Sequence record: PZ386957.1
Direction: 5' to 3' (one strand)
Length of the DNA stretch: 64,000 nucleotides
Origin: a phage
Shown one piece after another: positions 1 through 64,000 of this stretch. Numbering within the stretch: the first letter of the stretch is position 1; each line of letters starts with the position of its first letter. The position numbers were made by a program, and so were the translations under genes. The notes beneath the pieces were generated by a model. That model was not told the DNA's origin. It did not search any database and saw only the letters and a program-made list of their open reading frames with translations.

Positions 1-2940
<2,940 letters not shown>

Positions 2941-2974
2941 ATACGATAATGCATAAAAAGATGAGGAAATTCTA

Positions 2975-4972
2975 ATGACTCTATTATCACCGGGTTTCGA
3001 AACGAAAGAAACTACTCTCTCCACTACCATTGTGCAATCTGCGACTGGTCGCGCGGCACTGGTAGGTAAATTTCAATGGGGTCCAGCTTTCCAGATTGTT
3101 CAAATTACTAATGAAGTGGAATTAGTAGATAAATTTGGTCAGCCGGATAATAACACCGCAGACTATTTCATGAGCGGGGCTAACTTCCTCCAGTATGGTA
3201 ATGATCTGCGCGTTGTTCGTGTACTGAATAAAGAAAAAGCAAAAAATGCTACTGCCCTCGCGGGTAACGTTGCGTTCGAAATTAGCAACGAAGGTTCTAA
3301 CTATAAAGTTGGCGATACAATCAAGGTAAAATATAAAAACTCCGAAATTGAAACTGGCGGTAAAGTTACTAAAGTAAGCTCAGAAGGTAAGATTAAAGGT
3401 ATCTTTATCCCAACCGGAAAACTGATCGCACACGCTAAAGCCGTAGGCACTTATCCAGAAGTGAACGGTTATACCGTTGAAGTTACTTCCGGTACTGGTA
3501 ACTCCGGTGCATCTGTTACTATCTCCAGCATTGTGACTGATTCCGGTTTGCTGCTTACGGATCTGGAAACTTCCCGTGACAATATCACTAATCAGACTTT
3601 CTTGACCAAACTGCAAAAATATGATATGCCAGCTATCAGCGCAATCTATGCAGGTGAGATCGGGAACTCTCTGGAAGTTGAAGTGTTGTCACGTAGCGCG
3701 TTTACTGGTACTGCACCGACTCTGACTATGTATCCTTACGGTGGTGAACGTACCGCTGCACGCAATCTGGTAGCATATGGTCCGCAGAATGATAACCAAT
3801 ACGCTATTATTGTTCGCCGTGATGGTGTCGTGGTAGAATCATTTGTCCTGTCCACCGTAAAAGGTGATAAGGATGTTTACGGCAATTCCATCTATATGGA
3901 TGATTTCTTTGCCCGTGGTGCTAGCCAGTACATCTACGCGACGGCACAAGGTTGGGTAAACGGTTTTAGCGGTATCATTTCGCTGGCGGGTGGTGTATCG
4001 GCTAACGAAGCCTCCACCAACGATCATCAAAATGATCCGTTCATCGGTGCGATGATGCAAGGTTGGGATCTGTTTGCCGAGCGCGAAACTATCCATGTAA
4101 ACCTGCTGATTGCTGGTGCGTGTGCTGGTGAAGCTGATAACTTCTCTACCGTACAGAAACACGCTGTTTCCATCGGTGATGAGCGTCAGGATTGCTTAGT
4201 GCTGGTATCTCCACCGCGTAGCACTGTAGTTAATATTCCGGTGACTACCGCAGTTGATAATCTGATCAAATGGCGTGAAGGTACTGATAGTTACTCTGAA
4301 AATAACATGAATATCAATACTACCTACGCGGTAATTGACGGTAACTACAAATACCAATATGACAAATATAACGATGTAAACCGTTGGATTCCGCTGGCTG
4401 CTGATATCGCTGGTCTGTGTGCACGCACTGATACCGTAGCTCAACCGTGGATGAGTCCGGCTGGCTATAACCGTGGTCAGATCATGAACGTCGTTAAACT
4501 GGCAATCGAGCCGCGTAAAGCACATCGTGATCGCATGTATCAGTGTGCAATTAACCCGGTAATTGGTGCGGGTGGTGAAGGATTTATCCTGCTGGGCGAT
4601 AAGACCGCTACCAGTGTTCCGAGTCCGTTTGACCGCATTAACGTTCGTCGTTTGTTTAACATGCTGAAAAAGAATATCGGCGATTCCAGCAAATACAAAC
4701 TGTTTGAAAACAACGATAACTTTACTCGTGCGTCTTTCCGTATGGAAGTCTCTCAGTATCTGAACACGATCCGCTCTCTGGGTGGTATCTATGACTTCCG
4801 CGTACAGTGTGACACTACGAATAACACCGCAGATGTGATTGATCGTAATGAGTTTGTCGCTAGCATGTTCATTAAACCTGCTAAATCTATCAACTTCATT
4901 ACTCTATCTTTCACTGCTGTTGCTACTGGTGCTGATTTCGATGAAATCATCGGTCCAGCTAATCAGGCGTAA
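2975..4972 (+). CDS. 18: Tail sheath protein
   Basis: 665 aa; N-terminus MTLLSPG and long collinear similarity to T4 gp18 (FQWGPAFQI, YAIIVRR, TATSVPSPFDRINVRRLFNML); RBS GAGGA upstream. Confidence 0.95.
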   Translation: MTLLSPGFETKETTLSTTIVQSATGRAALVGKFQWGPAFQIVQITNEVELVDKFGQPDNNTADYFMSGANFLQYGNDLRVVRVLNKEKAKNATALAGNVAFEISNEGSNYKVGDTIKVKYKNSEIETGGKVTKVSSEGKIKGIFIPTGKLIAHAKAVGTYPEVNGYTVEVTSGTGNSGASVTISSIVTDSGLLLTDLETSRDNITNQTFLTKLQKYDMPAISAIYAGEIGNSLEVEVLSRSAFTGTAPTLTMYPYGGERTAARNLVAYGPQNDNQYAIIVRRDGVVVESFVLSTVKGDKDVYGNSIYMDDFFARGASQYIYATAQGWVNGFSGIISLAGGVSANEASTNDHQNDPFIGAMMQGWDLFAERETIHVNLLIAGACAGEADNFSTVQKHAVSIGDERQDCLVLVSPPRSTVVNIPVTTAVDNLIKWREGTDSYSENNMNINTTYAVIDGNYKYQYDKYNDVNRWIPLAADIAGLCARTDTVAQPWMSPAGYNRGQIMNVVKLAIEPRKAHRDRMYQCAINPVIGAGGEGFILLGDKTATSVPSPFDRINVRRLFNMLKKNIGDSSKYKLFENNDNFTRASFRMEVSQYLNTIRSLGGIYDFRVQCDTTNNTADVIDRNEFVASMFIKPAKSINFITLSFTAVATGADFDEIIGPANQA

Positions 4973-4999
4973 TATAGCACACCAAAAGAGTTAAATCAA

Positions 5000-5017
5000 G
5001 CGGGGATTACTCCCCGC
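5000..5017 (+). other. Intercistronic hairpin GCGGGGATTACTCCCCGC between genes 18 and 19, no T-tract
   Basis: Perfect 7-bp GC-rich stem with 4-nt loop seen in sequence; lacks a downstream U-run, so more likely RNA processing/stability or attenuation than a full terminator. Confidence 0.4.
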
Positions 5018-5036
5018 TCTATTAAGGAATACAATC

Positions 5037-5531
5037 ATGGCACTTGATTTAAACGATATTACACGCGGCTTTGAATCAGGCGATTTTGCTCGTCCTAACC
5101 TGTTTGAAGTTGAGATCCCATATCTGGGTCAAAACTTTAAGCTGATGTGTAAAGCTGCTACAGTTCCGGCTGCTACCGTAGAAAAAATCGCGGTAGGCTT
5201 CCAAAACCGCAAGATTAACATTGCTGGCGACCGTGTATATGATGACTGGACTATTACGGTCTTCAACGACGATGCACACAAGATCCGTGATGCTATCGTC
5301 GCGTGGAACGCATTAACACACGGTACTGGTTCGGCAATCACTGGTTCTACCCCAGCACATTACAAAAAACAAGCTGTTCTCCGTCAGCTTAACCGTAACA
5401 CCGAAGCAACTAACGAAAAAACCCTCTATGGCATTTTCCCGCTTAATGTCGGTGAAGTTACTCTCGATTGGGATCAAAACAACGAAGTAGAAACCTTCGA
5501 GGTTACTTTCGCTATCGATTGGGTAGAATAA
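5037..5531 (+). CDS. 19: Tail tube protein
   Basis: 164 aa; collinear with T4 gp19 (FESGDFARPNLF, GFxNRKINxAGDR, TFEVTxAxDxxE). Confidence 0.95.
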   Translation: MALDLNDITRGFESGDFARPNLFEVEIPYLGQNFKLMCKAATVPAATVEKIAVGFQNRKINIAGDRVYDDWTITVFNDDAHKIRDAIVAWNALTHGTGSAITGSTPAHYKKQAVLRQLNRNTEATNEKTLYGIFPLNVGEVTLDWDQNNEVETFEVTFAIDWVE

Positions 5532-5543
5532 ATATATTATCAC

Positions 5544-5561
5544 GCGGGGATTATTCCCCGC
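5544..5561 (+). other. Intercistronic hairpin GCGGGGATTATTCCCCGC between genes 19 and 20
   Basis: Near-identical copy of the 5000-5017 hairpin; the same stem sequence recurs at 55107-55124. Confidence 0.4.
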
Positions 5562-5587
5562 TTAATATCTCCCAATCGAGGTGAATA

Positions 5588-7153
5588 ATGTTTAATAGAT
5601 TAAAGATGCTTGCGCGTTGGGCGGATTTCGACAACGACAAATACGAAGAACAAATTAAATCAAAAGCGGAATCTATCGCTGCACCAAATAACAGTGATGG
5701 TGCTACGGAAGTAGAAATAAATGATAATACACCCGCTAGTGCATGGAACTCTCTAACACAGCAATTTTACAGCACTGACCAGAAGATTAGCAATACTAAA
5801 CAGCTAATTAATACCTATCGTGGATTAATGAATAATCACGAGGTAGAAAATGCCGTTCAAAATATTGTTAATGATGCAATTGTATTCGAGGAAGGGCACG
5901 ATGTTGTATCTCTGAATCTGGAGTCTACCGGATTTAGTGAATCAGTTAAAGAGCGTATTCATGAAGAATTTAAAGATCTCTTAAACACTATCCAGTTTGA
6001 TAAACGCGGTCAGGATATGTTCCGGCGCTGGTATGTTGATTCCCGTATTTTCTTCCATAAAATCATCGGAAAGAGTCCGAAAGATGGGATTGTGGAATTG
6101 CGACAACTCGATCCGCGTAATCTGGAATATGTTCGCGAGATTATCACAGAAGATACGCCGGAAGGTAAAATTTATAAAGCAACGAAAGAATATTTCATTT
6201 ACACCGTAGGAAGTGGTTCTTATTGCGCGGGAGGACAAGTATTCTCTCCGAATAGTCGCGTTAAAATTCCACGTAGTGCTATTACATATGCGCATAGCGG
6301 CTTGATGGATTGTGACGATAAATATATCATTGGTTATTTGCATCGGGCGGTTAAACCTGCTAACCAGCTTAAATTACTGGAAGATGCTATGGTTGTTTTC
6401 CGTATTACCCGCGCGCCGGAACGTAGAGTATTCTTTATTGATACCGGAAACATGAACAACCGCAAGGCCGCACAGCACATGAACTCGGTGGCACAGTCTT
6501 TTAAAAACCGGGTTGTTTATGATGCGTCTACGGGCAAATTAAAGAATCAGCAAGCCAATATTTCTATGACCGAGGATTATTGGTTACAGCGTCGTGATGG
6601 TAAGGCTATTACCGATGTGACTACATTACCTGGTGCATCCGGTATGAGTGATATCGATGACGTTCGCTATTTTAACCGTAAACTTTATGAAGCGTTGCGC
6701 GTGCCACTGTCACGTAGTAATCTCTCAGAAGCAAATATGGTTATTGGCGGTGACGGTAATGAAATTACCCGCGATGAGCTAGAATTTTCTAAATTCATTC
6801 GTACTCTACAGACTCAATTTTCGGAAGTCCTGCGCGATCCTCTTAAATACAATCTGATTCTCAAAAATGTTATCACAGAAGACGATTGGGATCGTGAAAT
6901 AAATAATATCAAGGTTGTTTTCCATCGGGACTCTTATTATACAGAAGTTAAAGACGCGGAAATTTTAGAACGTCGAATCAACCTGATCGAGCGTATCGCC
7001 CCTTACATTGGTAAATATTTCTCAAACCAGACAGTAATGCGCGATATTCTGAAATATACCGATGACCAGATGGACACCGAGAAGAAACAGATCGAAGAAG
7101 AAGCGAACGATCCGCGCTTTAAACAAACTCCCGATGAAATAGAGGATTTTTAA
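5588..7153 (+). CDS. 20: Portal vertex protein
   Basis: 521 aa; strong collinearity with T4 gp20 (FRRWYVDSRIFFHKII, GYLHRAVKPANQLKLLEDA, MTEDYWLQRRDGKA). Confidence 0.95.
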   Translation: MFNRLKMLARWADFDNDKYEEQIKSKAESIAAPNNSDGATEVEINDNTPASAWNSLTQQFYSTDQKISNTKQLINTYRGLMNNHEVENAVQNIVNDAIVFEEGHDVVSLNLESTGFSESVKERIHEEFKDLLNTIQFDKRGQDMFRRWYVDSRIFFHKIIGKSPKDGIVELRQLDPRNLEYVREIITEDTPEGKIYKATKEYFIYTVGSGSYCAGGQVFSPNSRVKIPRSAITYAHSGLMDCDDKYIIGYLHRAVKPANQLKLLEDAMVVFRITRAPERRVFFIDTGNMNNRKAAQHMNSVAQSFKNRVVYDASTGKLKNQQANISMTEDYWLQRRDGKAITDVTTLPGASGMSDIDDVRYFNRKLYEALRVPLSRSNLSEANMVIGGDGNEITRDELEFSKFIRTLQTQFSEVLRDPLKYNLILKNVITEDDWDREINNIKVVFHRDSYYTEVKDAEILERRINLIERIAPYIGKYFSNQTVMRDILKYTDDQMDTEKKQIEEEANDPRFKQTPDEIEDF

Positions 7154-7372
7154 ATGGAAAAATTTATCGAAGCAATTAAAACCCGCGATCTAACGCTGAT
7201 CGAAAAAGAATTTGATAAGATCATGGAGGCTAAAAAAGCCCAGATCATCGAATCCCAGCGTGTCGAAATCGCATCCAGTGTCATGATCGAAGGTGAAGAA
7301 GAAAAAGACCGTGAAGATGATGAGGATGATGACCGCGAAGACGACGAAAAAGATAAAGAAGACGACGAATAA
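7154..7372 (+). CDS. 67: Prohead core protein with acidic C-terminal tail
   Basis: 72 aa; position between 20 and 68 and D/E-rich C-terminus as in T4 gp67; start overlaps gene 20 stop. Confidence 0.8.
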   Translation: MEKFIEAIKTRDLTLIEKEFDKIMEAKKAQIIESQRVEIASSVMIEGEEEKDREDDEDDDREDDEKDKEDDE

Positions 7373-7384
7373 TAGGACGCCAAC

Positions 7385-7792
7385 ATGATTAAAGATTTTA
7401 CTCCGAAAGCCGACCTGGAAACCTTTCTGCCGGAAGCACGGGAAAAGCTCGACATGTTGGCTATGTTTGAGTCAGAAGAACTATTGAAAATCGTTGAAGG
7501 TATTTCTAACGATGAGCCAGAATTGGCGGTAGCAATGCTGTCTATTATCGACGGAATTACTGTAAACGAAGCAATGGTTAAACATGTTAATGCACGCGGT
7601 GAAGTTGCCCGTAAAAAGGATCGTAAAACTCGCGAACGTAATGCATACATGACTACTGGCCTAAGCAAAGCTAAACGCCGTCAGATTGCCCGTCGTGCTG
7701 CTAAAACTAAGCGTGCTAATCCGTCGATTGAACGTCACGCGGAACGTAAACGCAAAAAAGCAATGCGCAAGCGCAAGGCATTAGGACTATAA
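7385..7792 (+). CDS. 68: Prohead core protein, basic C-terminus
   Basis: 135 aa; synteny with T4 gene 68; K/R-rich C-terminal tail. Confidence 0.8.
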   Translation: MIKDFTPKADLETFLPEAREKLDMLAMFESEELLKIVEGISNDEPELAVAMLSIIDGITVNEAMVKHVNARGEVARKKDRKTRERNAYMTTGLSKAKRRQIARRAAKTKRANPSIERHAERKRKKAMRKRKALGL

Positions 7793-7803
7793 CAGGAAAC
7801 AAC

Positions 7804-8499
7804 ATGGAAAAGAACGAATTACTGATCGAACAATGGGGCGCTCCTTGTGCTCGCGGTAGTTCGTCATTGCTTGAATCATTTGATGATAAGGCTACAGGAA
7901 ATCTCTACATTCAAGGGATTTTCCTGCAAGCCGAAACAGTAAACCGTAATAAACGCTGGTATCCACGCGCGGTACTAGAAAAAGCGGTTACTAAATACAT
8001 TCATGAACAAGTTGAGACACATCAAGCTCTGGGCGAACTGAATCATCCAGCAAGGGCAACACCAGATCCATCTAATGCTTGCATCATAATTGAAAAATTA
8101 TGGTGGGAAGGTAATAACGTTATGGGTAAAGCTCGCGTTATTGAAGGTGATAAAGGGGTCGGTGATAAACTCGCTGCGTTAATTCGCGCTGGCTGGATTC
8201 CTGGCGTTTCCTCCCGTGGATTGGGTCGTTTAAAAGATTCCGGTCGCGGTTATAATATTGTACAGGAAGGTTTTGTGTTAACGGTTGGTGTCGATGTTGT
8301 TTGGGGTCCAAGTGCTCCAGATGCGTGGGTCAAACCAGTGGTTGAATCGGAGGATATTGATTCTAGCGTCTCAGACGCACCAGAAATCGATAATCAGGAA
8401 AAAACGATTAACCCTACACCCAAGCAAGAAAACATCGTAGAATCGAATAATAACGCGTTTATGGCGTTGGCAGAGGCGCTATCTAAACGATATAAATAA
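7804..8499 (+). CDS. 21: Prohead core protease
   Basis: 231 aa; collinear with T4 gp21 (ALGELNHP, AAIIIExxWW, GDKLAAxIRAGWIPGVSSRGLG, GVDxVWGPSAPDAWV). Confidence 0.95.
   Translation: MEKNELLIEQWGAPCARGSSSLLESFDDKATGNLYIQGIFLQAETVNRNKRWYPRAVLEKAVTKYIHEQVETHQALGELNHPARATPDPSNACIIIEKLWWEGNNVMGKARVIEGDKGVGDKLAALIRAGWIPGVSSRGLGRLKDSGRGYNIVQEGFVLTVGVDVVWGPSAPDAWVKPVVESEDIDSSVSDAPEIDNQEKTINPTPKQENIVESNNNAFMALAEALSKRYK
8491..8498 (+). promoter_or_regulatory. T4-type late promoter TATAAATA upstream of gene 22
   Basis: Exact TATAAATA 32 nt upstream of the gene 22 ATG. Confidence 0.7.
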
Positions 8500-8529
8500 T
8501 ATTACGTTATCAACAAGAAGGTTATAACC

Positions 8530-9324
8530 ATGCTTAAAGAAATGCTGCTCGAAGAAGCAAAACAGATCACCGTAGACGTTGCTCTCGATGATCTGTTTGA
8601 ATCCGTCGAACTGTCGCCGGAAGTAAAAGAAAACTTTGGTACTATCTATGCTCAAGCGGTAAAAGCTAATGCCGTTGCTCTGGCAGAAAGTCACATTGAA
8701 AAAATTGCTGCTAAAGCCGATGAACTGGTAGAATCAAAGGTAGAAGAAGCTCGCACTGAAATTGAAGCTAAACTCTACGAAGATGCAGATAAATTCCTGA
8801 ATCATCTGGGCGCTAAATGGCTGGCTGAAAATAAAGAAGCTGTTACCCGTAATATTAAAGCGGATCTGTGCGAATCCCTGATTGGTTCCCTGAAAGATGT
8901 TTTCGTTACTCACAATGTTGTAGTACCGGAAGAATCTGTAGATGTTGTTGCTGAACTGGACGAAGCACTGAAAGAAGAAAAAGAGAAAACCGCTGAACTC
9001 TTTGACGCTAAACTGACTCTGGAAAGCGAAATTCGCGGCATGAAGCGTGAGCAAGCTATTACTGAAAGCACTCGTGATCTGTCCGATACCCAGAAAGAAA
9101 AAGTAACCGCGCTGATCGAAGGTCTGGAATATAGCGAAACCTTCGATAAGAAGCTGAATGCTATTGTTGAGATGGTTGCTAAGAAAGAAGAAAAACCAAC
9201 TCACATTGAAGAATCACTAAATACTGATGCCGACAAGCTGAATGTTATTGTTGAAGCTGTCGAAGAATCAGAGAAAAAAGCAACTGTAGATACTGGCGTT
9301 TCTCGCTACCTGAATTATATCTAA
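8530..9324 (+). CDS. 22: Prohead scaffolding core protein
   Basis: 264 aa, acidic coiled-coil-like protein in the gene 22 position. Confidence 0.85.
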   Translation: MLKEMLLEEAKQITVDVALDDLFESVELSPEVKENFGTIYAQAVKANAVALAESHIEKIAAKADELVESKVEEARTEIEAKLYEDADKFLNHLGAKWLAENKEAVTRNIKADLCESLIGSLKDVFVTHNVVVPEESVDVVAELDEALKEEKEKTAELFDAKLTLESEIRGMKREQAITESTRDLSDTQKEKVTALIEGLEYSETFDKKLNAIVEMVAKKEEKPTHIEESLNTDADKLNVIVEAVEESEKKATVDTGVSRYLNYI

Positions 9325-9341
9325 TATAATTCGATCTACTT

Positions 9342-9349
9342 TATAAATA
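9342..9349 (+). promoter_or_regulatory. T4-type late promoter TATAAATA upstream of gene 23
   Basis: Exact TATAAATA 34 nt upstream of the gene 23 ATG. Confidence 0.75.
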
Positions 9350-9382
9350 CTTTAGGTTAACAACAAACAAGGTTTAAAGAAC

Positions 9383-10969
9383 ATGAAAACTACCAAAGAA
9401 CTGATGGAAAAATGGTCTCCGCTGCTGGAAAACGAAAAACTGCCGGAGATTGCAACCGCATCTAAACAGAAACTGGTTGCTAAAATTCTGGAATCTCAGG
9501 AAGCAGATTTTGCAGTAGATCCGATTTATAAAGATGAGAAAGTAGTAGAAGCGTTTGGTGGCTTTATCGCAGAAGCAGAAGTTGCTGGCGACCACGGTTA
9601 TGACGCACAGAAAATTGCCGCAGGTCAGATGAGCGGTGCTATCACCAACGTAGGTCCGGCTGTAATCGGTATGGTTCGTCGTGCTATTCCTAACCTGATC
9701 GCATTCGACATTTGCGGCGTTCAGCCGATGAGCACTCCGACTAGCCAGATCTTTGCAATCCGTTCCGTATACGGTGCTGATCCTCTGGCACAGAATGCAA
9801 AAGAAGCATTCCATCCGATGTACTCTCCGAATGCGTTCCATAGCTCTCTGGCAGCAAAAGACGCGACCGCTCAGTCTCCGACTGGTACTGCATTCGCACA
9901 ACTGACCATGTCTCAGGCGATTCAGGTTGGCGATATTGTACATCACACCTTCGCGGAAACTGGCATTGCTTATCTGCAAAACGTTTCCAGTCAAGCGGTA
10001 ACTCCGTCTAAACAGGGTCAGGAATCCGAAGATGAAGTTGTAATGAAACTGATCGAAGATGGTAAACTGGCTGAAATCGCTTTCGGTATGGCTACTTCCA
10101 TCGCGGAACTGCAAGAAGGTTTCAACGGTTCTCAGAATAACCCGTGGAATGAAATGTCCATGCGTATTGACAAACAGGTTGTTGAAGCGAAATCTCGCCA
10201 ACTGAAAGCCCGTTACTCTATCGAAGTTGCTCAGGATCTGCGTGCTATCCACGGTATGGATGCTGATGCCGAACTGAATGCTATTCTGGCTAATGAAGTT
10301 CTGCTTGAAATCAACCGTGAAATCGTTGACGTAATCAACTTTACCGCTCAGGTTGGTAAGACTGGTATGACTCAGACCGTTGGTTCTAAAGCTGGTGTAT
10401 TCGACCTGCAAGATCCGATCGATACTCGCGGTGCTCGTTGGGCTGGTGAATCCTTCAAATCTCTGATCTACCAGATCGACAAAGAAGCTGCTGAAATCGC
10501 TCGTCAGACTGGTCGCGGTGCTGGTAACTTCATTATCGCTTCCCGTAACGTTGTAAACATTCTGGCTTCTGCTGATCAGGGTATTAGCGTTGCTATGCAG
10601 GGTGCTGCTCGTGGTCTGAATACCGACACCACCAAAGCTGTTTTCGCTGGTGTTCTGGCTGGTAAGTATAAAGTATTCATCGACCAGTATGCTCGTCAGG
10701 ACTACTTCACCGTAGGCTACAAAGGCGACAACGAAATGGATGCTGGTATCTACTATGCGCCGTATGTTGCTCTGACTCCGCTGCGTGCAACTGATCCTCA
10801 GTCCTTCCATCCGGTTCTGGGCTTCAAAACTCGCTATGGCATCGGTATTAACCCGTTTGCAGACAGCAAGTCTCAGTCTCCGAGTGCTCGCATTACTTCC
10901 GGTATGTTGAGCAAAGACAGCGTAGGTAAAAACGCTTACTTCCGCCGTGTATGGGTTAAAGGCTGCTAA
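9383..10969 (+). CDS. 23: Major capsid protein
   Basis: 528 aa; extensive identity with T4 gp23 (GPAVxGMVRRAIPNLIAFDICGVQPM, ATSIAELQEGFNGS, GRGxGNFIIASRNVVN, YFTVGYKGxNEMDAGIYYAPYVALTPLR). Confidence 0.97.
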   Translation: MKTTKELMEKWSPLLENEKLPEIATASKQKLVAKILESQEADFAVDPIYKDEKVVEAFGGFIAEAEVAGDHGYDAQKIAAGQMSGAITNVGPAVIGMVRRAIPNLIAFDICGVQPMSTPTSQIFAIRSVYGADPLAQNAKEAFHPMYSPNAFHSSLAAKDATAQSPTGTAFAQLTMSQAIQVGDIVHHTFAETGIAYLQNVSSQAVTPSKQGQESEDEVVMKLIEDGKLAEIAFGMATSIAELQEGFNGSQNNPWNEMSMRIDKQVVEAKSRQLKARYSIEVAQDLRAIHGMDADAELNAILANEVLLEINREIVDVINFTAQVGKTGMTQTVGSKAGVFDLQDPIDTRGARWAGESFKSLIYQIDKEAAEIARQTGRGAGNFIIASRNVVNILASADQGISVAMQGAARGLNTDTTKAVFAGVLAGKYKVFIDQYARQDYFTVGYKGDNEMDAGIYYAPYVALTPLRATDPQSFHPVLGFKTRYGIGINPFADSKSQSPSARITSGMLSKDSVGKNAYFRRVWVKGC

Positions 10970-11049
10970 TCCATTCTAACATAAAATCAGGTCGGGTGCA
11001 ATGCCCGACTTATCATAAACTTTATGACAGTGTAAAGTGTTAATTCCAA

Positions 11050-11085
11050 AGGGTAGATCCGAAAGGGTCTGCCCTTTTTGCTTTT
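11050..11085 (+). terminator. Rho-independent terminator after gene 23
   Basis: 10-bp stem (two G.U pairs) AGGGTAGATC...GGTCTGCCCT followed by TTTTTGCTTTT. Confidence 0.7.
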
Positions 11086-11103
11086 ATGCGGATTATAACT
11101 CGT

Positions 11104-11111
11104 TATAAATA
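11104..11111 (+). promoter_or_regulatory. T4-type late promoter TATAAATA upstream of the 23/24 insert module
   Basis: Exact TATAAATA 38 nt upstream of the ATG at 11149. Confidence 0.65.
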
Positions 11112-11148
11112 AGGATGCAAGCCTATATTCTAAGGGGAGCGAAAATAG

Positions 11149-11457
11149 ATGCACACACTTATAAAGACCAAAACTCCCGCCACGTCTGCACCAGTAAGCT
11201 GTATTCATAGTACGCATATGACTGTACAAATGACGGTAGAAGGTGTAAGGCAAGGGCAAAAAGTCATTGCAGAGGCTGTTTTAGAAGGTTCTCTGGATGG
11301 CAAAGGTTGGTTCACTATCTCAGAGTTGAAAGCAGATGGTAATGAATATGCAACTGACGGTGGAGCGTTTGAAACATTATGGTCATTTATTAGGGCGAAA
11401 GTAAAATCAATTTCTATTGATTCTACTGTCACAGTGTATCTTGCGAAACGGGGGTAA
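11149..11457 (+). CDS. Hypothetical protein (102 aa), first gene of the late insert module between 23 and 24
   Basis: ORF with GGGGAG RBS; no family recognised. Confidence 0.6.
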   Translation: MHTLIKTKTPATSAPVSCIHSTHMTVQMTVEGVRQGQKVIAEAVLEGSLDGKGWFTISELKADGNEYATDGGAFETLWSFIRAKVKSISIDSTVTVYLAKRG

Positions 11458-11460
11458 TAC

Positions 11461-13176
11461 ATGAAGCTGAATCCAGATGCAGTAATTAACGCTGGTTCCG
11501 TTGGTGGTGGCGGTTCCGGTGGTGGTATTCAGGTCGGTACTAATGTACCGTGTGGTATTCAGAATAATCACCGTTTCGAAAACGAGCAGGAACGAGACGC
11601 GTATTTTGCAACTAAATTCCCGGAACTGGAACGACTGAAAACAATTATTGTTTGCGGCGGTAAACTCCAGCTTTGGACTGGTGCAACTGCGCAATCACCT
11701 TATGATAATTCTAAATGGGTCGATATGACCTGGGTGATTCAGGGTGAACAAGGTACGGCAGGTGAAAAGGGTGATGCCGGAAGAGGCATTGCCAGAATTG
11801 AAGCACAAATCTCGCCGGATGATGCAAACTGGACACTTGAAATCACGTACTCTGATCAGACACAAGAAAGTCTCGTTTTCCCCGTACCGGATGTGTTGGC
11901 GAACGTAGCACAGCGTTTAACGGCGTTGGAAGTTCGATGGACGACTACCGGAAACCCTATTAACAATCTAGACGCAACATTACAACAAGGCCGTTACCCC
12001 GTAGATGTTACTACCTACGGTAAACCGCAAATGATGGCAAATAAGGGGTCTGTAGATGTATATGTCGTGGATAGTAGCGTTATTCAGGTTGTCCATTCTA
12101 TTGATGGTGGTGTGTACTCTCGCACGCGACACAATGGTAGTTGGACAGAGTGGGTATCTAAGGGATCTGGTGGTGGTTCCGGTGGTGGCTTAAATGGTGA
12201 TCAAGAAGCATTGCTCGCCAGCTTAGGTACACGTTTACCGGAAATTTCGCCAAATACCCGCGATCTAAACGCACTTCAACATCAAGGCCGTTTTTGCTAC
12301 GATGAACAATCCGCTAACCGTCCAAATGGTGTCATCACTCATGGGTCAGTAGATGTTCATGCTTGCAAAGACCATGTATTGCAAATCGCTACCAGTATTG
12401 AAGGGGTAATGTATCACAGGGCTTTAGACAAAGCAAATGGTACATGGAGTCAATGGACACAGATTAGTGATGCTACGGGAGGTGCTACCATCTATGCATT
12501 CCCTCGCGCGGCTAGTGTCTTTACGACTTCTCAGAGTCTGTTAGATGCAGCTAATCCCGGTGCTGGATTCTTTTATATTCCGTGGAAATATGTAATCCAT
12601 GATAACTATGGATGTACACCGCAGATTAAAGAGCCAAACAGACAAGCTGATGCTGATCACTGGTGGATTGCCCCGAAATCCGGTAGTTATGATATGGAAT
12701 TGATGCTTGATGTAAGTTTCATCAAGACACAAGCAACGATTCCGGTAATGCTGGTTGTTACTGCATGGCATCGTGACTCACAGGGTCATGAACACATGGC
12801 AGCACGTTACAATATGCCGTTAGATGTTACACAGAAAAACCAGAAAACGAAATCCGCTAAACTCCGACTTAATCAAATCTTGCACGGTGATATGGTCCGT
12901 TGGCAGGTTGAATTTACTGGAGGTAACTGGTCGCAGGATGACAACCCAGATGTTTCCTTTGTTCCTTTCCGAACAATGCTGATGGTCGATGAGGCAGAAT
13001 ACGACACAGCAAAACGGATCGGGCTATTGGCTTATAACACATGGGCTAATTTCCATGCTAAACCCGGTTTAGCTGCAACCGTAATTGAAGATCAGGGTAA
13101 AGCCCGTCTGAATGCGGTTAAATGGAATGTTGCAATTGATAGTATCGAGGCAACTGTACAACCAGGCCAGCCATAA
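11461..13176 (+). CDS. Fibrous protein with Gly-rich linkers, short collagen-like G-X-Y stretch and two knob-like repeats
   Basis: 571 aa; GGGGSGGG and GSGGGSGGG linkers; GEQGTAGEKGDAG; two ~70-aa repeats (LQQGRYPVD...GSVDVYVV...YSRTRHNGSWTEW and LQHQGRFCYD...GSVDVHAC...YHRALDKANGTWSQW) resembling tail-fibre knob domains. Confidence 0.8.
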   Translation: MKLNPDAVINAGSVGGGGSGGGIQVGTNVPCGIQNNHRFENEQERDAYFATKFPELERLKTIIVCGGKLQLWTGATAQSPYDNSKWVDMTWVIQGEQGTAGEKGDAGRGIARIEAQISPDDANWTLEITYSDQTQESLVFPVPDVLANVAQRLTALEVRWTTTGNPINNLDATLQQGRYPVDVTTYGKPQMMANKGSVDVYVVDSSVIQVVHSIDGGVYSRTRHNGSWTEWVSKGSGGGSGGGLNGDQEALLASLGTRLPEISPNTRDLNALQHQGRFCYDEQSANRPNGVITHGSVDVHACKDHVLQIATSIEGVMYHRALDKANGTWSQWTQISDATGGATIYAFPRAASVFTTSQSLLDAANPGAGFFYIPWKYVIHDNYGCTPQIKEPNRQADADHWWIAPKSGSYDMELMLDVSFIKTQATIPVMLVVTAWHRDSQGHEHMAARYNMPLDVTQKNQKTKSAKLRLNQILHGDMVRWQVEFTGGNWSQDDNPDVSFVPFRTMLMVDEAEYDTAKRIGLLAYNTWANFHAKPGLAATVIEDQGKARLNAVKWNVAIDSIEATVQPGQP

Positions 13177-13187
13177 GGGGGCGTTTA

Positions 13188-14114
13188 ATGGTTAGTGTAG
13201 AATCGAAAATCCGGCAATTACAAAACGGATTTGTTCAAGGCGAAATTACCCAGTTTACTGGTAATGAATCGAATGCTTTGATGGAAAGTGATGTTGAACG
13301 AATTTCTAATTCAATCAACACGGAACTAATCGATCCGGTTATTGATTTTGTTATTGCGTGCGATGACGTAATTTCAGAATCAGCGACGGAAGCACTTAAA
13401 GCGGCGGAAGCCGCTAAAAATCTTGCTGATGTAGCAGATGCCACGGCAGGGCAGTCTATGAGTAAAGCGACAGACGCGCTAGCTAAAGCAAATCATGCTG
13501 ATTCAGAAGCAACAAGGGCGCATGATCGATTAGATAAACTCAATATTCCACAAATCCCAAACTTAGACGGTCATACGTGGAATTGGCTACCGCGTTCATT
13601 TGACAGCGTATCAATTAAATTGGGTAACGGTGTTACATTAGCAGATGCGCAGCAAAAACCGCGTATTATATGGACACCAATTAGACAAAACTTTGAAACA
13701 GGTCGATATTATCTCGAAGGTAGATTTGAAGCCCGTTTTAAAGTCATGCTGATGGATTGGATTCAAACTCCCGGTTCGGGTGGTCATATTTTCTATTTGG
13801 GAGGTACTCAAAGTCTCGCATCATTTAACGGTAGGATTTATCCTCAAAACTTGTCAAATGATGTTATGAAACCTATGAGTATTCAGGTTAACGCATATTC
13901 CGCTAAAGATACCCAAATGATTTTCGGTGCTAGCGCCGATGCATCACTTTCTAATTCTCAGGAAGTGAAATTGGCTATTTTGGCAGATATTGGTTCAGAT
14001 AGATTCGACCGTTATGGCGATCCAGTTTATGTTGATTTGGTTATGACGTTCCAGCGTGACAGTGAAGGTAACTTTGGTTTTGGTAATAATTTATTCCCAT
14101 CTATTTCACCTTAA
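13188..14114 (+). CDS. Fibre-like protein, paralog A (shared N-terminal module with 14166-15521)
   Basis: 308 aa; N-terminal segment ISNSINTELIDPVIDFVIACDDVISE matches ISQTINDALIDPVVNFIAECDAVIVE in the next gene; Ala-rich helical region then distinct C-terminal domain. Confidence 0.75.
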   Translation: MVSVESKIRQLQNGFVQGEITQFTGNESNALMESDVERISNSINTELIDPVIDFVIACDDVISESATEALKAAEAAKNLADVADATAGQSMSKATDALAKANHADSEATRAHDRLDKLNIPQIPNLDGHTWNWLPRSFDSVSIKLGNGVTLADAQQKPRIIWTPIRQNFETGRYYLEGRFEARFKVMLMDWIQTPGSGGHIFYLGGTQSLASFNGRIYPQNLSNDVMKPMSIQVNAYSAKDTQMIFGASADASLSNSQEVKLAILADIGSDRFDRYGDPVYVDLVMTFQRDSEGNFGFGNNLFPSISP

Positions 14115-14124
14115 TTGTCAATTT

Positions 14125-14143
14125 TCGGGGCGCTATGCCCCGA
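14125..14143 (+). other. Hairpin TCGGGGCGCTATGCCCCGA between the two fibre paralogs
   Basis: 7-bp GC stem seen in sequence, no T-tract; lies between the stop at 14114 and the RBS of the gene starting at 14166. Confidence 0.4.
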
Positions 14144-14165
14144 TCTAATTACTGGAGAATGCTTT

Positions 14166-15521
14166 ATGCTAAGAAACCGTTTAAAAGCTGTACCGTCTTT
14201 TACTCCTGGCGAAATGGGTAACATCACCACACAAGATGAGCATTGCTTGATGGAACATGATATTCCTATCATTTCACAGACTATTAACGATGCTCTAATT
14301 GATCCGGTTGTTAATTTTATTGCGGAATGTGATGCCGTAATTGTTGAAGGTATGGGAACTATTGCCGATACCGTCGATATTATCGATAAAAAAGCCGATA
14401 ATGCAATTTCAATGGCACACTATGCTGATACTCGATCCGGTGAGGCTATGACTAAGGCAACCGAGGCCAAAACAATAGCAGACGAGAGCAAAGCAGAAAA
14501 TACCGCTTTAAAAGCCCGTATCGACACCATAGAGCCAGAAATCGGTGTAATTAATGGTAACGTAGCAGAAGCACAGAAAAACGCGTCAGACGCGCTCTCA
14601 AGCGTTTCTACGCTAAATCAGAAAGTAGACGAAGTAAAAACCGTCGCTGATAATGCAACCGTGGAGATCACTGGTATTAAACCACAAGTACAAAGTCTGG
14701 AATCCGTTGTATCAGATGCCTATAGTGGGATTGCTGTATTAAGCAAAGATGTAGAGAAATTAAAAACTGATGTACAGAGCGCAGATACAAAGGCCGCAAG
14801 CGCAGGAACTAAAGCAGGTGAGGTAGAGACACAACTCAATGCATTATCACCGCGCGTGGATACCGTAGAAAGCGATTTGGCACAAATGCAAACCACGGTC
14901 AACGGCATCAACGACAAAGTAAATGATACTACGGTTAAAGCAGATAATGCGGTAAGCAAAGCGACTGCGGCAGAGCAAAAAGTAGACTCGCTGGAGCCAA
15001 ATGTTCAAACCGCTACGCAGAATGCTGAAACAGCTTTGACAACGGCACAAGCGGCAAGTGGTGAAGCAGCAACCGCAAAAGCTAAAGCAGAAGATGCGGT
15101 CACTGAATCAGGTGAGGCTAAGTTATTGGCAGAAGAAGCCAACAATAAAGCAACCACAGCAGAATCTAATATCAATACTCTTACTAGTCGCGTTTCTACT
15201 CTGGAAACCGATAAAGTTAAGATCCAGCGTTTTACATTTATGGAAGACCGTCGAATCGGTGGCGGTGGTACAACTTTCCGACGTATTAACGTACCTGGCG
15301 TTAAAGTTGGTGATACAGCCACGTTACAAATGTATGAAGATTTTCAACACAAAAGCCTATTAATTTTGCAAGCTCATGTGATTGATGCTGATACTATCGT
15401 AACATCTGTATATAATTTGTCAACTTCCCCGATGAACATCGGCAAGAAAATGCTAGTTACTATAATTAGCTCAAATGATGTAATTACGCAGGATGTAGAG
15501 GCGGTTGTATCGTCCAACTAA
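14166..15521 (+). CDS. Fibre-like coiled-coil protein, paralog B
   Basis: 452 aa from ATG at 14166 (GGAG 8 nt upstream); track start at 14115 overlaps the hairpin. Long Ala/Thr/Lys/Glu-rich heptad-like region, small beta-rich C-terminal domain. Confidence 0.75.
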   Translation: MLRNRLKAVPSFTPGEMGNITTQDEHCLMEHDIPIISQTINDALIDPVVNFIAECDAVIVEGMGTIADTVDIIDKKADNAISMAHYADTRSGEAMTKATEAKTIADESKAENTALKARIDTIEPEIGVINGNVAEAQKNASDALSSVSTLNQKVDEVKTVADNATVEITGIKPQVQSLESVVSDAYSGIAVLSKDVEKLKTDVQSADTKAASAGTKAGEVETQLNALSPRVDTVESDLAQMQTTVNGINDKVNDTTVKADNAVSKATAAEQKVDSLEPNVQTATQNAETALTTAQAASGEAATAKAKAEDAVTESGEAKLLAEEANNKATTAESNINTLTSRVSTLETDKVKIQRFTFMEDRRIGGGGTTFRRINVPGVKVGDTATLQMYEDFQHKSLLILQAHVIDADTIVTSVYNLSTSPMNIGKKMLVTIISSNDVITQDVEAVVSSN

Positions 15522-15547
15522 TTTAATTCATCAATGGAGGTATTAAC

Positions 15548-15700
15548 ATGAGCAAGAAAATAGATGGCTATGTTAAATTAACTCAAAAACAATATGATGA
15601 ATTGATGTTAGCGATTGCATATGCAATTATTCGTTCTGATTTGGCAATTAGTTTAATTCACAAAACTAATCGTAGTATTGAGAACGTAGCCAGCAAATAA
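15548..15700 (+). CDS. Small protein (50 aa), below the ORF-track length cutoff
   Basis: ATG preceded by GGAGG; MSKKIDGYVKLTQKQYDELMLAIAYAIIRSDLAISLIHKTNRSIENVASK; followed by a terminator. Confidence 0.5.
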   Translation: MSKKIDGYVKLTQKQYDELMLAIAYAIIRSDLAISLIHKTNRSIENVASK

Positions 15701-15706
15701 CCTTTT

Positions 15707-15738
15707 AGGGGGAGTCCTTCGGGACTCCCTTTTCTTTT
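15707..15738 (+). terminator. Rho-independent terminator (GGGAGTCC-TTCG-GGACTCCC + T-run)
   Basis: 8-bp stem with TTCG loop followed by TTTTCTTTT. Confidence 0.75.
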
Positions 15739-15745
15739 ATAAATA
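15738..15745 (+). promoter_or_regulatory. T4-type late promoter TATAAATA upstream of gene 24
   Basis: Exact TATAAATA 37 nt upstream of the gene 24 ATG. Confidence 0.7.
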
Positions 15746-15781
15746 CATCATATCCATAAAACAAATACAGGATTCATAAAC

Positions 15782-17029
15782 ATGAAAGTAACCAATCAAT
15801 TTAATGAACTTTTGCGAGAGTCCACTACGTCTGTAGCAAACCAGACAGCACGCCCACAATTATTATCACTGACTCGCGCGGTTAATAACCTGATTTTCTC
15901 TGACTTAGTAGCAATCCAGCCAACCGAACAACCTGTGTGCGCTCTGTATGGCCTACGCTATCTCAATCGTGATGGTCAGATGACTTATCGTAGTGCAGCT
16001 ACTTACGGTGGTGCAGCAGGTGATCGCACAGGGATCGAAGAATTTAACAAAGAAAAAGATTATCAAGCGGGCGATCTGTTTGACTACGAAAACGTGGTTT
16101 ATCAGGTTGTTGAGGCTGGCGTAGTTAGTGCTGGCGCAACTACTGATGAAGAGGCAATTTTCAAAGGTGTAATGGCTAACAAAATCCGTTTCTATAGTGA
16201 TTGTGCACCAACGGAATATTTCGAAGATGCAAACACCGAAATTTCCACAACTAGCATGGATTTTGATAAATGGCAGGTTAATGTAGGTTCTCGTAAACTG
16301 AAAACCGAATTTACTACCGAGTTTATGCAGGATCTGGAAGCAAACCAGATGAACTCCGAAAATGCAGTAGTGGATCTGTTGGCTACGGTAGCCTCAGAAG
16401 AAATTAACAAAGATATCATGCAGAAGTTGATCACTATATCAACTCGTTATAAAATTAAAGGTGTAACCCCAGATGGTGTTCTTTCTTTGGTGGGTGTACA
16501 GGATGCACCGAAACAAGCGCGTGAACTCTACAGATATGCATGTGAAATGAGTAATCATATGCTTCGCACTTCGTCCTTTGGTGGCACTTACGTTCTTGCG
16601 TCTTCCCGTATAGTCGGACTTCTCCAGTCTACTGGATGGATGGAAGAAACTGATAATGCATTAAGTGAAGGCCGTTTACGTTGTGGCTTAGAAGTCTATG
16701 CAGATACTGTTACCCCGTTTGATTATATGCTCGTTGGTTGTAAACATATGATCGGTGACATGGAAAGCATTGGATCTCTTTTCTATTCTCCATACACAGA
16801 AGCCGATGGCGCTGGTGCATATAAGAGCGTAATTGATCCGAATAGTTTCAACCATAAAGTAGCAATCATGAATAGATATGCACTTTCAGTTAACCCATAC
16901 ACCGCCAAACAAGATCAAGATGTACATACTCCAGTTAAAGGCGATGAATGGAATAAACTGGCAGGTCGTTCAGAAATGTCTTATATTCTGGGTATTGAAC
17001 TGCCACCGCTTGAAATTGATAATGCCTAA
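15782..17029 (+). CDS. 24: Head vertex protein
   Basis: 415 aa; collinear with T4 gp24 (NELLRESTT, SANPYT near the C-terminus). Confidence 0.93.
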   Translation: MKVTNQFNELLRESTTSVANQTARPQLLSLTRAVNNLIFSDLVAIQPTEQPVCALYGLRYLNRDGQMTYRSAATYGGAAGDRTGIEEFNKEKDYQAGDLFDYENVVYQVVEAGVVSAGATTDEEAIFKGVMANKIRFYSDCAPTEYFEDANTEISTTSMDFDKWQVNVGSRKLKTEFTTEFMQDLEANQMNSENAVVDLLATVASEEINKDIMQKLITISTRYKIKGVTPDGVLSLVGVQDAPKQARELYRYACEMSNHMLRTSSFGGTYVLASSRIVGLLQSTGWMEETDNALSEGRLRCGLEVYADTVTPFDYMLVGCKHMIGDMESIGSLFYSPYTEADGAGAYKSVIDPNSFNHKVAIMNRYALSVNPYTAKQDQDVHTPVKGDEWNKLAGRSEMSYILGIELPPLEIDNA

Positions 17030-17617
17030 CTAAATACCAATCCAATCTAATGTAGATCCGCCCAAGATTTTTTCAACGGCGGATCTATTTTCCTGATGAT
17101 ACAAGTTAAAGCATGGTATCCCATGTCTACGAGCAACATAAACAGCAATTCGAGTTCCTCCCGAAACGATTCCATTTACTTCTTTCGCCCAGAATATCAC
17201 ACAATCCACAGGATCATCAAGTGTCTCACCCAAGACTTGAGCAACATTTCTAGAAAACAGATTTTGCATGTATAACGGTATAGAACGAGGATTATCATAA
17301 ACATGTTCTAATTCATCCATTGCCAGATTCTTTTGTTCTAAAGTTTGCCAAGCAATAACATCATGACCGTTATGCTTATGGTCATAAAACTTCCAATTTG
17401 GTATGAATATTTTTCTATAATCAGGGTCGTAATACTTCATGAAAGCATTATCCATACCGTAAGCCCCTCCAGAATGAGCTATAACGCGATTTTCTGACAA
17501 TACCCTCCCAATGGTACTAGCCAATACTAAAATGTCGCTAGGCGCTTTTCTAGAGCCGATTAAAGCACATCTACGAAGTGGTTTTACTCCAAATAGATCT
17601 TGTAACTGGTCAAACAT
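17030..17617 (-). CDS. DprA/Smf-like Rossmann-fold protein (putative ssDNA-binding recombination mediator)
   Basis: 195 aa; motifs LIGSRKAP, VIAHSGGAYGMDNAF, FSRNVAQVLG, IVSGGTRIAVYVARRHGIP resemble the DprA core; RBS GGAGG. Confidence 0.6.
   Translation of the reverse strand: MFDQLQDLFGVKPLRRCALIGSRKAPSDILVLASTIGRVLSENRVIAHSGGAYGMDNAFMKYYDPDYRKIFIPNWKFYDHKHNGHDVIAWQTLEQKNLAMDELEHVYDNPRSIPLYMQNLFSRNVAQVLGETLDDPVDCVIFWAKEVNGIVSGGTRIAVYVARRHGIPCFNLYHQENRSAVEKILGGSTLDWIGI
17043..17085 (+). terminator. Terminator for gene 24 embedded in the 3' coding end of the convergent minus-strand gene
   Basis: Perfect 10-bp inverted repeat TAGATCCGCC...GGCGGATCTA with 15-nt loop followed by TATTTTCC. Confidence 0.5.
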
Positions 17618-18001
17618 AATATTTCCTCCATAGAAAGCAATATCATACTACAAGTTAATAACAAATACAAGTATCCGCGTAGCGGAAGCGAGCACAGCGA
17701 GCAATAAAACACTTCCAGTAATTGATTAATAAATGTTCGAAACAAATTTTTATTATTCTATAAGATAAGTCTTCGTTTTGATCATAATTTAATCATACTA
17801 ACAAAACTGATCATCAAAGATATCGCTTCGCGAACTCCTTCGGAGTATAACATTTATGTTACAATATGTGGTGTTTAATTATTAACCAAAGATACAATTT
17901 CTATATCTATAAGATACTTCTTCGTTTTGATTATATTTTAGTCAAACTGTATTATTTGTGTACTAATGTAAACTTAAAGTGTGTAAAAATAGATACAAAA
18001 A

Positions 18002-18021
18002 AGCCGCCCAGAAGGACGGCT
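18002..18021 (-). terminator. Rho-independent terminator for the 19118 early operon
   Basis: On minus strand AGCCGTCC-TTCT-GGGCGGCT followed by TTTTTT. Confidence 0.65.
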
Positions 18022-18029
18022 AAAGTTAA

Positions 18030-18467
18030 TTATTTGTTAATAATGATTTGATTCTGACGGATCGTTACATTGCTTTTAGAGATGATCAGGTCATCCGGCA
18101 CTACGTTAGTTTTGTATGGCTGGAAGCGAACAAGCATCTGATTGCGTTTAGACCCTTCTTTGATCTTGATCTCCATTTGGATATTCCCACCTACACGCAC
18201 TACTGCGACCTGACCTTTATTTTCGTATACCCATTTGCTAGTATCATCACCAGCGAAAGCCTTAACGATCTGCAACGCTTCGTCATATGCAGTAGAGCTA
18301 TGAACTTCTAACAGACCTGCCGTTGCCAGACGGGAGCAGGTGATCGCCGGAGATTGCCATACATCAACATTGATTTGCTCGATCAAAGTTGCACCGCCCA
18401 GATCAACTGCTTTGAATGCTTCGAACATTGCTTTTTTCATTGCTACGTGGTTTTTACGGAATTTCAT
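18030..18467 (-). CDS. Hypothetical protein (145 aa)
   Basis: ORF with GAGGTG RBS; no family recognised. Confidence 0.7.
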   Translation of the reverse strand: MKFRKNHVAMKKAMFEAFKAVDLGGATLIEQINVDVWQSPAITCSRLATAGLLEVHSSTAYDEALQIVKAFAGDDTSKWVYENKGQVAVVRVGGNIQMEIKIKEGSKRNQMLVRFQPYKTNVVPDDLIISKSNVTIRQNQIIINK

Positions 18468-18513
18468 AATTATTCACCTCTATTGATTAAGTATTCATAT
18501 TGTCAATTTCAAA

Positions 18514-18798
18514 TCAGGACAATGCCTTATTGAATGCGTCCATTATAACAGTGTTTTTCGGTGTGTCAACTCTTTTTATTGTTGCTGGCTTAACTTTTTT
18601 GCGGTTCTTGTTAATGTGACGTTTGCGATAAACTACCTTTTCACGGTTGGCGTAAGCCTCGCGAGCGTCTTTAACCATTAACCATGCTTTCGCGGCTTCT
18701 TGTCCACTGATACCGCCTAGTGTTCTAGCAATATCAACAAAGTTCATACCTTTGTCCTCGCGGAGCATGTAAACCATCAATGCTTTCTGTTTGTCCAT
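18514..18798 (-). CDS. Small basic protein with helix-turn-helix-like segment
   Basis: 94 aa; MNFVDIARTLGGISGQEAAKAW looks HTH-like; K/R-rich C-terminus. Confidence 0.6.
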   Translation of the reverse strand: MDKQKALMVYMLREDKGMNFVDIARTLGGISGQEAAKAWLMVKDAREAYANREKVVYRKRHINKNRKKVKPATIKRVDTPKNTVIMDAFNKALS

Positions 18799-18995
18799 TA
18801 TTTCGCACCATCAACGATTAACAGGATAGTGATCAGTACCGGAATCTGGATCATGACAGTACCAAAAAACCGGATAAACGCATTTTCTGACTTCCATACA
18901 TTACACGCTGCTAGCTGATAGCACATTGTTGCAACCAGAGCAAGAATATAAACAGAAAGTGGTGTAACTTCGATCAGTCGCAAAATCTCATTCAT
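18798..18995 (-). CDS. Small membrane protein (two hydrophobic segments)
   Basis: 65 aa; LSVYILALVATMCYQLAA and VMIQIPVLITILLIV; RBS GAGGTG. Confidence 0.6.
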   Translation of the reverse strand: MNEILRLIEVTPLSVYILALVATMCYQLAACNVWKSENAFIRFFGTVMIQIPVLITILLIVDGAK

Positions 18996-19003
18996 AATTC
19001 ACC

Positions 19004-19075
19004 TCATACATTCATAAACACAACAACGAATAAGACAGTAACAGTTATCAATGCCATTTTCAACCCCATATTCAT
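19004..19075 (-). CDS. Candidate 23-aa hydrophobic peptide (MNMGLKMALITVTVLFVVVFMNV)
   Basis: ATG 8 nt after GTGAGGA, just downstream of a consensus promoter; too short to be certain. Confidence 0.3.
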   Translation of the reverse strand: MNMGLKMALITVTVLFVVVFMNV

Positions 19076-19117
19076 AATATTTTCCTCACTAGGACGAGCT
19101 ACCCGTCGATGTGTGCC

Positions 19118-19145
19118 ATTATAGGCCACTAAACCACGCTGTCAA
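19118..19145 (-). promoter_or_regulatory. Sigma70-type early promoter (TTGACA-16-TATAAT)
   Basis: Consensus -35 and -10 hexamers on minus strand upstream of the 19075-18030 operon. Confidence 0.7.
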
Positions 19146-19160
19146 GCATAAAAACAAAAA

Positions 19161-19180
19161 AGCCACCCTCTCGGATGGCT
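19161..19180 (-). terminator. Terminator after hoc-like gene 1
   Basis: Hairpin AGCCATCC..GGTGGCT followed by TTTTTTGTTTTT on minus strand. Confidence 0.6.
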
Positions 19181-19191
19181 TAAGATAAAAA

Positions 19192-20424
19192 TCACGCAGG
19201 AGGCGCTTCACGGATGCGTAGCACCCGCTCTAAGATCTCGCGATCAAGTTTGTGGAACTCTTTGGAATTGTACATGAAACCGTTTCGTGATTCCATGCAA
19301 ATGCAGTCGCTATATTTTTCTTCTGCCGCTGCAATCGTCTCCAGATCACGCGCGTATCGGCTTGTTTCATAAACATGACGTTCGCGCCATTCTAAACCAG
19401 CTTCATTGAATTTAACAATCTCATCGAATACCCACCAGCCTATATAAATGAAGGATGTTTTACGCCACGGGATCGGGTGAACATATCGCCACATTTTGTG
19501 TAGGGAATCAACAATGGTCATTGTGCATTTTCGGCTTTCCTGATAGGAAAGTTCTACTGTCGCACTACCAATAGTCTGGTAAAGTTTAGCGATACACCAG
19601 AAAGACGCATGATCATCATGTGTTGCTCGTTCTTTAAACAGATGACCATCTGGCATAATGGCAAACCCTTCTAATACCTCACCTACTTCTGTTCCAAGTA
19701 AAGTCGGTTTAGCTTGTCCTTCGCGTTGCAGATACCAATTATATTTGATTGTTAGTGCTGGCATACCGCTAGAATCGCCTACAACGTCCTCTGACACGCT
19801 AAACGGCAATAGAATCTCCTTACCTACAGCTACGATTTTTGACGCTGGTACATCGCTTTCTGTGCGCAATGATGCAAGCATTACTTTAACCGATGAACTA
19901 TCAGCCGATGCCTCATTTTCGCCCCATACTTTAACAGTATACACACCATTATCAGAATTGCTAAAATCCTGAATTGTTAAATTCTCTTGTATTCCTAAAT
20001 CTTCTCCACCTTTACTCCATTCATAATGGATCACGTATGAATCGGAAGGAGCTTTACCGCCTGAATATGAAACCTTAGTATGCAATACTACGTCAGTGTG
20101 AGTAGGAACATAGAAATGTGATGGTTCGGTGATCGTCACAACTAATGCTGTTTCGTCCATGCGAAGTGCATCGCTGGTTACTTCTTCGCCTGAATCGGTA
20201 TCACGCACCGTAATTTTATATGCACCTGCATTTGCGGCAGTGGCATTAGCAATGCTTAAAGTTGCTGTATCCCCTTCATGTGGTTTATTATCTTTTGTCC
20301 ATGTATAAGTCAGATTGCTGGGTAATGGATCGCCTCCAACCGCTTCAACCGTCGCAGTTAGTGTAAATGCATCACCAGGAAGAAAACATGCTTTATCTGA
20401 CTTGAGTTTAACAGTAAATGCCAT
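19192..20424 (-). CDS. hoc: Hoc-like outer capsid protein, short paralog (Ig-like domains + Hoc capsid-binding C-terminus)
   Basis: 410 aa; Ig-like repeats; C-terminal RYVHPIPWRKTSFIYIGWWVFDEI...ESRNG matches the T4 Hoc C-terminal domain (YVHPLP...GWWVMDEI...ESRNGY). Confidence 0.85.
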   Translation of the reverse strand: MAFTVKLKSDKACFLPGDAFTLTATVEAVGGDPLPSNLTYTWTKDNKPHEGDTATLSIANATAANAGAYKITVRDTDSGEEVTSDALRMDETALVVTITEPSHFYVPTHTDVVLHTKVSYSGGKAPSDSYVIHYEWSKGGEDLGIQENLTIQDFSNSDNGVYTVKVWGENEASADSSSVKVMLASLRTESDVPASKIVAVGKEILLPFSVSEDVVGDSSGMPALTIKYNWYLQREGQAKPTLLGTEVGEVLEGFAIMPDGHLFKERATHDDHASFWCIAKLYQTIGSATVELSYQESRKCTMTIVDSLHKMWRYVHPIPWRKTSFIYIGWWVFDEIVKFNEAGLEWRERHVYETSRYARDLETIAAAEEKYSDCICMESRNGFMYNSKEFHKLDREILERVLRIREAPPA

Positions 20425-20445
20425 ATAGCCACTCCATAGAGAAAA

Positions 20446-20463
20446 GTCGCCCCGAAGGGCGAC
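20446..20463 (-). terminator. Hairpin terminator between the two hoc paralogs
   Basis: GTCGCCC-CGAA-GGGCGAC followed on minus strand by TTTTCTC. Confidence 0.55.
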
Positions 20464-20469
20464 TATTAA

Positions 20470-23013
20470 TTAAAATAGTTGAGTACCATCAACCAGATAA
20501 CCGTTTCGGGATTCAAGAACATGCGTATTGCTATAATGATGCAGCGATGCCGCAATAGTCTCGACCTCGTCCGGGTAACGGGTATGTGTAAAGTCCTCTA
20601 ACCAGTTAAGACCTTCGCGGTTACAACGATCAATCTCATCCATTACCCAATACCCTTGATACTGGAAGGATGTACGTCGCCATGGGATCGGGTGTACATA
20701 TCGCTTAAGCTGTGCGGTAGTGAATACCACACGGATTTTTTCAGTATGAGCAACATGACCCGCGTCATCGGTGATCTCTGCGTAGTAAGTCGCCTGGTCT
20801 TTATCCTTGCTGATTTGATCTTTCGGGATGGTATAAGTTTTGTCATTCGCGCCCTGAATAACGCTATCTTTACCGCCCTGTACTTTATGCCACTTCCAGC
20901 TAACTACCTTATTCGGCGTGATATGTTCCGCGTCAGCCTTTAACACAATATCCTGATCCTGACCTTCTTTAGCCACCACATCCACTGGATGTTGAAGGAT
21001 ATTAATGTTAGTATGTGGATTCAGCACAATAACAGCCGGATTAGTTTCTAGAGTACGCTCTGCGGCAGTAACTACAGCCGTGTAAGTCCCCGCATCGGAT
21101 GGTTTAGCGTGATCAATTATCAGCACCTCATCATTAGCGCCCGGAATAATCTGACCATCTTTTTTCCACTGATACGATGGTTTAATGCCGATAGTGTTCG
21201 TCGCTTGCGCATGTAGCATAATCCGCTGGTTGTAGTTGACATTATTACTTTGCGGGTGAATCGTAATTTGTGTATCATTAGGAACTACAGTCGGATCATC
21301 GGTGATCAGTACGCGCACGGCATCGGACATTTTAGATACACGATGATCGCCAAAGCCAGCCGATACACGGCAAGTATAAACGCCAGTTGATGACAATTGC
21401 GCGTGATCTTCACCATATACATTTCGTTGTTCAATTCCGGTTGGGAATAAATCCTCACCATCTTTAAACCAACGGTAACGAACTGGCAAAGCATCATTCG
21501 ACGTTGCTGTAATGCTTAACGCCCACTGTCCACCGGAACGAATGCTAACCGCTTTTGGTTGTACCGTGATGTTTAGCGTAGATTTAGAATCATCTACGGT
21601 AACTTGAACAGGATTAGATTCTTTAGTGATTCGGTGGTTCTGAATACCCATAGAAACTACGCACTTATACTGTCCTTCGTCGGCTTTTGTGATCGCGGAG
21701 AAATGTAGCGCATTAGACGTTTTACCCGGCAACAATTCATTATCTTTATACCACTGATAAACAAGTTTATAATGCTCGTAGTCAGTGGTCGCCTGACAAA
21801 TCAATGATTGAGCGGAACTAACACGAACATTAGTTAACTGCTGCGGTTGCTGTGTGATTCGAATTTCAGGCGCAGCACCGACCAGCAAACTTGCTTCTTC
21901 TGTGTCTACTGTTATATTATCACCGTAGGTCAATTTGGCTTTATATTTCGCCTGATTATATTCCTGAGTAGCCGGAATAATATGCAACTCGTTATTAACC
22001 GCACCAACAATCGGTTTAAATTCAGGATCGCCGTTTTTCTGGACATACCATTGAATTTTTACCGGAGAATAGTTGGTTGCATATTCAACGCGGAATAAGC
22101 CAAGAGCACCAGCGCCCACATTAAGTGTCTGTGGTTGCTGAATAATACGGAAGAAAGCATGATCACTGATGATCACATTACAATCTTTCGAATATACGGT
22201 AGTCTCTGCTTGTCGAACTTCCATTCGCCAGATTCCCGCGTCTGCTTTAGTAACATGGGTAATAATCAGCGATTGACCGTTTTGATCCGGTACAATCTTG
22301 CCGTTATGAATCCACACATACTCAATCGGGCGAGTAGTATCATCTGACACCACATGAGCGACTAACTCCAGTCGACCATCTTCTGGAATAGTTACAGACG
22401 ACTCGTATTGTTCAGTAATATGAACTTTCGGTGCATCGGTGTTTTGTTCCACGACTACCGGTTCGATCCAATAGTGAGAACGTGCATCATCCTGTACAAA
22501 TACTTTACAAGTGTAGTTACCAAAATCCTCATAACCTACACGATCAACGTGTACGGAAATGTTATTACGAATCTTACTCGGATCTAGTAATACATGGTTT
22601 TTATACCAGATATAAGCCGCATTATGATTATCTTCGATAAACGGGGTAGCGAAAATATCCAGTGATTCACCTAAACGCTTGTAAATGTACGTCGGAGATT
22701 GGTCTTGTGGAGCAATAAAGATTCGACGTTCAACAAGGATTGGTTTAATATCCACATATTCCTGCGGATTTTCTTTGAGTTTTACACGCGCGGTGTAAGT
22801 ACCGAACTGCTGATCTGTCATTTCTGCAATATACAGAGATTGATCTGGTTCGGTAACTTGTTCCGCTGGTACACTCTGCCCGTTTAGCTTCCATTCTACA
22901 ATATAGTCTTTAAAATCTGCGACACTAACAACCAGTCGCAAAACCAATTCATGACCTACTGATGCATAAACCGGACCTACTGTTTGATGTAAGATATTGA
23001 TTTTATCAGACAT
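20470..23013 (-). CDS. hoc: Hoc-like outer capsid protein, long paralog (~8 Ig-like domains)
   Basis: 847 aa from ATG at 23013 (AGAGGA RBS); repeated ~90-aa Ig-like units; C-terminus KRYVHPIPWRRTSFQYQGYWVMDEI...ESRNGYLV as in Hoc. Confidence 0.85.
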   Translation of the reverse strand: MSDKINILHQTVGPVYASVGHELVLRLVVSVADFKDYIVEWKLNGQSVPAEQVTEPDQSLYIAEMTDQQFGTYTARVKLKENPQEYVDIKPILVERRIFIAPQDQSPTYIYKRLGESLDIFATPFIEDNHNAAYIWYKNHVLLDPSKIRNNISVHVDRVGYEDFGNYTCKVFVQDDARSHYWIEPVVVEQNTDAPKVHITEQYESSVTIPEDGRLELVAHVVSDDTTRPIEYVWIHNGKIVPDQNGQSLIITHVTKADAGIWRMEVRQAETTVYSKDCNVIISDHAFFRIIQQPQTLNVGAGALGLFRVEYATNYSPVKIQWYVQKNGDPEFKPIVGAVNNELHIIPATQEYNQAKYKAKLTYGDNITVDTEEASLLVGAAPEIRITQQPQQLTNVRVSSAQSLICQATTDYEHYKLVYQWYKDNELLPGKTSNALHFSAITKADEGQYKCVVSMGIQNHRITKESNPVQVTVDDSKSTLNITVQPKAVSIRSGGQWALSITATSNDALPVRYRWFKDGEDLFPTGIEQRNVYGEDHAQLSSTGVYTCRVSAGFGDHRVSKMSDAVRVLITDDPTVVPNDTQITIHPQSNNVNYNQRIMLHAQATNTIGIKPSYQWKKDGQIIPGANDEVLIIDHAKPSDAGTYTAVVTAAERTLETNPAVIVLNPHTNINILQHPVDVVAKEGQDQDIVLKADAEHITPNKVVSWKWHKVQGGKDSVIQGANDKTYTIPKDQISKDKDQATYYAEITDDAGHVAHTEKIRVVFTTAQLKRYVHPIPWRRTSFQYQGYWVMDEIDRCNREGLNWLEDFTHTRYPDEVETIAASLHHYSNTHVLESRNGYLVDGTQLF

Positions 23014-23090
23014 TTGATATCCTCTTTTTAATTGCATAACGGAACTACAATTAAAATCATAACAAATATTTCACATCTACACTCTCAATA

Positions 23091-23804
23091 TTACTTGAGT
23101 GTGTGGAATTGGCTATGTTTAGTCTCGCGTACCTTGACAGATCCATCACGCTTGATATAATAGATCAGTGATTTAAGGGTATCATGGACATACACATGCG
23201 GGAAACGTTCTGGGTGTTTCTTCCAGTCTGGGGTATTCTGAATCCAGTCGAAGATCCACCATGGGCAAGTGTAATAGCCACGACCGCCACCAATCAAGCT
23301 AATGGTAGGACGAAATCCAGTGAGATCGCAGAGTGTTTCGGAATCAGGAATACCACGATGTTCTGCCTCATCTGAGAAGATGTTAGCGACCGGAGATTCT
23401 TTAACTTCCGGCAATTCTACATTGATTTCGACGTGTTCCGGTTCCGGCTTGACTTCTTCTACGATTTCAATTACAGTAGGCTGTTCTTCCGGTTCTTTCA
23501 TTGCTTCAACCAATGCCGGACGTGCTTCGTCAAATACAACTTTATCTTCTGCGGTATCAGCCGCAATAATCAGATCGGTAATACTGGTTCCTTCTGCTGG
23601 AGTTTCATTATTCATTTCAGATGCCATATTATTGAGTTCTGATTCTACGTTGGTGATCATGGTTTCCAGCGACCAAGTTTTTTTCACCTTAATGTCAAAT
23701 TGTTTTGCGTAATCTGCTAATTCTGCTTTAGCTGTCTTCTGGGCTTCCTTATCGTCAGAAGCCGCGATCAAGCGGAGTTCTTCAAAGTATTCTTTATCAA
23801 ACAT
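23091..23804 (-). CDS. inh: Putative Inh-like head protein (assigned by synteny only)
   Basis: 237 aa from ATG at 23804 (AGGAG RBS); position between hoc and uvsW as T4 inh; acidic central region. Confidence 0.5.
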   Translation of the reverse strand: MFDKEYFEELRLIAASDDKEAQKTAKAELADYAKQFDIKVKKTWSLETMITNVESELNNMASEMNNETPAEGTSITDLIIAADTAEDKVVFDEARPALVEAMKEPEEQPTVIEIVEEVKPEPEHVEINVELPEVKESPVANIFSDEAEHRGIPDSETLCDLTGFRPTISLIGGGRGYYTCPWWIFDWIQNTPDWKKHPERFPHVYVHDTLKSLIYYIKRDGSVKVRETKHSQFHTLK

Positions 23805-23833
23805 GTTATATTCTCCTAGTTTGATGGTGTTTG

Positions 23834-23841
23834 TATAAATA
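23834..23841 (+). promoter_or_regulatory. T4-type late promoter TATAAATA upstream of uvsW
   Basis: Exact TATAAATA 36 nt upstream of the uvsW ATG. Confidence 0.65.
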
Positions 23842-23876
23842 TTGTATATTGTATTTATTGAGTGAGGCTGTTCGCT

Positions 23877-25379
23877 ATGCAGGATATTAAAATTCACTTT
23901 ATTAATTATTCGCATGTTCAAATTGAATGTAGCGATTCAATTCTAATGGAAATGCGAGAATATTTTAGTTTTGAAGTTGAGGGAGCACAGTTCCAAAAAC
24001 GTGTGAAATACGGATCTTGGGATGGGCGTATTCGTCTTTTAGACTACAACGGAAAGTTGCCTATTGGCCTAACAAAAACCGTCGGTATCTTCGCTAAAAA
24101 TATGGGCTATAGCGTATGGGTAGACCCTCGCTTATTCGAAAAAGAACAAGTTACAGAAGAAGAAATTACAAAATGGTGTAATGACTTAGAATTATATTCC
24201 GGTGCTAACAGGATCACCCCGCACTGGTATCAATCAAAGGCAGTCTTTGAAGGTATTCATCATAAACGTAGAATGCTTGTTCTTCCAACGTCTGCGGGTA
24301 AGTCTGCGATTGCTTGTATGTTGTCTCGTTGGTACTTAGAGAACTACGAGGGAAAAGTGTTGATCATTGTCCCGACCACATCTCTTGTTCTCCAGATGCG
24401 TGATGACTTTGTTGATTATCGCCAGTTTCCTTATGAAGCAATTCACACTATCATGAGCGGTACTAGTAAACACGTAGGTGATCGCCTGATCGTTGTTAGT
24501 ACGTGGCAATCAGCATGTAAACAGCCTCGTGAGTGGTTCCAGCAATTTGGGATGGTGATTGTTGATGAATGTCATCGTGCTACCGCCAAAAACCTGCTGA
24601 ACATCGTTACTGACATGGACCACTGTCAATTTAAGATCGGTATGACTGGTTCCCCGCGAGATGGAAAGGCTAACATGATGCAATATGTCGGGTTGTTCGG
24701 TGATATTTCTAAGATTGTTAGTATTGACCGCTTAATGGAAGATGGACAGGTTACAAAGCTGAAAATTAACTGTCTATTCCTTCGATATACCGACGAGGAA
24801 TGTGCTGCTGTTAAAGGACGAGATTATGCCGAAGAGATCAAATACATCACCTCACATGGGCGACGAAATAAGTTTGTATGTAATTTGGCGCTAAAACTCG
24901 CTAGAAAGAACGAAAACGTCTTCCTGATGTTCCGCAATACCAAGCATGGAAAAATGATGTATGAAGCCTTACAGAAGGTACACGATAAGGTTTACTACAT
25001 TGACGGTGGCGTTAAAACCACCGAACGTGATGAATTTAAGAAATTAGCGGAAGGTGAAACAGGGATCATTTGTGTTGCATCCTATGGTGTGTTTTCTACT
25101 GGTGTTTCTATCAAGAACTTGCATCATGTAATTTTTGGTCATCCTGTAAAAGAATCCACTATCGTTAGACAGAGTATCGGGCGATCATTGCGTAAACATG
25201 GTTCTAAGGATATTGCGACCGTCTGGGATGTTGTTGATCACCTTGCTATTAAAACAAAGAGCAAGACCGCTAAGAAACAATTCAGCCACCTGAATTACGC
25301 GCTTAAACACTCGTTAGAACGCATCCGTGTTTATGGGGAAGATCGATTCGAGTACGTGACCAAAACAATTGAGATTTAA
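23877..25379 (+). CDS. uvsW: UvsW RNA-DNA/DNA helicase
   Basis: 500 aa from ATG at 23877 (MQDIKIHF; GAGG RBS); collinear with T4 UvsW (NLPTSAGKS, IIVPTT, DECH, GxSGSxRDGKANIMQYVG, VASYGVFSTG). Confidence 0.93.
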   Translation: MQDIKIHFINYSHVQIECSDSILMEMREYFSFEVEGAQFQKRVKYGSWDGRIRLLDYNGKLPIGLTKTVGIFAKNMGYSVWVDPRLFEKEQVTEEEITKWCNDLELYSGANRITPHWYQSKAVFEGIHHKRRMLVLPTSAGKSAIACMLSRWYLENYEGKVLIIVPTTSLVLQMRDDFVDYRQFPYEAIHTIMSGTSKHVGDRLIVVSTWQSACKQPREWFQQFGMVIVDECHRATAKNLLNIVTDMDHCQFKIGMTGSPRDGKANMMQYVGLFGDISKIVSIDRLMEDGQVTKLKINCLFLRYTDEECAAVKGRDYAEEIKYITSHGRRNKFVCNLALKLARKNENVFLMFRNTKHGKMMYEALQKVHDKVYYIDGGVKTTERDEFKKLAEGETGIICVASYGVFSTGVSIKNLHHVIFGHPVKESTIVRQSIGRSLRKHGSKDIATVWDVVDHLAIKTKSKTAKKQFSHLNYALKHSLERIRVYGEDRFEYVTKTIEI

Positions 25380-25383
25380 TAAA

Positions 25384-25408
25384 TAGGGGCTATATGCCCC
25401 TTTATTTG
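25384..25408 (+). terminator. Terminator after uvsW
   Basis: GGGGC-TATAT-GCCCC followed by TTTATTTG. Confidence 0.6.
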
Positions 25409-25423
25409 ACGGAGATTAAAAGA

Positions 25424-25663
25424 ATGTGTATTAGTTTTAAAAGATTTCTGGTTGAGGCTGCAATTGACGGCTTTATGAATAAAATCTATTCCTGCAATAC
25501 TCTCGATGGTTTAGATGAACTTGAGGGATATTACGAGAAGCGTAAAAAAGAGACTGAACTGAAACCTGCTGATGATATTTCTATACGTGATGCCATCGCC
25601 GGACGACGTAAACAACTGGAAGCCGAGAACGAGCCAGAAGAAGAGCCAGAAGAAGATTTTTAA
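25424..25663 (+). CDS. UvsW.1-like small acidic protein
   Basis: 79 aa from ATG at 25424 (GGAG RBS); acidic C-terminus EPEEEPEEDF. Confidence 0.6.
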   Translation: MCISFKRFLVEAAIDGFMNKIYSCNTLDGLDELEGYYEKRKKETELKPADDISIRDAIAGRRKQLEAENEPEEEPEEDF

Positions 25664-25674
25664 GATACAAAAAA

Positions 25675-25693
25675 GCCCCATCAATGATGGGGC
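25675..25693. terminator. Bidirectional terminator between convergent transcription units
   Basis: GCCCCATC-AAT-GATGGGGC flanked by an A-run upstream and T/A-rich sequence downstream. Confidence 0.65.
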
Positions 25694-25735
25694 AATAAAA
25701 ATAACCAATCGGTAAAAAGGTTATCAACATTGATT

Positions 25736-25912
25736 TTACATTAAGAGCATTGTTTGCTCTACGAGTTGCTCTTGTTCTTCAACGTCTGAATTTTCACTTA
25801 ATTGACGTTCGGTTACTAGCTGTAAACAATAGCCAGTGTGAGCAACGCCGTGTTCTGTTTGGACTGCTAAAGCGTCTTCTACAGGTTGCTTGCAACAAAT
25901 ACAGATTTTCAT
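25736..25912 (-). CDS. Small Cys-containing protein (58 aa) downstream of uvsY
   Basis: ATG with AGGAGG RBS; MKICICCKQPVED...; position of T4 uvsY.-1/-2. Confidence 0.5.
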   Translation of the reverse strand: MKICICCKQPVEDALAVQTEHGVAHTGYCLQLVTERQLSENSDVEEQEQLVEQTMLLM

Positions 25913-25933
25913 AAAAATTCCTCCTACCGTTAT

Positions 25934-26341
25934 TTATCGACCGGATTCCAACATACGCAATTCTATAGCATTCTTGATCGCAAAACCACGGGATTTAATA
26001 ATATCCAATGCCTTGCTTGCGAAGTCCATAACCATCTGATAATATGCAATTTTGGTATCAATTGGTAGGATCTCATCGTCTGCCGTCATAACTACTTTCA
26101 ATTCGGTTGAAGAGTATTCAACTCTACACCACTCATCACTACGGTTAGTATAAAAATCAAGTTTATTTTTAACCGCTTTCTTTTTCTTTGCCTCAAGAGC
26201 AATGATCTCGCGTTTCGCCTCGCTATACACTCGCAACCACTTAGAGTAAACTACAGGGTTATTGAGTGCTTCCCATTGCAGTTTCGTTGCATCGATTTTA
26301 ACGTCGTTGTCAAGCTGGTCTTTTAATTCATTCAGATCCAT
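25934..26341 (-). CDS. uvsY: UvsY recombination mediator
   Basis: 135 aa from ATG at 26341; collinear with T4 UvsY (YSKWL, IKSRGFAIK). Confidence 0.9.
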   Translation of the reverse strand: MDLNELKDQLDNDVKIDATKLQWEALNNPVVYSKWLRVYSEAKREIIALEAKKKKAVKNKLDFYTNRSDEWCRVEYSSTELKVVMTADDEILPIDTKIAYYQMVMDFASKALDIIKSRGFAIKNAIELRMLESGR

Positions 26342-26356
26342 AATAAAACACCTCAA

Positions 26357-26743
26357 TCATTTGGACAATCTTACTCTTAGTTGTTCTAACTCTTCGGGGT
26401 TGTCTATAACAGAAAAGTAAATTGTTACGATAATCGAGTTATCATCATACTGTGGAGTGACTTCTACGTCAAGTTTTTTTACGCGCGGTTCATAGTTCCT
26501 GATCGACTCGTTGATGTTCTTTGATAGTGTATCCACTGTCAGTGGATTTATATTCTCAAACAGCGTTCTGTTTAAGTCGCAACCAAAATTAGGATCAAAT
26601 GGTCGAGATCCTTTAGCGGTGGTTATGATTAGCAATAAAGAATCTTTAACCGCTTTAATCCCTGTATTCTTTTTTATATCATTGTTCCATGCTCGCTTAA
26701 ACTCTAGGTTTAAATCAGTGTACATCTGGTTAATCGTTGCCAT
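26357..26743 (-). CDS. 25: Baseplate wedge protein gp25
   Basis: 128 aa; TTxKGSRPFDPxFGCDL, RNYEPR, FSVIDNP as in T4 gp25. Confidence 0.93.
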   Translation of the reverse strand: MATINQMYTDLNLEFKRAWNNDIKKNTGIKAVKDSLLLIITTAKGSRPFDPNFGCDLNRTLFENINPLTVDTLSKNINESIRNYEPRVKKLDVEVTPQYDDNSIIVTIYFSVIDNPEELEQLRVRLSK

Positions 26744-26750
26744 AATTGCC

Positions 26751-27380
26751 TCAAAGAATCGTTAGAAATTCATCAAGACCTCTGATCGAATGAATGCCAG
26801 ATTCACCACAATCACACTTGATCGGCACTGCTAGTGTGATTTGTGGTTTTGTTAGCTCATCGATGATAGTCTCTACGTGTTCTGTTGTCAACATGCTTAG
26901 GATTGTGTCGAAATCTTGTTCGTTCAGGTCACTAATGTCAAATTCCTGATTGTCTATGACAATGTATTCTATACACGCAATAACCATCTGCATAATATCA
27001 TTATCTTCTGTGAATCTCGGAGAACGAAATTTAATTTTTATCCCACCCAAATCCAAAAGATATGGTTCGGCTTCTGGGATCTGAGTTCGTTCTACATTAA
27101 GTGAATACTCCTTCTCTTTGTTACATACTCCACACACCCACGTAGATTTAAAATTATCTTTTGCAAGGCTATGACACCATAACATAAGGAAAATATATTC
27201 AGCTTCGCATTTATCCAATTCTAGAGCATTAATTCCGGTACAATCTCTGATAATCTCTAACACCGCTTCTTTAAGTCTTCCAGTGTTCTTATATTCTACT
27301 AATTTCTGAAATTCTTTGTAGGTGAATGCTCTCGTGGTGACTGTCTTGTCGCCTATTTTAATCTTGAAAATATGTTGCAT
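26751..27380 (-). CDS. 26: Baseplate hub protein gp26-like
   Basis: 209 aa from ATG at 27380 (AGAGGTG RBS); size and position match T4 gp26; shares CxxC...KEK motif with the divergent gene 51-like ORF. Confidence 0.65.
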   Translation of the reverse strand: MQHIFKIKIGDKTVTTRAFTYKEFQKLVEYKNTGRLKEAVLEIIRDCTGINALELDKCEAEYIFLMLWCHSLAKDNFKSTWVCGVCNKEKEYSLNVERTQIPEAEPYLLDLGGIKIKFRSPRFTEDNDIMQMVIACIEYIVIDNQEFDISDLNEQDFDTILSMLTTEHVETIIDELTKPQITLAVPIKCDCGESGIHSIRGLDEFLTIL

Positions 27381-27421
27381 AGTATACACCTCTTATAGTA
27401 CATAGAAATTATTTAGTATTT

Positions 27422-27429
27422 TATAAATA
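27422..27429 (+). promoter_or_regulatory. T4-type late promoter TATAAATA upstream of gene 51-like ORF
   Basis: Exact TATAAATA 21 nt upstream of the ATG at 27450. Confidence 0.65.
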
Positions 27430-27449
27430 CCCGAAAGGGGGATTTTATC

Positions 27450-28220
27450 ATGAATGTTATACGAATTAAAATGCCGGATGGTGCTAAACGATTTAAACCA
27501 TTTACCGTAAAAGACTATCGCGATTTTCTTTTAGTGTCTGCTGATATGAAGGGGAATCCGGCGGAGGAACAAACGATTCTAGATGAATTGCTGGAAGAAT
27601 TATATCCTGATGTAGATCCAGTGTTCCGTCCATATGTATTTCTTAACGTGTTCACATCTTCTATCGGCAAAACAAAAATACCGCTTTCATTCAAATGTCC
27701 AACATGCGGAAAAGAAAAGCGGATAATGTTGAATCTTGCGGTTCCTGCATTGCAACCAATCATCCTAGAAACTGCTGGGCTTAAAATTACGTTTAAGTAT
27801 GTGAAACCGTCCACCGACTACGCAAAAACGTTTCTAGAAGCGATTGAGCGCGTTTCTGATGGGGTTAACGACTACGCATGGAATGAACTATCGGAAGACG
27901 TTCGGGATCAGGTGATTGACGCTATATCGTTTGCTGAATTTGAGGACGTGGTAAAGAAAATGCACACAATTTTGATTGAGCAGAAAATCAAATGTTGTGA
28001 TACCCACGAATTAAGATACACCGATTTACTAGGGCTTTATAAGCTACTTCTTAATCCAGATGAAATTTTTACTTTTTATAGGATCTCGCATTTGCTTGTA
28101 AAAAATAATTATTCATTTGGTGATCTGATGAATATGATCATGGTCGAAAGGAATATAGCATTGGCGCTAGTTGAAAAAGACGTTAAGGAGGCTAATAATG
28201 CAAAGACCCGGATTTCCTAA
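27450..28220 (+). CDS. 51: Baseplate hub assembly protein gp51-like
   Basis: 256 aa; position upstream of gene 27 and size as T4 gp51; assignment by synteny. Confidence 0.6.
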   Translation: MNVIRIKMPDGAKRFKPFTVKDYRDFLLVSADMKGNPAEEQTILDELLEELYPDVDPVFRPYVFLNVFTSSIGKTKIPLSFKCPTCGKEKRIMLNLAVPALQPIILETAGLKITFKYVKPSTDYAKTFLEAIERVSDGVNDYAWNELSEDVRDQVIDAISFAEFEDVVKKMHTILIEQKIKCCDTHELRYTDLLGLYKLLLNPDEIFTFYRISHLLVKNNYSFGDLMNMIMVERNIALALVEKDVKEANNAKTRIS

Positions 28221-29307
28221 TGTCTCCATAAAGCTATATCAAGATTATGAGGCATTTTCAGAAAACAGATTTGTTGAGTTAGGTGCTACGTTCATCACTA
28301 TGACTCTTCGCGATTCCTTACGCGGAATTAATGAGGGGCTATTACAGATCTATGACTCCAAAGCCTTACATACAAAATTGGCAGGAACAGAGATCATACA
28401 AATTTCATTGTCAACGGCTAATACTGAACAAGTATTCAACCGTATATATGGCATTGCTCATAGCAATGTGACAGTTGATTCTAAGGCTGATAATATAATC
28501 ACCTTTCAGTTAAAAAGCTATCACGAAACATTGAATTTAAAGTTCTCTCGCGGTACTGATACTAACGCGGTGAACAATATCACTAGTATGATTGATGCGA
28601 TTTATAAGGATGTTCCCTTGTGGAAACCTGCCATTAATGGAATAAACGTATTCATCCCCAAGTGTCCGTGGGTGAGTACCATTAATGACTATTTTGAATA
28701 TATCCGAACGCACGGACAGAGCGTAGAAAATGAATCATTTGTCTATTGCTGGGAAGATTTCGATGGTATTAAAATAATCGACCACAAACTGTTGATGGAA
28801 ATTGATCCTATCCCTGCAATCGTCACTGAGCCGACCTTGATGGGGCAATTTATGGATATGGGCGATTATCTAATGGTGTTTAACTTTGAATGGGATACTA
28901 AGAGCAACGCGGTTACAAAAAATTCATTCAATAATGTCACATACACTACCATAGATTTCATAACAAAACAATATAATAAAATTATTGTTGGTAACGGTAA
29001 TAATATTGCTCATTTTGCACATGGTGGTGTATATGGTGACTTGACATATAAAAACGCATATCTCGAAGGAACTAAACTTGCAACCTTCGGGCAATATGAT
29101 TCTTATGCTAGTGCGATTTGTCATGGTAATTTCTCATTGCGACCAGCACAAAAGCTGAGATTCTTTGATGCTAAACAGCAAATTCGTACTGACTTTATTG
29201 TCGATGAAGTTGTGCACGAAATATGTCGCGAGCAATCGCTGACGCATATTCATATGTTTAGCCATAGTGAGATTTTAAAAGACGTTACATTTGAAGGTAA
29301 AATATGA
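28198..29307 (+). CDS. 27: Baseplate hub protein gp27
   Basis: 369 aa from ATG at 28198 (AGGAGG RBS); MQRPGFPNVSIKLYQDYEAFSENRFVELGAT collinear with T4 gp27. Confidence 0.9.
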   Translation: MQRPGFPNVSIKLYQDYEAFSENRFVELGATFITMTLRDSLRGINEGLLQIYDSKALHTKLAGTEIIQISLSTANTEQVFNRIYGIAHSNVTVDSKADNIITFQLKSYHETLNLKFSRGTDTNAVNNITSMIDAIYKDVPLWKPAINGINVFIPKCPWVSTINDYFEYIRTHGQSVENESFVYCWEDFDGIKIIDHKLLMEIDPIPAIVTEPTLMGQFMDMGDYLMVFNFEWDTKSNAVTKNSFNNVTYTTIDFITKQYNKIIVGNGNNIAHFAHGGVYGDLTYKNAYLEGTKLATFGQYDSYASAICHGNFSLRPAQKLRFFDAKQQIRTDFIVDEVVHEICREQSLTHIHMFSHSEILKDVTFEGKI

Positions 29308-29825
29308 TGATTGATACTAAACCATCTTTAAAATTTGTCGTTCCTGTCAAGAATATCACTGTTAACGACAAACAGATTAAGATCCCCAAAATGGGGATCA
29401 AACAGCACCGATTATTAAAAGATGTTCGTAGCTGTGATGAGACTTTAAAAATTCTACTTGATTCTATTCATCCAGGATTAAATGCAGCCGAAGCAGAATT
29501 GGTTATGCTTCATATATGCGCTTTTAATGGAAAGTGTTTAGAAGAAAAAGACGGTTTGCGATTGGATGATGTTTATATTTGTACGGAATCGGAGTTTGAA
29601 TTTAATGGCGAGAAATTCAAGTTTACCCCGCCTATGTTATCTTCTGAATATACACATGATGATGCAAATTTCCTAAGCAATCACTATCACGATCCTAGCG
29701 TAGACTTTCATGATTTCCCAGCGTTTATTATGAATTGGGCTACAGGATTAAGAAAAACAGTTGCCTTAGATACGCCGGACGGCACTATCTATGGAGGCAT
29801 TAACATATTGGATCGCCTATCATGA
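29304..29825 (+). CDS. 28: Baseplate hub distal subunit gp28-like
   Basis: 173 aa; synteny and size; start overlaps gene 27 stop (ATGA). Confidence 0.75.
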   Translation: MMIDTKPSLKFVVPVKNITVNDKQIKIPKMGIKQHRLLKDVRSCDETLKILLDSIHPGLNAAEAELVMLHICAFNGKCLEEKDGLRLDDVYICTESEFEFNGEKFKFTPPMLSSEYTHDDANFLSNHYHDPSVDFHDFPAFIMNWATGLRKTVALDTPDGTIYGGINILDRLS

Positions 29826-31504
29826 ATGACGCATTAACATCATTTCGCGGAATGCGTAAAGACGCAGATACTGTAAATCCGCTTGATAAGTTAGAAAAAT
29901 TAGATAAACTTGATTCATTAGATGATATGCAAGCTGCGACCGAAATGGTCGCAGAGACAGTAGAACAAAAATCTAATGAAGTTATTGAATCTGTGGAGGA
30001 TAACACCGCCGCAAGTGAATTGACGGCAGAGAATACTCAATCTACCGCCAGCAATACCCAAAAAACTTATGAGGAATTGCAAAAACTGAATAATTTCTCT
30101 TCTCAAATGAATGAGAAATTACGCGGGTTTGGGATCATGATGGAACGGCGATTCAGTGTCGTTTCCAAGATTACTAGCGGGCTGGATGCAATCGAAAAGG
30201 CTATCAAGGACGAGAAACAGCCAGAGCAGACTATGCCTTCTCCGCAACCAATTTTGCCAACTGTACCTGAACAACAAAACAATAATAACTATCCTACGTT
30301 ACCTAAAAAGCCTAAAGACGATAAAAAGAAAAACGACGATAATAACCGCGATCAAGATAAAAATATGCAGATGTTGATCAAAGTGGTTCGTGGTGGATTT
30401 AAAGAAACGATGGGGATTTCTAACAAGATATTCTCTATGTTGTTTAAAATGACCATAACTGCGATGCTAGAGGCTGCTAAATGGGGTGTTATCTTGCTGG
30501 GGATCGTTGTTGCTATTGATACTCTGTTGATTCATTTTAGGCACTGGAGCAAGCTGTTTAATACCAATTTTGAACAGTTTAAAGACAAAGCCGGTAATTG
30601 GGGTTCCACATTAGACACTATTTTAACTACTGTGCAGAATATTAGAGATTATTGGGAAAATAAAGAATATAGCGAAATGATCGCTGAATTTGTCACTGGT
30701 ATGGCAAAAGCACTGAGAGATGCGTTTTTCCAATTGGATAGAATAATCACTAAAGGTATTGCGTCGGTTCTTCGTTCGATCCCTGGTATGAGTTCATTGG
30801 CTGATACTCTGGAATATGGCGCATTGAAACAAGCCAAAGAACACGGCGGCGTTAAAATGGATGCGCGTGAAAAAGAATTATATGCCCGTATGAAGAAAAA
30901 AGAAGATATGCAAGCTGGTATGCTTACACAAGCAAAAATAGCGAATGTACAATACAGCACTGTCGCTAGTATGCAAGTAGAGCCTATTCTGTCTGAGGAT
31001 GAACAATATAAAATCGATAGGATGAAAGAACTAAAAACTGTTAGTGATGATGCATACACAAAGAGTAGTGATATAACAATAGATATTGAAACCGATATGG
31101 CTAAAAACATTTCTATGGTTGAAAACGTAAAACCGGGAACAAGACCTGATAAATTGGCTAGTCTTGATAAAGATGTTAACGAACATCGTAAAGCATTAGA
31201 CAATCCTGATTTGCTTTCTACTGATAAACAGAGAATTAAACAACTTTTAGACCGCTATGACCGAATCCGCGCTACTAAAAATACTCCTGCGGTGACTCCA
31301 CCACCACCGGATGAAACAGATACAGGAAAACAAGCTAATTCTATAGAGAAAGGTCAATTGCAGAATATCAGAAACGACAATACTGTTACAAATACTGCTA
31401 ATGTTGCAAACACACAGGTCTATAACAATAATAGGACTGTACAAATAACCAGACCTCAAACTAATACACCGTCGCCTGGTTTATTGCAGAAAGGAATAGT
31501 TTAA
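29822..31504 (+). CDS. 29: Baseplate hub / tail length determinator gp29-like
   Basis: 560 aa; synteny and size; start overlaps gene 28 stop. Confidence 0.75.
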   Translation: MNDALTSFRGMRKDADTVNPLDKLEKLDKLDSLDDMQAATEMVAETVEQKSNEVIESVEDNTAASELTAENTQSTASNTQKTYEELQKLNNFSSQMNEKLRGFGIMMERRFSVVSKITSGLDAIEKAIKDEKQPEQTMPSPQPILPTVPEQQNNNNYPTLPKKPKDDKKKNDDNNRDQDKNMQMLIKVVRGGFKETMGISNKIFSMLFKMTITAMLEAAKWGVILLGIVVAIDTLLIHFRHWSKLFNTNFEQFKDKAGNWGSTLDTILTTVQNIRDYWENKEYSEMIAEFVTGMAKALRDAFFQLDRIITKGIASVLRSIPGMSSLADTLEYGALKQAKEHGGVKMDAREKELYARMKKKEDMQAGMLTQAKIANVQYSTVASMQVEPILSEDEQYKIDRMKELKTVSDDAYTKSSDITIDIETDMAKNISMVENVKPGTRPDKLASLDKDVNEHRKALDNPDLLSTDKQRIKQLLDRYDRIRATKNTPAVTPPPPDETDTGKQANSIEKGQLQNIRNDNTVTNTANVANTQVYNNNRTVQITRPQTNTPSPGLLQKGIV

Positions 31505-31505
31505 T

Positions 31506-32561
31506 ATGAAAATTCAAGTTTTAGATGAGGCAAAGACCACATTAAAAAATGGTATTAAAACATCGGCTGGGTTTACCAGTAAACGCACAGATACTACATT
31601 AACCGCTCAATTTCCTTCTGAGCGCGCAAGCGGTAATGATGCGTCTGGTATATACATCAATGACCTTTATAATAACGGGTTATTGTTTACTGCCTATGAT
31701 TATAAAAATCGCGCAACTGATTCACTGCGAAACTTTCGAAATAAAGGGAATACCGTAGCTGGGTTTGGTTTGAGCATTAACAGTAGCGGAAAGGTTGAAA
31801 CCACAAGCAATAGAGAAGTTGGCTTTGACCGAAGTGCGGTTGCTAATATTCTTCTTCCTCGTAGTCAATCAGATGTTGATGCTGTCAGTCATAAGTTTAA
31901 TGATGTTGGTGAATCCCTCGTTACTCGCGGTGGTGGCACTATTTCTGGTGCATTGTCTGTTATGGCATCGACCGCTGTATTTGGTGGTCTTGAGAGCTTG
32001 ACGGGTGGTTATCTTGCGGATAAAAACGAACAGATCTATAATACTGCAAGGAGCATGTATGCTGGCGCTGACCCGCGAACTAAAAACTATGTTTGGCACT
32101 TAACCCCTCGTAGTATTGAAGATCTTCGAAATATACTGATTATCTACGAAACATTTTTAGAATTATCTTATGGTTCAAGTGGTATTTCCAGCACTGCAAA
32201 GCAATTGAAAGCCGAAGTTGATGCATGGTATAAAAACACAATTCTTTCTAAGACGGTTCCTGATGGTGCTGATACATCAAACACGGTATTTGAAGGAATT
32301 ACTGATTTTTTAACCAACGTAACCACTGTATCGAATCCGACAATTTGGATGATCTCTAATTTTGGTAAAAGATCTACCTATGAAGGAAGAAGCGATATTT
32401 TCGGACCCGCTCAAATTACCAGTGTGAGACTTGATAAATCCCCTGATGGTAAATTTAATGGGTTGGCAATTTCTCCTAATTTACCTAGTACCTTTGTTCT
32501 GGAAGTATCATTTAGAGAAATTCTTACTCTTTCCCGTGGTACTATATTTGGGAGTCAATAA
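31506..32561 (+). CDS. 48: Baseplate tail-tube cap gp48-like
   Basis: 351 aa; synteny and size. Confidence 0.75.
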   Translation: MKIQVLDEAKTTLKNGIKTSAGFTSKRTDTTLTAQFPSERASGNDASGIYINDLYNNGLLFTAYDYKNRATDSLRNFRNKGNTVAGFGLSINSSGKVETTSNREVGFDRSAVANILLPRSQSDVDAVSHKFNDVGESLVTRGGGTISGALSVMASTAVFGGLESLTGGYLADKNEQIYNTARSMYAGADPRTKNYVWHLTPRSIEDLRNILIIYETFLELSYGSSGISSTAKQLKAEVDAWYKNTILSKTVPDGADTSNTVFEGITDFLTNVTTVSNPTIWMISNFGKRSTYEGRSDIFGPAQITSVRLDKSPDGKFNGLAISPNLPSTFVLEVSFREILTLSRGTIFGSQ

Positions 32562-33490
32562 TGTTTGATTTAAATGATTTCAACGAACAAGCTGCAAACC
32601 TTGATTTTCAACGTTCTAACCTATTTTCGGTGGCGTTTGCCACCGTTCCTAGTAGCAAGACGCAACAAGTTTTAGAAAATTTTGGTGGCGCTGTTTACGA
32701 CCTTATTCCCGGAACTCTCAATGATGTTTTTGGTATAACTAGCGGTGAATATACCGATGCAGTAACTCATTTGGCTATACAAGGTGTGCGCAAAGTAACA
32801 GGTTCCAGTGGCGTTAAAAAGTATTTGTTAGGTGCAATGTCCTCCCGTGTTGTTCAATCTCTATTGGGGCAATTCACTGTAGGTACATATGTCATGGATT
32901 GGTTTAATATGGCATATCAAACAAGCGGATTGCTAGTCTATGCAGTGAAAGTGCCGGAAAATAGACTGAGCTATGAAATGGATCGTAACCATAACGCGCC
33001 AAACGTTCGTATTACCGGACGTGATTTCGACCCGCTTGTATTGAGCTTTAGAATGGACGCTAGCGCATCAAATTATAGAGCAATGCAGGATTGGGTTAAC
33101 TCGGTCGAAGATCCCGTTACAGGGCTTCGTGCGCTTCCGGTAGACGTTGAAGCAGATATTCAGGTCAACTTGCATAACCGTATGGGTGTACCTCACACTA
33201 TTATGATGTTTGGTGGTTGTATTCCTGTCGGTGTAAGTGCGCCTGAGTTGAGTTATGAAAATAACAACGAGATTACTACATTCGACGTTACCTTTGCTTA
33301 TCGTACAATGCAAGTTGGTGCGGTGGGTGAACAAGCCGCTAGAGAATGGGTTGAAGATAAGGCCATAAACCTAATTCAAAATACTATTGGTCAAGGTAAG
33401 GATAATTCATTGTCTTCTGCTGGTAGTGCATTATCTAGATTGCAAGGTGTTGGTGGTAGGGTAGTTAATACTATCACCAGATTATTTTAA
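32561..33490 (+). CDS. 54: Baseplate tail-tube initiator gp54-like
   Basis: 309 aa; synteny and size; similarity to the tail tube protein family. Confidence 0.75.
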   Translation: MFDLNDFNEQAANLDFQRSNLFSVAFATVPSSKTQQVLENFGGAVYDLIPGTLNDVFGITSGEYTDAVTHLAIQGVRKVTGSSGVKKYLLGAMSSRVVQSLLGQFTVGTYVMDWFNMAYQTSGLLVYAVKVPENRLSYEMDRNHNAPNVRITGRDFDPLVLSFRMDASASNYRAMQDWVNSVEDPVTGLRALPVDVEADIQVNLHNRMGVPHTIMMFGGCIPVGVSAPELSYENNNEITTFDVTFAYRTMQVGAVGEQAAREWVEDKAINLIQNTIGQGKDNSLSSAGSALSRLQGVGGRVVNTITRLF

Positions 33491-33495
33491 TACAA

Positions 33496-33518
33496 AAAAG
33501 GGGCATAGCGCCCCTTTT
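33496..33518. terminator. Bidirectional terminator after gene 54
   Basis: AAAAGGGGC-ATAGC-GCCCCTTTT, A-run and T-run on either side. Confidence 0.7.
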
Positions 33519-33519
33519 A

Positions 33520-34032
33520 TTATTTGATTAGATCATCACATTGCTTACGTAGTTTATATTTGTATTCTTTAGAACGTAGCATTTGTACTTTTTCATAATC
33601 TCCTTCCTGAAATGCAGACGAGAGATCATCTTGATATGCTGCCTCCGTTCCAATAACACACATACCAAATTTACGACGTTGATCCGCTTCTTCCATAGCT
33701 TTGCGGTTCATTTCTTCAATTGAATTTTCACGACCATAATAATATTCGTAAATGCGTTTCTTCTCTGCTTCTTTATCGGCTTTAATCTTTGCGATCTGTT
33801 CTGCTGATTCCGGCTGACGGCCTAAACGCTGTAATGCCGCATCTTTCTTTTCAAGATAGTTAATCACGCAATCTTCAACACTATTGAATGGAAAACGTGG
33901 TTCTTGCTGCCATCGTGCACATGAGCGTGCAAACTCTTGTGTATTCTTAGATGCAAGTGCCAGGTCATGCACAGCGCACCCATTAAGCATAGCCACTAAA
34001 GCCGCAAGACCAATCAGTTTAATCATTTTCAT
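33520..34032 (-). CDS. Putative lipoprotein (signal peptide + lipobox LNGC)
   Basis: 170 aa; N-terminus MKMIKLIGLAALVAMLNGC; start overlaps upstream stop (ATGA). Confidence 0.6.
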   Translation of the reverse strand: MKMIKLIGLAALVAMLNGCAVHDLALASKNTQEFARSCARWQQEPRFPFNSVEDCVINYLEKKDAALQRLGRQPESAEQIAKIKADKEAEKKRIYEYYYGRENSIEEMNRKAMEEADQRRKFGMCVIGTEAAYQDDLSSAFQEGDYEKVQMLRSKEYKYKLRKQCDDLIK

Positions 34033-34853
34033 TTAGTCACCTCACCGAAAATTGTAAATTGTCTACGATTCTCATCACCGAAAGATTCTACTACGTCGTT
34101 TACCTTGATGCAAGTCCCACGCGGTAAAATTACTTCACATTCGCAAGGGTTCCATGCAATCGACCCAACAACAAAACCTTTATGATCTTTTACATCAATC
34201 ACCCACGAAACATTACAAGAATGTTGCATCTTTCCGGTCATTGATTCATATCGATTTTCGCAATAAAGGCTAGTGCTATTTGAAAGCCAGCCTCCAAAGA
34301 TGATCGGTGTCATGCTGGTAGATACAAAGTTTTTAAAGGTAAATTCCTTATCTTCAATAATACGCTCTATTGTCTGAATGTCAAGATGTTGACCGCGATA
34401 AAGAGTACCGTTTAACTTTTCGGTTTTATCCATGACACAATCCATCAAATCAACCATTTCTGATATTTCGTCGGTCATGTCTTCTTCCCCTAAGAGAGCA
34501 CCATTTACCCATTCGTAATGCTCGGAGATATAATCGCAGATCGCATCATACTCGGCTGGGGTAAGATTGGTGTGTCCATAATGTTTGAATACACTATCTC
34601 CGAAGTCTTCGGATTGTACTTCGTACATGACATTAATGATCTTCTTGACAAATCCATAATCTTGTGTTTCTCGCTCAAGAAAACGGATAACCTTAACGTA
34701 ATCATCAAAGTTAATATGATCGCTGATCATCTCAGTGATCATGTAACCATTAATACCCTCAATGTCATATGTTTCAATATAATTGTCCATACGTTCCATC
34801 ATGGTTTCGCGTGCTTCTTCTGAAAGACGAAAACCCTGTAATTGTTTGAACAT
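34029..34853 (-). CDS. ADP-ribosyltransferase (Alt/Mod-like, R-S-ExE signature)
   Basis: 274 aa; LYRGQ (Arg), FVSTSM (STS), CECEVILPRG (ExE) aligned with the same motifs in the adjacent Alt; GGGAGG RBS. Confidence 0.75.
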   Translation of the reverse strand: MFKQLQGFRLSEEARETMMERMDNYIETYDIEGINGYMITEMISDHINFDDYVKVIRFLERETQDYGFVKKIINVMYEVQSEDFGDSVFKHYGHTNLTPAEYDAICDYISEHYEWVNGALLGEEDMTDEISEMVDLMDCVMDKTEKLNGTLYRGQHLDIQTIERIIEDKEFTFKNFVSTSMTPIIFGGWLSNSTSLYCENRYESMTGKMQHSCNVSWVIDVKDHKGFVVGSIAWNPCECEVILPRGTCIKVNDVVESFGDENRRQFTIFGEVTK

Positions 34854-34877
34854 TTTAAACCTCCCATATAACAGAAA

Positions 34878-34906
34878 ACGGGGCTAGTATAAAACTAGTC
34901 CCCGTT
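34878..34906 (-). terminator. Hairpin with T-run between alt and the downstream ART gene
   Basis: 11-bp interrupted inverted repeat ACGGGGCTAGT / ACTAGTCCCCGT followed on minus strand by TTTTCTGTT. Confidence 0.5.
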
Positions 34907-34931
34907 TGAGTCAACCATTATTTCTTAAAAA

Positions 34932-36983
34932 TTACATTTTAAATTTATCTGGCATTGCGTCTACAGATACCAGATCAGCAATAAGCTGGCGTAGAGTTGC
35001 TTTGTCTGCTTTCTTGCGTTCTGTCTTAGCTTCGGTAATAAAGCTGGAGAAAGACAGGTCAGAAGCAGGTTTAACAACACCTTCACGGATGAATGCATCA
35101 CCGTCCGCGATCATCTCGCCAGATTCTTGTAATGCTGCCAGTTCATTTTTGGTCATAATATGTGCCTCAATGTAATAAGTTTCTTGTGAATCCGTCGATG
35201 CCGTAGCACGAGTTACCGTATCAAAGGATAACACAACACCGCGAGGAAGTAAAATCTCGCATTCTTTGTAAGCAAATGCTTTGTTACCTACTGGCAATAC
35301 AGGGATGTTTTCCGCGCCAGCAATGGAGAAAGCAACATTAGCGCCACCTTCACCGCGAGATCCAGCCATAGAATCAACACCAGCAACGGCACTAGCCACG
35401 TTTGCATTCCAGCCACCAAAGATATTAGGTGCAAGGGATGTGCTCACATAGTTTTTAAAGTAAAACGCTTTTTGCTTACGTGCAGTTTCCCACATTTGCG
35501 ACCGGAAGTCCATACCACGATACAGAATAGTACCCGGATCAAGTTTAACTCCATAGTTAGCGAAGGCATTATCCAGTGCATCACACATCTTGACCAATTC
35601 TTCTGGATCTGCTACACCTTCAAACTCTTCCAGTTTTCGATCTGTCAGGAAGTTGTTCATGTTAATGTATGCTGCATCGGCGTATTCGCTTAATACAAAA
35701 CCTTCCGCACCTGGTAGGTCAAGATCAATATCTGCCATCATTTCACCCATGTTGCTAGCAATTGCTTCAAACATACCGGAAGCAACATTACGCAGGGCAT
35801 CGGTTTTAATCTGGGTGATATGACTACGCAGCATTTCAGCTTTTATGTCTGCTGGCATAGCCGGATCTACTCGGTCCATTGCAAGGGCAGTGATCTTGTT
35901 TTCGAATACTTCCTCGCTCATGATTTCTTTTAAGCGTTTAATTGATGCCGCGATAACTTCCGCAGACAACGGATCATATTGGTCCTGAACTTTTACCAGT
36001 TCACTTACTGCGTATTTTGCATCGGCTTCGCTTTCAAAGATAGTACGCATAAAGCCATAGCGAGTGATAATATCACTTGTCCAGTCATTCAAAGAACGGG
36101 CGGTTGAACGTTCTAAGGCTTGACGATCGATCAGAGTATTAAACTGTTTCTTCGGTTCCGCTTCGGTAATGTCTTCTTCCGGTTTAAGATTAATTTTTTC
36201 TGGATGATTGACATAATCACCGTTATATGTCGCTTGAGTTTTCAGCATTTCTTCTTTAGTCAAACGAGATTTAGCCGCTACGCGTTGTTCCGCTTCCGCG
36301 TTTCGTTCTTCTTCTGCTGCAAGGCTAGCCGCATATGCTTCATCTTTAGTAAGAGATTCGCCAGTAGCTTTAGATACCCAGCGATCACCTAAATCACTTT
36401 CTACTTTAGTGAACAAGGACTCATCCAGTTTAATCCCTTTAATCTTATCAATCGCCATCCCTCGACGCTTGACAACAACTAAAGCGATCTTTTTGCTGGT
36501 CATTACTTCCTGCTGGAATACTTCAAACTTCGGAGTACGACGCACTAAACGCTCTATAACTCGTTTAACCAGTTCGGTCTTGCCTTTCATACGGGAAACA
36601 TTAAAACGGAACATAACAGCGTCTAATTGAGCTTTACGGGCGGTTTCCATCACCACATCAAAAGCACTTGCCATAACAGCAATCGGGTTATCGCCTAGAC
36701 CATTTTTAAGCTGTACAATTCGACCGCTTTTATTCATCTCACACAGGACCACATGCGCGGTTTTATCACCCACGCGAATAATTTTAGGTGTTTTGTTGGT
36801 GAAGTTGCAAAGACGAACAATCACATCTTTATCGCGTGTCTGTACTGCAAAAAGCTGTTTTGGGTTCTGCTTCGGCTTTAGGCACTGTACAGGGGCAATG
36901 CTACCAAAGTTTTCTTCCTCTTCTGTTAACAGCCATTTCTCAAAAGATTCAATCATTAGATCGTCGATTTCTAAGTTAAACAT
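34932..36983 (-). CDS. alt: Alt-like ADP-ribosyltransferase
   Basis: 683 aa (T4 Alt is of similar size); C-terminal ART motifs ILYRGMD, YVSTSL, KECEILLPRG; synteny downstream of DNA ligase. Confidence 0.85.
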   Translation of the reverse strand: MFNLEIDDLMIESFEKWLLTEEEENFGSIAPVQCLKPKQNPKQLFAVQTRDKDVIVRLCNFTNKTPKIIRVGDKTAHVVLCEMNKSGRIVQLKNGLGDNPIAVMASAFDVVMETARKAQLDAVMFRFNVSRMKGKTELVKRVIERLVRRTPKFEVFQQEVMTSKKIALVVVKRRGMAIDKIKGIKLDESLFTKVESDLGDRWVSKATGESLTKDEAYAASLAAEEERNAEAEQRVAAKSRLTKEEMLKTQATYNGDYVNHPEKINLKPEEDITEAEPKKQFNTLIDRQALERSTARSLNDWTSDIITRYGFMRTIFESEADAKYAVSELVKVQDQYDPLSAEVIAASIKRLKEIMSEEVFENKITALAMDRVDPAMPADIKAEMLRSHITQIKTDALRNVASGMFEAIASNMGEMMADIDLDLPGAEGFVLSEYADAAYINMNNFLTDRKLEEFEGVADPEELVKMCDALDNAFANYGVKLDPGTILYRGMDFRSQMWETARKQKAFYFKNYVSTSLAPNIFGGWNANVASAVAGVDSMAGSRGEGGANVAFSIAGAENIPVLPVGNKAFAYKECEILLPRGVVLSFDTVTRATASTDSQETYYIEAHIMTKNELAALQESGEMIADGDAFIREGVVKPASDLSFSSFITEAKTERKKADKATLRQLIADLVSVDAMPDKFKM

Positions 36984-37029
36984 TTTATATCCTCTAGTTG
37001 ATAACCTATAAACCTATATTTATGAAAAA

Positions 37030-37044
37030 GGGGCTTTACGCCCC
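37030..37044 (-). terminator. Terminator after small early gene
   Basis: GGGGC-GTAAA-GCCCC followed by TTTTTC on minus strand. Confidence 0.6.
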
Positions 37045-37045
37045 A

Positions 37046-37225
37046 TTAAAACATCTTAGAAATTAATTCTGCTTTGATTTCGCAGAGAACATCTAAAGAT
37101 TTCTCGTCACCTGCTTTTGCTGCTTCTGCTTGCATTTTTGAAATGGCTTCGAGGTCGGTGCAATTATAAGCCGCCTGAACTTTAGCGATTGCGATGATTG
37201 CAGATTCGATTGTTAAGTGTTTCAT
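37046..37225 (-). CDS. Small early protein (59 aa)
   Basis: ATG with AGGAGA RBS 34 nt downstream of a perfect TTGACA-17-TATAAT promoter; MKHLTIESAIIAIAKVQAAYN... Confidence 0.65.
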   Translation of the reverse strand: MKHLTIESAIIAIAKVQAAYNCTDLEAISKMQAEAAKAGDEKSLDVLCEIKAELISKMF

Positions 37226-37257
37226 GTTTGATTCTCCTTTCGTTTCGGTATGTGTGC

Positions 37258-37286
37258 ATTATAGGGGATCGGTGATCCCCTGTCAA
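37258..37286 (-). promoter_or_regulatory. Early promoter cassette TTGACA-17-TATAAT with palindromic spacer GGGGATCACCGATCCCC
   Basis: Perfect -35 and -10 hexamers; spacer is a palindrome containing two GATC sites. Confidence 0.8.
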
Positions 37287-37293
37287 CAACTTT

Positions 37294-37812
37294 TTAGTTA
37301 TTTTTTAATTGCTCATCTTGCAATAATGCAATCACATGCTGGCGATGTTCTTCCGATTGAGGCACACCGAAAAAGTTTGTTTTGTAGAAATATTCTAATC
37401 GATCTTCTCGTGTGCTCTCTTCCATCATGATAGCTGGTAGACCAAGATTGCGAAAACGTCGCTTTTCTGCTGGCGTAAAATCGCTGTAATACAACATAGA
37501 ATCATCATTACCAGCAATGCTAAACTCATCCTTCATGAAAGAGAATATTGCGTTTAAACGCTGTTTACCGTCCACGATTTCGATCTCATAGCGAGAGCCA
37601 TCATCAATCTTAGCCATTGCGATAGCGCCTACCGGAAAATCATTAATAAGGTTTTCGACAAACATGCGTTTGTTTTCTGTATTCCATACCAACTCACGCT
37701 GATAATCTGGGTTCATGTTGATATAGCCATCTTCTAACCATGCCTCATAGACAGAGATGACAAAGTTTTTAGTATTGGTATAGTAACGGCGTTTAGGCGT
37801 TAAACGGTTCAT
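37294..37812 (-). CDS. DUF262/ParB-like nuclease-domain protein
   Basis: 172 aa from ATG at 37812 (AGGAG RBS); motifs DYQRELVW and VDGKQRL typical of the ParB/DUF262 (GmrSD N-terminal) fold. Confidence 0.7.
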   Translation of the reverse strand: MNRLTPKRRYYTNTKNFVISVYEAWLEDGYINMNPDYQRELVWNTENKRMFVENLINDFPVGAIAMAKIDDGSRYEIEIVDGKQRLNAIFSFMKDEFSIAGNDDSMLYYSDFTPAEKRRFRNLGLPAIMMEESTREDRLEYFYKTNFFGVPQSEEHRQHVIALLQDEQLKNN

Positions 37813-37813
37813 A

Positions 37814-38146
37814 TTATAGTCTCCTGAATGGATCATCACGTAGGTCAATATCTTTTAAGAACTCATCCCATGAATGCCGGATATTGTTCTTAGTTCTCCA
37901 GATAAGAGCAGGAATCGAACGCTCTCCCATCTGGAAGTAAGGATCATATGATCCATATGCCCAATATGCTACTACAATTCCACAATCAGCGCAATAGTAT
38001 TCTATTTCACTTGCTGGCGACCAAAGACCATCAATATGATCGGTGATCTTGCTTTCGATGTTATGGCTATGACAATCAGGGCAACGGATGCAATGACCTT
38101 GTTTATCGTAATTTGACGTTAGCGAATACTTGAATAATCTCATCAT
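37814..38146 (-). CDS. Zinc-ribbon protein
   Basis: 110 aa; CIRCPDCHSH...YYCADCG (two CxxC pairs); start overlaps upstream stop. Confidence 0.65.
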   Translation of the reverse strand: MMRLFKYSLTSNYDKQGHCIRCPDCHSHNIESKITDHIDGLWSPASEIEYYCADCGIVVAYWAYGSYDPYFQMGERSIPALIWRTKNNIRHSWDEFLKDIDLRDDPFRRL

Positions 38147-38859
38147 AGATCCTTATTGGCTTCAAATACTGCCTTTGCAAATCCGCGCGGGGTAAGTGAC
38201 CGGATAGTCTTTGTTCTGGTTCCTTTCCCGCCTAGCTTAGAATGCTGTTTACTGTACCCTTTCTCAATTGGTATCGGTTTCTTTTCTGGCATTATAAAGC
38301 CTTGTCCAGTCCATAGGCAAGTCTTTTTAGGATACATGTCACGGGCGGCGATATAATCAGGGAAGGTCGGATGTATATCATCTTCCGGTAAATATCCGCC
38401 ATATTCCCACGGGTGGAACATATAATCGGGTTTACGCCACATGCTAGAGATAACGCTTACAGGATTCTCTATCATGTAGGGAACGCCCAACCATTCGCCC
38501 AAATAAGCCGATATTTTCGCTGTTTGTACATCTCTGTGTTGAATGAGTGGACCTAGAGTTTTTCTCTTACGTTCAAAGTGTGCAGCACCACTAACCGCTA
38601 AATTTGAACAGCTAGGAAATGCAAAAATCATATCCGGTTTGCCCCATTCAAGATCCATTGCTCTTTCTAGCCAATCCAAATCAATCCAGGTGTTTACATA
38701 GGTAATGTTTGGATGCTCAAATCGGGTATTATACTTTTTGTATGTACCGTGGTCGCCATCGTCAGCATTAAAGCAGATCACCTTATGACCTGCTTTAGCC
38801 CATTCTAGCCCCATTATCCCCGATCCGTCAAAGTTGCAGAATATTAATTTTTGTTTCAC
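38143..38859 (-). CDS. Compact C5-cytosine DNA methyltransferase-like protein
   Basis: 238 aa, GTG start overlapping upstream stop (GTGA); motif I-like FDGSGIMG, PCQ-like FPSCSNLAVSG with Cys, ENV-like MIENPV, C-terminal RSLTPRGFAKAVF resembling RxLTPRExxRLQGF. Confidence 0.65.
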   Translation of the reverse strand: MKQKLIFCNFDGSGIMGLEWAKAGHKVICFNADDGDHGTYKKYNTRFEHPNITYVNTWIDLDWLERAMDLEWGKPDMIFAFPSCSNLAVSGAAHFERKRKTLGPLIQHRDVQTAKISAYLGEWLGVPYMIENPVSVISSMWRKPDYMFHPWEYGGYLPEDDIHPTFPDYIAARDMYPKKTCLWTGQGFIMPEKKPIPIEKGYSKQHSKLGGKGTRTKTIRSLTPRGFAKAVFEANKDL

Positions 38860-39107
38860 GCTGCCCCCATTGGTTTGATAGTAACAGAATCTAAAAGACC
38901 TTTGTTAGCCAGTTCGCGGCAAGTTTTCAGATCCGCAACTTCCCAGCCAGCCGCAATCAGATTATCGATGAGGCTGTTAGCAACGTATTCGCTCATGAAA
39001 GAGCACTGTTTGCCGATGGTGTAGCGTACACGCTGTAATTTAAGTTTACGGAAGCCTTTAACGTTCAGGTCTTTAGCGATTTTCTTTGCGGTTTCGATGT
39101 TAGCCAT
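38856..39107 (-). CDS. Hypothetical protein (83 aa), first gene of the MTase operon
   Basis: ATG with GGAGAATC RBS downstream of promoter at 39148-39176. Confidence 0.65.
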   Translation of the reverse strand: MANIETAKKIAKDLNVKGFRKLKLQRVRYTIGKQCSFMSEYVANSLIDNLIAAGWEVADLKTCRELANKGLLDSVTIKPMGAA

Positions 39108-39147
39108 TGTTTGATTCTCCTAAGTGGTATCTCGTCTTGATGTGTGT

Positions 39148-39176
39148 ATTATAGGGGATCTCCCGATCCCCGTCAA
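39148..39176 (-). promoter_or_regulatory. Early promoter cassette TTGACG-17-TATAAT with palindromic spacer GGGGATCGGGAGATCCCC
   Basis: Hexamers and GATC-containing palindrome seen in sequence. Confidence 0.75.
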
Positions 39177-39190
39177 CAACTTTTTTAAAA

Positions 39191-39472
39191 TTATTCGTGA
39201 TTAGTTTCGATGTTATACATTTTGCACCAGTTCAGCCAATCACCCAGATCCTGATAGTTGATGCTTTTATCTGCTGCCATCGTTTTTGTCTTGATACCCA
39301 TATGTGCGTTATGAGTAACCATTTTTACAGTGAACTCAATTTTATCGCCTTTGGCCTTAACATCAACCAGTTTGGTCCACTGGCTACCAGCGCCGCGAAT
39401 GTTCATACCAACGATGTTTCCGATGTATGCTTCTTTGTTTTTCAGGATTTCGGTTGCTTTGATGAATTTCAT
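39191..39472 (-). CDS. Hypothetical protein (93 aa)
   Basis: ORF with RBS and own promoter. Confidence 0.65.
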   Translation of the reverse strand: MKFIKATEILKNKEAYIGNIVGMNIRGAGSQWTKLVDVKAKGDKIEFTVKMVTHNAHMGIKTKTMAADKSINYQDLGDWLNWCKMYNIETNHE

Positions 39473-39505
39473 TTTTGATTCTCCAGTTCGTTTCGGTATG
39501 GGTGT

Positions 39506-39534
39506 ATTATGCTATGTTCTTACTTTGGTGTCAA
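39506..39534 (-). promoter_or_regulatory. Early promoter cassette (TTGACA-17-CATAAT)
   Basis: Shares the extended conserved context AAAAAGTTGTTGACA ... CATCGAAAC with the other cassettes. Confidence 0.65.
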
Positions 39535-39542
39535 CAACTTTT

Positions 39543-39812
39543 TTAGATATTTTCAGAAATAAATTTTAAAACTTGACGTAAATGTTTCTCATCTTTGATA
39601 GTCGCCGGAAGTTCTTCTTTTACTTCCTGTGCAAGATAGATATTGCCGTTCCAAGTGAAAGATCCGTCTTCGTTTACGCGGTAGCTGAACATCCACTCGC
39701 AATCATTTTCGACTTCATAAACACACAGAAGGGTGTAATCATTAAAGTTATTGATTTCAAGGTCGAGGCCGTGACGTTTTGCAAAGTTGGTAGTGGTTTT
39801 AGTCAATGCCAT
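39543..39812 (-). CDS. Hypothetical protein (89 aa)
   Basis: ORF with GGAGAATC RBS and own promoter. Confidence 0.65.
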   Translation of the reverse strand: MALTKTTTNFAKRHGLDLEINNFNDYTLLCVYEVENDCEWMFSYRVNEDGSFTWNGNIYLAQEVKEELPATIKDEKHLRQVLKFISENI

Positions 39813-39852
39813 TGTTTGATTCTCCTAAGTAGTATCTCGTTTCGATGGGTGT

Positions 39853-39881
39853 ATTATGATATAGGCGTGATCTGGTGTCAA
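39853..39881 (-). promoter_or_regulatory. Early promoter cassette (TTGACA-17-CATAAT)
   Basis: Consensus context as above. Confidence 0.65.
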
Positions 39882-39910
39882 CAACTTTTTTAAAATTTAG
39901 GCAATAAAAA

Positions 39911-39928
39911 GCCGACACTAAGGTCGGC
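39911..39928 (-). terminator. Terminator GCCGACC-TTAG-TGTCGGC + T-run (repeated at 40413)
   Basis: Hairpin followed by TTTTTATTGC on minus strand; the ~35-bp terminator block recurs identically at 40413-40430. Confidence 0.7.
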
Positions 39929-39933
39929 ACATT

Positions 39934-40188
39934 TTAAAAATTCTTGCTATATATGCAAGCCTCATAATCTAGAGGATGACCGCCAATCCTACCAGGCTTA
40001 ATATTCCAACCGCATCGATATTTGCTGACCATGCTAACCGTTTCGGTTCTTAGAGCATTTCTTTGCAAATCATACCCCCTAAATTCTTGTCTATAAGGAC
40101 AGTCCGCTTTGCAAGTTGGCGGTTCTACGTCATTTAGCGGGTCAGAAGCAGTTGGCTTTATTATCAATTCTTTGTTTGCAATAATCAT
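39934..40188 (-). CDS. Hypothetical Cys-containing protein; start uncertain, overlaps upstream ORF in another frame
   Basis: Track ORF 39934-40251; first ATG at 40188 lies inside the ORF ending at 40142, with no clear RBS. Confidence 0.4.
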   Translation of the reverse strand: MIIANKELIIKPTASDPLNDVEPPTCKADCPYRQEFRGYDLQRNALRTETVSMVSKYRCGWNIKPGRIGGHPLDYEACIYSKNF

Positions 40189-40321
40189 AAGCACATCCCA
40201 TTGAAGGCAATTTAACATCTTCGCAATAAGTGTTGAATCCGTCAAATACAATCACTTCGTATTTGACTCCATCGGCGATAGCTTTTACTTTATACCATCC
40301 ATGCTTGTATAAAATCTTCAT
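40142..40321 (-). CDS. Small Cys-rich protein (59 aa)
   Basis: ATG at 40321 with GAGGGAAA RBS downstream of promoter 40355-40383. Confidence 0.6.
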   Translation of the reverse strand: MKILYKHGWYKVKAIADGVKYEVIVFDGFNTYCEDVKLPSMGCAYDYCKQRIDNKANCF

Positions 40322-40354
40322 CTTTATTTCCCTCAATCTCGTTTCGATGGGTGT

Positions 40355-40383
40355 ATTATGCTATACACAGGATCTAGTGTCAA
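40355..40383 (-). promoter_or_regulatory. Early promoter cassette (TTGACA-17-CATAAT)
   Basis: Consensus context. Confidence 0.65.
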
Positions 40384-40412
40384 CAACTTTTTAAAATTTT
40401 ATGCAATAAAAA

Positions 40413-40430
40413 GCCGACACTAAGGTCGGC
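40413..40430 (-). terminator. Terminator (second copy of the 39911 hairpin block)
   Basis: Identical hairpin and flanks. Confidence 0.7.
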
Positions 40431-40438
40431 TAATAAAA

Positions 40439-40747
40439 TCATTTAGACAAATAATCATTCTGTGCAATCCGGTCAGCATGTTCCGGCGTTACGTCAATCG
40501 CAATCACTTTAACGCGTGCTTTCTTGCGACCTGGGTTTTCTCGTAACCAGTGCTCATGACCGTGAACATTTTTATACTGCGATGCTTCTTCGAAGGTACG
40601 GATCGGACCTGGGTAATCAGCGTAAAGGATCTCTAGATCTTCGGTGATGTAAAAATATACATCGTAATTGCTGTTCTCTAGCTTAAGCAGAGACTTTCGG
40701 AACATTGGGAGATTTTCGCGGGTAAATTCAAAGATATTATCTTTCAT
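40439..40747 (-). CDS. HxHW-motif family protein, paralog 1
   Basis: 102 aa; YFYITEDLEI...HGHEHW...VIAIDV. Confidence 0.7.
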   Translation of the reverse strand: MKDNIFEFTRENLPMFRKSLLKLENSNYDVYFYITEDLEILYADYPGPIRTFEEASQYKNVHGHEHWLRENPGRKKARVKVIAIDVTPEHADRIAQNDYLSK

Positions 40748-40797
40748 AGTATTATCCTCAATAGTTGGATGAAAAGGGGGCTTAACGCCCCCATATA

Positions 40798-41085
40798 TTA
40801 AAACAGCCCTTCCTGTACACCGTAGTAGAGTTCGTCACTGATAATTTCATTAATGCGACGGTGTGCATATTCCTGATTTGCGAAGTTGTCAGCAAGTTCT
40901 ACTTTAGTTTCGCCGTCATGAGTCCATTTAGTGATAACTTTACCATCTGCAAATTTGAAGTTGAACTCTTTAGCTACTGCATCGCGTACCAGACGTGCAA
41001 ACTTGTTGTTACGGATTGCATTATCGGTTTCGTGTGCAGCGTGAGCAAATTTGTTAACTTTCAGCGTGATAGTGATGTATGCCAT
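40798..41085 (-). CDS. Hypothetical protein (95 aa)
   Basis: ORF with GGAGAAT RBS. Confidence 0.65.
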   Translation of the reverse strand: MAYITITLKVNKFAHAAHETDNAIRNNKFARLVRDAVAKEFNFKFADGKVITKWTHDGETKVELADNFANQEYAHRRINEIISDELYYGVQEGLF

Positions 41086-41131
41086 AATTTGATTCTCCTA
41101 GTTAGAAAGTGTATCTCGTTTCGATGGGTGT

Positions 41132-41160
41132 ATTATGCTATACACCCGATCTTATGTCAA
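41132..41160 (-). promoter_or_regulatory. Early promoter cassette (TTGACA-17-CATAAT)
   Basis: Consensus context. Confidence 0.65.
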
Positions 41161-41166
41161 CACTTT

Positions 41167-41445
41167 TTATAAAATAATTTTTTGATATTTTTCTATGATG
41201 TTTGTGTAGGTCACGTCAACCGCTAGCACCGTTGCTTCGAATCCACCGTTTAACCAATGGCTATGATCATGGTCGTGAAAGAAACCTAGACCAGTACGAA
41301 GACCTTCTTTATATTCTGCGCGTACATTCAGTTTGTCGTCGATAAACAGATAAAACCATGAATTTTTACTAGGATTGATGATACAACCTTTCAGATTAGG
41401 GAGAATATCACGACTAAGAATAAACTTATCACCTACTTTGAACAT
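41167..41445 (-). CDS. HxHW-motif family protein, paralog 2
   Basis: 92 aa from ATG at 41445 (GTGAGGA RBS); FYLFIDDKL...HDHDHSHW...VLAVDV. Confidence 0.7.
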   Translation of the reverse strand: MFKVGDKFILSRDILPNLKGCIINPSKNSWFYLFIDDKLNVRAEYKEGLRTGLGFFHDHDHSHWLNGGFEATVLAVDVTYTNIIEKYQKIIL

Positions 41446-41449
41446 AATA

Positions 41450-41770
41450 TTAGTCCTCACTTATAAGGTCAAACCAATTGTTTTTCGCATAATGCTTAAT
41501 GCGTGCTTGATCTGCTTCCGATGGTGATAGATTCCATGCAACCACTACAACTTCTGACGCATCGTCATCCGTTTCTGATACCCAATGATTGTGATTCATA
41601 CAGTTATTTGCTATCGAGTGAGCAAATGATTTCATCACTGGAGACGTATAATCATAGTAACGGATTTTCAGATTTTCATCAACGTACAAATAGATCGTAT
41701 AAGGTTTATATTCAGTAACCAGTAACAGACAGTTACGCAATTCTGGGAAAATATTTTTAGTTAATTTCAT
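41450..41770 (-). CDS. HxHW-motif family protein, paralog 3
   Basis: 106 aa; IYLYVDENL...MNHNHW...VVVAWN. Confidence 0.65.
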   Translation of the reverse strand: MKLTKNIFPELRNCLLLVTEYKPYTIYLYVDENLKIRYYDYTSPVMKSFAHSIANNCMNHNHWVSETDDDASEVVVVAWNLSPSEADQARIKHYAKNNWFDLISED

Positions 41771-41972
41771 ATTCTAGTTCTCCGTAATACACGGTAATCC
41801 ATTTTTCTTCATACTTTGTATCTTTCCAACACACAATCCCGTTTACTGTGCAATCTTTGGAATTGACGAATGATTCATATTGTTCTGCATCTTCCATCAT
41901 TGCATGAGCGGTCTTTTCATCGAATATATCGCAGATCGCTTTATATGCTCGATAATCTTTAAATTTGCTCAT
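41757..41972 (-). CDS. Small protein, tandem paralog a (MSKFKDY...)
   Basis: 71 aa from ATG at 41972; about 50% identical to the adjacent 41975-42184 product. Confidence 0.6.
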   Translation of the reverse strand: MSKFKDYRAYKAICDIFDEKTAHAMMEDAEQYESFVNSKDCTVNGIVCWKDTKYEEKWITVYYGELEYEIN

Positions 41973-41974
41973 AA

Positions 41975-42184
41975 TTAAGACCACTCAAGAGTTTTTGAAA
42001 ACACATCTATCCATTGTTGAGTATATGCGGTTTCTTTCCATGATACAATACCAGTCGAATAATGGTTTTTGTTTCCAGAAAAGGACGGGCATTTTGAGGC
42101 ATCTTCCATCATCTTTTCGGCGAACTCTGGTTCGTATACTCGCAAGATCTGTTGATATGCTTTATAATCTTTAAATTTGCTCAT
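41975..42184 (-). CDS. Small protein, tandem paralog b (MSKFKDY...)
   Basis: 69 aa; shares MSKFKDYxAY...MMEDA...GIVxWKxTxY with the neighbour. Confidence 0.6.
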   Translation of the reverse strand: MSKFKDYKAYQQILRVYEPEFAEKMMEDASKCPSFSGNKNHYSTGIVSWKETAYTQQWIDVFSKTLEWS

Positions 42185-42449
42185 AATTGTTAACTACCTT
42201 ATCAGCTTCTTTTATTGTTTTTACATCAACTGCGATAATCCGTAAAGGTTCGTCGAAGGTCCACCAATGATCGTGAATATCGGCTTGTGATTTATCACCA
42301 AAGGAATCACGAATATCATTTTTACATTTATAGCCAATGTGACCTTCATAGTCAACATAAAGGTAATTATCGAAAATCGGCGTTTTTAAGATCATACCGA
42401 AAAATCTTTCTTTGTGTGTCTTATCCAGTGTTGCAGTAATTCTCATCAT
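42171..42449 (-). CDS. HxHW-motif family protein, paralog 4
   Basis: 92 aa; YLYVDYEG...IHDHWW...IIAVDV; AGAGGAA RBS. Confidence 0.7.
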   Translation of the reverse strand: MMRITATLDKTHKERFFGMILKTPIFDNYLYVDYEGHIGYKCKNDIRDSFGDKSQADIHDHWWTFDEPLRIIAVDVKTIKEADKVVNNYEQI

Positions 42450-42461
42450 AATATATTCCTC

Positions 42462-42641
42462 TTAGAAAGGGATGGTCATTTCTTGAGCTTGTACATTCTC
42501 GTTAGGATTAAACTTCATCCAACCGATATTGTCTACCAGCATATGCACATTTTTATCATATCCTACGTGAGTAGTCAACACTAAATGTGTTTTACCTTCA
42601 ACGATGATTTCCATGTACTTCTGAACTTCGATAGCTTTCAT
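42462..42641 (-). CDS. Small protein (59 aa), below the ORF-track length cutoff
   Basis: ATG at 42641 with GGAGA RBS, 33 nt downstream of promoter 42674-42702. Confidence 0.5.
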   Translation of the reverse strand: MKAIEVQKYMEIIVEGKTHLVLTTHVGYDKNVHMLVDNIGWMKFNPNENVQAQEMTIPF

Positions 42642-42673
42642 TTTGATTCTCCGTTTGTTGTCTTGATGGGAGT

Positions 42674-42702
42674 ATCTTACTACTCCCTTTAATCATTGTC
42701 AA
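42674..42702 (-). promoter_or_regulatory. Early promoter cassette (TTGACA-17-TAAGAT) with GGGAGT...ACTCCC palindrome
   Basis: -35 consensus, weaker -10, palindromic spacer. Confidence 0.5.
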
Positions 42703-42705
42703 CTA

Positions 42706-42873
42706 TTATTTGTTAATTTCCGGTGCGTTGCTCGGATAGTAACCTTCTTTAACACCCAGATATTTCGCAACCATTCCGGTGATCTTCTGTGCTACTACGA
42801 TATCGAATTTCAGGTAGTCTTCACCGTGGTTTGCTACAATGTATGCTTCGCATTCTGCTTTAGTCTGGAACAT
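42706..42873 (-). CDS. Small protein (55 aa)
   Basis: ATG at 42873 with AGGAGA RBS downstream of promoter 42908-42936. Confidence 0.55.
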   Translation of the reverse strand: MFQTKAECEAYIVANHGEDYLKFDIVVAQKITGMVAKYLGVKEGYYPSNAPEINK

Positions 42874-42907
42874 TTTTGATTCTCCTATATCTCGTTGGTA
42901 TGTGTGC

Positions 42908-42936
42908 ATTATAGGGGATCACCGATCCCCTGTCAA
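42908..42936 (-). promoter_or_regulatory. Early promoter cassette TTGACA-17-TATAAT with palindromic spacer GGGGATCGGTGATCCCC
   Basis: Perfect hexamers and GATC palindrome. Confidence 0.8.
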
Positions 42937-42943
42937 CAACTTT

Positions 42944-43252
42944 TTATTCTTCATCTTCAACTTTATCTTTATATGCGTATTTCATAAATTTGTCTGCTAC
43001 TTTGTCGGCCTTTTCTGGTTTGACGTCTGACGCCAGGACAATGGCTAGATCGGTTTCGTCGTTCCCACCATACCAGTGATTATGTGTGTCGTTTTCATCA
43101 ATATAGAATTTATCACCTTCGTAAGTTCGAGCAAATACATCTAAATTCCCATCGATGTAAAAGATCCAATCTTCGTAAAGAATAACCGTATTAGCAAGGT
43201 TCTTGTTGCCTTCAACGAAAGGTTCGGTTACAAACAAATTGGTACGTTCCAT
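42944..43252 (-). CDS. HxHW-motif family protein, paralog 5
   Basis: 102 aa; IFYIDGNL...THNHW...AIVLASDV; GAGGA RBS. Confidence 0.7.
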   Translation of the reverse strand: MERTNLFVTEPFVEGNKNLANTVILYEDWIFYIDGNLDVFARTYEGDKFYIDENDTHNHWYGGNDETDLAIVLASDVKPEKADKVADKFMKYAYKDKVEDEE

Positions 43253-43308
43253 AATATTATCCTCAAATTATGGGAGAGTATTACCCTCCCAATGATTGTT
43301 ATATTACA

Positions 43309-43629
43309 TTACACAAAATGGCGTGTCAATGCTTCTTTTGCTGTTCCGCTAAGACTTTCGATCTCGCCTGGCATAACATCAACTGCCAGAACTTCTACAA
43401 CATCCTCGGACCATAACCAGTGAGTATGACCTTTGTAGAACTTGATAACCAGACTACCTTCCTCGTCCCATTTAACGCTATCGCTAGCCCACCACACATC
43501 ACCGTCGATAAAGTTGATGTAAAGTACGCTACGCCACATAGAATTAGTTACTTTTAGGACCGCGCCTTTCATCTCTTCCACGGTGTGGTCTTCCATTTTG
43601 AAGACCTCGCCTACCTGAACTTTTGCCAT
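43309..43629 (-). CDS. HxHW-motif family protein, paralog 6
   Basis: 106 aa; LYINFIDGDV...GHTHW...VLAVDV; AGAGGTG RBS. Confidence 0.7.
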   Translation of the reverse strand: MAKVQVGEVFKMEDHTVEEMKGAVLKVTNSMWRSVLYINFIDGDVWWASDSVKWDEEGSLVIKFYKGHTHWLWSEDVVEVLAVDVMPGEIESLSGTAKEALTRHFV

Positions 43630-43646
43630 TTAGTCACCTCTCTTTA

Positions 43647-43826
43647 TTACATAACAATCACGCCAGCCGTTGAAAGTTGATGTTTCAGTTGAGCATTTTC
43701 TGCTACCGTCAAATCAATGATTTCTTGTGACGCTGCAATCATATAACCATTGGTGATATTGTTTTGCATCAGTTCAATGGTTTCTTCGTTGTAGCGGATT
43801 TTAGCGATGATTTCGTTGAAGTTCAT
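43647..43826 (-). CDS. Small protein (59 aa)
   Basis: ATG at 43826 with AGGAGAATC RBS downstream of promoter 43861-43890. Confidence 0.55.
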   Translation of the reverse strand: MNFNEIIAKIRYNEETIELMQNNITNGYMIAASQEIIDLTVAENAQLKHQLSTAGVIVM

Positions 43827-43860
43827 AATTGATTCTCCTAGTTCGTTTCGGTATGTGTGT

Positions 43861-43890
43861 AGTATAGGGGATCGGTGATCCCCTGTCAAC
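43861..43890 (-). promoter_or_regulatory. Early promoter cassette (TTGACA-18-TATACT) with palindromic spacer GGGGATCACCGATCCCC
   Basis: Consensus -35, imperfect -10, GATC palindrome. Confidence 0.6.
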
Positions 43891-43902
43891 AACTTTTTTG
43901 AA

Positions 43903-44379
43903 TTATTTTTCTTGATGCTCGCGCTCATACTTTTCGAAATAAAATTCTACTGGCTGGTCGTGGATTGACAGTAAGCCAAAGCGTTTAGCCGCGCGTAATC
44001 CCATGTTACGTTGAATGTACTTCTGGAAGTTCTCGCGTATACACTTACGCCAGTATTCTAAGCCCATACAGCTTTTATAAAGATTGCATTGCACACACGA
44101 CGGATTCATGTTATCAAGTATATCATGTTCCGGTTTATGCATTCCTACAACCTTATACTTCCACGATCCATCATCATTACGGGAAATTCGTCCATTTTCA
44201 TCATAGACTACTTTTGAGCGTCGCAATACTGGTTTGATGTGGTCTGCGTGCCAGCGATCCCCTAGTTCCTCGCCACAATAGGCACAACGTCCACCGTATT
44301 TCATTTTCAGGATCTGGCGTTGCTCTTTCTTTGACAATTTTTTAGGTTTAGGGGCTTTCGCCCCTTCATTATCACACAT
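43903..44379 (-). CDS. HNH endonuclease
   Basis: 158 aa; CAYCGEELGDRWHADHIKP (CxxC...HxDH) and later Cys pair; start overlaps DNA ligase stop. Confidence 0.75.
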   Translation of the reverse strand: MCDNEGAKAPKPKKLSKKEQRQILKMKYGGRCAYCGEELGDRWHADHIKPVLRRSKVVYDENGRISRNDDGSWKYKVVGMHKPEHDILDNMNPSCVQCNLYKSCMGLEYWRKCIRENFQKYIQRNMGLRAAKRFGLLSIHDQPVEFYFEKYEREHQEK

Positions 44380-45868
44380 CGAATACCTCTTTTACTGTAT
44401 TTGCAGTTGTCTTATCGTAGCGAATACGTTTGATGATTGGGAGAAATAACGAGAACTCCGGTTCATCTTCTTTACGTGACTTGCTGCGAATATACCCGTT
44501 ACATGTCATCTCAATGACTTTTCCAATCAGGTTATGACGATCAGACCATAGCATTTCTCGGTCTAGTTCATTTCGACGGTCAAACGGAATCACACGTTCA
44601 ATACCATCATCACCTTTTTCGGTTGTAGTGTCGGTTAATCCCGATCCGGTATTAGTCATCATTCGTCCACACGCACTACGGACAGTAAAACCGCCTACCT
44701 TATTAGGATCTTTACTATGCGGATATACATCAACAATTTCCGCATCGAAGTCAATCACTTCTTTAAATTTGACCTGATCTTTACTGCGACGATCTTCAAA
44801 TACGCCATGTAAATTTTTAAGGATAATGCCTTCTAAGCCCATGTTTACATAGCGATGATATACTTCGCGAGCTTCATCGATATTGTTAACTACAGTATTT
44901 TCGATTATCTGAACACGAGGATCGTTGAGTTCGTCAACAATCTGTTTTAGTTCTTCGAATCGATCTTTATATTGCTTCGTTGCTTTCTCATTTCCGTAGT
45001 ACACATCACGGTCGATAACATCCCAGACAGTGTAAACAATACACTGGGCTTCTTCTTTTGGAATAGTTCCTTTCAGTGATTTGTTGAGGATACCATTTCC
45101 GGTCTGACGATCTGCAACAACGGATTCTTTAACCGCTTCCGCTACTGGCGTTAATGGCATTTCCTCTTCTTCAAATATCCATGACAGAGTACCATCATAA
45201 ACGCTCTCAACGAAGTTCTGTGCTGGTGTTTGCGAAAGGGTAGGCATATATACCAATTCGCCATCTAGAACAATTCCACGGCCTCGTAGACGCTCTAAAA
45301 CAGCAAACAAATCATCAAGCCCCTGATAGGTATTGCCTGAACGGGTATAGATTGCTAATGTTTCCCCGTCAATGTCAGCCATCCCACGAGCGCCATCACT
45401 TTTAAGTTGTGCATACGCCGGATATTTGATATTAGCAATAGTCTTATCAGAATATGACGATGCAAGGTGACATGGTTGCTGAGGAATCAGTTTCTTCCAT
45501 ACCTTGTTTGCGGTAGTAGCGGAACAACCGCACTCCAGATCACGATTCAGGACCATCATTGCAACTTTAGCATCATCTTCTGACAAGCAAGTCAGAGTAT
45601 CGGTAACTAGCTGTAATGCAGCATTGCCAGTTACTTGACGCGTGGCAAGTTTATTTTTAAAGACCTGTAATGCACCGGATAAAGACAATACAGATGAATA
45701 ACGAGAAGGTTTATCGTATTTCTTTACGCCAAACGTAACCTGTTTGCAATATGCCAGATAAAAGCATTCTTTCAGCGTTTCATTGCTTGCAGATTCTTTC
45801 AGAATCTTTTCTTTCAGCGATGTTTTGTCCGTTGCCGAAAGCTGATTAATGATATTAAGAATTGACAT
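44372..45868 (-). CDS. 30: ATP-dependent DNA ligase
   Basis: 498 aa from ATG at 45868; KSDGARG adenylation motif and collinearity with T4 gp30 (TGNAA, DLECG, ANKVW, LDGELVY, NGIxNKSLKGTIxKEEAQ, GLEGIILKN). Confidence 0.93.
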   Translation of the reverse strand: MSILNIINQLSATDKTSLKEKILKESASNETLKECFYLAYCKQVTFGVKKYDKPSRYSSVLSLSGALQVFKNKLATRQVTGNAALQLVTDTLTCLSEDDAKVAMMVLNRDLECGCSATTANKVWKKLIPQQPCHLASSYSDKTIANIKYPAYAQLKSDGARGMADIDGETLAIYTRSGNTYQGLDDLFAVLERLRGRGIVLDGELVYMPTLSQTPAQNFVESVYDGTLSWIFEEEEMPLTPVAEAVKESVVADRQTGNGILNKSLKGTIPKEEAQCIVYTVWDVIDRDVYYGNEKATKQYKDRFEELKQIVDELNDPRVQIIENTVVNNIDEAREVYHRYVNMGLEGIILKNLHGVFEDRRSKDQVKFKEVIDFDAEIVDVYPHSKDPNKVGGFTVRSACGRMMTNTGSGLTDTTTEKGDDGIERVIPFDRRNELDREMLWSDRHNLIGKVIEMTCNGYIRSKSRKEDEPEFSLFLPIIKRIRYDKTTANTVKEVFDV

Positions 45869-46334
45869 TTTCACCTCGTTTTGTTAAACGTTCACGAATA
45901 TCATTGAGGATACTACAAAATTCTGATTCAGTCAATATAGTCTTTAATGGATCTGTTCCACCTATACTGTGACGCAATTTCTTATTTCCTGTAGCAAGCA
46001 ATGCTTTACAAAAATCTGGGTTATTCCGTGCCATCGTAACAAATGCCAGATGTACCAGTCTGTAATAATGCTCACTCATTCGATGAATCGGGCGACCCTG
46101 AAAATATAACATGTGATTCTCTATCTTTTCAGTCCTTCCGGTTCTTTTTGCTTTGCCACCGTGCATCAAAAAGATTTCTCTTTGTCTCTGAGGGTTCTTA
46201 AATCTTAACCCCTGTAAAAATCCTTCTGTGCTGTTAATATCGCAACCAAATAGACGGAATGGTCTTTTATTGAAATTACTCAACTCACCCGATGGATAAG
46301 GTCCACCAGCATAGATATCAATTTCAGAAGTCAT
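45855..46334 (-). CDS. NADAR (DUF1768/YbiA)-like protein
   Basis: 159 aa; N-terminal GELSNFNKRPFRLFGCDINSTEGFLQGLRF fits the NADAR signature (LSNF..PF...G..F.S.E...Q..KF). Confidence 0.55.
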   Translation of the reverse strand: MTSEIDIYAGGPYPSGELSNFNKRPFRLFGCDINSTEGFLQGLRFKNPQRQREIFLMHGGKAKRTGRTEKIENHMLYFQGRPIHRMSEHYYRLVHLAFVTMARNNPDFCKALLATGNKKLRHSIGGTDPLKTILTESEFCSILNDIRERLTKRGENVNS

Positions 46335-46488
46335 TGAAACTAATCTCGCTAATCAGAGAGAACGGATCATAATCGTCATGAGGAATATCGATAGTAATCG
46401 AATGAGGATTTACCCATACACCAAACTGGTCTTCTTCGGTGAATACTTCGGTATGAATTTCGTGGATGTTTACATTCATAGTTTTCAT
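46324..46488 (-). CDS. Small acidic protein (54 aa) overlapping the NADAR start
   Basis: ATG at 46488 with AAGGAA RBS; ends 11 nt inside the NADAR ORF. Confidence 0.45.
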   Translation of the reverse strand: MKTMNVNIHEIHTEVFTEEDQFGVWVNPHSITIDIPHDDYDPFSLISEISFNDF

Positions 46489-46540
46489 AATAAAAATTCC
46501 TTAATAATCAATAACTTACAAAATCATATAGCCAAAATAT

Positions 46541-46559
46541 AGGCGGGATTATTTCCCGC
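46541..46559 (-). terminator. Terminator after gene 31
   Basis: GGCGGGA-AATAA-TCCCGCC followed by T-rich sequence on minus strand. Confidence 0.6.
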
Positions 46560-46570
46560 CGTTTAAATCA

Positions 46571-46894
46571 TTAACCGTAAACTACCACAATATTCTGTTT
46601 GTGCGTTACAGTCCATTTCAGGTCGATCTCTTCTTCCTTCTTAACGCCGTTAATAACGTCTGGATGAGGAACTTTATTAAGTTTGCCATGAGGAAGCAGT
46701 ACAATTTTACCCAGCAATTCTTTATCTACATTCTCGCCAATATCAATGATTTTACCTACTAGCGGAATCTCACCCATAGTGCGCTTTTGCTCAATGATAA
46801 TACCCATAGAGCTTTTAACTTCGGTTCCTGCGCTTTCTGCTTTAGCTTCGATAATTACATAATCACCAAGTGCTTTAGGAGTTTTAACGGTCAT
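46571..46894 (-). CDS. 31: GroES-like co-chaperonin for capsid folding
   Basis: 107 aa; LPHGKLNKVPHP resembles T4 gp31 LPVGQIRNVPHP; position next to cd. Confidence 0.8.
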   Translation of the reverse strand: MTVKTPKALGDYVIIEAKAESAGTEVKSSMGIIIEQKRTMGEIPLVGKIIDIGENVDKELLGKIVLLPHGKLNKVPHPDVINGVKKEEEIDLKWTVTHKQNIVVVYG

Positions 46895-46935
46895 AATTTT
46901 ATTACCTCTTCAAATCAATACAGTTTAATGATGAA

Positions 46936-47256
46936 TTATTTATAAATTTCGACGATCTGCGCTGGAGCCAATCCGTCTACGTGAATCAGTGTATCAAGCC
47001 CGAAGCTACGAAAACCTTCAACTGCAATTTCATATACTGGCAAAGATGTTTCTGATTCTTTACGCGGTTTTTCAACATTCGGAACTAACCATTTTTCGTA
47101 TGTTTCAAATGGCATCAATGCTGGATCGCGAGTAGCAATCATATCTCGGACAGTACCATCTTTCTTAGTAAACTGTAAAGCGTGAGTACCTACCGAAAAC
47201 ATTTTCTTTAGTGCTTCACGAAGTACGATATTATCAATTTGTTCAATCATTATCAA
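46936..47256 (-). CDS. Hypothetical protein (106 aa)
   Basis: ORF between cd and gene 31. Confidence 0.6.
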   Translation of the reverse strand: MIMIEQIDNIVLREALKKMFSVGTHALQFTKKDGTVRDMIATRDPALMPFETYEKWLVPNVEKPRKESETSLPVYEIAVEGFRSFGLDTLIHVDGLAPAQIVEIYK

Positions 47257-47749
47257 TACCCTTCAAATCAGTCAATAATGCTTTTGGAATACGCGTAACC
47301 GTAATGTCGGCTTTATACAAAATATCAGCCCAATCACGCCCACCATTTCGGTCGTATGTATCGCAATAGTATAGATGTTTAATGCCACTGTTTGCAATTG
47401 CTTTAGCGCAATCTGGGCATGGTGAAGCAGTACACCACATACTAGCGCCTTCAATCGATACACCGCTACGGGCAGCAAACAAAATAGCATTTAATTCAGC
47501 GTGGATCTCGTTTTTATGCGACCATGCGCTATGTTCCGGTCGTTTTGCTGGGATCATGTTGCCGTCATCATCCAGCCATCCGCTTTTATGTGCATGACAG
47601 CTACAGTTTTCTTGCCCTGCTGGAGTGCCATTAAATCCGGTAGAAATGATTCGCCCGTCTTTTTCAATCAGTGCGCCTACCTTCCACGAAACACATTTAG
47701 AGTTCTTTGCGATCAGATAGGCGATCTGCATGTAAGTTTGTGATAACAT
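47243..47749 (-). CDS. cd: dCMP deaminase
   Basis: 168 aa from ATG at 47749 (GAGGA RBS); HAELNAI and SPCPDCAKAI zinc-binding motifs; collinear with T4 Cd. Confidence 0.92.
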   Translation of the reverse strand: MLSQTYMQIAYLIAKNSKCVSWKVGALIEKDGRIISTGFNGTPAGQENCSCHAHKSGWLDDDGNMIPAKRPEHSAWSHKNEIHAELNAILFAARSGVSIEGASMWCTASPCPDCAKAIANSGIKHLYYCDTYDRNGGRDWADILYKADITVTRIPKALLTDLKGIDND

Positions 47750-47770
47750 AATATAATCCTCACTTATCAT

Positions 47771-47974
47771 TTAACCGTATACGCGAAAGTATTCTACGGA
47801 CCCGTCGCTATACTGTTTTACATTGAATGTATTCACACCATGATTATTGCTCATGATGACATATACACTACGACGTTCATCGCTAAACGGCATAACTGGT
47901 GCTGGTTCAATCTCAACATTAAAACCACGTTTAGCAAGTGCTTCGCCTAATTGCTTGATTTTATCGGTAAACAT
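47771..47974 (-). CDS. Hypothetical protein (67 aa)
   Basis: ORF; start overlaps pseT stop. Confidence 0.55.
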   Translation of the reverse strand: MFTDKIKQLGEALAKRGFNVEIEPAPVMPFSDERRSVYVIMSNNHGVNTFNVKQYSDGSVEYFRVYG

Positions 47975-48852
47975 TAAAAGTCTCCGTAGTTAACCTGAAA
48001 ACATTCTACACCGATTGCGCGGTACATGTCAACCACTTGATCACGGTCATCTACTGCCAAAACAACATGATAACGCGGTGCAATTTCAGAGAAGAAAATC
48101 TCTTTCTTAACTTCATGGTCCGGTCGGCGATCATTAGTTTCACGCTGAAAGTGATCACTAGGTTCGATCCCTTGTTCACGCAACCATTGCAGCGTATCTT
48201 CTTCGCAAATGTCCTCACGTCCAGAACATGTAATGATCCGATAACCATTATCACGATACAGTTTAAGCATTTCGATAACCTGCGGACGTGGTTTATCTTC
48301 TTTGACCTTTGTCCAGTCAAAAGGATGACGATCGCCCTTATCCGCTAATGTCCCATCAATATCAAAGATCACTGCTTTCGGCAGCATGGTATTCGGTTTG
48401 TATACTTCTTGACCCATATATTCCTGCATCAGATAAAATTGGTTGCGCAGATTGGAAAGCGGAATTGCTTTCTCTCCACGATAGAAATTACGTTTCTTTA
48501 GTGTCTCAAATGATTCATTGAATACTTGTTCAGTATACACTGCGTCAAATTCTTTTGCAAGTTCTTTATAGAACACTCGATGTTTTTCTTTCAGGTTAGT
48601 ATCAGAGATAATGATACTTAATCCGCGTGATAGAGTCTCGCGAGCAATCATTCTCTGTACAGACTCTACCAGCTTTTCTTTTTCTTTAGTGTATTTGTAT
48701 TTCAGAAGCGAATCAACACCAAACAACATAAGACGCAGGTCATCACGATTTACATTACGATAATTACTAAACCGTTTACACGTTTCCATCGCCCAGGTGG
48801 ATTTACCGGACCCAGAACAACCAACGGTTAAAATCACTTCACATTTCGACAT
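47974..48852 (-). CDS. pseT: Polynucleotide kinase / 3'-phosphatase
   Basis: 292 aa; P-loop GCSGSGKST, HAD motif IFDIDGTL, C-terminal VDDRDQVVDMYRAIGVECFQV collinear with T4 Pnk. Confidence 0.93.
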   Translation of the reverse strand: MSKCEVILTVGCSGSGKSTWAMETCKRFSNYRNVNRDDLRLMLFGVDSLLKYKYTKEKEKLVESVQRMIARETLSRGLSIIISDTNLKEKHRVFYKELAKEFDAVYTEQVFNESFETLKKRNFYRGEKAIPLSNLRNQFYLMQEYMGQEVYKPNTMLPKAVIFDIDGTLADKGDRHPFDWTKVKEDKPRPQVIEMLKLYRDNGYRIITCSGREDICEEDTLQWLREQGIEPSDHFQRETNDRRPDHEVKKEIFFSEIAPRYHVVLAVDDRDQVVDMYRAIGVECFQVNYGDF

Positions 48853-49319
48853 TATTTCTCCTTCGGTTTACACCGTTCCTCGTTAAGTTCTTTTCGATAA
48901 TAACACATGATCATCTTACTTTCAAGTGTATATCTCTTAATATCCGCTAGCCATATTCTGAACTTTTGGGAATCTTCCCAACTCATCATGACCATTGCTT
49001 TTCCTCGTATTGTATCCACTTTCAGATCAATGTCAACTGGTTCTACTGGTGCTGGTAATACCGGATGCATTGCCGGATCTGCTGTATAGTGAGGAAGTGA
49101 ACATGAAGACAGAAGAAGCACTAACGGAATAGCAAATGAATGGATGATAGCAATTTTAACTCCTTTCTGAGTATTGCGAAAAATGTAATACACTATCCGT
49201 AAAGCAACGACCATTAGGAATAACGCACATACCCCGACCCCCAATTTCTCCGCAAGGTTAAATCCTTGTATCTCGCTGAATGATGGAAGACCATTCCATA
49301 GATCACTAAGAAAGTTCAT
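48852..49319 (-). CDS. Membrane protein; candidate o-spanin-like lipoprotein
   Basis: 155 aa; two hydrophobic segments, internal LLLSSC lipobox-like site then Pro-rich stretch; AAGGAG RBS; position as T4 pseT.2. Confidence 0.45.
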   Translation of the reverse strand: MNFLSDLWNGLPSFSEIQGFNLAEKLGVGVCALFLMVVALRIVYYIFRNTQKGVKIAIIHSFAIPLVLLLSSCSLPHYTADPAMHPVLPAPVEPVDIDLKVDTIRGKAMVMMSWEDSQKFRIWLADIKRYTLESKMIMCYYRKELNEERCKPKEK

Positions 49320-49639
49320 TGTGTGATCTCCTTAATCTCTTTGGTAAATTCTTTAAATGATTCATTGAGTTTAGGTTCTACCAACTTAGGTTTCTTTGCG
49401 ACAATATCACCCCTTACAGCGTCTTTAATCGCCTGATTTTGTTCCGATACAAAATTACTTCTGATATCGTTTATTTCTTTCTGTAAGCCGTCTAAAACCT
49501 TTAATTTTTCATTAGTCTGTTTACGGTATTCTGTGAACTCCTGATTCAGTCGTTCTACCTCCTGTTTATTTTCCCACCACATATTTCCCATGAAGCCTAA
49601 AATCAAAGACACCAAAACCACATAAACGATTTTTATCAT
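49316..49639 (-). CDS. Candidate i-spanin (N-terminal TM + coiled coil)
   Basis: 107 aa; MIKIVYVVLVSLILGFMG then helical charged region; position as T4 pseT.3. Confidence 0.5.
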   Translation of the reverse strand: MIKIVYVVLVSLILGFMGNMWWENKQEVERLNQEFTEYRKQTNEKLKVLDGLQKEINDIRSNFVSEQNQAIKDAVRGDIVAKKPKLVEPKLNESFKEFTKEIKEITQ

Positions 49640-49659
49640 AGTACCCCCAACGACAAAAG

Positions 49660-49675
49660 GCGGGGCAAGCCCCGC
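49660..49675 (-). terminator. Terminator after rnlA
   Basis: GCGGGG-CTTG-CCCCGC followed by CTTTTGTCG on minus strand. Confidence 0.55.
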
Positions 49676-49681
49676 TTATTA

Positions 49682-50851
49682 TTACCAGTCAATCTTATCG
49701 GCCGGAATCAGTTTCTTGTAATTCCGTAGATAATAAGTTTTAAGTGAATCCAGCATACGGTCATAATCAAGACCATCAAAGGCAATCATCAGACACATGA
49801 AAATATATGCTTGTGCATCACCATGTTTACGTGATTCGACGGTAGCATTAGCCGCATATGTTTTACGGTCTTCCCCTGCATGTAATGCATGAAACTCTGT
49901 AGTTTCTTTAAATGCTTTACGCAGAATAGATCTAAATGCTTCCTCGAACAATTCAATTCGTTCCAGTGCTTCCGGTTCTCCTTCATATGCAGCACGAAGA
50001 TCATCGGTTTCGCTCTCTACGACATAATAGATCAGATTGTTGGGAAAAAGCGAAGTGCTCTTGATGTTATGCACACCAATATACCATTCACTCTTCACCT
50101 TGAACATTTGACCGTCTTTAGTGCGTGCAACAATTCCTTCTACACCTTCCGCTACCCGAACTTCATCAAGAATATGCGTAAACCGCGCTGAATCAACCTG
50201 TAACGCATTTACCAGATGAGGACGTAGGATTGCATCAGAGAACAGCATTTGATGCGGTACGTACTCCCCTGTGACGTTATGGCGTACATTCAGCAGTGTT
50301 AGCGACGGTTCATTGTATTCTACAACAATTCGGTTGCTTGGTGCTGTGTATTCAAAGTTGAAAGTATAATCAGACCCAATATCAGAGATCTTAGCGCGTA
50401 GTTCTGCATACTTCTCTGAATACAGAAGACCATTTGCTCGCTCTGCCTGGCTTGAGTATAAAGCCGCTTTAGATTTTAGCTGAACATACCCATTATCAAT
50501 GTATGTGCTAACTAGACTCCCGTCCATTTTGTCCATGACCATTTCAACATCTTCCGGCTTGAAATGTGATCGAGCATTTTCACCTAAATTAAAAAACTTC
50601 TCCATAGGACGAGATGCAATGCGGACAGGACGGTCTTTATCATCAATTTCAAACATGATCCCGCGACACTCTAAAGCATCTGGCTTATTCCACATTTCCG
50701 GCTTGCTCAAATAGAGATAGCTAAAAATACGCATACGCGATTGCATTGGCGTAATTTCATCTTTGTAATAGAACGTATCGGACCCGTCACACAGTGCCAT
50801 CAGATTTTTGAACAATGCTAAAACTTTTTTGTTGTTTTCTTTTGTTGACAT
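49682..50851 (-). CDS. rnlA: RNA ligase 1
   Basis: 389 aa; collinear with T4 Rnl1 (PDALECRGIMFE, VRIASRPMEKFFNL, DKMDGSLVSTY, EGIVA..KDG..FKxKSxWY, CGKDRKTYA). Confidence 0.9.
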   Translation of the reverse strand: MSTKENNKKVLALFKNLMALCDGSDTFYYKDEITPMQSRMRIFSYLYLSKPEMWNKPDALECRGIMFEIDDKDRPVRIASRPMEKFFNLGENARSHFKPEDVEMVMDKMDGSLVSTYIDNGYVQLKSKAALYSSQAERANGLLYSEKYAELRAKISDIGSDYTFNFEYTAPSNRIVVEYNEPSLTLLNVRHNVTGEYVPHQMLFSDAILRPHLVNALQVDSARFTHILDEVRVAEGVEGIVARTKDGQMFKVKSEWYIGVHNIKSTSLFPNNLIYYVVESETDDLRAAYEGEPEALERIELFEEAFRSILRKAFKETTEFHALHAGEDRKTYAANATVESRKHGDAQAYIFMCLMIAFDGLDYDRMLDSLKTYYLRNYKKLIPADKIDW

Positions 50852-51248
50852 AATTTGTGTTCCATTCTGGTTTAAATTTGGTGATCAAAACAGGTTCTTC
50901 GATATCGGCAGTGCTTATAATATCCTTACCTTCTGGATTCTCGATATACAACTCGAAACACTGGCGATAATAGAATGTTACTTGTTTCCCTTCCTCTAGC
51001 GCCTTATGAATATTCTTACTCTTGCGAGTGTCCGCTGTTGGTGTTTTTCTGTTAATGCTAGTTCGGTAATAGTTGATCCGCTTTCTGAGATTAACAGTCT
51101 GACCAATGTATACCAGTTCATCATCAACCACAATAGCATAAAGAACATTTAAACGGTTCTTCTGAGGCGGTAGAATCACATCACCATCTTTACACTCTAA
51201 ACATGAATATTTAACGAATCCATAGTTTTCTATTAGCTCATTAATCAT
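50787..51248 (-). CDS. GIY-YIG endonuclease (seg-like)
   Basis: 153 aa; VLYAIVVDDELVYIGQTVNLRKRINYY fits GIY-(10)-YIG...R; 3' end overlaps rnlA start by 65 nt. Confidence 0.7.
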   Translation of the reverse strand: MINELIENYGFVKYSCLECKDGDVILPPQKNRLNVLYAIVVDDELVYIGQTVNLRKRINYYRTSINRKTPTADTRKSKNIHKALEEGKQVTFYYRQCFELYIENPEGKDIISTADIEEPVLITKFKPEWNTNYVNKRKQQKSFSIVQKSDGTV

Positions 51249-51273
51249 TATCCTTTCCTCACGTCATAACAAA

Positions 51274-51291
51274 GGCGGGATTTCTCCCGCC
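51274..51291 (-). terminator. Terminator
   Basis: GGCGGGA-GAAA-TCCCGCC followed by TTTGTT on minus strand. Confidence 0.55.
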
Positions 51292-51298
51292 CACCTTA

Positions 51299-51697
51299 TT
51301 AGCTTTCCAGAATATCGCGAGCTTCGTTACGCTCTTTGATGATTTTAAGGACAAACTCCAGTTTTTCTTTGTTCAGTGTCCCGTTTTCCATTGCTTCTTT
51401 GGCAGTGAATACTCCGCCACCTTGACCATACACAGTGACAGTAATTTCGCCTAACATGGTGATGTGAAAACCGCCAATTTTCGGTGATTCGAAAGAAACA
51501 ATCACCTCGCGGACAGTATTACCGTCGTTGATTTCTGAGAGGGTAATGTCGTTTTTGTAGGCGGTTGCTTTAACCATACGGATCAGCATAGTCTGATCTG
51601 GGGAGATGGTCATTTTGTCCATTGCATGTTGCAACGCAGCGTAACCGAAAACTTTAACGAAATCCAGAACGTCTTTGCGAGTTTGAAACTTAATCAT
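51299..51697 (-). CDS. Hypothetical protein (132 aa)
   Basis: ORF with AGGAG RBS and own promoter. Confidence 0.65.
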   Translation of the reverse strand: MIKFQTRKDVLDFVKVFGYAALQHAMDKMTISPDQTMLIRMVKATAYKNDITLSEINDGNTVREVIVSFESPKIGGFHITMLGEITVTVYGQGGGVFTAKEAMENGTLNKEKLEFVLKIIKERNEARDILES

Positions 51698-51738
51698 CTT
51701 GATACTCCTTAGTAAGTTAGTTTCGTTTCGATGGGGGT

Positions 51739-51767
51739 ATATTACTACCCCCGTTTCATGCTGTCAA
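51739..51767 (-). promoter_or_regulatory. Early promoter cassette (TTGACA-17-TAATAT) with GGGGGTA...TACCCCC palindrome
   Basis: About 45 bp nearly identical to the cassette at 52002-52048. Confidence 0.6.
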
Positions 51768-51986
51768 CTACTTTTTAATGACAAGTTCGAATTTTGCTAC
51801 CTTGCGTCCTCGCTTATTGAAAGCAACCCACGGACGGTTTTCAATGTAGAACAATTCTTCGCCAATAATTAATACTGGCTGATTGTAAAGGCGACCCATC
51901 AGGTCACGCTGGCGAATGGTAGTAGATTTGTAAACTTCGCCTACTACAAAGTGTTTGCTGATAGAGTCGGTGCAAGTAAATTTCAT
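51768..51986 (-). CDS. Hypothetical protein (72 aa)
   Basis: ORF with AGGAGAATC RBS and own promoter. Confidence 0.6.
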   Translation of the reverse strand: MKFTCTDSISKHFVVGEVYKSTTIRQRDLMGRLYNQPVLIIGEELFYIENRPWVAFNKRGRKVAKFELVIKK

Positions 51987-52019
51987 TTTGATTCTCCTTT
52001 GTTTCGTTTCGATGGGGGT

Positions 52020-52048
52020 ATATTACTACCCCCGTTATTCAGTGTCAA
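52020..52048 (-). promoter_or_regulatory. Early promoter cassette (second copy of 51739 block)
   Basis: Same sequence block as 51721-51767. Confidence 0.6.
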
Positions 52049-52055
52049 CTACTTT

Positions 52056-52274
52056 TTACTTGTTGTATTCATTCCACCATTGGGTGAGCTTATCAATTAT
52101 TTTTGTGTTTCTATCCAACTTATCCCACCGTTTTCGAGGGTTTATCAACCGGAATAGGTAAGGTGTACTTGTTAAGTGGACTCGGTCAATATAGTGATTG
52201 ATGTACTGTTTTTCGATTCTAAGTTTCATCTTTTTACGATGAAAATATGCAATGACTTGTTCTTCTGTTTCCAT
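52056..52274 (-). CDS. Hypothetical basic protein (72 aa)
   Basis: ORF with GGAGGAAC RBS and own promoter. Confidence 0.6.
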   Translation of the reverse strand: METEEQVIAYFHRKKMKLRIEKQYINHYIDRVHLTSTPYLFRLINPRKRWDKLDRNTKIIDKLTQWWNEYNK

Positions 52275-52298
52275 ATGTTCCTCCGTTTCGATGTGCGT

Positions 52299-52327
52299 AT
52301 TATGCTATGGCAAGATCCTATTGTCAA
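52299..52327 (-). promoter_or_regulatory. Early promoter cassette (TTGACA-17-CATAAT)
   Basis: Consensus context. Confidence 0.6.
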
Positions 52328-52344
52328 CACCCAATAACAAAAAA

Positions 52345-52362
52345 GTCGCCACTATGGGCGAC
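52345..52362 (-). terminator. Terminator after HAD-like gene
   Basis: GTCGCC-CATAGT-GGCGAC followed by TTTTTTGTT on minus strand. Confidence 0.6.
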
Positions 52363-52374
52363 TTTGAACAAACA

Positions 52375-52851
52375 TTAATCATGACCGTGATTTGCAATAT
52401 CCGCTCGCGTCTTATCTTTGTGATTTCCTACGTCAAAGACACGATAACCATTTTCACGCAAAACTTTAATCACTTCTGGGTTATCTTCGAATACTCCCAC
52501 CACTTCATCTTTATCAAAGGATTTAATTACCTCTAATTTGATGTGATAGTCTTTACGGGAATCATTGCGACCTCTCATAAAGATTTTATCGAAACACACA
52601 TCATTAGCGATCAGCCATTCCACCGTTTCCATGTAAGCATGTGAACTTCGTCCGGTGAGGATGTAAATCAAATGCCCGTTGTCGGAAAGAGCATTGATAA
52701 CACGGATTACATCGTAAATGGGGGAATCTCCCCCACATGCCTTGTTATATTCGATCCATGACTCGACTTTATCAAGATTTTCGGTTGGCATCTTTGCTAG
52801 TCGATGCGTTGGATCTGTGATCGTAAAATCTAAATCGACAAAATATATCAT
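52375..52851 (-). CDS. HAD-superfamily phosphatase-like protein
   Basis: 158 aa; N-terminal FVDLDFTIT (DxDxT motif). Confidence 0.6.
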   Translation of the reverse strand: MIYFVDLDFTITDPTHRLAKMPTENLDKVESWIEYNKACGGDSPIYDVIRVINALSDNGHLIYILTGRSSHAYMETVEWLIANDVCFDKIFMRGRNDSRKDYHIKLEVIKSFDKDEVVGVFEDNPEVIKVLRENGYRVFDVGNHKDKTRADIANHGHD

Positions 52852-54008
52852 AGATATTTCCCGAATCGGTTGTAGTCGTCGTCTGTTAAATCGGTATTAA
52901 CCTGAGATACCAGATACATAATCTCTACTTCTTGCGCCGCGTTTTGAACTTCGTCAGAGTTTAACCACTTACGCATCCACGGTAAAGGATGACGACGAAC
53001 ACTAAACGGGCTTTTCAGTCCGGCAGCACGCATACGGGAATCTGCCAGGTATTCTACATAGGTTTTCAGAATTTCCGGTGACAGGTTAGGAATTGCCCCC
53101 ATTGCGAATAGGTGGTCTACCCATTCTTTTTCTTGCTCGACAACATCCAGAAAGATTTTCGTTGCTTCGTCTTCAAGTTCTTCCGCAATCTGTTTCCACT
53201 CATCACCGTCAGCCCCCGTTTGCCATTGACGAATAATGTATTGTGTGCCTTTTAAGTGAAGTTGTTCATCACGCGCAATAAATTTCATGATCTTCGCGTT
53301 ACCTTCCAGTAAACCACGTTCGGCAAAGCTGAAAGTACATGCAAAGGACACATAAAAACGGATTGCTTCCAAAGCATTAACGCAGTGTGCACACAGATAA
53401 ATCGACGCCATCAGATCTCGTTTTGTATCTTCAAAAAATCTTCTTGCATCATCTAATGCTGTCTGGTCGTCTCGGTCTTCCCAATAGCGGAGATCTTCTT
53501 TTGCATTCTCATACTTACGAATCCAATAAAGAACATCATCATAATATTGCCCGATAGATTCCGCTCGCTTCATGATAGCAGGGTTATCGATGATCTGGTC
53601 GAACTCACTAGCCGGATCAATAAAACAGTTACGCATAATGTGAGTATAACTGCGGCTATGAATCGTTTCGCTGAATGTCCATGTTTGCAACCATGTATCA
53701 AGAGTCGGATCAGATACAATTGGACCAAATACACGGGCAGGCGCTCTGCCTTGAATAGAATCAAGCAAAGTCTGATAACGTAAGTTCTCGGTGAAGAAAC
53801 GCTTTTCAACATCGCTCATATTCAGATATTGAATGCGGTCAGTCGCTAGCGAGATCTCTTCTGGACGCCAGAAAAATGACAACTGTTTTTCGATCAACTC
53901 TTCAAATACTTGATGACGCTGGATATCATAACGAGCAATCCCTAAATCACTACCAAAAAACATCGGTTCAGTCATAATATCAACATGTTCACGATTAAAT
54001 ACGCTCAT
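52848..54008 (-). CDS. nrdB: Ribonucleotide reductase small subunit
   Basis: 386 aa from ATG at 54008; size and position match T4 NrdB; helical ferritin-like di-iron protein. Confidence 0.85.
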   Translation of the reverse strand: MSVFNREHVDIMTEPMFFGSDLGIARYDIQRHQVFEELIEKQLSFFWRPEEISLATDRIQYLNMSDVEKRFFTENLRYQTLLDSIQGRAPARVFGPIVSDPTLDTWLQTWTFSETIHSRSYTHIMRNCFIDPASEFDQIIDNPAIMKRAESIGQYYDDVLYWIRKYENAKEDLRYWEDRDDQTALDDARRFFEDTKRDLMASIYLCAHCVNALEAIRFYVSFACTFSFAERGLLEGNAKIMKFIARDEQLHLKGTQYIIRQWQTGADGDEWKQIAEELEDEATKIFLDVVEQEKEWVDHLFAMGAIPNLSPEILKTYVEYLADSRMRAAGLKSPFSVRRHPLPWMRKWLNSDEVQNAAQEVEIMYLVSQVNTDLTDDDYNRFGKYL

Positions 54009-54010
54009 CA

Positions 54011-54550
54011 CTATTCTCCATCAATTTTGTTTATATTGTAACCTACGTTGCCTTTTTCTATTTCTTTCAACGCAACTGAATTAAACGCTCTTGCCGCATC
54101 TTGTTCGCTATCAAATCTCCCTATATGAACACTCTTTCCTTGTATATTAATATGAACTAGCCATCTATTTGTGTACTTACACCAACTTACCCCGTTATAT
54201 TTTGATGACGCACCTTTAAATTTAGTCCTGTTTCTATTATTGACAGAATAATCAGTGCCTCGTAAATTTTCTATATGATTGTTCAGCTTGTTTCGGTCGA
54301 TATGGTCTATAACTTTAGGCTTATGTCCATGAAACATATGATAAATCACATGATGTATTAACTTCTTTCTATTGTCTACTGTTAGTTGAAGATATCCTCC
54401 GTTATGTGGACTTCCAACCTCATCACCAACTTTAACTTTATTGCTTGTTGAAACCTTTCTGAAAAGTTTACCGTCTTCGTATTTAAATAGATAGTGATAC
54501 CTTTCGTAAAGTATTCGGTCCTCTTCCGTATAATGTATTACCTCATACAT
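54011..54550 (-). CDS. HNH endonuclease with AP2-type DNA-binding domain (mobE-like position)
   Basis: 179 aa; HHVIYHMFHG...VIDHIDRNKLNNHIENLR (HNH) followed by YNGVSWCKYTNRWLVHINIQGKSVHIGRFDSEQDAARAF (AP2-like). Confidence 0.7.
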   Translation of the reverse strand: MYEVIHYTEEDRILYERYHYLFKYEDGKLFRKVSTSNKVKVGDEVGSPHNGGYLQLTVDNRKKLIHHVIYHMFHGHKPKVIDHIDRNKLNNHIENLRGTDYSVNNRNRTKFKGASSKYNGVSWCKYTNRWLVHINIQGKSVHIGRFDSEQDAARAFNSVALKEIEKGNVGYNINKIDGE

Positions 54551-54560
54551 AATATTTTAC

Positions 54561-54728
54561 TCACTTTTTAACACAAAAGAACTTAGTATTTCTGTTTATT
54601 TCGTTATCCTGTTGCAATTCCTGCACGGCTTCAAAACAACTTTGATGTGATGAAAACTCCACGCTGGTAACAGTTCCTTTATTATATGAGCCTACGCTAA
54701 CGGAAAGCAATAACCATATTGTAGCCAT
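54561..54728 (-). CDS. Small hydrophobic-N-terminus peptide, tandem paralog B (55 aa)
   Basis: MATIWLLLSVSVGSYNKG...; start overlaps the stop of paralog A (TAATG). Confidence 0.45.
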   Translation of the reverse strand: MATIWLLLSVSVGSYNKGTVTSVEFSSHQSCFEAVQELQQDNEINRNTKFFCVKK

Positions 54729-54901
54729 TAGTTCACCTTCTGCTTTTCAACACAGTACAGATTCATAAAGCGTTTATTGTCTTCGCGGATAATCTCGCGA
54801 GCTTTAACGCAATCCTGCTTTGTTGCAAATTCAATGCTTGACATATTTCCGTAATTATACATTGAATTGCTGATTGCAATCAATAACCATACAGTAGCCA
54901 T
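54728..54901 (-). CDS. Small hydrophobic-N-terminus peptide, tandem paralog A (57 aa)
   Basis: MATVWLLIAISNSMYNYG...; start overlaps upstream stop. Confidence 0.45.
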   Translation of the reverse strand: MATVWLLIAISNSMYNYGNMSSIEFATKQDCVKAREIIREDNKRFMNLYCVEKQKVN

Positions 54902-55068
54902 TATTCGACAACCTCAAAGCATTTATCATCAGGTAGAATAGCCCATTCTACGCCGTATTCATCCTCAACGTAGTAGCAAGCCCCATCATGTCGAGCATCA
55001 TATACATCACCGACAACAAAGCTATCAGCTAGCTCAAAATCTACAGCAACACATTTTAATTTGATCAT
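54901..55068 (-). CDS. Small protein (55 aa)
   Basis: ATG at 55068 with GTGAGGA RBS downstream of promoter 55100-55128. Confidence 0.5.
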   Translation of the reverse strand: MIKLKCVAVDFELADSFVVGDVYDARHDGACYYVEDEYGVEWAILPDDKCFEVVE

Positions 55069-55099
55069 AATAAAATCCTCACTTGTTTTTGATGGTTGA

Positions 55100-55128
55100 A
55101 TTATAGCGGGGATTTCTCCCCGCGTCAA
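55100..55128 (-). promoter_or_regulatory. Promoter/stem-loop cassette TTGACG-17-TATAAT whose spacer is the hairpin GCGGGGAGAAATCCCCGC
   Basis: The hairpin plus flanking A/T runs also reads as a terminator for the upstream nrdA fragment. Confidence 0.65.
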
Positions 55129-55140
55129 CACTTATTTTTT

Positions 55141-56178
55141 TTACAGTTTGCAAGATGAACATTCGCTAGCGTCTTCCGTACCATCAGCACCATCACGAAC
55201 GTTAGCGTAATACAGTGTCTTGAGGCCGTAATATTGAGCAAACAGCATATCATCTAACACATCAACAATATCGACTTTACCAGTCTTATAAGTGCTTGGA
55301 TCGTAGGATGTATTGGAACTAATCGCCTGGTCTACAAACTTCTGCATGATCGCTGCCAGTGTCAGATAAGGCTTGTTACCTTTCTTGATCAGTGTCCAAA
55401 GCAGGTCAATAACATCAGCATTATTCTCTACGTTCGGAATAACCTGATTAAATTGTCCTTCCTTTGATCCTTTAACCGATACAATCCCGCGAGGCGGTTC
55501 AATACCATTTGTGCTGTTAGATACCTGAGAAGACGACTCACAAGGCATCAGCGCCGAAAGCGTACTGTTACGAATGCCATATTTTTTCAGGTCTTCGCGC
55601 AGTTCTTCCCAATCCATCTCATACACCGGATCAACCAGTTCATCTACTGTCTTTTTGTACCAGTCGATAGGCAGTTCACCGCGTCCATAACGTGTTTCGT
55701 GCATCAGTTCGCAAGCACCCTTCTCTTTAGCCAGTTGCACACTAGCCTTAATCAGAGCATATTGCAAGCGTTCAAACGTTTTATGCGTAAACTCGTTAGC
55801 GTCTTCATATGTGAAGAAATTATCCGCCAAATATGATGCAAAGTTAGTCACACCAACACCCAGAGAGCGACGTTTTTTGGCTGTCAGAGCTTGTTCTACA
55901 GGATAATCCTGATAATCTAACAGGTTGTCAAGTGCACGCACCATAACCATAGCAATGCGTTCTACTTCTTCCATGTTTTCGATATCGAAATTACCTAAAA
56001 CATAGGCAGCTAAGGTGCATAGTCCCACCTCGGCGTCTTCTTTCCCCATCGGAGAAGTGGGGAGTGTAATTTCCATGCAGTTATGTACTAAAATATCATT
56101 AGCGAAGAAAGAATGTGTATCTTCTACGGTAATGTCGTAAACCGGAATTTCAATCTCAATATATTCAATCTCAACCAT
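55141..56178 (-). CDS. nrdA: nrdA C-terminal fragment: split-intein C-half fused to NrdA C-terminal part (from catalytic Cys)
   Basis: 345 aa; first 33 aa MVEIEYIEIEIPVYDITVEDTHSFFANDILVHN are intein blocks F/G, followed by CMEITLPTSP...LCTLAA (compare E. coli NrdA SNLCLEIALPT...ALCTL). Confidence 0.85.
   Translation of the reverse strand: MVEIEYIEIEIPVYDITVEDTHSFFANDILVHNCMEITLPTSPMGKEDAEVGLCTLAAYVLGNFDIENMEEVERIAMVMVRALDNLLDYQDYPVEQALTAKKRRSLGVGVTNFASYLADNFFTYEDANEFTHKTFERLQYALIKASVQLAKEKGACELMHETRYGRGELPIDWYKKTVDELVDPVYEMDWEELREDLKKYGIRNSTLSALMPCESSSQVSNSTNGIEPPRGIVSVKGSKEGQFNQVIPNVENNADVIDLLWTLIKKGNKPYLTLAAIMQKFVDQAISSNTSYDPSTYKTGKVDIVDVLDDMLFAQYYGLKTLYYANVRDGADGTEDASECSSCKL
56080..56178 (-). 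mobile_element. Split intein C-terminal half (IntC, 33 aa)
   Basis: Ends FFANDILVHN followed by Cys, as in known phage-type split inteins. Confidence 0.8.

Positions 56179-64000: not shown

Follow-up and report, generated by a model that had tools for sequence, protein, structure and literature searches.

A long, apparently selected two-helix leader on the outer spanin subunit of RB49-like phages

The window, that is, the whole 64,000-nucleotide stretch of phage DNA that was analysed (record PZ386957.1), carries next to pseT two overlapping genes which, judged by homology, encode the inner and outer subunits of a T4 PseT.3/PseT.2-type spanin, the device that ruptures the outer membrane of the host at lysis. 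The peculiarity lies in the outer subunit, a 155-aa protein in which the lipobox cysteine, Cys73, is preceded by a leader of 72 residues, in which an acidic tail, a first hydrophobic segment (TMD1) and a basic loop are followed by a second, signal-like segment (TMD2) that ends in the lipobox LSSC. Comparison of lineages argues that this long leader is real, translated and selected, and not the result of a mis-called start. It is common to all RB49-like (Krischvirus) phages. The reading that we favor, and hold to be probable, is that of a helical-hairpin precursor which would be translated from the upstream ATG, lipidated by Lgt, cleaved by LspA and sorted by the Lol system as a lipoprotein spanin subunit. 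The leader would then be a Krischvirus-specific, selectively maintained pro-region, perhaps with a part in the control of timing or assembly, perhaps active as a separate peptide.

A spanin gene pair between rnlA and pseT

The original prediction was of a possible spanin pair, and PHROG matches, BLASTP to tested T4 proteins and the RefSeq labels of orthologues all agreed with it. The 107-aa protein matched PHROG 739 (Rz-like spanin, E 1.2e-21) over residues 2-107, and the 155-aa protein matched PHROG 812 (Rz-like spanin, E 1.4e-30) over residues 59-155 only; the sole other spanin PHROG to be hit, phrog_214, was marginal (E 0.0014). With BLASTP, the 107-aa protein aligned with T4 PseT.3 (35% identity, E 3e-15) and the 155-aa protein with T4 PseT.2 (43% identity, E 6e-24), two proteins that complement a lambda Rz/Rz1 defect (Kongari et al. 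2018, PMC6139136). The Phi1, JSE, and ECD7 orthologues are labelled Rz-like spanins in RefSeq, and PF26831 (Phage_T4_Spanin) is recorded on a near-identical protein, P0001. Among the solved structures of the PDB, no relative of either protein was found. The identity of the genes is ordinary, the spanin annotation being already present in RB49-like phages.

As had been proposed, the pair occupies the position of T4 pseT.3/pseT.2. The order in the window is rnlA, the 107-aa gene, the 155-aa gene and pseT, to be compared with rnlA-alc-pseT.3-pseT.2-pseT.1-pseT in T4. The predicted overlap of the two genes, which lie on the minus strand, and their limits proved correct (Table 1), the overlap being of 4 nt (ATGA), and the TAA stop of the 155-aa frame shares 1 nt with the pseT ATG (TAATG). 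A terminator-like hairpin precedes the pair. The upstream string given in SpaninDB for Phi1 PseT.3 (tccccgccttttgtcgttGGGGG) matches the hairpin in its 3' half and in the T-run, which shows that this portion, at least, has been kept in Phi1. No late promoter TATAAATA was found near the spanin pair.

Table 1. Features of the spanin locus in the window
Feature	Coordinates	Strand	Basis
Terminator-like GC-rich hairpin and T-run, between rnlA stop and i-spanin start	49660..49675	-	6 GC pairs, loop of 4, tail CTTTTGTCGT
i-spanin gene, orthologue of T4 pseT.3, 107 aa, ATG start	49316..49639	-	ORF, PHROG 739
i-spanin N-terminal transmembrane segment, residues about 2-21	49577..49636	-	Kyte-Doolittle, AlphaFold2 helix start
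Shine-Dalgarno site TAAGGAG of the 155-aa ORF, 8 nt before its ATG	49328..49334	-	sequence
o-spanin precursor gene, orthologue of T4 and Krischvirus pseT.2, 155 aa and stop, ATG start	48852..49319	-	ORF, PHROG 812
Leader part 1: acidic N-terminal tail, residues 1-26, invariant L11-P12 and F20-N21-L22	49242..49319	-	charge, invariant columns, synonymous excess
Leader part 2: extra transmembrane helix TMD1, residues 27-47	49179..49241	-	Kyte-Doolittle mean 2.36, AlphaFold2 helix
Leader part 3: basic loop RNTQKGVK, residues 48-55, putative n-region of the lipoprotein signal	49155..49178	-	charge, AlphaFold2 helix break
Leader part 4: signal-like helix TMD2, residues 56-72, ending in lipobox L-S-S-C73	49101..49154	-	PROSITE-type lipobox pattern
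Predicted mature o-spanin, Cys73 to Lys155, 83 aa	48855..49103	-	conservation, AlphaFold2

The 107-aa protein has what an inner subunit (i-spanin) is expected to have, namely, homology to the family, a single N-terminal anchor followed by a helical coiled-coil domain, and an adjoining cognate o-spanin gene. The N-terminal transmembrane segment and the coiled coil, both noticed at the outset, were recovered by hydropathy (residues 1-21, with a Kyte-Doolittle mean of 2.0 over residues 1-19), by a heptad scan (pattern at about residues 29-63) and in the AlphaFold2 model (mean pLDDT 84), which shows a long helix at 2-75, opened by the transmembrane segment at pLDDT 84-97, and a second one at 89-106. 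In SpaninDB, the orthologues from JSE and RB49 are entered with a coiled coil at 25-56. Identity to Krischvirus PseT.3 proteins is 64-79%, and the protein is devoid of cysteine, like T4 PseT.3.

Layout of the outer subunit

The 155-aa protein had been described as an atypical outer component with two hydrophobic segments, an internal lipobox-like LLSSC and a Pro-rich stretch, and each element of this description stood up to analysis. One hydrophobic segment covers about residues 26-47 (Kyte-Doolittle mean 2.36) and the other about residues 56-72 (mean 2.02); the latter has L-S-S-C73 at its end and matches a PROSITE-type lipobox pattern; and the 24 residues from Cys73 onward contain 6 prolines (CSLPHYTADPAMHPVLPAPVEPVD). 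The protein is atypical in that PHROG 812 starts at residue 59, the first ~55 residues being extra and Krischvirus-restricted. In the AlphaFold2 model, whose confidence is moderate (overall pLDDT 68.5), the leader is a helix-turn-helix (22-49, pLDDT about 78-80, and 52-73, with a break at 50-51). The net charge is -1 to -3 in the tail and +2 to +3 in the loop in all nine lineages, and this opposition fits the positive-inside rule.

Downstream of the leader, the predicted mature o-spanin consists of a Pro-rich linker, a beta-hairpin (strands modelled at 99-104 and 107-112), and a C-terminal helix (114-141), with two conserved cysteines, Cys139 and Cys150. Both are invariant and align with C87 and C98 of T4 PseT.2, which are essential by mutagenesis (PMC6139136). 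C73 is likewise invariant and aligns with the lipobox cysteine of T4 and of the short-form homologues. The pattern [LVI][ASTVI][GAS]C is present in 9/9 lineages, with Ser or Thr at +2 (Ser in the window). The protein has the mature-domain homology of an o-spanin, including the two C-terminal cysteines, and a lipobox with a residue other than Asp at +2. What it does not have is a simple N-terminal signal with the cysteine within about the first 15-35 residues: the cysteine is at position 73 (67-69 in isolates), behind a tail and a helix. This weakens the notion of an ordinary o-spanin precursor, not the homology of the mature part. The PROSITE lipoprotein rule places the cysteine within roughly the first 35 residues, and the full-length 155-aa protein fails it.

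Distribution of the leader and selection on it

Among 108 clusters of the family, the leader was present only in the Krischvirus cluster and in a truncated fragment of that same cluster, and in all the others the match begins at protein residues of about 2-42. A tblastn search of 50,697 phage genomes with the leader retrieved only Krischvirus pseT.2, at one place per genome, and one spurious match. Comparison with PHROGs, Pfam, and NCBIfam gave sub-threshold transmembrane noise only; in these collections the leader has no homology to a known holin or antiholin family, and no homologue was seen outside Krischvirus pseT.2. A leader-only profile searched against 5.8 billion proteins had no match at E <= 1, the source proteins being missed too, as the sensitivity of this search is poor for a short hydrophobic query. 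The closest short-form relative (L014/P0009, 98 aa) has the same ribosome-binding site and the same ATGA junction, and a 'W-x-G-L' resemblance near its N-terminus that is too weak to rely on. Regarding the origin of the leader, these resemblances are no more than a hint that about 45 codons were inserted or deleted internally. The close relatives of the window o-spanin are metagenomic only (P0001, 96% identity, and P0002, 65%).

The 155-aa frame is open and in a single piece in 59 Krischvirus phage genomes. We considered in particular codons 2-40, the region upstream of the internal start candidates (codons 41-46) that would leave a usable signal peptide. There, synonymous changes were in strong excess (P about 1e-6), with 11 synonymous and 2 non-synonymous changes between the window and the near-identical lineage L009 (P 5e-6), and 14.5 and 2.5, respectively, between lineages L011 and L013 (P 4e-7). 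Over codons 1-55, dN/dS ranged from 0.03 to 0.45 in the pairs with estimable dS. Among lineages whose synonymous sites are near-saturated, L11, P12, F20, N21, and L22 of the tail and G27, G29, M36, and F47 of TMD1 are invariant. All the same, the leader diverges much faster than the mature domain, with 28-42% identity as compared with 80-84% for the mature domain against Krischvirus isolates and other lineages (95% against L009). An overlapping gene was examined as a cause of the conservation of the leader and rejected, only the annotated frame being stop-free across lineages when the other frames and the other strand were checked.

Proposed processing of the precursor and comparison with known spanins

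In the scheme that we propose, the i-spanin would be the inner-membrane subunit, with an N-terminal anchor and a long periplasmic helix. Translation of the 155-aa precursor would start at the upstream ATG, being coupled to that of the last i-spanin codons, and the precursor would insert in the inner membrane as a helical hairpin, that is, with a periplasmic tail, TMD1 crossing from out to in, a cytoplasmic basic loop and TMD2 crossing from in to out. Such an insertion would put the lipobox at the periplasmic face, so that the host Lgt could lipidate Cys73 and LspA could cut between Ser72 and Cys73. Since Ser stands at +2, the Lol system would sort the resulting 83-residue lipoprotein to the outer membrane, where it would bind the C-terminus of the i-spanin. 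After removal of the cell wall by the endolysin, the complex would disrupt or fuse both membranes, as proposed for the lambda and T4 spanins. In the literature on internal lipoboxes and on prolipoproteins with N-terminal extensions, we found no precedent for a lipoprotein processed behind an extra transmembrane helix, and the acceptance of such a lipobox by Lgt and LspA is putative only. In the literature on Krischvirus phages, spanins appear solely as annotations.

A possibility was that translation initiates at an internal site immediately ahead of the signal helix and yields an ordinary signal peptide of ~27-31 residues, in which case the upstream 40-45 codons would be mis-annotated or a tolerated 5' extension. 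Every other member of the family has a short N-terminal signal, and Met41/42, present in most isolates, would yield a textbook one (MFKKAHKNFQT-AIIHVFAVPIVFA-LSSC). The SpaninDB curators suspected wrong starts in other long-leader o-spanins ('might start at a downstream M') and questioned this one too, flagging its leader as a "too long signal sequence" and doubting the annotated start (SpaninDB supplement). As a matter of fact, a candidate start codon in the right frame occurs a short way ahead of the signal helix in each lineage (most isolates have ATG41/42, JSE has TTG, L006 has ATG59 and the window has GTG43), so minor internal initiation could occur. However, the only recurrent candidate, an ATG in most lineages, reads TTG in JSE and ATT in both L009 and the window, and L006 and L021 have ATA, in L021 at the Met41 position. 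None of the internal candidates has a conserved ribosome-binding site in the nine lineages or in six further Phi1-type loci (L021 among them), which were the only extra loci found by IMG/VR and metagenome scans; the conserved ATG of Met36 sits within TMD1 and also lacks such a site. An AAGGAG lying 5 nt before ATT56 in the window was considered as marking a non-canonical internal start and rejected, as it is lost in L009 (AAA GGC GTT AAG), whose protein is 96% identical, and absent from Phi1-type genes. The upstream ATG is preceded by a strong 7-nt ribosome-binding site, kept at 7-8 nt spacing in 8/9 lineages and in the six further loci, and is coupled to the i-spanin stop; ribosomes should therefore read through internal sites. 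Moreover, the clear purifying selection on codons 2-40, with invariant LP and FNL, is unlike what untranslated or junk sequence would show. For these reasons, we regard internal initiation as unlikely.

We find it quite unlikely that the gene serves to make two products, LspA freeing both the o-spanin and a 72-residue two-helix inner-membrane peptide with a function of its own (modulating, for instance, the holin, the spanin complex or superinfection), so that the host lipoprotein peptidase would act as a polyprotein processor. A simple membrane anchor would need far less constraint than the leader shows with its nine invariant residues, and the leader is limited to one genus and is always an in-frame fusion. 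Functional peptides derived from lipoprotein signal peptides exist, as exemplified by the enterococcal sex pheromones. Yet this leader resembles no holin, antiholin or other family and evolves faster than the domain behind it, and its constraint could equally reflect the needs of insertion and processing. As for an uncleaved two-pass inner-membrane protein exposing a periplasmic spanin domain, either as a tethered regulator or as a spanin of another topology, it would accommodate the strong hydrophobicity of TMD1 and the fact that Lgt and LspA are not known to accept an internal lipobox with another helix in front of it. We nevertheless deem it very improbable: L-S-S and the lipobox cysteine do not vary and, in the alignment, fall exactly on the lipobox of >100 short-form homologues, the conservation of the mature domain (80-84%), including the C-terminal helix and both cysteines essential in T4, argues for the same outer-membrane role, and two inner-membrane subunits could not bridge the periplasm. 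Lastly, a unimolecular spanin finds no counterpart here, the 155-aa protein having no C-terminal hydrophobic segment and its extra helix being N-terminal to the lipobox.

The identity of the pair as a spanin changes nothing in itself, and it is the architecture of the precursor that is modestly interesting. This architecture has been a curation problem since at least 2018, and automated finders that demand the cysteine within about the first 35-40 residues are expected to miss or truncate this gene. If the hairpin precursor were confirmed, Lgt and LspA would be seen to process a lipobox that is not N-terminal, which bears on lipoprotein prediction, current rules requiring an N-terminal signal, and a pro-region would join the known ways of building or regulating spanins. 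Were two products made, the freed peptide having its own part in lysis control, this would be the first phage use of the lipoprotein signal peptidase for polyprotein processing, and Lgt and LspA would again be seen to work on a lipobox preceded by another transmembrane helix.

The closest known systems are those of the Krischvirus phages RB49, Phi1, JSE, and ECD7, which share the order rnlA, i-spanin, o-spanin, pseT, cd.2, cd, the 107-aa i-spanin and an o-spanin with a two-helix leader of 67-72 residues, the pair being listed in SpaninDB. The RB49, Phi1, and JSE phages show about 89% DNA identity over the window locus. The window leader differs from those of Krischvirus isolates and related metagenomic lineages, to which it is only 28-39% identical, by being 4-5 residues longer and by lacking their internal Met. 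The T4 PseT.3/PseT.2 pair is alike in its adjacent genes with a 4-nt overlap next to pseT, in its i-spanin without cysteine, and in its o-spanin with a lipobox cysteine and two conserved C-terminal ones. In contrast, T4 PseT.2 is a 99-aa protein with a 16-residue signal peptide, whereas the window protein has its cysteine at 73, behind an extra tail, helix and loop; besides, the T4 pair is preceded by alc and followed by pseT.1, neither of which is present in the window locus. Lambda Rz/Rz1 likewise combines a type II inner-membrane protein having a helical periplasmic domain with an outer-membrane lipoprotein, but there is no significant sequence similarity to the lambda-type family, the lambda genes are embedded whereas those of the window are separate, the cysteine pattern is another one, and Rz1 has an ordinary N-terminal lipoprotein signal. 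Finally, the unimolecular spanin gp11 of T1 also has a lipobox and a transmembrane helix in one polypeptide. In gp11, however, the lipoprotein signal is N-terminal, the helix is C-terminal and a single molecule spans the periplasm, whereas the extra helix of the window protein precedes the lipobox and would be cleaved off.

Gene order around the spanin pair

Both small ORFs were found at exactly the coordinates of the original prediction, in a gene row on the minus strand that runs from rnlA to the dCMP deaminase gene. The prediction had also placed them at the T4 pseT.3/pseT.2 position, and the gene order bore this out. T4 has the order rnlA-alc-pseT.3-pseT.2-pseT.1-pseT, whereas alc and pseT.1 are missing here. 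Across the locus, the DNA is ~89% identical to that of the RB49-like phages (genus Krischvirus: RB49, Phi1, JSE, ECD7), whose orthologues are named pseT.3 and pseT.2 and carry the RefSeq label "Rz-like spanin".

Features of the spanin locus, in order along the minus strand
Feature	Coordinates	Strand	Homology
rnlA	49682-50851	minus	
107-aa ORF (i-spanin)	49316-49639	minus	PHROG 739, T4 PseT.3
155-aa ORF (o-spanin precursor)	48852-49319	minus	PHROG 812, T4 PseT.2
pseT polynucleotide kinase	47974-48852	minus	
cd.2-like ORF, then dCMP deaminase	ATG at 47974	minus	

The two spanin ORFs overlap by ATGA, and the TAA of the 155-aa ORF overlaps the pseT ATG (TAATG). In fact, the whole i-spanin, o-spanin, pseT and cd.2-like segment (47771-49639, minus) forms a chain of overlapping stops and starts, the last being the pseT TGA (47976-47974), which has one base in common with the cd.2-like ATG. 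This arrangement suggests that genes of unrelated function are coupled in their translation. In the 42-nt gap that separates rnlA from the i-spanin start codon, a GC-rich hairpin with a T-run behind it resembles a terminator (49660-49675, minus). Its 3' half and the T-run are matched by the upstream string given for Phi1 in SpaninDB, the spanin compilation that supplements Kongari et al.; Phi1 has therefore conserved at least these elements. A search for the T4-type late promoter TATAAATA near the spanin pair found none nearby.

Incidentally, the longest rnlA ORF (389 aa) overlaps by 65 nt an upstream 153-aa ORF corresponding to denA in Phi1 (49682-51248, minus). The rnlA start is uncertain, because relatives are annotated with 354, 372, 389 or 394 aa. 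We also noticed that the annotation of ECD7 (NC_041936; locus L002, 1-25) includes pseT_2, another polynucleotide kinase gene that is shorter and lies a few kb upstream. At the corresponding place, the related locus L009 has an ORF of 158 aa with HAD_PNKP only. These ORFs suggest a PNK phosphatase domain that is duplicated or split in Krischvirus-type phages.

Homology to the T4 spanins

The 107-aa protein matched PHROG 739 "Rz-like spanin" (E 1.2e-21) and T4 PseT.3 (35% identity, E 3e-15). Its N-terminus is hydrophobic, a heptad pattern spans residues 29-63 and cysteine is absent; the AlphaFold2 model showed helices at 2-75 and 89-106 (pLDDT 84). Searched against the PDB, the i-spanin profile (49319-49639, minus) gave sub-threshold matches (best E 0.005) to the heptad repeats of fusion glycoprotein F from paramyxoviruses, most likely reflecting coiled-coil composition in common and not homology.

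The 155-aa protein matched PHROG 812 "Rz-like spanin" (E 1.4e-30) over residues 59-155 only, and T4 PseT.2 with 43% identity over 95 residues (E 6e-24). The latter alignment takes in the lipobox Cys and the C-terminal C139 and C150, equivalent to T4 C87 and C98, which are both essential; the T4 pair complements a lambda Rz/Rz1 defect (Kongari et al. 2018, PMC6139136). Because the homologous T4 proteins have been tested, the prediction that the two ORFs encode a spanin pair is well supported.

The closest o-spanin relatives, at 96% and 65%, come from metagenome assemblies only, and DNA identity to any cultured Krischvirus at 47900-50900 is only ~89%. For these reasons, the window phage probably belongs to an uncultured Krischvirus-like lineage.

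A two-helix leader ahead of the lipobox

The outer component had been described as atypical, with two hydrophobic segments and an internal lipobox. Indeed, Cys73 stands behind four elements: an acidic tail with a net charge of -2 (residues 1-26), the strongly hydrophobic TMD1 (27-47; mean Kyte-Doolittle value 2.36), the basic loop RNTQKGVK with a net charge of +3, and the hydrophobic TMD2 (56-72), which ends in L-S-S-C. From the loop through Cys73 the sequence resembles an ordinary signal peptide of a lipoprotein, and the ~47 residues ahead of this part are extra. The AlphaFold2 model of the precursor (mean pLDDT 68.5) showed a helix-turn-helix at 22-49 and 52-73, then a disordered Pro-rich linker (74-98), a beta-hairpin (99-112) and a helix (114-141).

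Was the leader merely a mis-called start? We tested codons 2-40, which lie upstream of the internal start candidates leaving a usable signal peptide (codons 41-46). Differences were mostly synonymous, 11 against 2 non-synonymous between the window and L009 (P 5e-6) and 14.5 against 2.5 between loci L011 and L013 (P 4e-7); dN/dS over codons 1-55 was 0.03 to 0.45 in the pairs with estimable dS. Nine leader residues (L11, P12, F20, N21, L22, G27, G29, M36 and F47) are invariant among lineages that have come close to saturation at synonymous sites. The upstream ATG, which overlaps the i-spanin stop codon, follows a 7-nt Shine-Dalgarno (TAAGGAG or AAGGAGG) at 7-8 nt in 8/9 lineages. No Shine-Dalgarno was conserved across lineages at the internal start candidates. 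The conserved Met36 ATG lies inside TMD1, without a ribosome-binding site. In Phi1, a Met41 start would give a textbook signal peptide; most isolates have ATG at this codon, JSE has TTG, the window and L009 have ATT, and loci L006 and L021 have ATA. An AAGGAG precedes ATT56 in the window and was considered as an internal start signal, but L009, with a protein 96% identical to that of the window, has lost it. The o-spanin ORF is uninterrupted in each of the 59 Krischvirus genomes, and no other reading frame was conserved across the leader. From the substitution pattern, the start signals and the absence of a conserved internal start or alternative frame, we argue that the leader is real coding sequence. 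Its sequence has diverged more rapidly than that of the mature domain (28-42% against 80-84% identity), yet is still constrained.

The charge pattern is kept in every lineage (tail -1 to -3, loop +2 to +3) and fits, by the positive-inside rule, a membrane hairpin with a periplasmic tail and a cytoplasmic loop. Most likely, this hairpin would be combined with lipoprotein processing. The lipobox would lie at the periplasmic face, as in a normal prolipoprotein, allowing modification of Cys73 by Lgt and LspA cleavage directly before it. The resulting 83-residue lipoprotein, with Ser at +2, would be sorted to the outer membrane and pair with the i-spanin, as in T4. Alternatively, the protein might stay uncleaved in the inner membrane, but the invariant lipobox and the high conservation of the mature domain make this unlikely. 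Internal initiation near the signal helix may occur as a minor route, as every lineage offers at least one in-frame ATG, GTG or TTG around codons 41-59, but it leaves the selection on codons 2-40 unexplained. The sequences are also compatible with two products from one gene, the leader itself being a functional peptide.

Distribution and prior record of the leader

SpaninDB lists the PseT.2 of JSE, RB49 and Phi1 at 150 aa with a mature part of 83 residues, and flags the 67-residue "signal" of JSE as "Too long signal sequence", its curators having had doubts about the start as annotated (Kongari et al., supplement, PMC6139136). The point is not taken up in the main text, and our search of later literature found no discussion of the long PseT.2 leader. 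Thus, the leader is already on record as an oddity.

When 1.84 billion representative proteins were searched with a profile, 108 clusters of the family were recovered. Among them, the extension is limited to the Krischvirus cluster and one truncated fragment of the same; in the remaining clusters the match starts within the first ~2-42 residues. The two-helix architecture is present in all Krischvirus PseT.2 (150-151 aa) and in the metagenomic relatives. Searches with the leader alone detected no relative other than in Krischvirus pseT.2, and within Krischvirus genomes it had no paralogue. The nearest relative without it, P0009, is a 98-aa short form, 64% identical in the shared part, with the same i-spanin gene junction and a plain 22-residue signal. 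Its locus (L014; ena:ERZ27235406:k119_4708, 2192-2808 and flanks) lies on a T4-like metagenomic contig that encodes a 107-aa i-spanin and lacks pseT between the spanin genes and cd.2/cd.

Collectively, the window genes add new and fairly divergent members to a spanin family that is known and has already been annotated. The two-helix o-spanin leader, worth an experiment, is a genuine, lineage-specific variant within that family and not a new kind of system.

Follow-up and report, generated by a model that had tools for sequence, protein, structure and literature searches.

A tandem pair of small phrog_5579 genes between nrdA and nrdB of a Krischvirus

The nearest described counterparts of the two small genes discussed here are RB49p232 and RB49p231 of phage RB49 (NP_891803 and NP_891802), which belong to the protein family phrog_5579. 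Both genes of our window, by which we mean the whole stretch of 64,000 nucleotides of phage DNA that was analysed (PZ386957.1), are of the same family, with full-length matches at E values of about 1e-24, and we refer to them as orfA and orfB. The orfA protein is identical to its RB49 counterpart, the position relative to nrdA and nrdB is the same, and we found no difference between the two cases. A second point of comparison is the nrdA-nrdB interval of T4, for which we take the gene order to be nrdA.1, nrdA.2, mobE. PMC2790892 describes small early ORFs and an HNH homing endonuclease there, a genomic niche like that in the window. In a tblastn search orfA and orfB showed no similarity to phages of the T4 genus. 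A third is DUF1482 (PF07358), which comprises YebW of an E. coli prophage and phage relatives and has a size of about 60 aa, like orfA and orfB. YebW has a layout similar to theirs, and its sequence was confirmed as DUF1482 with 122.8 bits against a gathering threshold of 25 bits.

The window phage is a Krischvirus, that is an RB49-like T4-type coliphage, as a megablast search with positions 53900-55300 matched 59 phage records at 90-99% identity, all of them Krischvirus. The order on the minus strand is nrdA (which is fractured), a promoter-like site, orfC, orfA, orfB, a gene for an HNH-AP2 protein and nrdB, and beyond nrdB there is a gene labelled polynucleotide kinase/phosphatase in relatives. 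The coupled block of three genes opens with orfC (54901..55068, minus strand, 55 aa, beginning MIKLKC), which is unrelated in sequence to the other two; it matches phrog_16302 (E 3.6e-40) and gives a weak match, below the cut-off, to DUF7244. Next come the upstream and highly conserved copy, orfA (54728..54901, minus strand, 57 aa, beginning MATVWLLIAISNSMYNYG, full protein MATVWLLIAISNSMYNYGNMSSIEFATKQDCVKAREIIREDNKRFMNLYCVEKQKVN), and the downstream and more variable copy, orfB (54561..54728, minus strand, 55 aa, beginning MATIWLLLSVSVGSYNKG, full protein MATIWLLLSVSVGSYNKGTVTSVEFSSHQSCFEAVQELQQDNEINRNTKFFCVKK). A sequence-only reading of this DNA had placed such a pair between nrdA and the HNH-AP2 gene, and the positions are borne out: both ORFs are on the minus strand, flanked on one side by the C-terminal part of nrdA (55141..56178) and on the other by the HNH-AP2 gene (54011..54550). 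The same reading had the two ORFs overlap at their stop and start codons, and reading of the sequence does give TAATG as the overlap of the orfA stop with the orfB start; the orfC-orfA junction is also TAATG.

The three small genes recur, with identical lengths (168, 174 and 168 nt) and the same overlaps, in RB49, ECD7, the Makalu phages, Brandy, JK32, PHB13 and others, where they carry the label hypothetical protein, and for orfA and orfB this annotation is found in about 55 Krischvirus genomes. The orfA protein is an exact match to AAQ15456.1 of RB49 and was found on 186 contigs, and the orfB protein is an exact match to WWT36901.1 of UPWr_E1 and was found on 22. Both proteins are on record already: more than 50 genomes list them as hypothetical proteins, and PHROG has them as a family. 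The finding is genuine, as orfA and orfB are real conserved genes, but it is ordinary because the databases already list the family as "hypothetical protein". In the literature on DUF1482, on Krischvirus transcriptomics and on the RB49 nrdA/nrdB region we found no mention of either gene. The outcome is better annotation more than a discovery: two ORFs of less than 60 aa that an ORF-length filter had dropped are bona fide genes and conserved, their products, which had been described as hydrophobic peptides, are redescribed as a small beta-beta-alpha-beta domain that is probably soluble, phrog_5579 gains a sequence signature and a confident fold model, and a route of loss is documented in which tandem paralogs with a conserved 5' end recombine through microhomology.

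With regard to expression, all three ORFs are preceded, at the usual distance, by Shine-Dalgarno motifs (GAGGA, GAGG and AAGGTGA). Directly past the nrdA stop lies a sigma-70/T4-early-type promoter-like site (55100..55128, minus strand; TTGACG-17-TATAAT), with an A-tract before the TTGACG; it is a consensus match only, at 11 of 12 positions, and over the region as a whole promoter-like sites are no commoner than in shuffled sequence. The promoter spacer is occupied by a GC-rich hairpin, GCGGGGAGAAATCCCCGC (55106..55123, minus strand). The annotation of Makalu_003 has a terminator at the equivalent place, and our terminator scan did not call the hairpin an intrinsic terminator, as it has no T-run. 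An Rfam search of the region gave no match. The block that orfC, orfA and orfB form through their TAATG overlaps thus lies directly 3' of this strong but putative early-type promoter and upstream of nrdB.

The phrog_5579 HMM matches orfB with an E value of 7.6e-25 (profile positions 1-52 of 52) and orfA with 6.8e-24, and also matches all 51 of the aligned family members, whereas scans of Pfam, NCBIfam (including its named families) and the PADLOC set for anti-phage defence gave no match for either protein at E<=1. A Pfam scan of the 51 members gave scattered single matches only, with E>0.01, and there is no solved structure related to the family by sequence. From orfA, orfB and close homologs we built a profile, which at E<=1e-3 matched 50 of 1.84 billion cluster representatives; of these 50, 47 are real small proteins of 42-113 aa, mostly 50-65 aa, with one shared pattern. 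The other three (P0016, P0038 and P0053), which are long and have 4-9 matching stretches, were considered as tandem-domain relatives and rejected as repetitive low-complexity sequence. After removal of near-duplicates 48 family sequences were available for column statistics. The signature is [TV]-[VI]-W-L-L-[IL]-x-x-S-x-G-x-Y-N-x-G ... E-F-x-[ST]-x-x-x-C ... C-[VI], and orfA and orfB have both the length usual for phrog_5579 (50-65 aa) and its W-L-L, S-x-G-x-Y-N-x-G, E-F and C...C elements. Positions W5, L7, S11, G13, N16, G18 and F25 are 80-96% conserved among the 48 members. The two cysteines, 19-21 positions apart, are invariant in all members that cover those columns, and 46 of the 48 have exactly two. 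Conservation is highest in the N-terminal strand (2.69 bits per column), followed by the S-x-G-x-Y-N-x-G loop (2.40), and is about 1.5 in the C-terminal half.

Among cultured phages proteins of the phrog_5579 type are nearly restricted to Krischvirus, tblastn matches being to this genus plus two or three unrelated phages only. Outside that genus there is an ORF of 56 aa, not annotated, in Enterobacter phage SDFMU_EhYP (Koutsourovirus, Autographiviridae), flanked by genes for an AAA family ATPase and DNA polymerase, and there is one gene in Achromobacter phage CF418P1. Every context examined is phage or phage-like, and the metagenomic members are on phage-like contigs in early or accessory contexts. 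Thus on contig L007 a family member lies between the genes for thymidylate synthase and DHFR and near those for ribonucleotide reductase and glutaredoxin, with a second, divergent and dispersed copy at 6182..6358; on L010 and L025 members lie in replication modules alongside AAA_24, DUF669, helicase and Prim-Pol; on L024 and L027 they adjoin Dam methylase genes; on L023 the member is near anti-repressor and Lar genes; on L006 it is near LysM and NAD-salvage genes; and on L008 it follows three glycosyltransferase genes, the gene adjoining it there not being a paralog. An HMM scan of 28 sequences found tandem pairs only in Krischvirus, and in the window no copies other than orfA and orfB.

The sequence-only reading had described the products as small hydrophobic peptides, and this does not hold. 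The GRAVY values are -0.28 for orfA and -0.17 for orfB, and the hydrophobic part is confined to the first 11 or so residues. Taking a 19-residue Kyte-Doolittle mean of at least 1.6 as the threshold for a membrane span, the maxima of 0.61 (orfA) and 0.85 (orfB) fall well short, so that neither has a hydrophobic stretch of transmembrane length, and only 1 of the 48 family members reaches the threshold. For orfB, modelled by AlphaFold2 from a shallow alignment, the result was mediocre (pLDDT 68); for orfA, modelled from 28 diverse sequences, it was confident (pLDDT 91.3, pTM 0.73). The orfA model has strands at residues 3-11, 20-25 and 46-54 and a helix at 28-42, in the order beta-beta-alpha-beta, with a mean pLDDT of 91 over residues 1-10. 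It is on this model that the hydrophobic N-terminus is predicted to be a strand of a compact domain, not a membrane span or a signal peptide, and the family protein is predicted to be a compact and probably soluble beta1-beta2-alpha-beta3 domain.

Foldseek comparison of the model with BFVD found dozens of uncharacterised phage proteins of 50-65 aa with the same fold, at TM scores of 0.7-0.85, and one of these, labelled "DUF1482 family protein", superposes at TM 0.73. DUF1482 also shares the order of elements, with a hydrophobic N-terminal strand, a Gly-containing loop, a second strand, an [ST]-x-x-x-C helix and a final strand that contains a Cys. Homology to DUF1482 was considered and rejected: orfA and orfB have no Pfam match at E<=1, only 1 of 51 family members gives one, at E 0.11, and hhalign against YebW gave a probability of 1%. 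The likeness is thus one of fold only, and homology in sequence is unsupported. Other structures found were the MzrA periplasmic domain (PDB 4pwu) and ferredoxin-like or split beta-alpha-beta domains (PII/SbtB, ClpS and cyclase cores), with 4-13% identity and a resemblance again at the level of the fold only; in these proteins the matching segments are parts of larger domains, and their functions are unrelated. Small integral-membrane or signal-anchored phage peptides were rejected as relatives because the hydrophobic stretch is too short (0.61 and 0.85 against 1.6). We also rejected thioredoxin, glutaredoxin and NrdH, there being no CxxC motif (the cysteines are 19-21 apart) and no Pfam match, and the YfaE-type [2Fe-2S] ferredoxins, which have a four-Cys motif within one chain as against two Cys per chain here, with no Fer2 match. 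The fold comparisons gave no functional lead.

The explanation that we favour, and think somewhat likelier to be right than wrong when taken as a whole, is that orfA and orfB are real genes, old paralogs of one another, whose products have a soluble fold and act as early cytoplasmic modulators; in the specific role we have much less confidence. As every position of the first strand is hydrophobic, on both faces, and the three-stranded sheet has a single helix to cover it, the free face would have to be buried elsewhere, probably in a homodimer, in an orfA-orfB heterodimer where both genes exist, or by docking on a partner. A dimer would be the simplest solution, and translational coupling could ensure that an orfA-orfB heterodimer is made stoichiometrically. 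For a contact site the best candidate is the S-x-G-x-Y-N-x-G hairpin loop, because it is conserved far beyond the needs of a loop. As to the role, it seems most likely that the proteins bind a protein of the host or the phage and so act as early cytoplasmic modulators, dispensable to the phage and of the host takeover or counter-defence type. We base this on the early-type signals, the dispensability of orfA, the rapid change of orfB, and the accessory genes (Dam, Lar, anti-repressor) near family members elsewhere, whose neighbours also include replication and nucleotide-metabolism genes. The two copies may have become sub-functionalised, with orfA nearly frozen, and orfB present in every relative examined yet diversifying.

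The invariant Cys pair is an unusual feature for a cytoplasmic mini-protein, and would sit better with a metal site or with a disulfide-bonded protein that is exported. One alternative is that the products are exported or membrane-anchored mini-proteins that act in the periplasm. The segment M-x-T-V-W-L-L-I-A-I-S-x-G would then be a very short Sec signal peptide, cut after S-x-G, or an anchor, the remaining 42 or so residues would fold in the periplasm with a Cys31-Cys50/52 disulfide, and the function could be superinfection exclusion or modulation of the envelope, as for small periplasmic proteins of T-even phages. The Cys pair and the S-x-G motif are in favour of this, and in comparison with Sec-type signals, which have an h-region of 7-15 residues and small residues at -3/-1, the length of the h-region and S-x-G are compatible. 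However the hydrophobic run is of only 8-11 residues, with the 19-residue means already given, and a K or R before the Trp, expected in the n-region, is absent in 40 of the 48 members and present in only 8. Furthermore the segment is the most conserved in the family and has a nearly invariant Trp, which is unlike signal peptides, and AlphaFold2 sets it as a strand of the domain (residues 3-11) at a pLDDT of about 91. We regard export as unlikely, although it is the alternative that we take most seriously.

A more far-reaching proposal, which we put forward as speculation and consider unlikely, is that phrog_5579, perhaps together with the DUF1482-like proteins, is a widespread and unrecognised class of phage mini-proteins in which the Cys pair and the S-x-G-x-Y-N-x-G loop make up a specific functional site, either a metal or redox centre bridged by a dimer or a loop that binds a host protein. 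The two copies kept by Krischvirus would then be specialised, and would work as a heterodimer or each on a target of its own, their task being counter-defence or control of the RNR/dNTP module. If the family does have a specific host or RNR-related target, it would be one more phage mini-protein effector, and the small size and the invariant Cys pair would make it easy to test.

A separate possibility is that orfA and orfB are accessory factors for dNTP synthesis that act as a dimer, the four cysteines of which would bind a metal centre or an Fe-S centre or provide a redox-active pair. They would serve ribonucleotide reductase, as YfaE and NrdH or glutaredoxin do for class Ia enzymes, or tether the enzymes of the dNTP synthetase complex. 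In Krischvirus the genes have nrdA on one side and nrdB on the other, and transcription would be shared with nrdB; the unrelated L007 phage has its member between the thymidylate synthase and DHFR genes, with ribonucleotide reductase, glutaredoxin and the second divergent member nearby; the invariant Cys pair also fits. However most other contexts, such as those next to the Koutsourovirus AAA family ATPase and DNA polymerase genes, in the replication modules, or with Dam, Lar and anti-repressor genes, are without genes of nucleotide metabolism. There is no CxxC, no Pfam match to ferredoxin, thioredoxin or glutaredoxin at E<=1, and orfA can be dispensed with. It also speaks against this role that in T4-type phages small ORFs and homing endonucleases of all kinds collect in this region (PMC2988022). 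We consider a role in dNTP synthesis improbable.

To return to the favoured explanation, in which orfA and orfB are old paralogs, the relationship between them is clear: the sequence-only reading had them as tandem paralogs, and BLASTP gives 40% identity and 71% positives with a pairwise E value of 7e-17, a similarity far above chance. It had also seen the duplication as recent, and here we differ. At the nucleotide level the copies are 59% identical overall and 49% identical at third codon positions, where changes are saturated, and both were detected in 53 of the 56 Krischvirus records matched. In a rough NJ tree, based on 55 columns only, the two are not sisters, as orfA is nearest to the family member P0018 and the Koutsourovirus protein, and orfB is nearest to P0015. 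By these measures orfA and orfB are anciently diverged tandem paralogs.

There is nonetheless evidence of turnover. A 35-nt direct repeat comprises the 5' end and start context of each gene, with copy 1 at 54869..54903 (orfA) and copy 2 at 54696..54730 (orfB), at a spacing of 173 and with 80% identity, and both copies hold an identical 11-nt block, TATGGTTATTG. In phages G37-3 and FL20 the single remaining gene opens with the orfA sequence ATGGCTACTGTATGGTTATTG and continues as orfB, and we conclude that orfA was removed by recombination inside the 11-nt microhomology. Hence orfA, being deleted in these two phages, is dispensable, while orfB is kept in every Krischvirus examined, including those without orfA. 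In JEP8 orfA has a C31F change at the invariant Cys. The repeat, the two losses through it and the JEP8 change are what one would expect if the tandem duplication were recent and in a fast-turnover accessory locus, with redundant copies of which one is being lost. However the 59% nucleotide, 40% amino-acid and 49% third-position identities, the retention of both copies in 53 of 56 genomes with each under purifying selection, and the tree, in which each copy has nearer relatives outside the pair, already contradict it, and we judge recent duplication to be very improbable.

The further claim that the locus is plastic stands in part. It is supported by the deletion of orfA in two phages, by orfC being a pseudogene in three (with in-frame stops in JEP8 and G37-3, and two short annotated ORFs in FL20) and by three endonuclease insertions, but not by the recent duplication that had been offered as its sign. 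The insertions are in the short spacer between orfB and nrdB, which is 15 nt in RB49 and carries three different homing endonuclease genes across phages. The HNH-AP2 gene of the window (54011..54550, minus strand) is one such variable insertion, and is a neighbour and not part of the pair; it is present here in only G2494, G5211 and G37-3 of the 59 records, and SSG23 and phiS carry other endonuclease genes, of 675 and 648 nt, at this junction. Its product matches phrog_99 and has Pfam HNH_3 above the curated cut-off and AP2 at E 3.1e-7 and 31.0 bits, below the cut-off of 33.3 bits. The orfB slot itself changes fast. While orfA is 98-100% identical across 53 Krischvirus records, orfB homologs are 84-96% identical, and the 90% cluster has 48 distinct members for orfB as against 14 for orfA. 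On L026, a metagenomic contig of short length, the NrdB protein shares 92% identity with that of the window, but P0015, the protein in the orfB position, only 49%.

That orfA and orfB are genuine protein-coding genes is also clear from the selection analysis, in which 13-15 Krischvirus sequences were compared. For orfA there are 11 haplotypes and 5 protein variants, with 3, 1 and 10 variable sites at first, second and third codon positions and a dN/dS of 0.059; for orfB 14 haplotypes and 14 protein variants, with 10, 5 and 21 variable sites and a dN/dS of 0.229; and for orfC 12 haplotypes and 9 protein variants, with 6, 4 and 11 variable sites and a dN/dS of 0.253. The variable sites of orfA and orfB are thus mostly at third codon positions, and both genes are under purifying selection. 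Conservation of the reading frame in relatives, on which the sequence-only reading had said its proposal would turn, was found in every relative examined. That these are chance ORFs, or a non-coding nrdA-nrdB spacer, would be in keeping with frames shorter than 60 aa, but is already contradicted by the conserved frame with dN/dS of 0.06-0.23, the profile homologs in unrelated phages, the confident AlphaFold2 fold and the Shine-Dalgarno sites, with no Rfam match to set against them, and can be dismissed.

Elsewhere in the window the second tandem pair that had been reported at 41757-42184, with products beginning MSKFKDY, is also real. Both copies are on the minus strand and belong to phrog_8471, copy 1 (41975..42184) being of 69 aa and copy 2 (41757..41972) of 71 aa counted from the ATG, and they have 46% identity with an E value of 2e-21.

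The nrdA gene next to the block is a "fractured gene" in the window. The N-terminal fragment (57181..58788, minus strand) ends in an intein N-half that starts at the junction KQSNL|CLSGETMV, the C-terminal fragment (55141..56178, minus strand) opens with an intein C-half that ends at the junction VHN|CMEITLPT, and between them is a free-standing HNH endonuclease gene (56171..57145). In the 59 Krischvirus records nrdA is contiguous (...KQSNLCCEIALPT...), with no nucleotide match to the insert of the window. The same fractured architecture is present in Yersinia phage TG1 (Tegunavirus), with an endonuclease that is 48% identical. The insertion point is identical to that in the fractured NrdA described by Dassa et al., directly N-terminal to the thiyl-radical Cys (PMC2677866), but the endonucleases of the loci in that study are GIY-YIG or Vsr-like, whereas that of the window is HNH.

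The short spacer between orfB and nrdB carries three different homing endonuclease genes in different Krischviruses, at 54011-54550 in the window, 1284-1958 on the SSG23 locus and 1311-1958 on the phiS locus, and we thus treat it as an insertion hot spot. It is comparable to the site of mobE in T4, which also lies between nrdA and nrdB. In phage phiS, divergence from the window jumps sharply at the orfA/orfB boundary (L020 901-1241), with nucleotide identity of 98.9% for orfA and 86.3% for orfB. The phiS orfB adjoins an endonuclease gene different from that in the window, and the jump could reflect co-conversion, with orfB and this endonuclease gene both coming from a divergent donor.

The nrdA gene at 55141-58788 (minus strand) is itself a fractured gene. 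The N-fragment terminates as an intein N-half (KQSNL|CLSGETMV...), the C-fragment opens with an intein C-half (...VHN|CMEITLPT), and a free-standing HNH endonuclease ORF (56171..57145, minus strand) lies between them. The insert is absent from all 59 Krischvirus records that match the nrdA-nrdB region. Yersinia phage TG1 has the same nrdA architecture, with an endonuclease 48% identical to that of the window. The insertion site is also identical to that of the fractured NrdA loci described in PMC2677866, but the endonucleases at those loci are of types other than the HNH enzyme found here.

Just 3' of nrdA, at 55100-55143 on the minus strand, there is an early-type promoter-like site together with a hairpin. 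The hairpin, an 18-nt GC element GCGGGGAGAAATCCCCGC, occupies the 17-nt spacer of the promoter-like site and also covers the final base of the -35 hexamer. In some annotations the hairpin is labelled as the nrdA terminator, and terminator and promoter thus appear to be superimposed.

The adjacent orfC (phrog_16302; 54901-55068 in the window, minus strand; 734-901, 2334-2501 and 1036-1201 on L015, L005 and L021, three related loci) is intact in most Krischviruses. In JEP8 and G37-3 its frame is interrupted by stop codons, and in FL20 it is annotated as two short fragments; orfC is broken in both of the phages that have lost orfA. JEP8 retains orfA with a C31F substitution, which affects the invariant Cys of the family.

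Members of the orfA/orfB family are also found outside the cultured Krischviruses. A Krischvirus-like metagenomic contig (L026 1-718) encodes an NrdB 92% identical to that of the window, but P0015, the product of the ORF in the place of orfB, shares only 49% identity with orfB. The preceding ORF, again with a TAATG overlap, has the C-terminus ...DLFHDEVEEVK and does not look like orfA. In Enterobacter phage SDFMU_EhYP (Autographiviridae) there is an unannotated 56-aa member (MNTVWLLIAISSGSYNRGNVSSVEF..., L004 2644-2814) in an apparently gene-free gap between genes for an AAA family ATPase and DNA polymerase. An unrelated metagenomic phage (L007) has two members in one nucleotide-metabolism cluster that also includes ribonucleotide reductase and HNH genes. 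The first (1671-1853) is flanked by thymidylate synthase and DHFR, and the second (6182-6358), following a glutaredoxin gene, is divergent and lacks both the Trp and the YNxG motif.

The sequence-only reading had reported a second tandem pair, with MSKFKDY starts, at 41757-42184 (minus strand). This pair is genuine: its copies are 46% identical (E 2e-21), and each matches phrog_8471, a family of unknown function. The duplication had been thought recent; it is old, as is that at the nrd locus. A motif, ...YLYVD..L.I...HDHW..., is apparently common to four minus-strand ORFs within 41167-43252 (41167..41460, 41450..41770, 42171..42449 and 42944..43252), which from their sequences look like a multi-copy paralog family on either side of the MSKFKDY pair.
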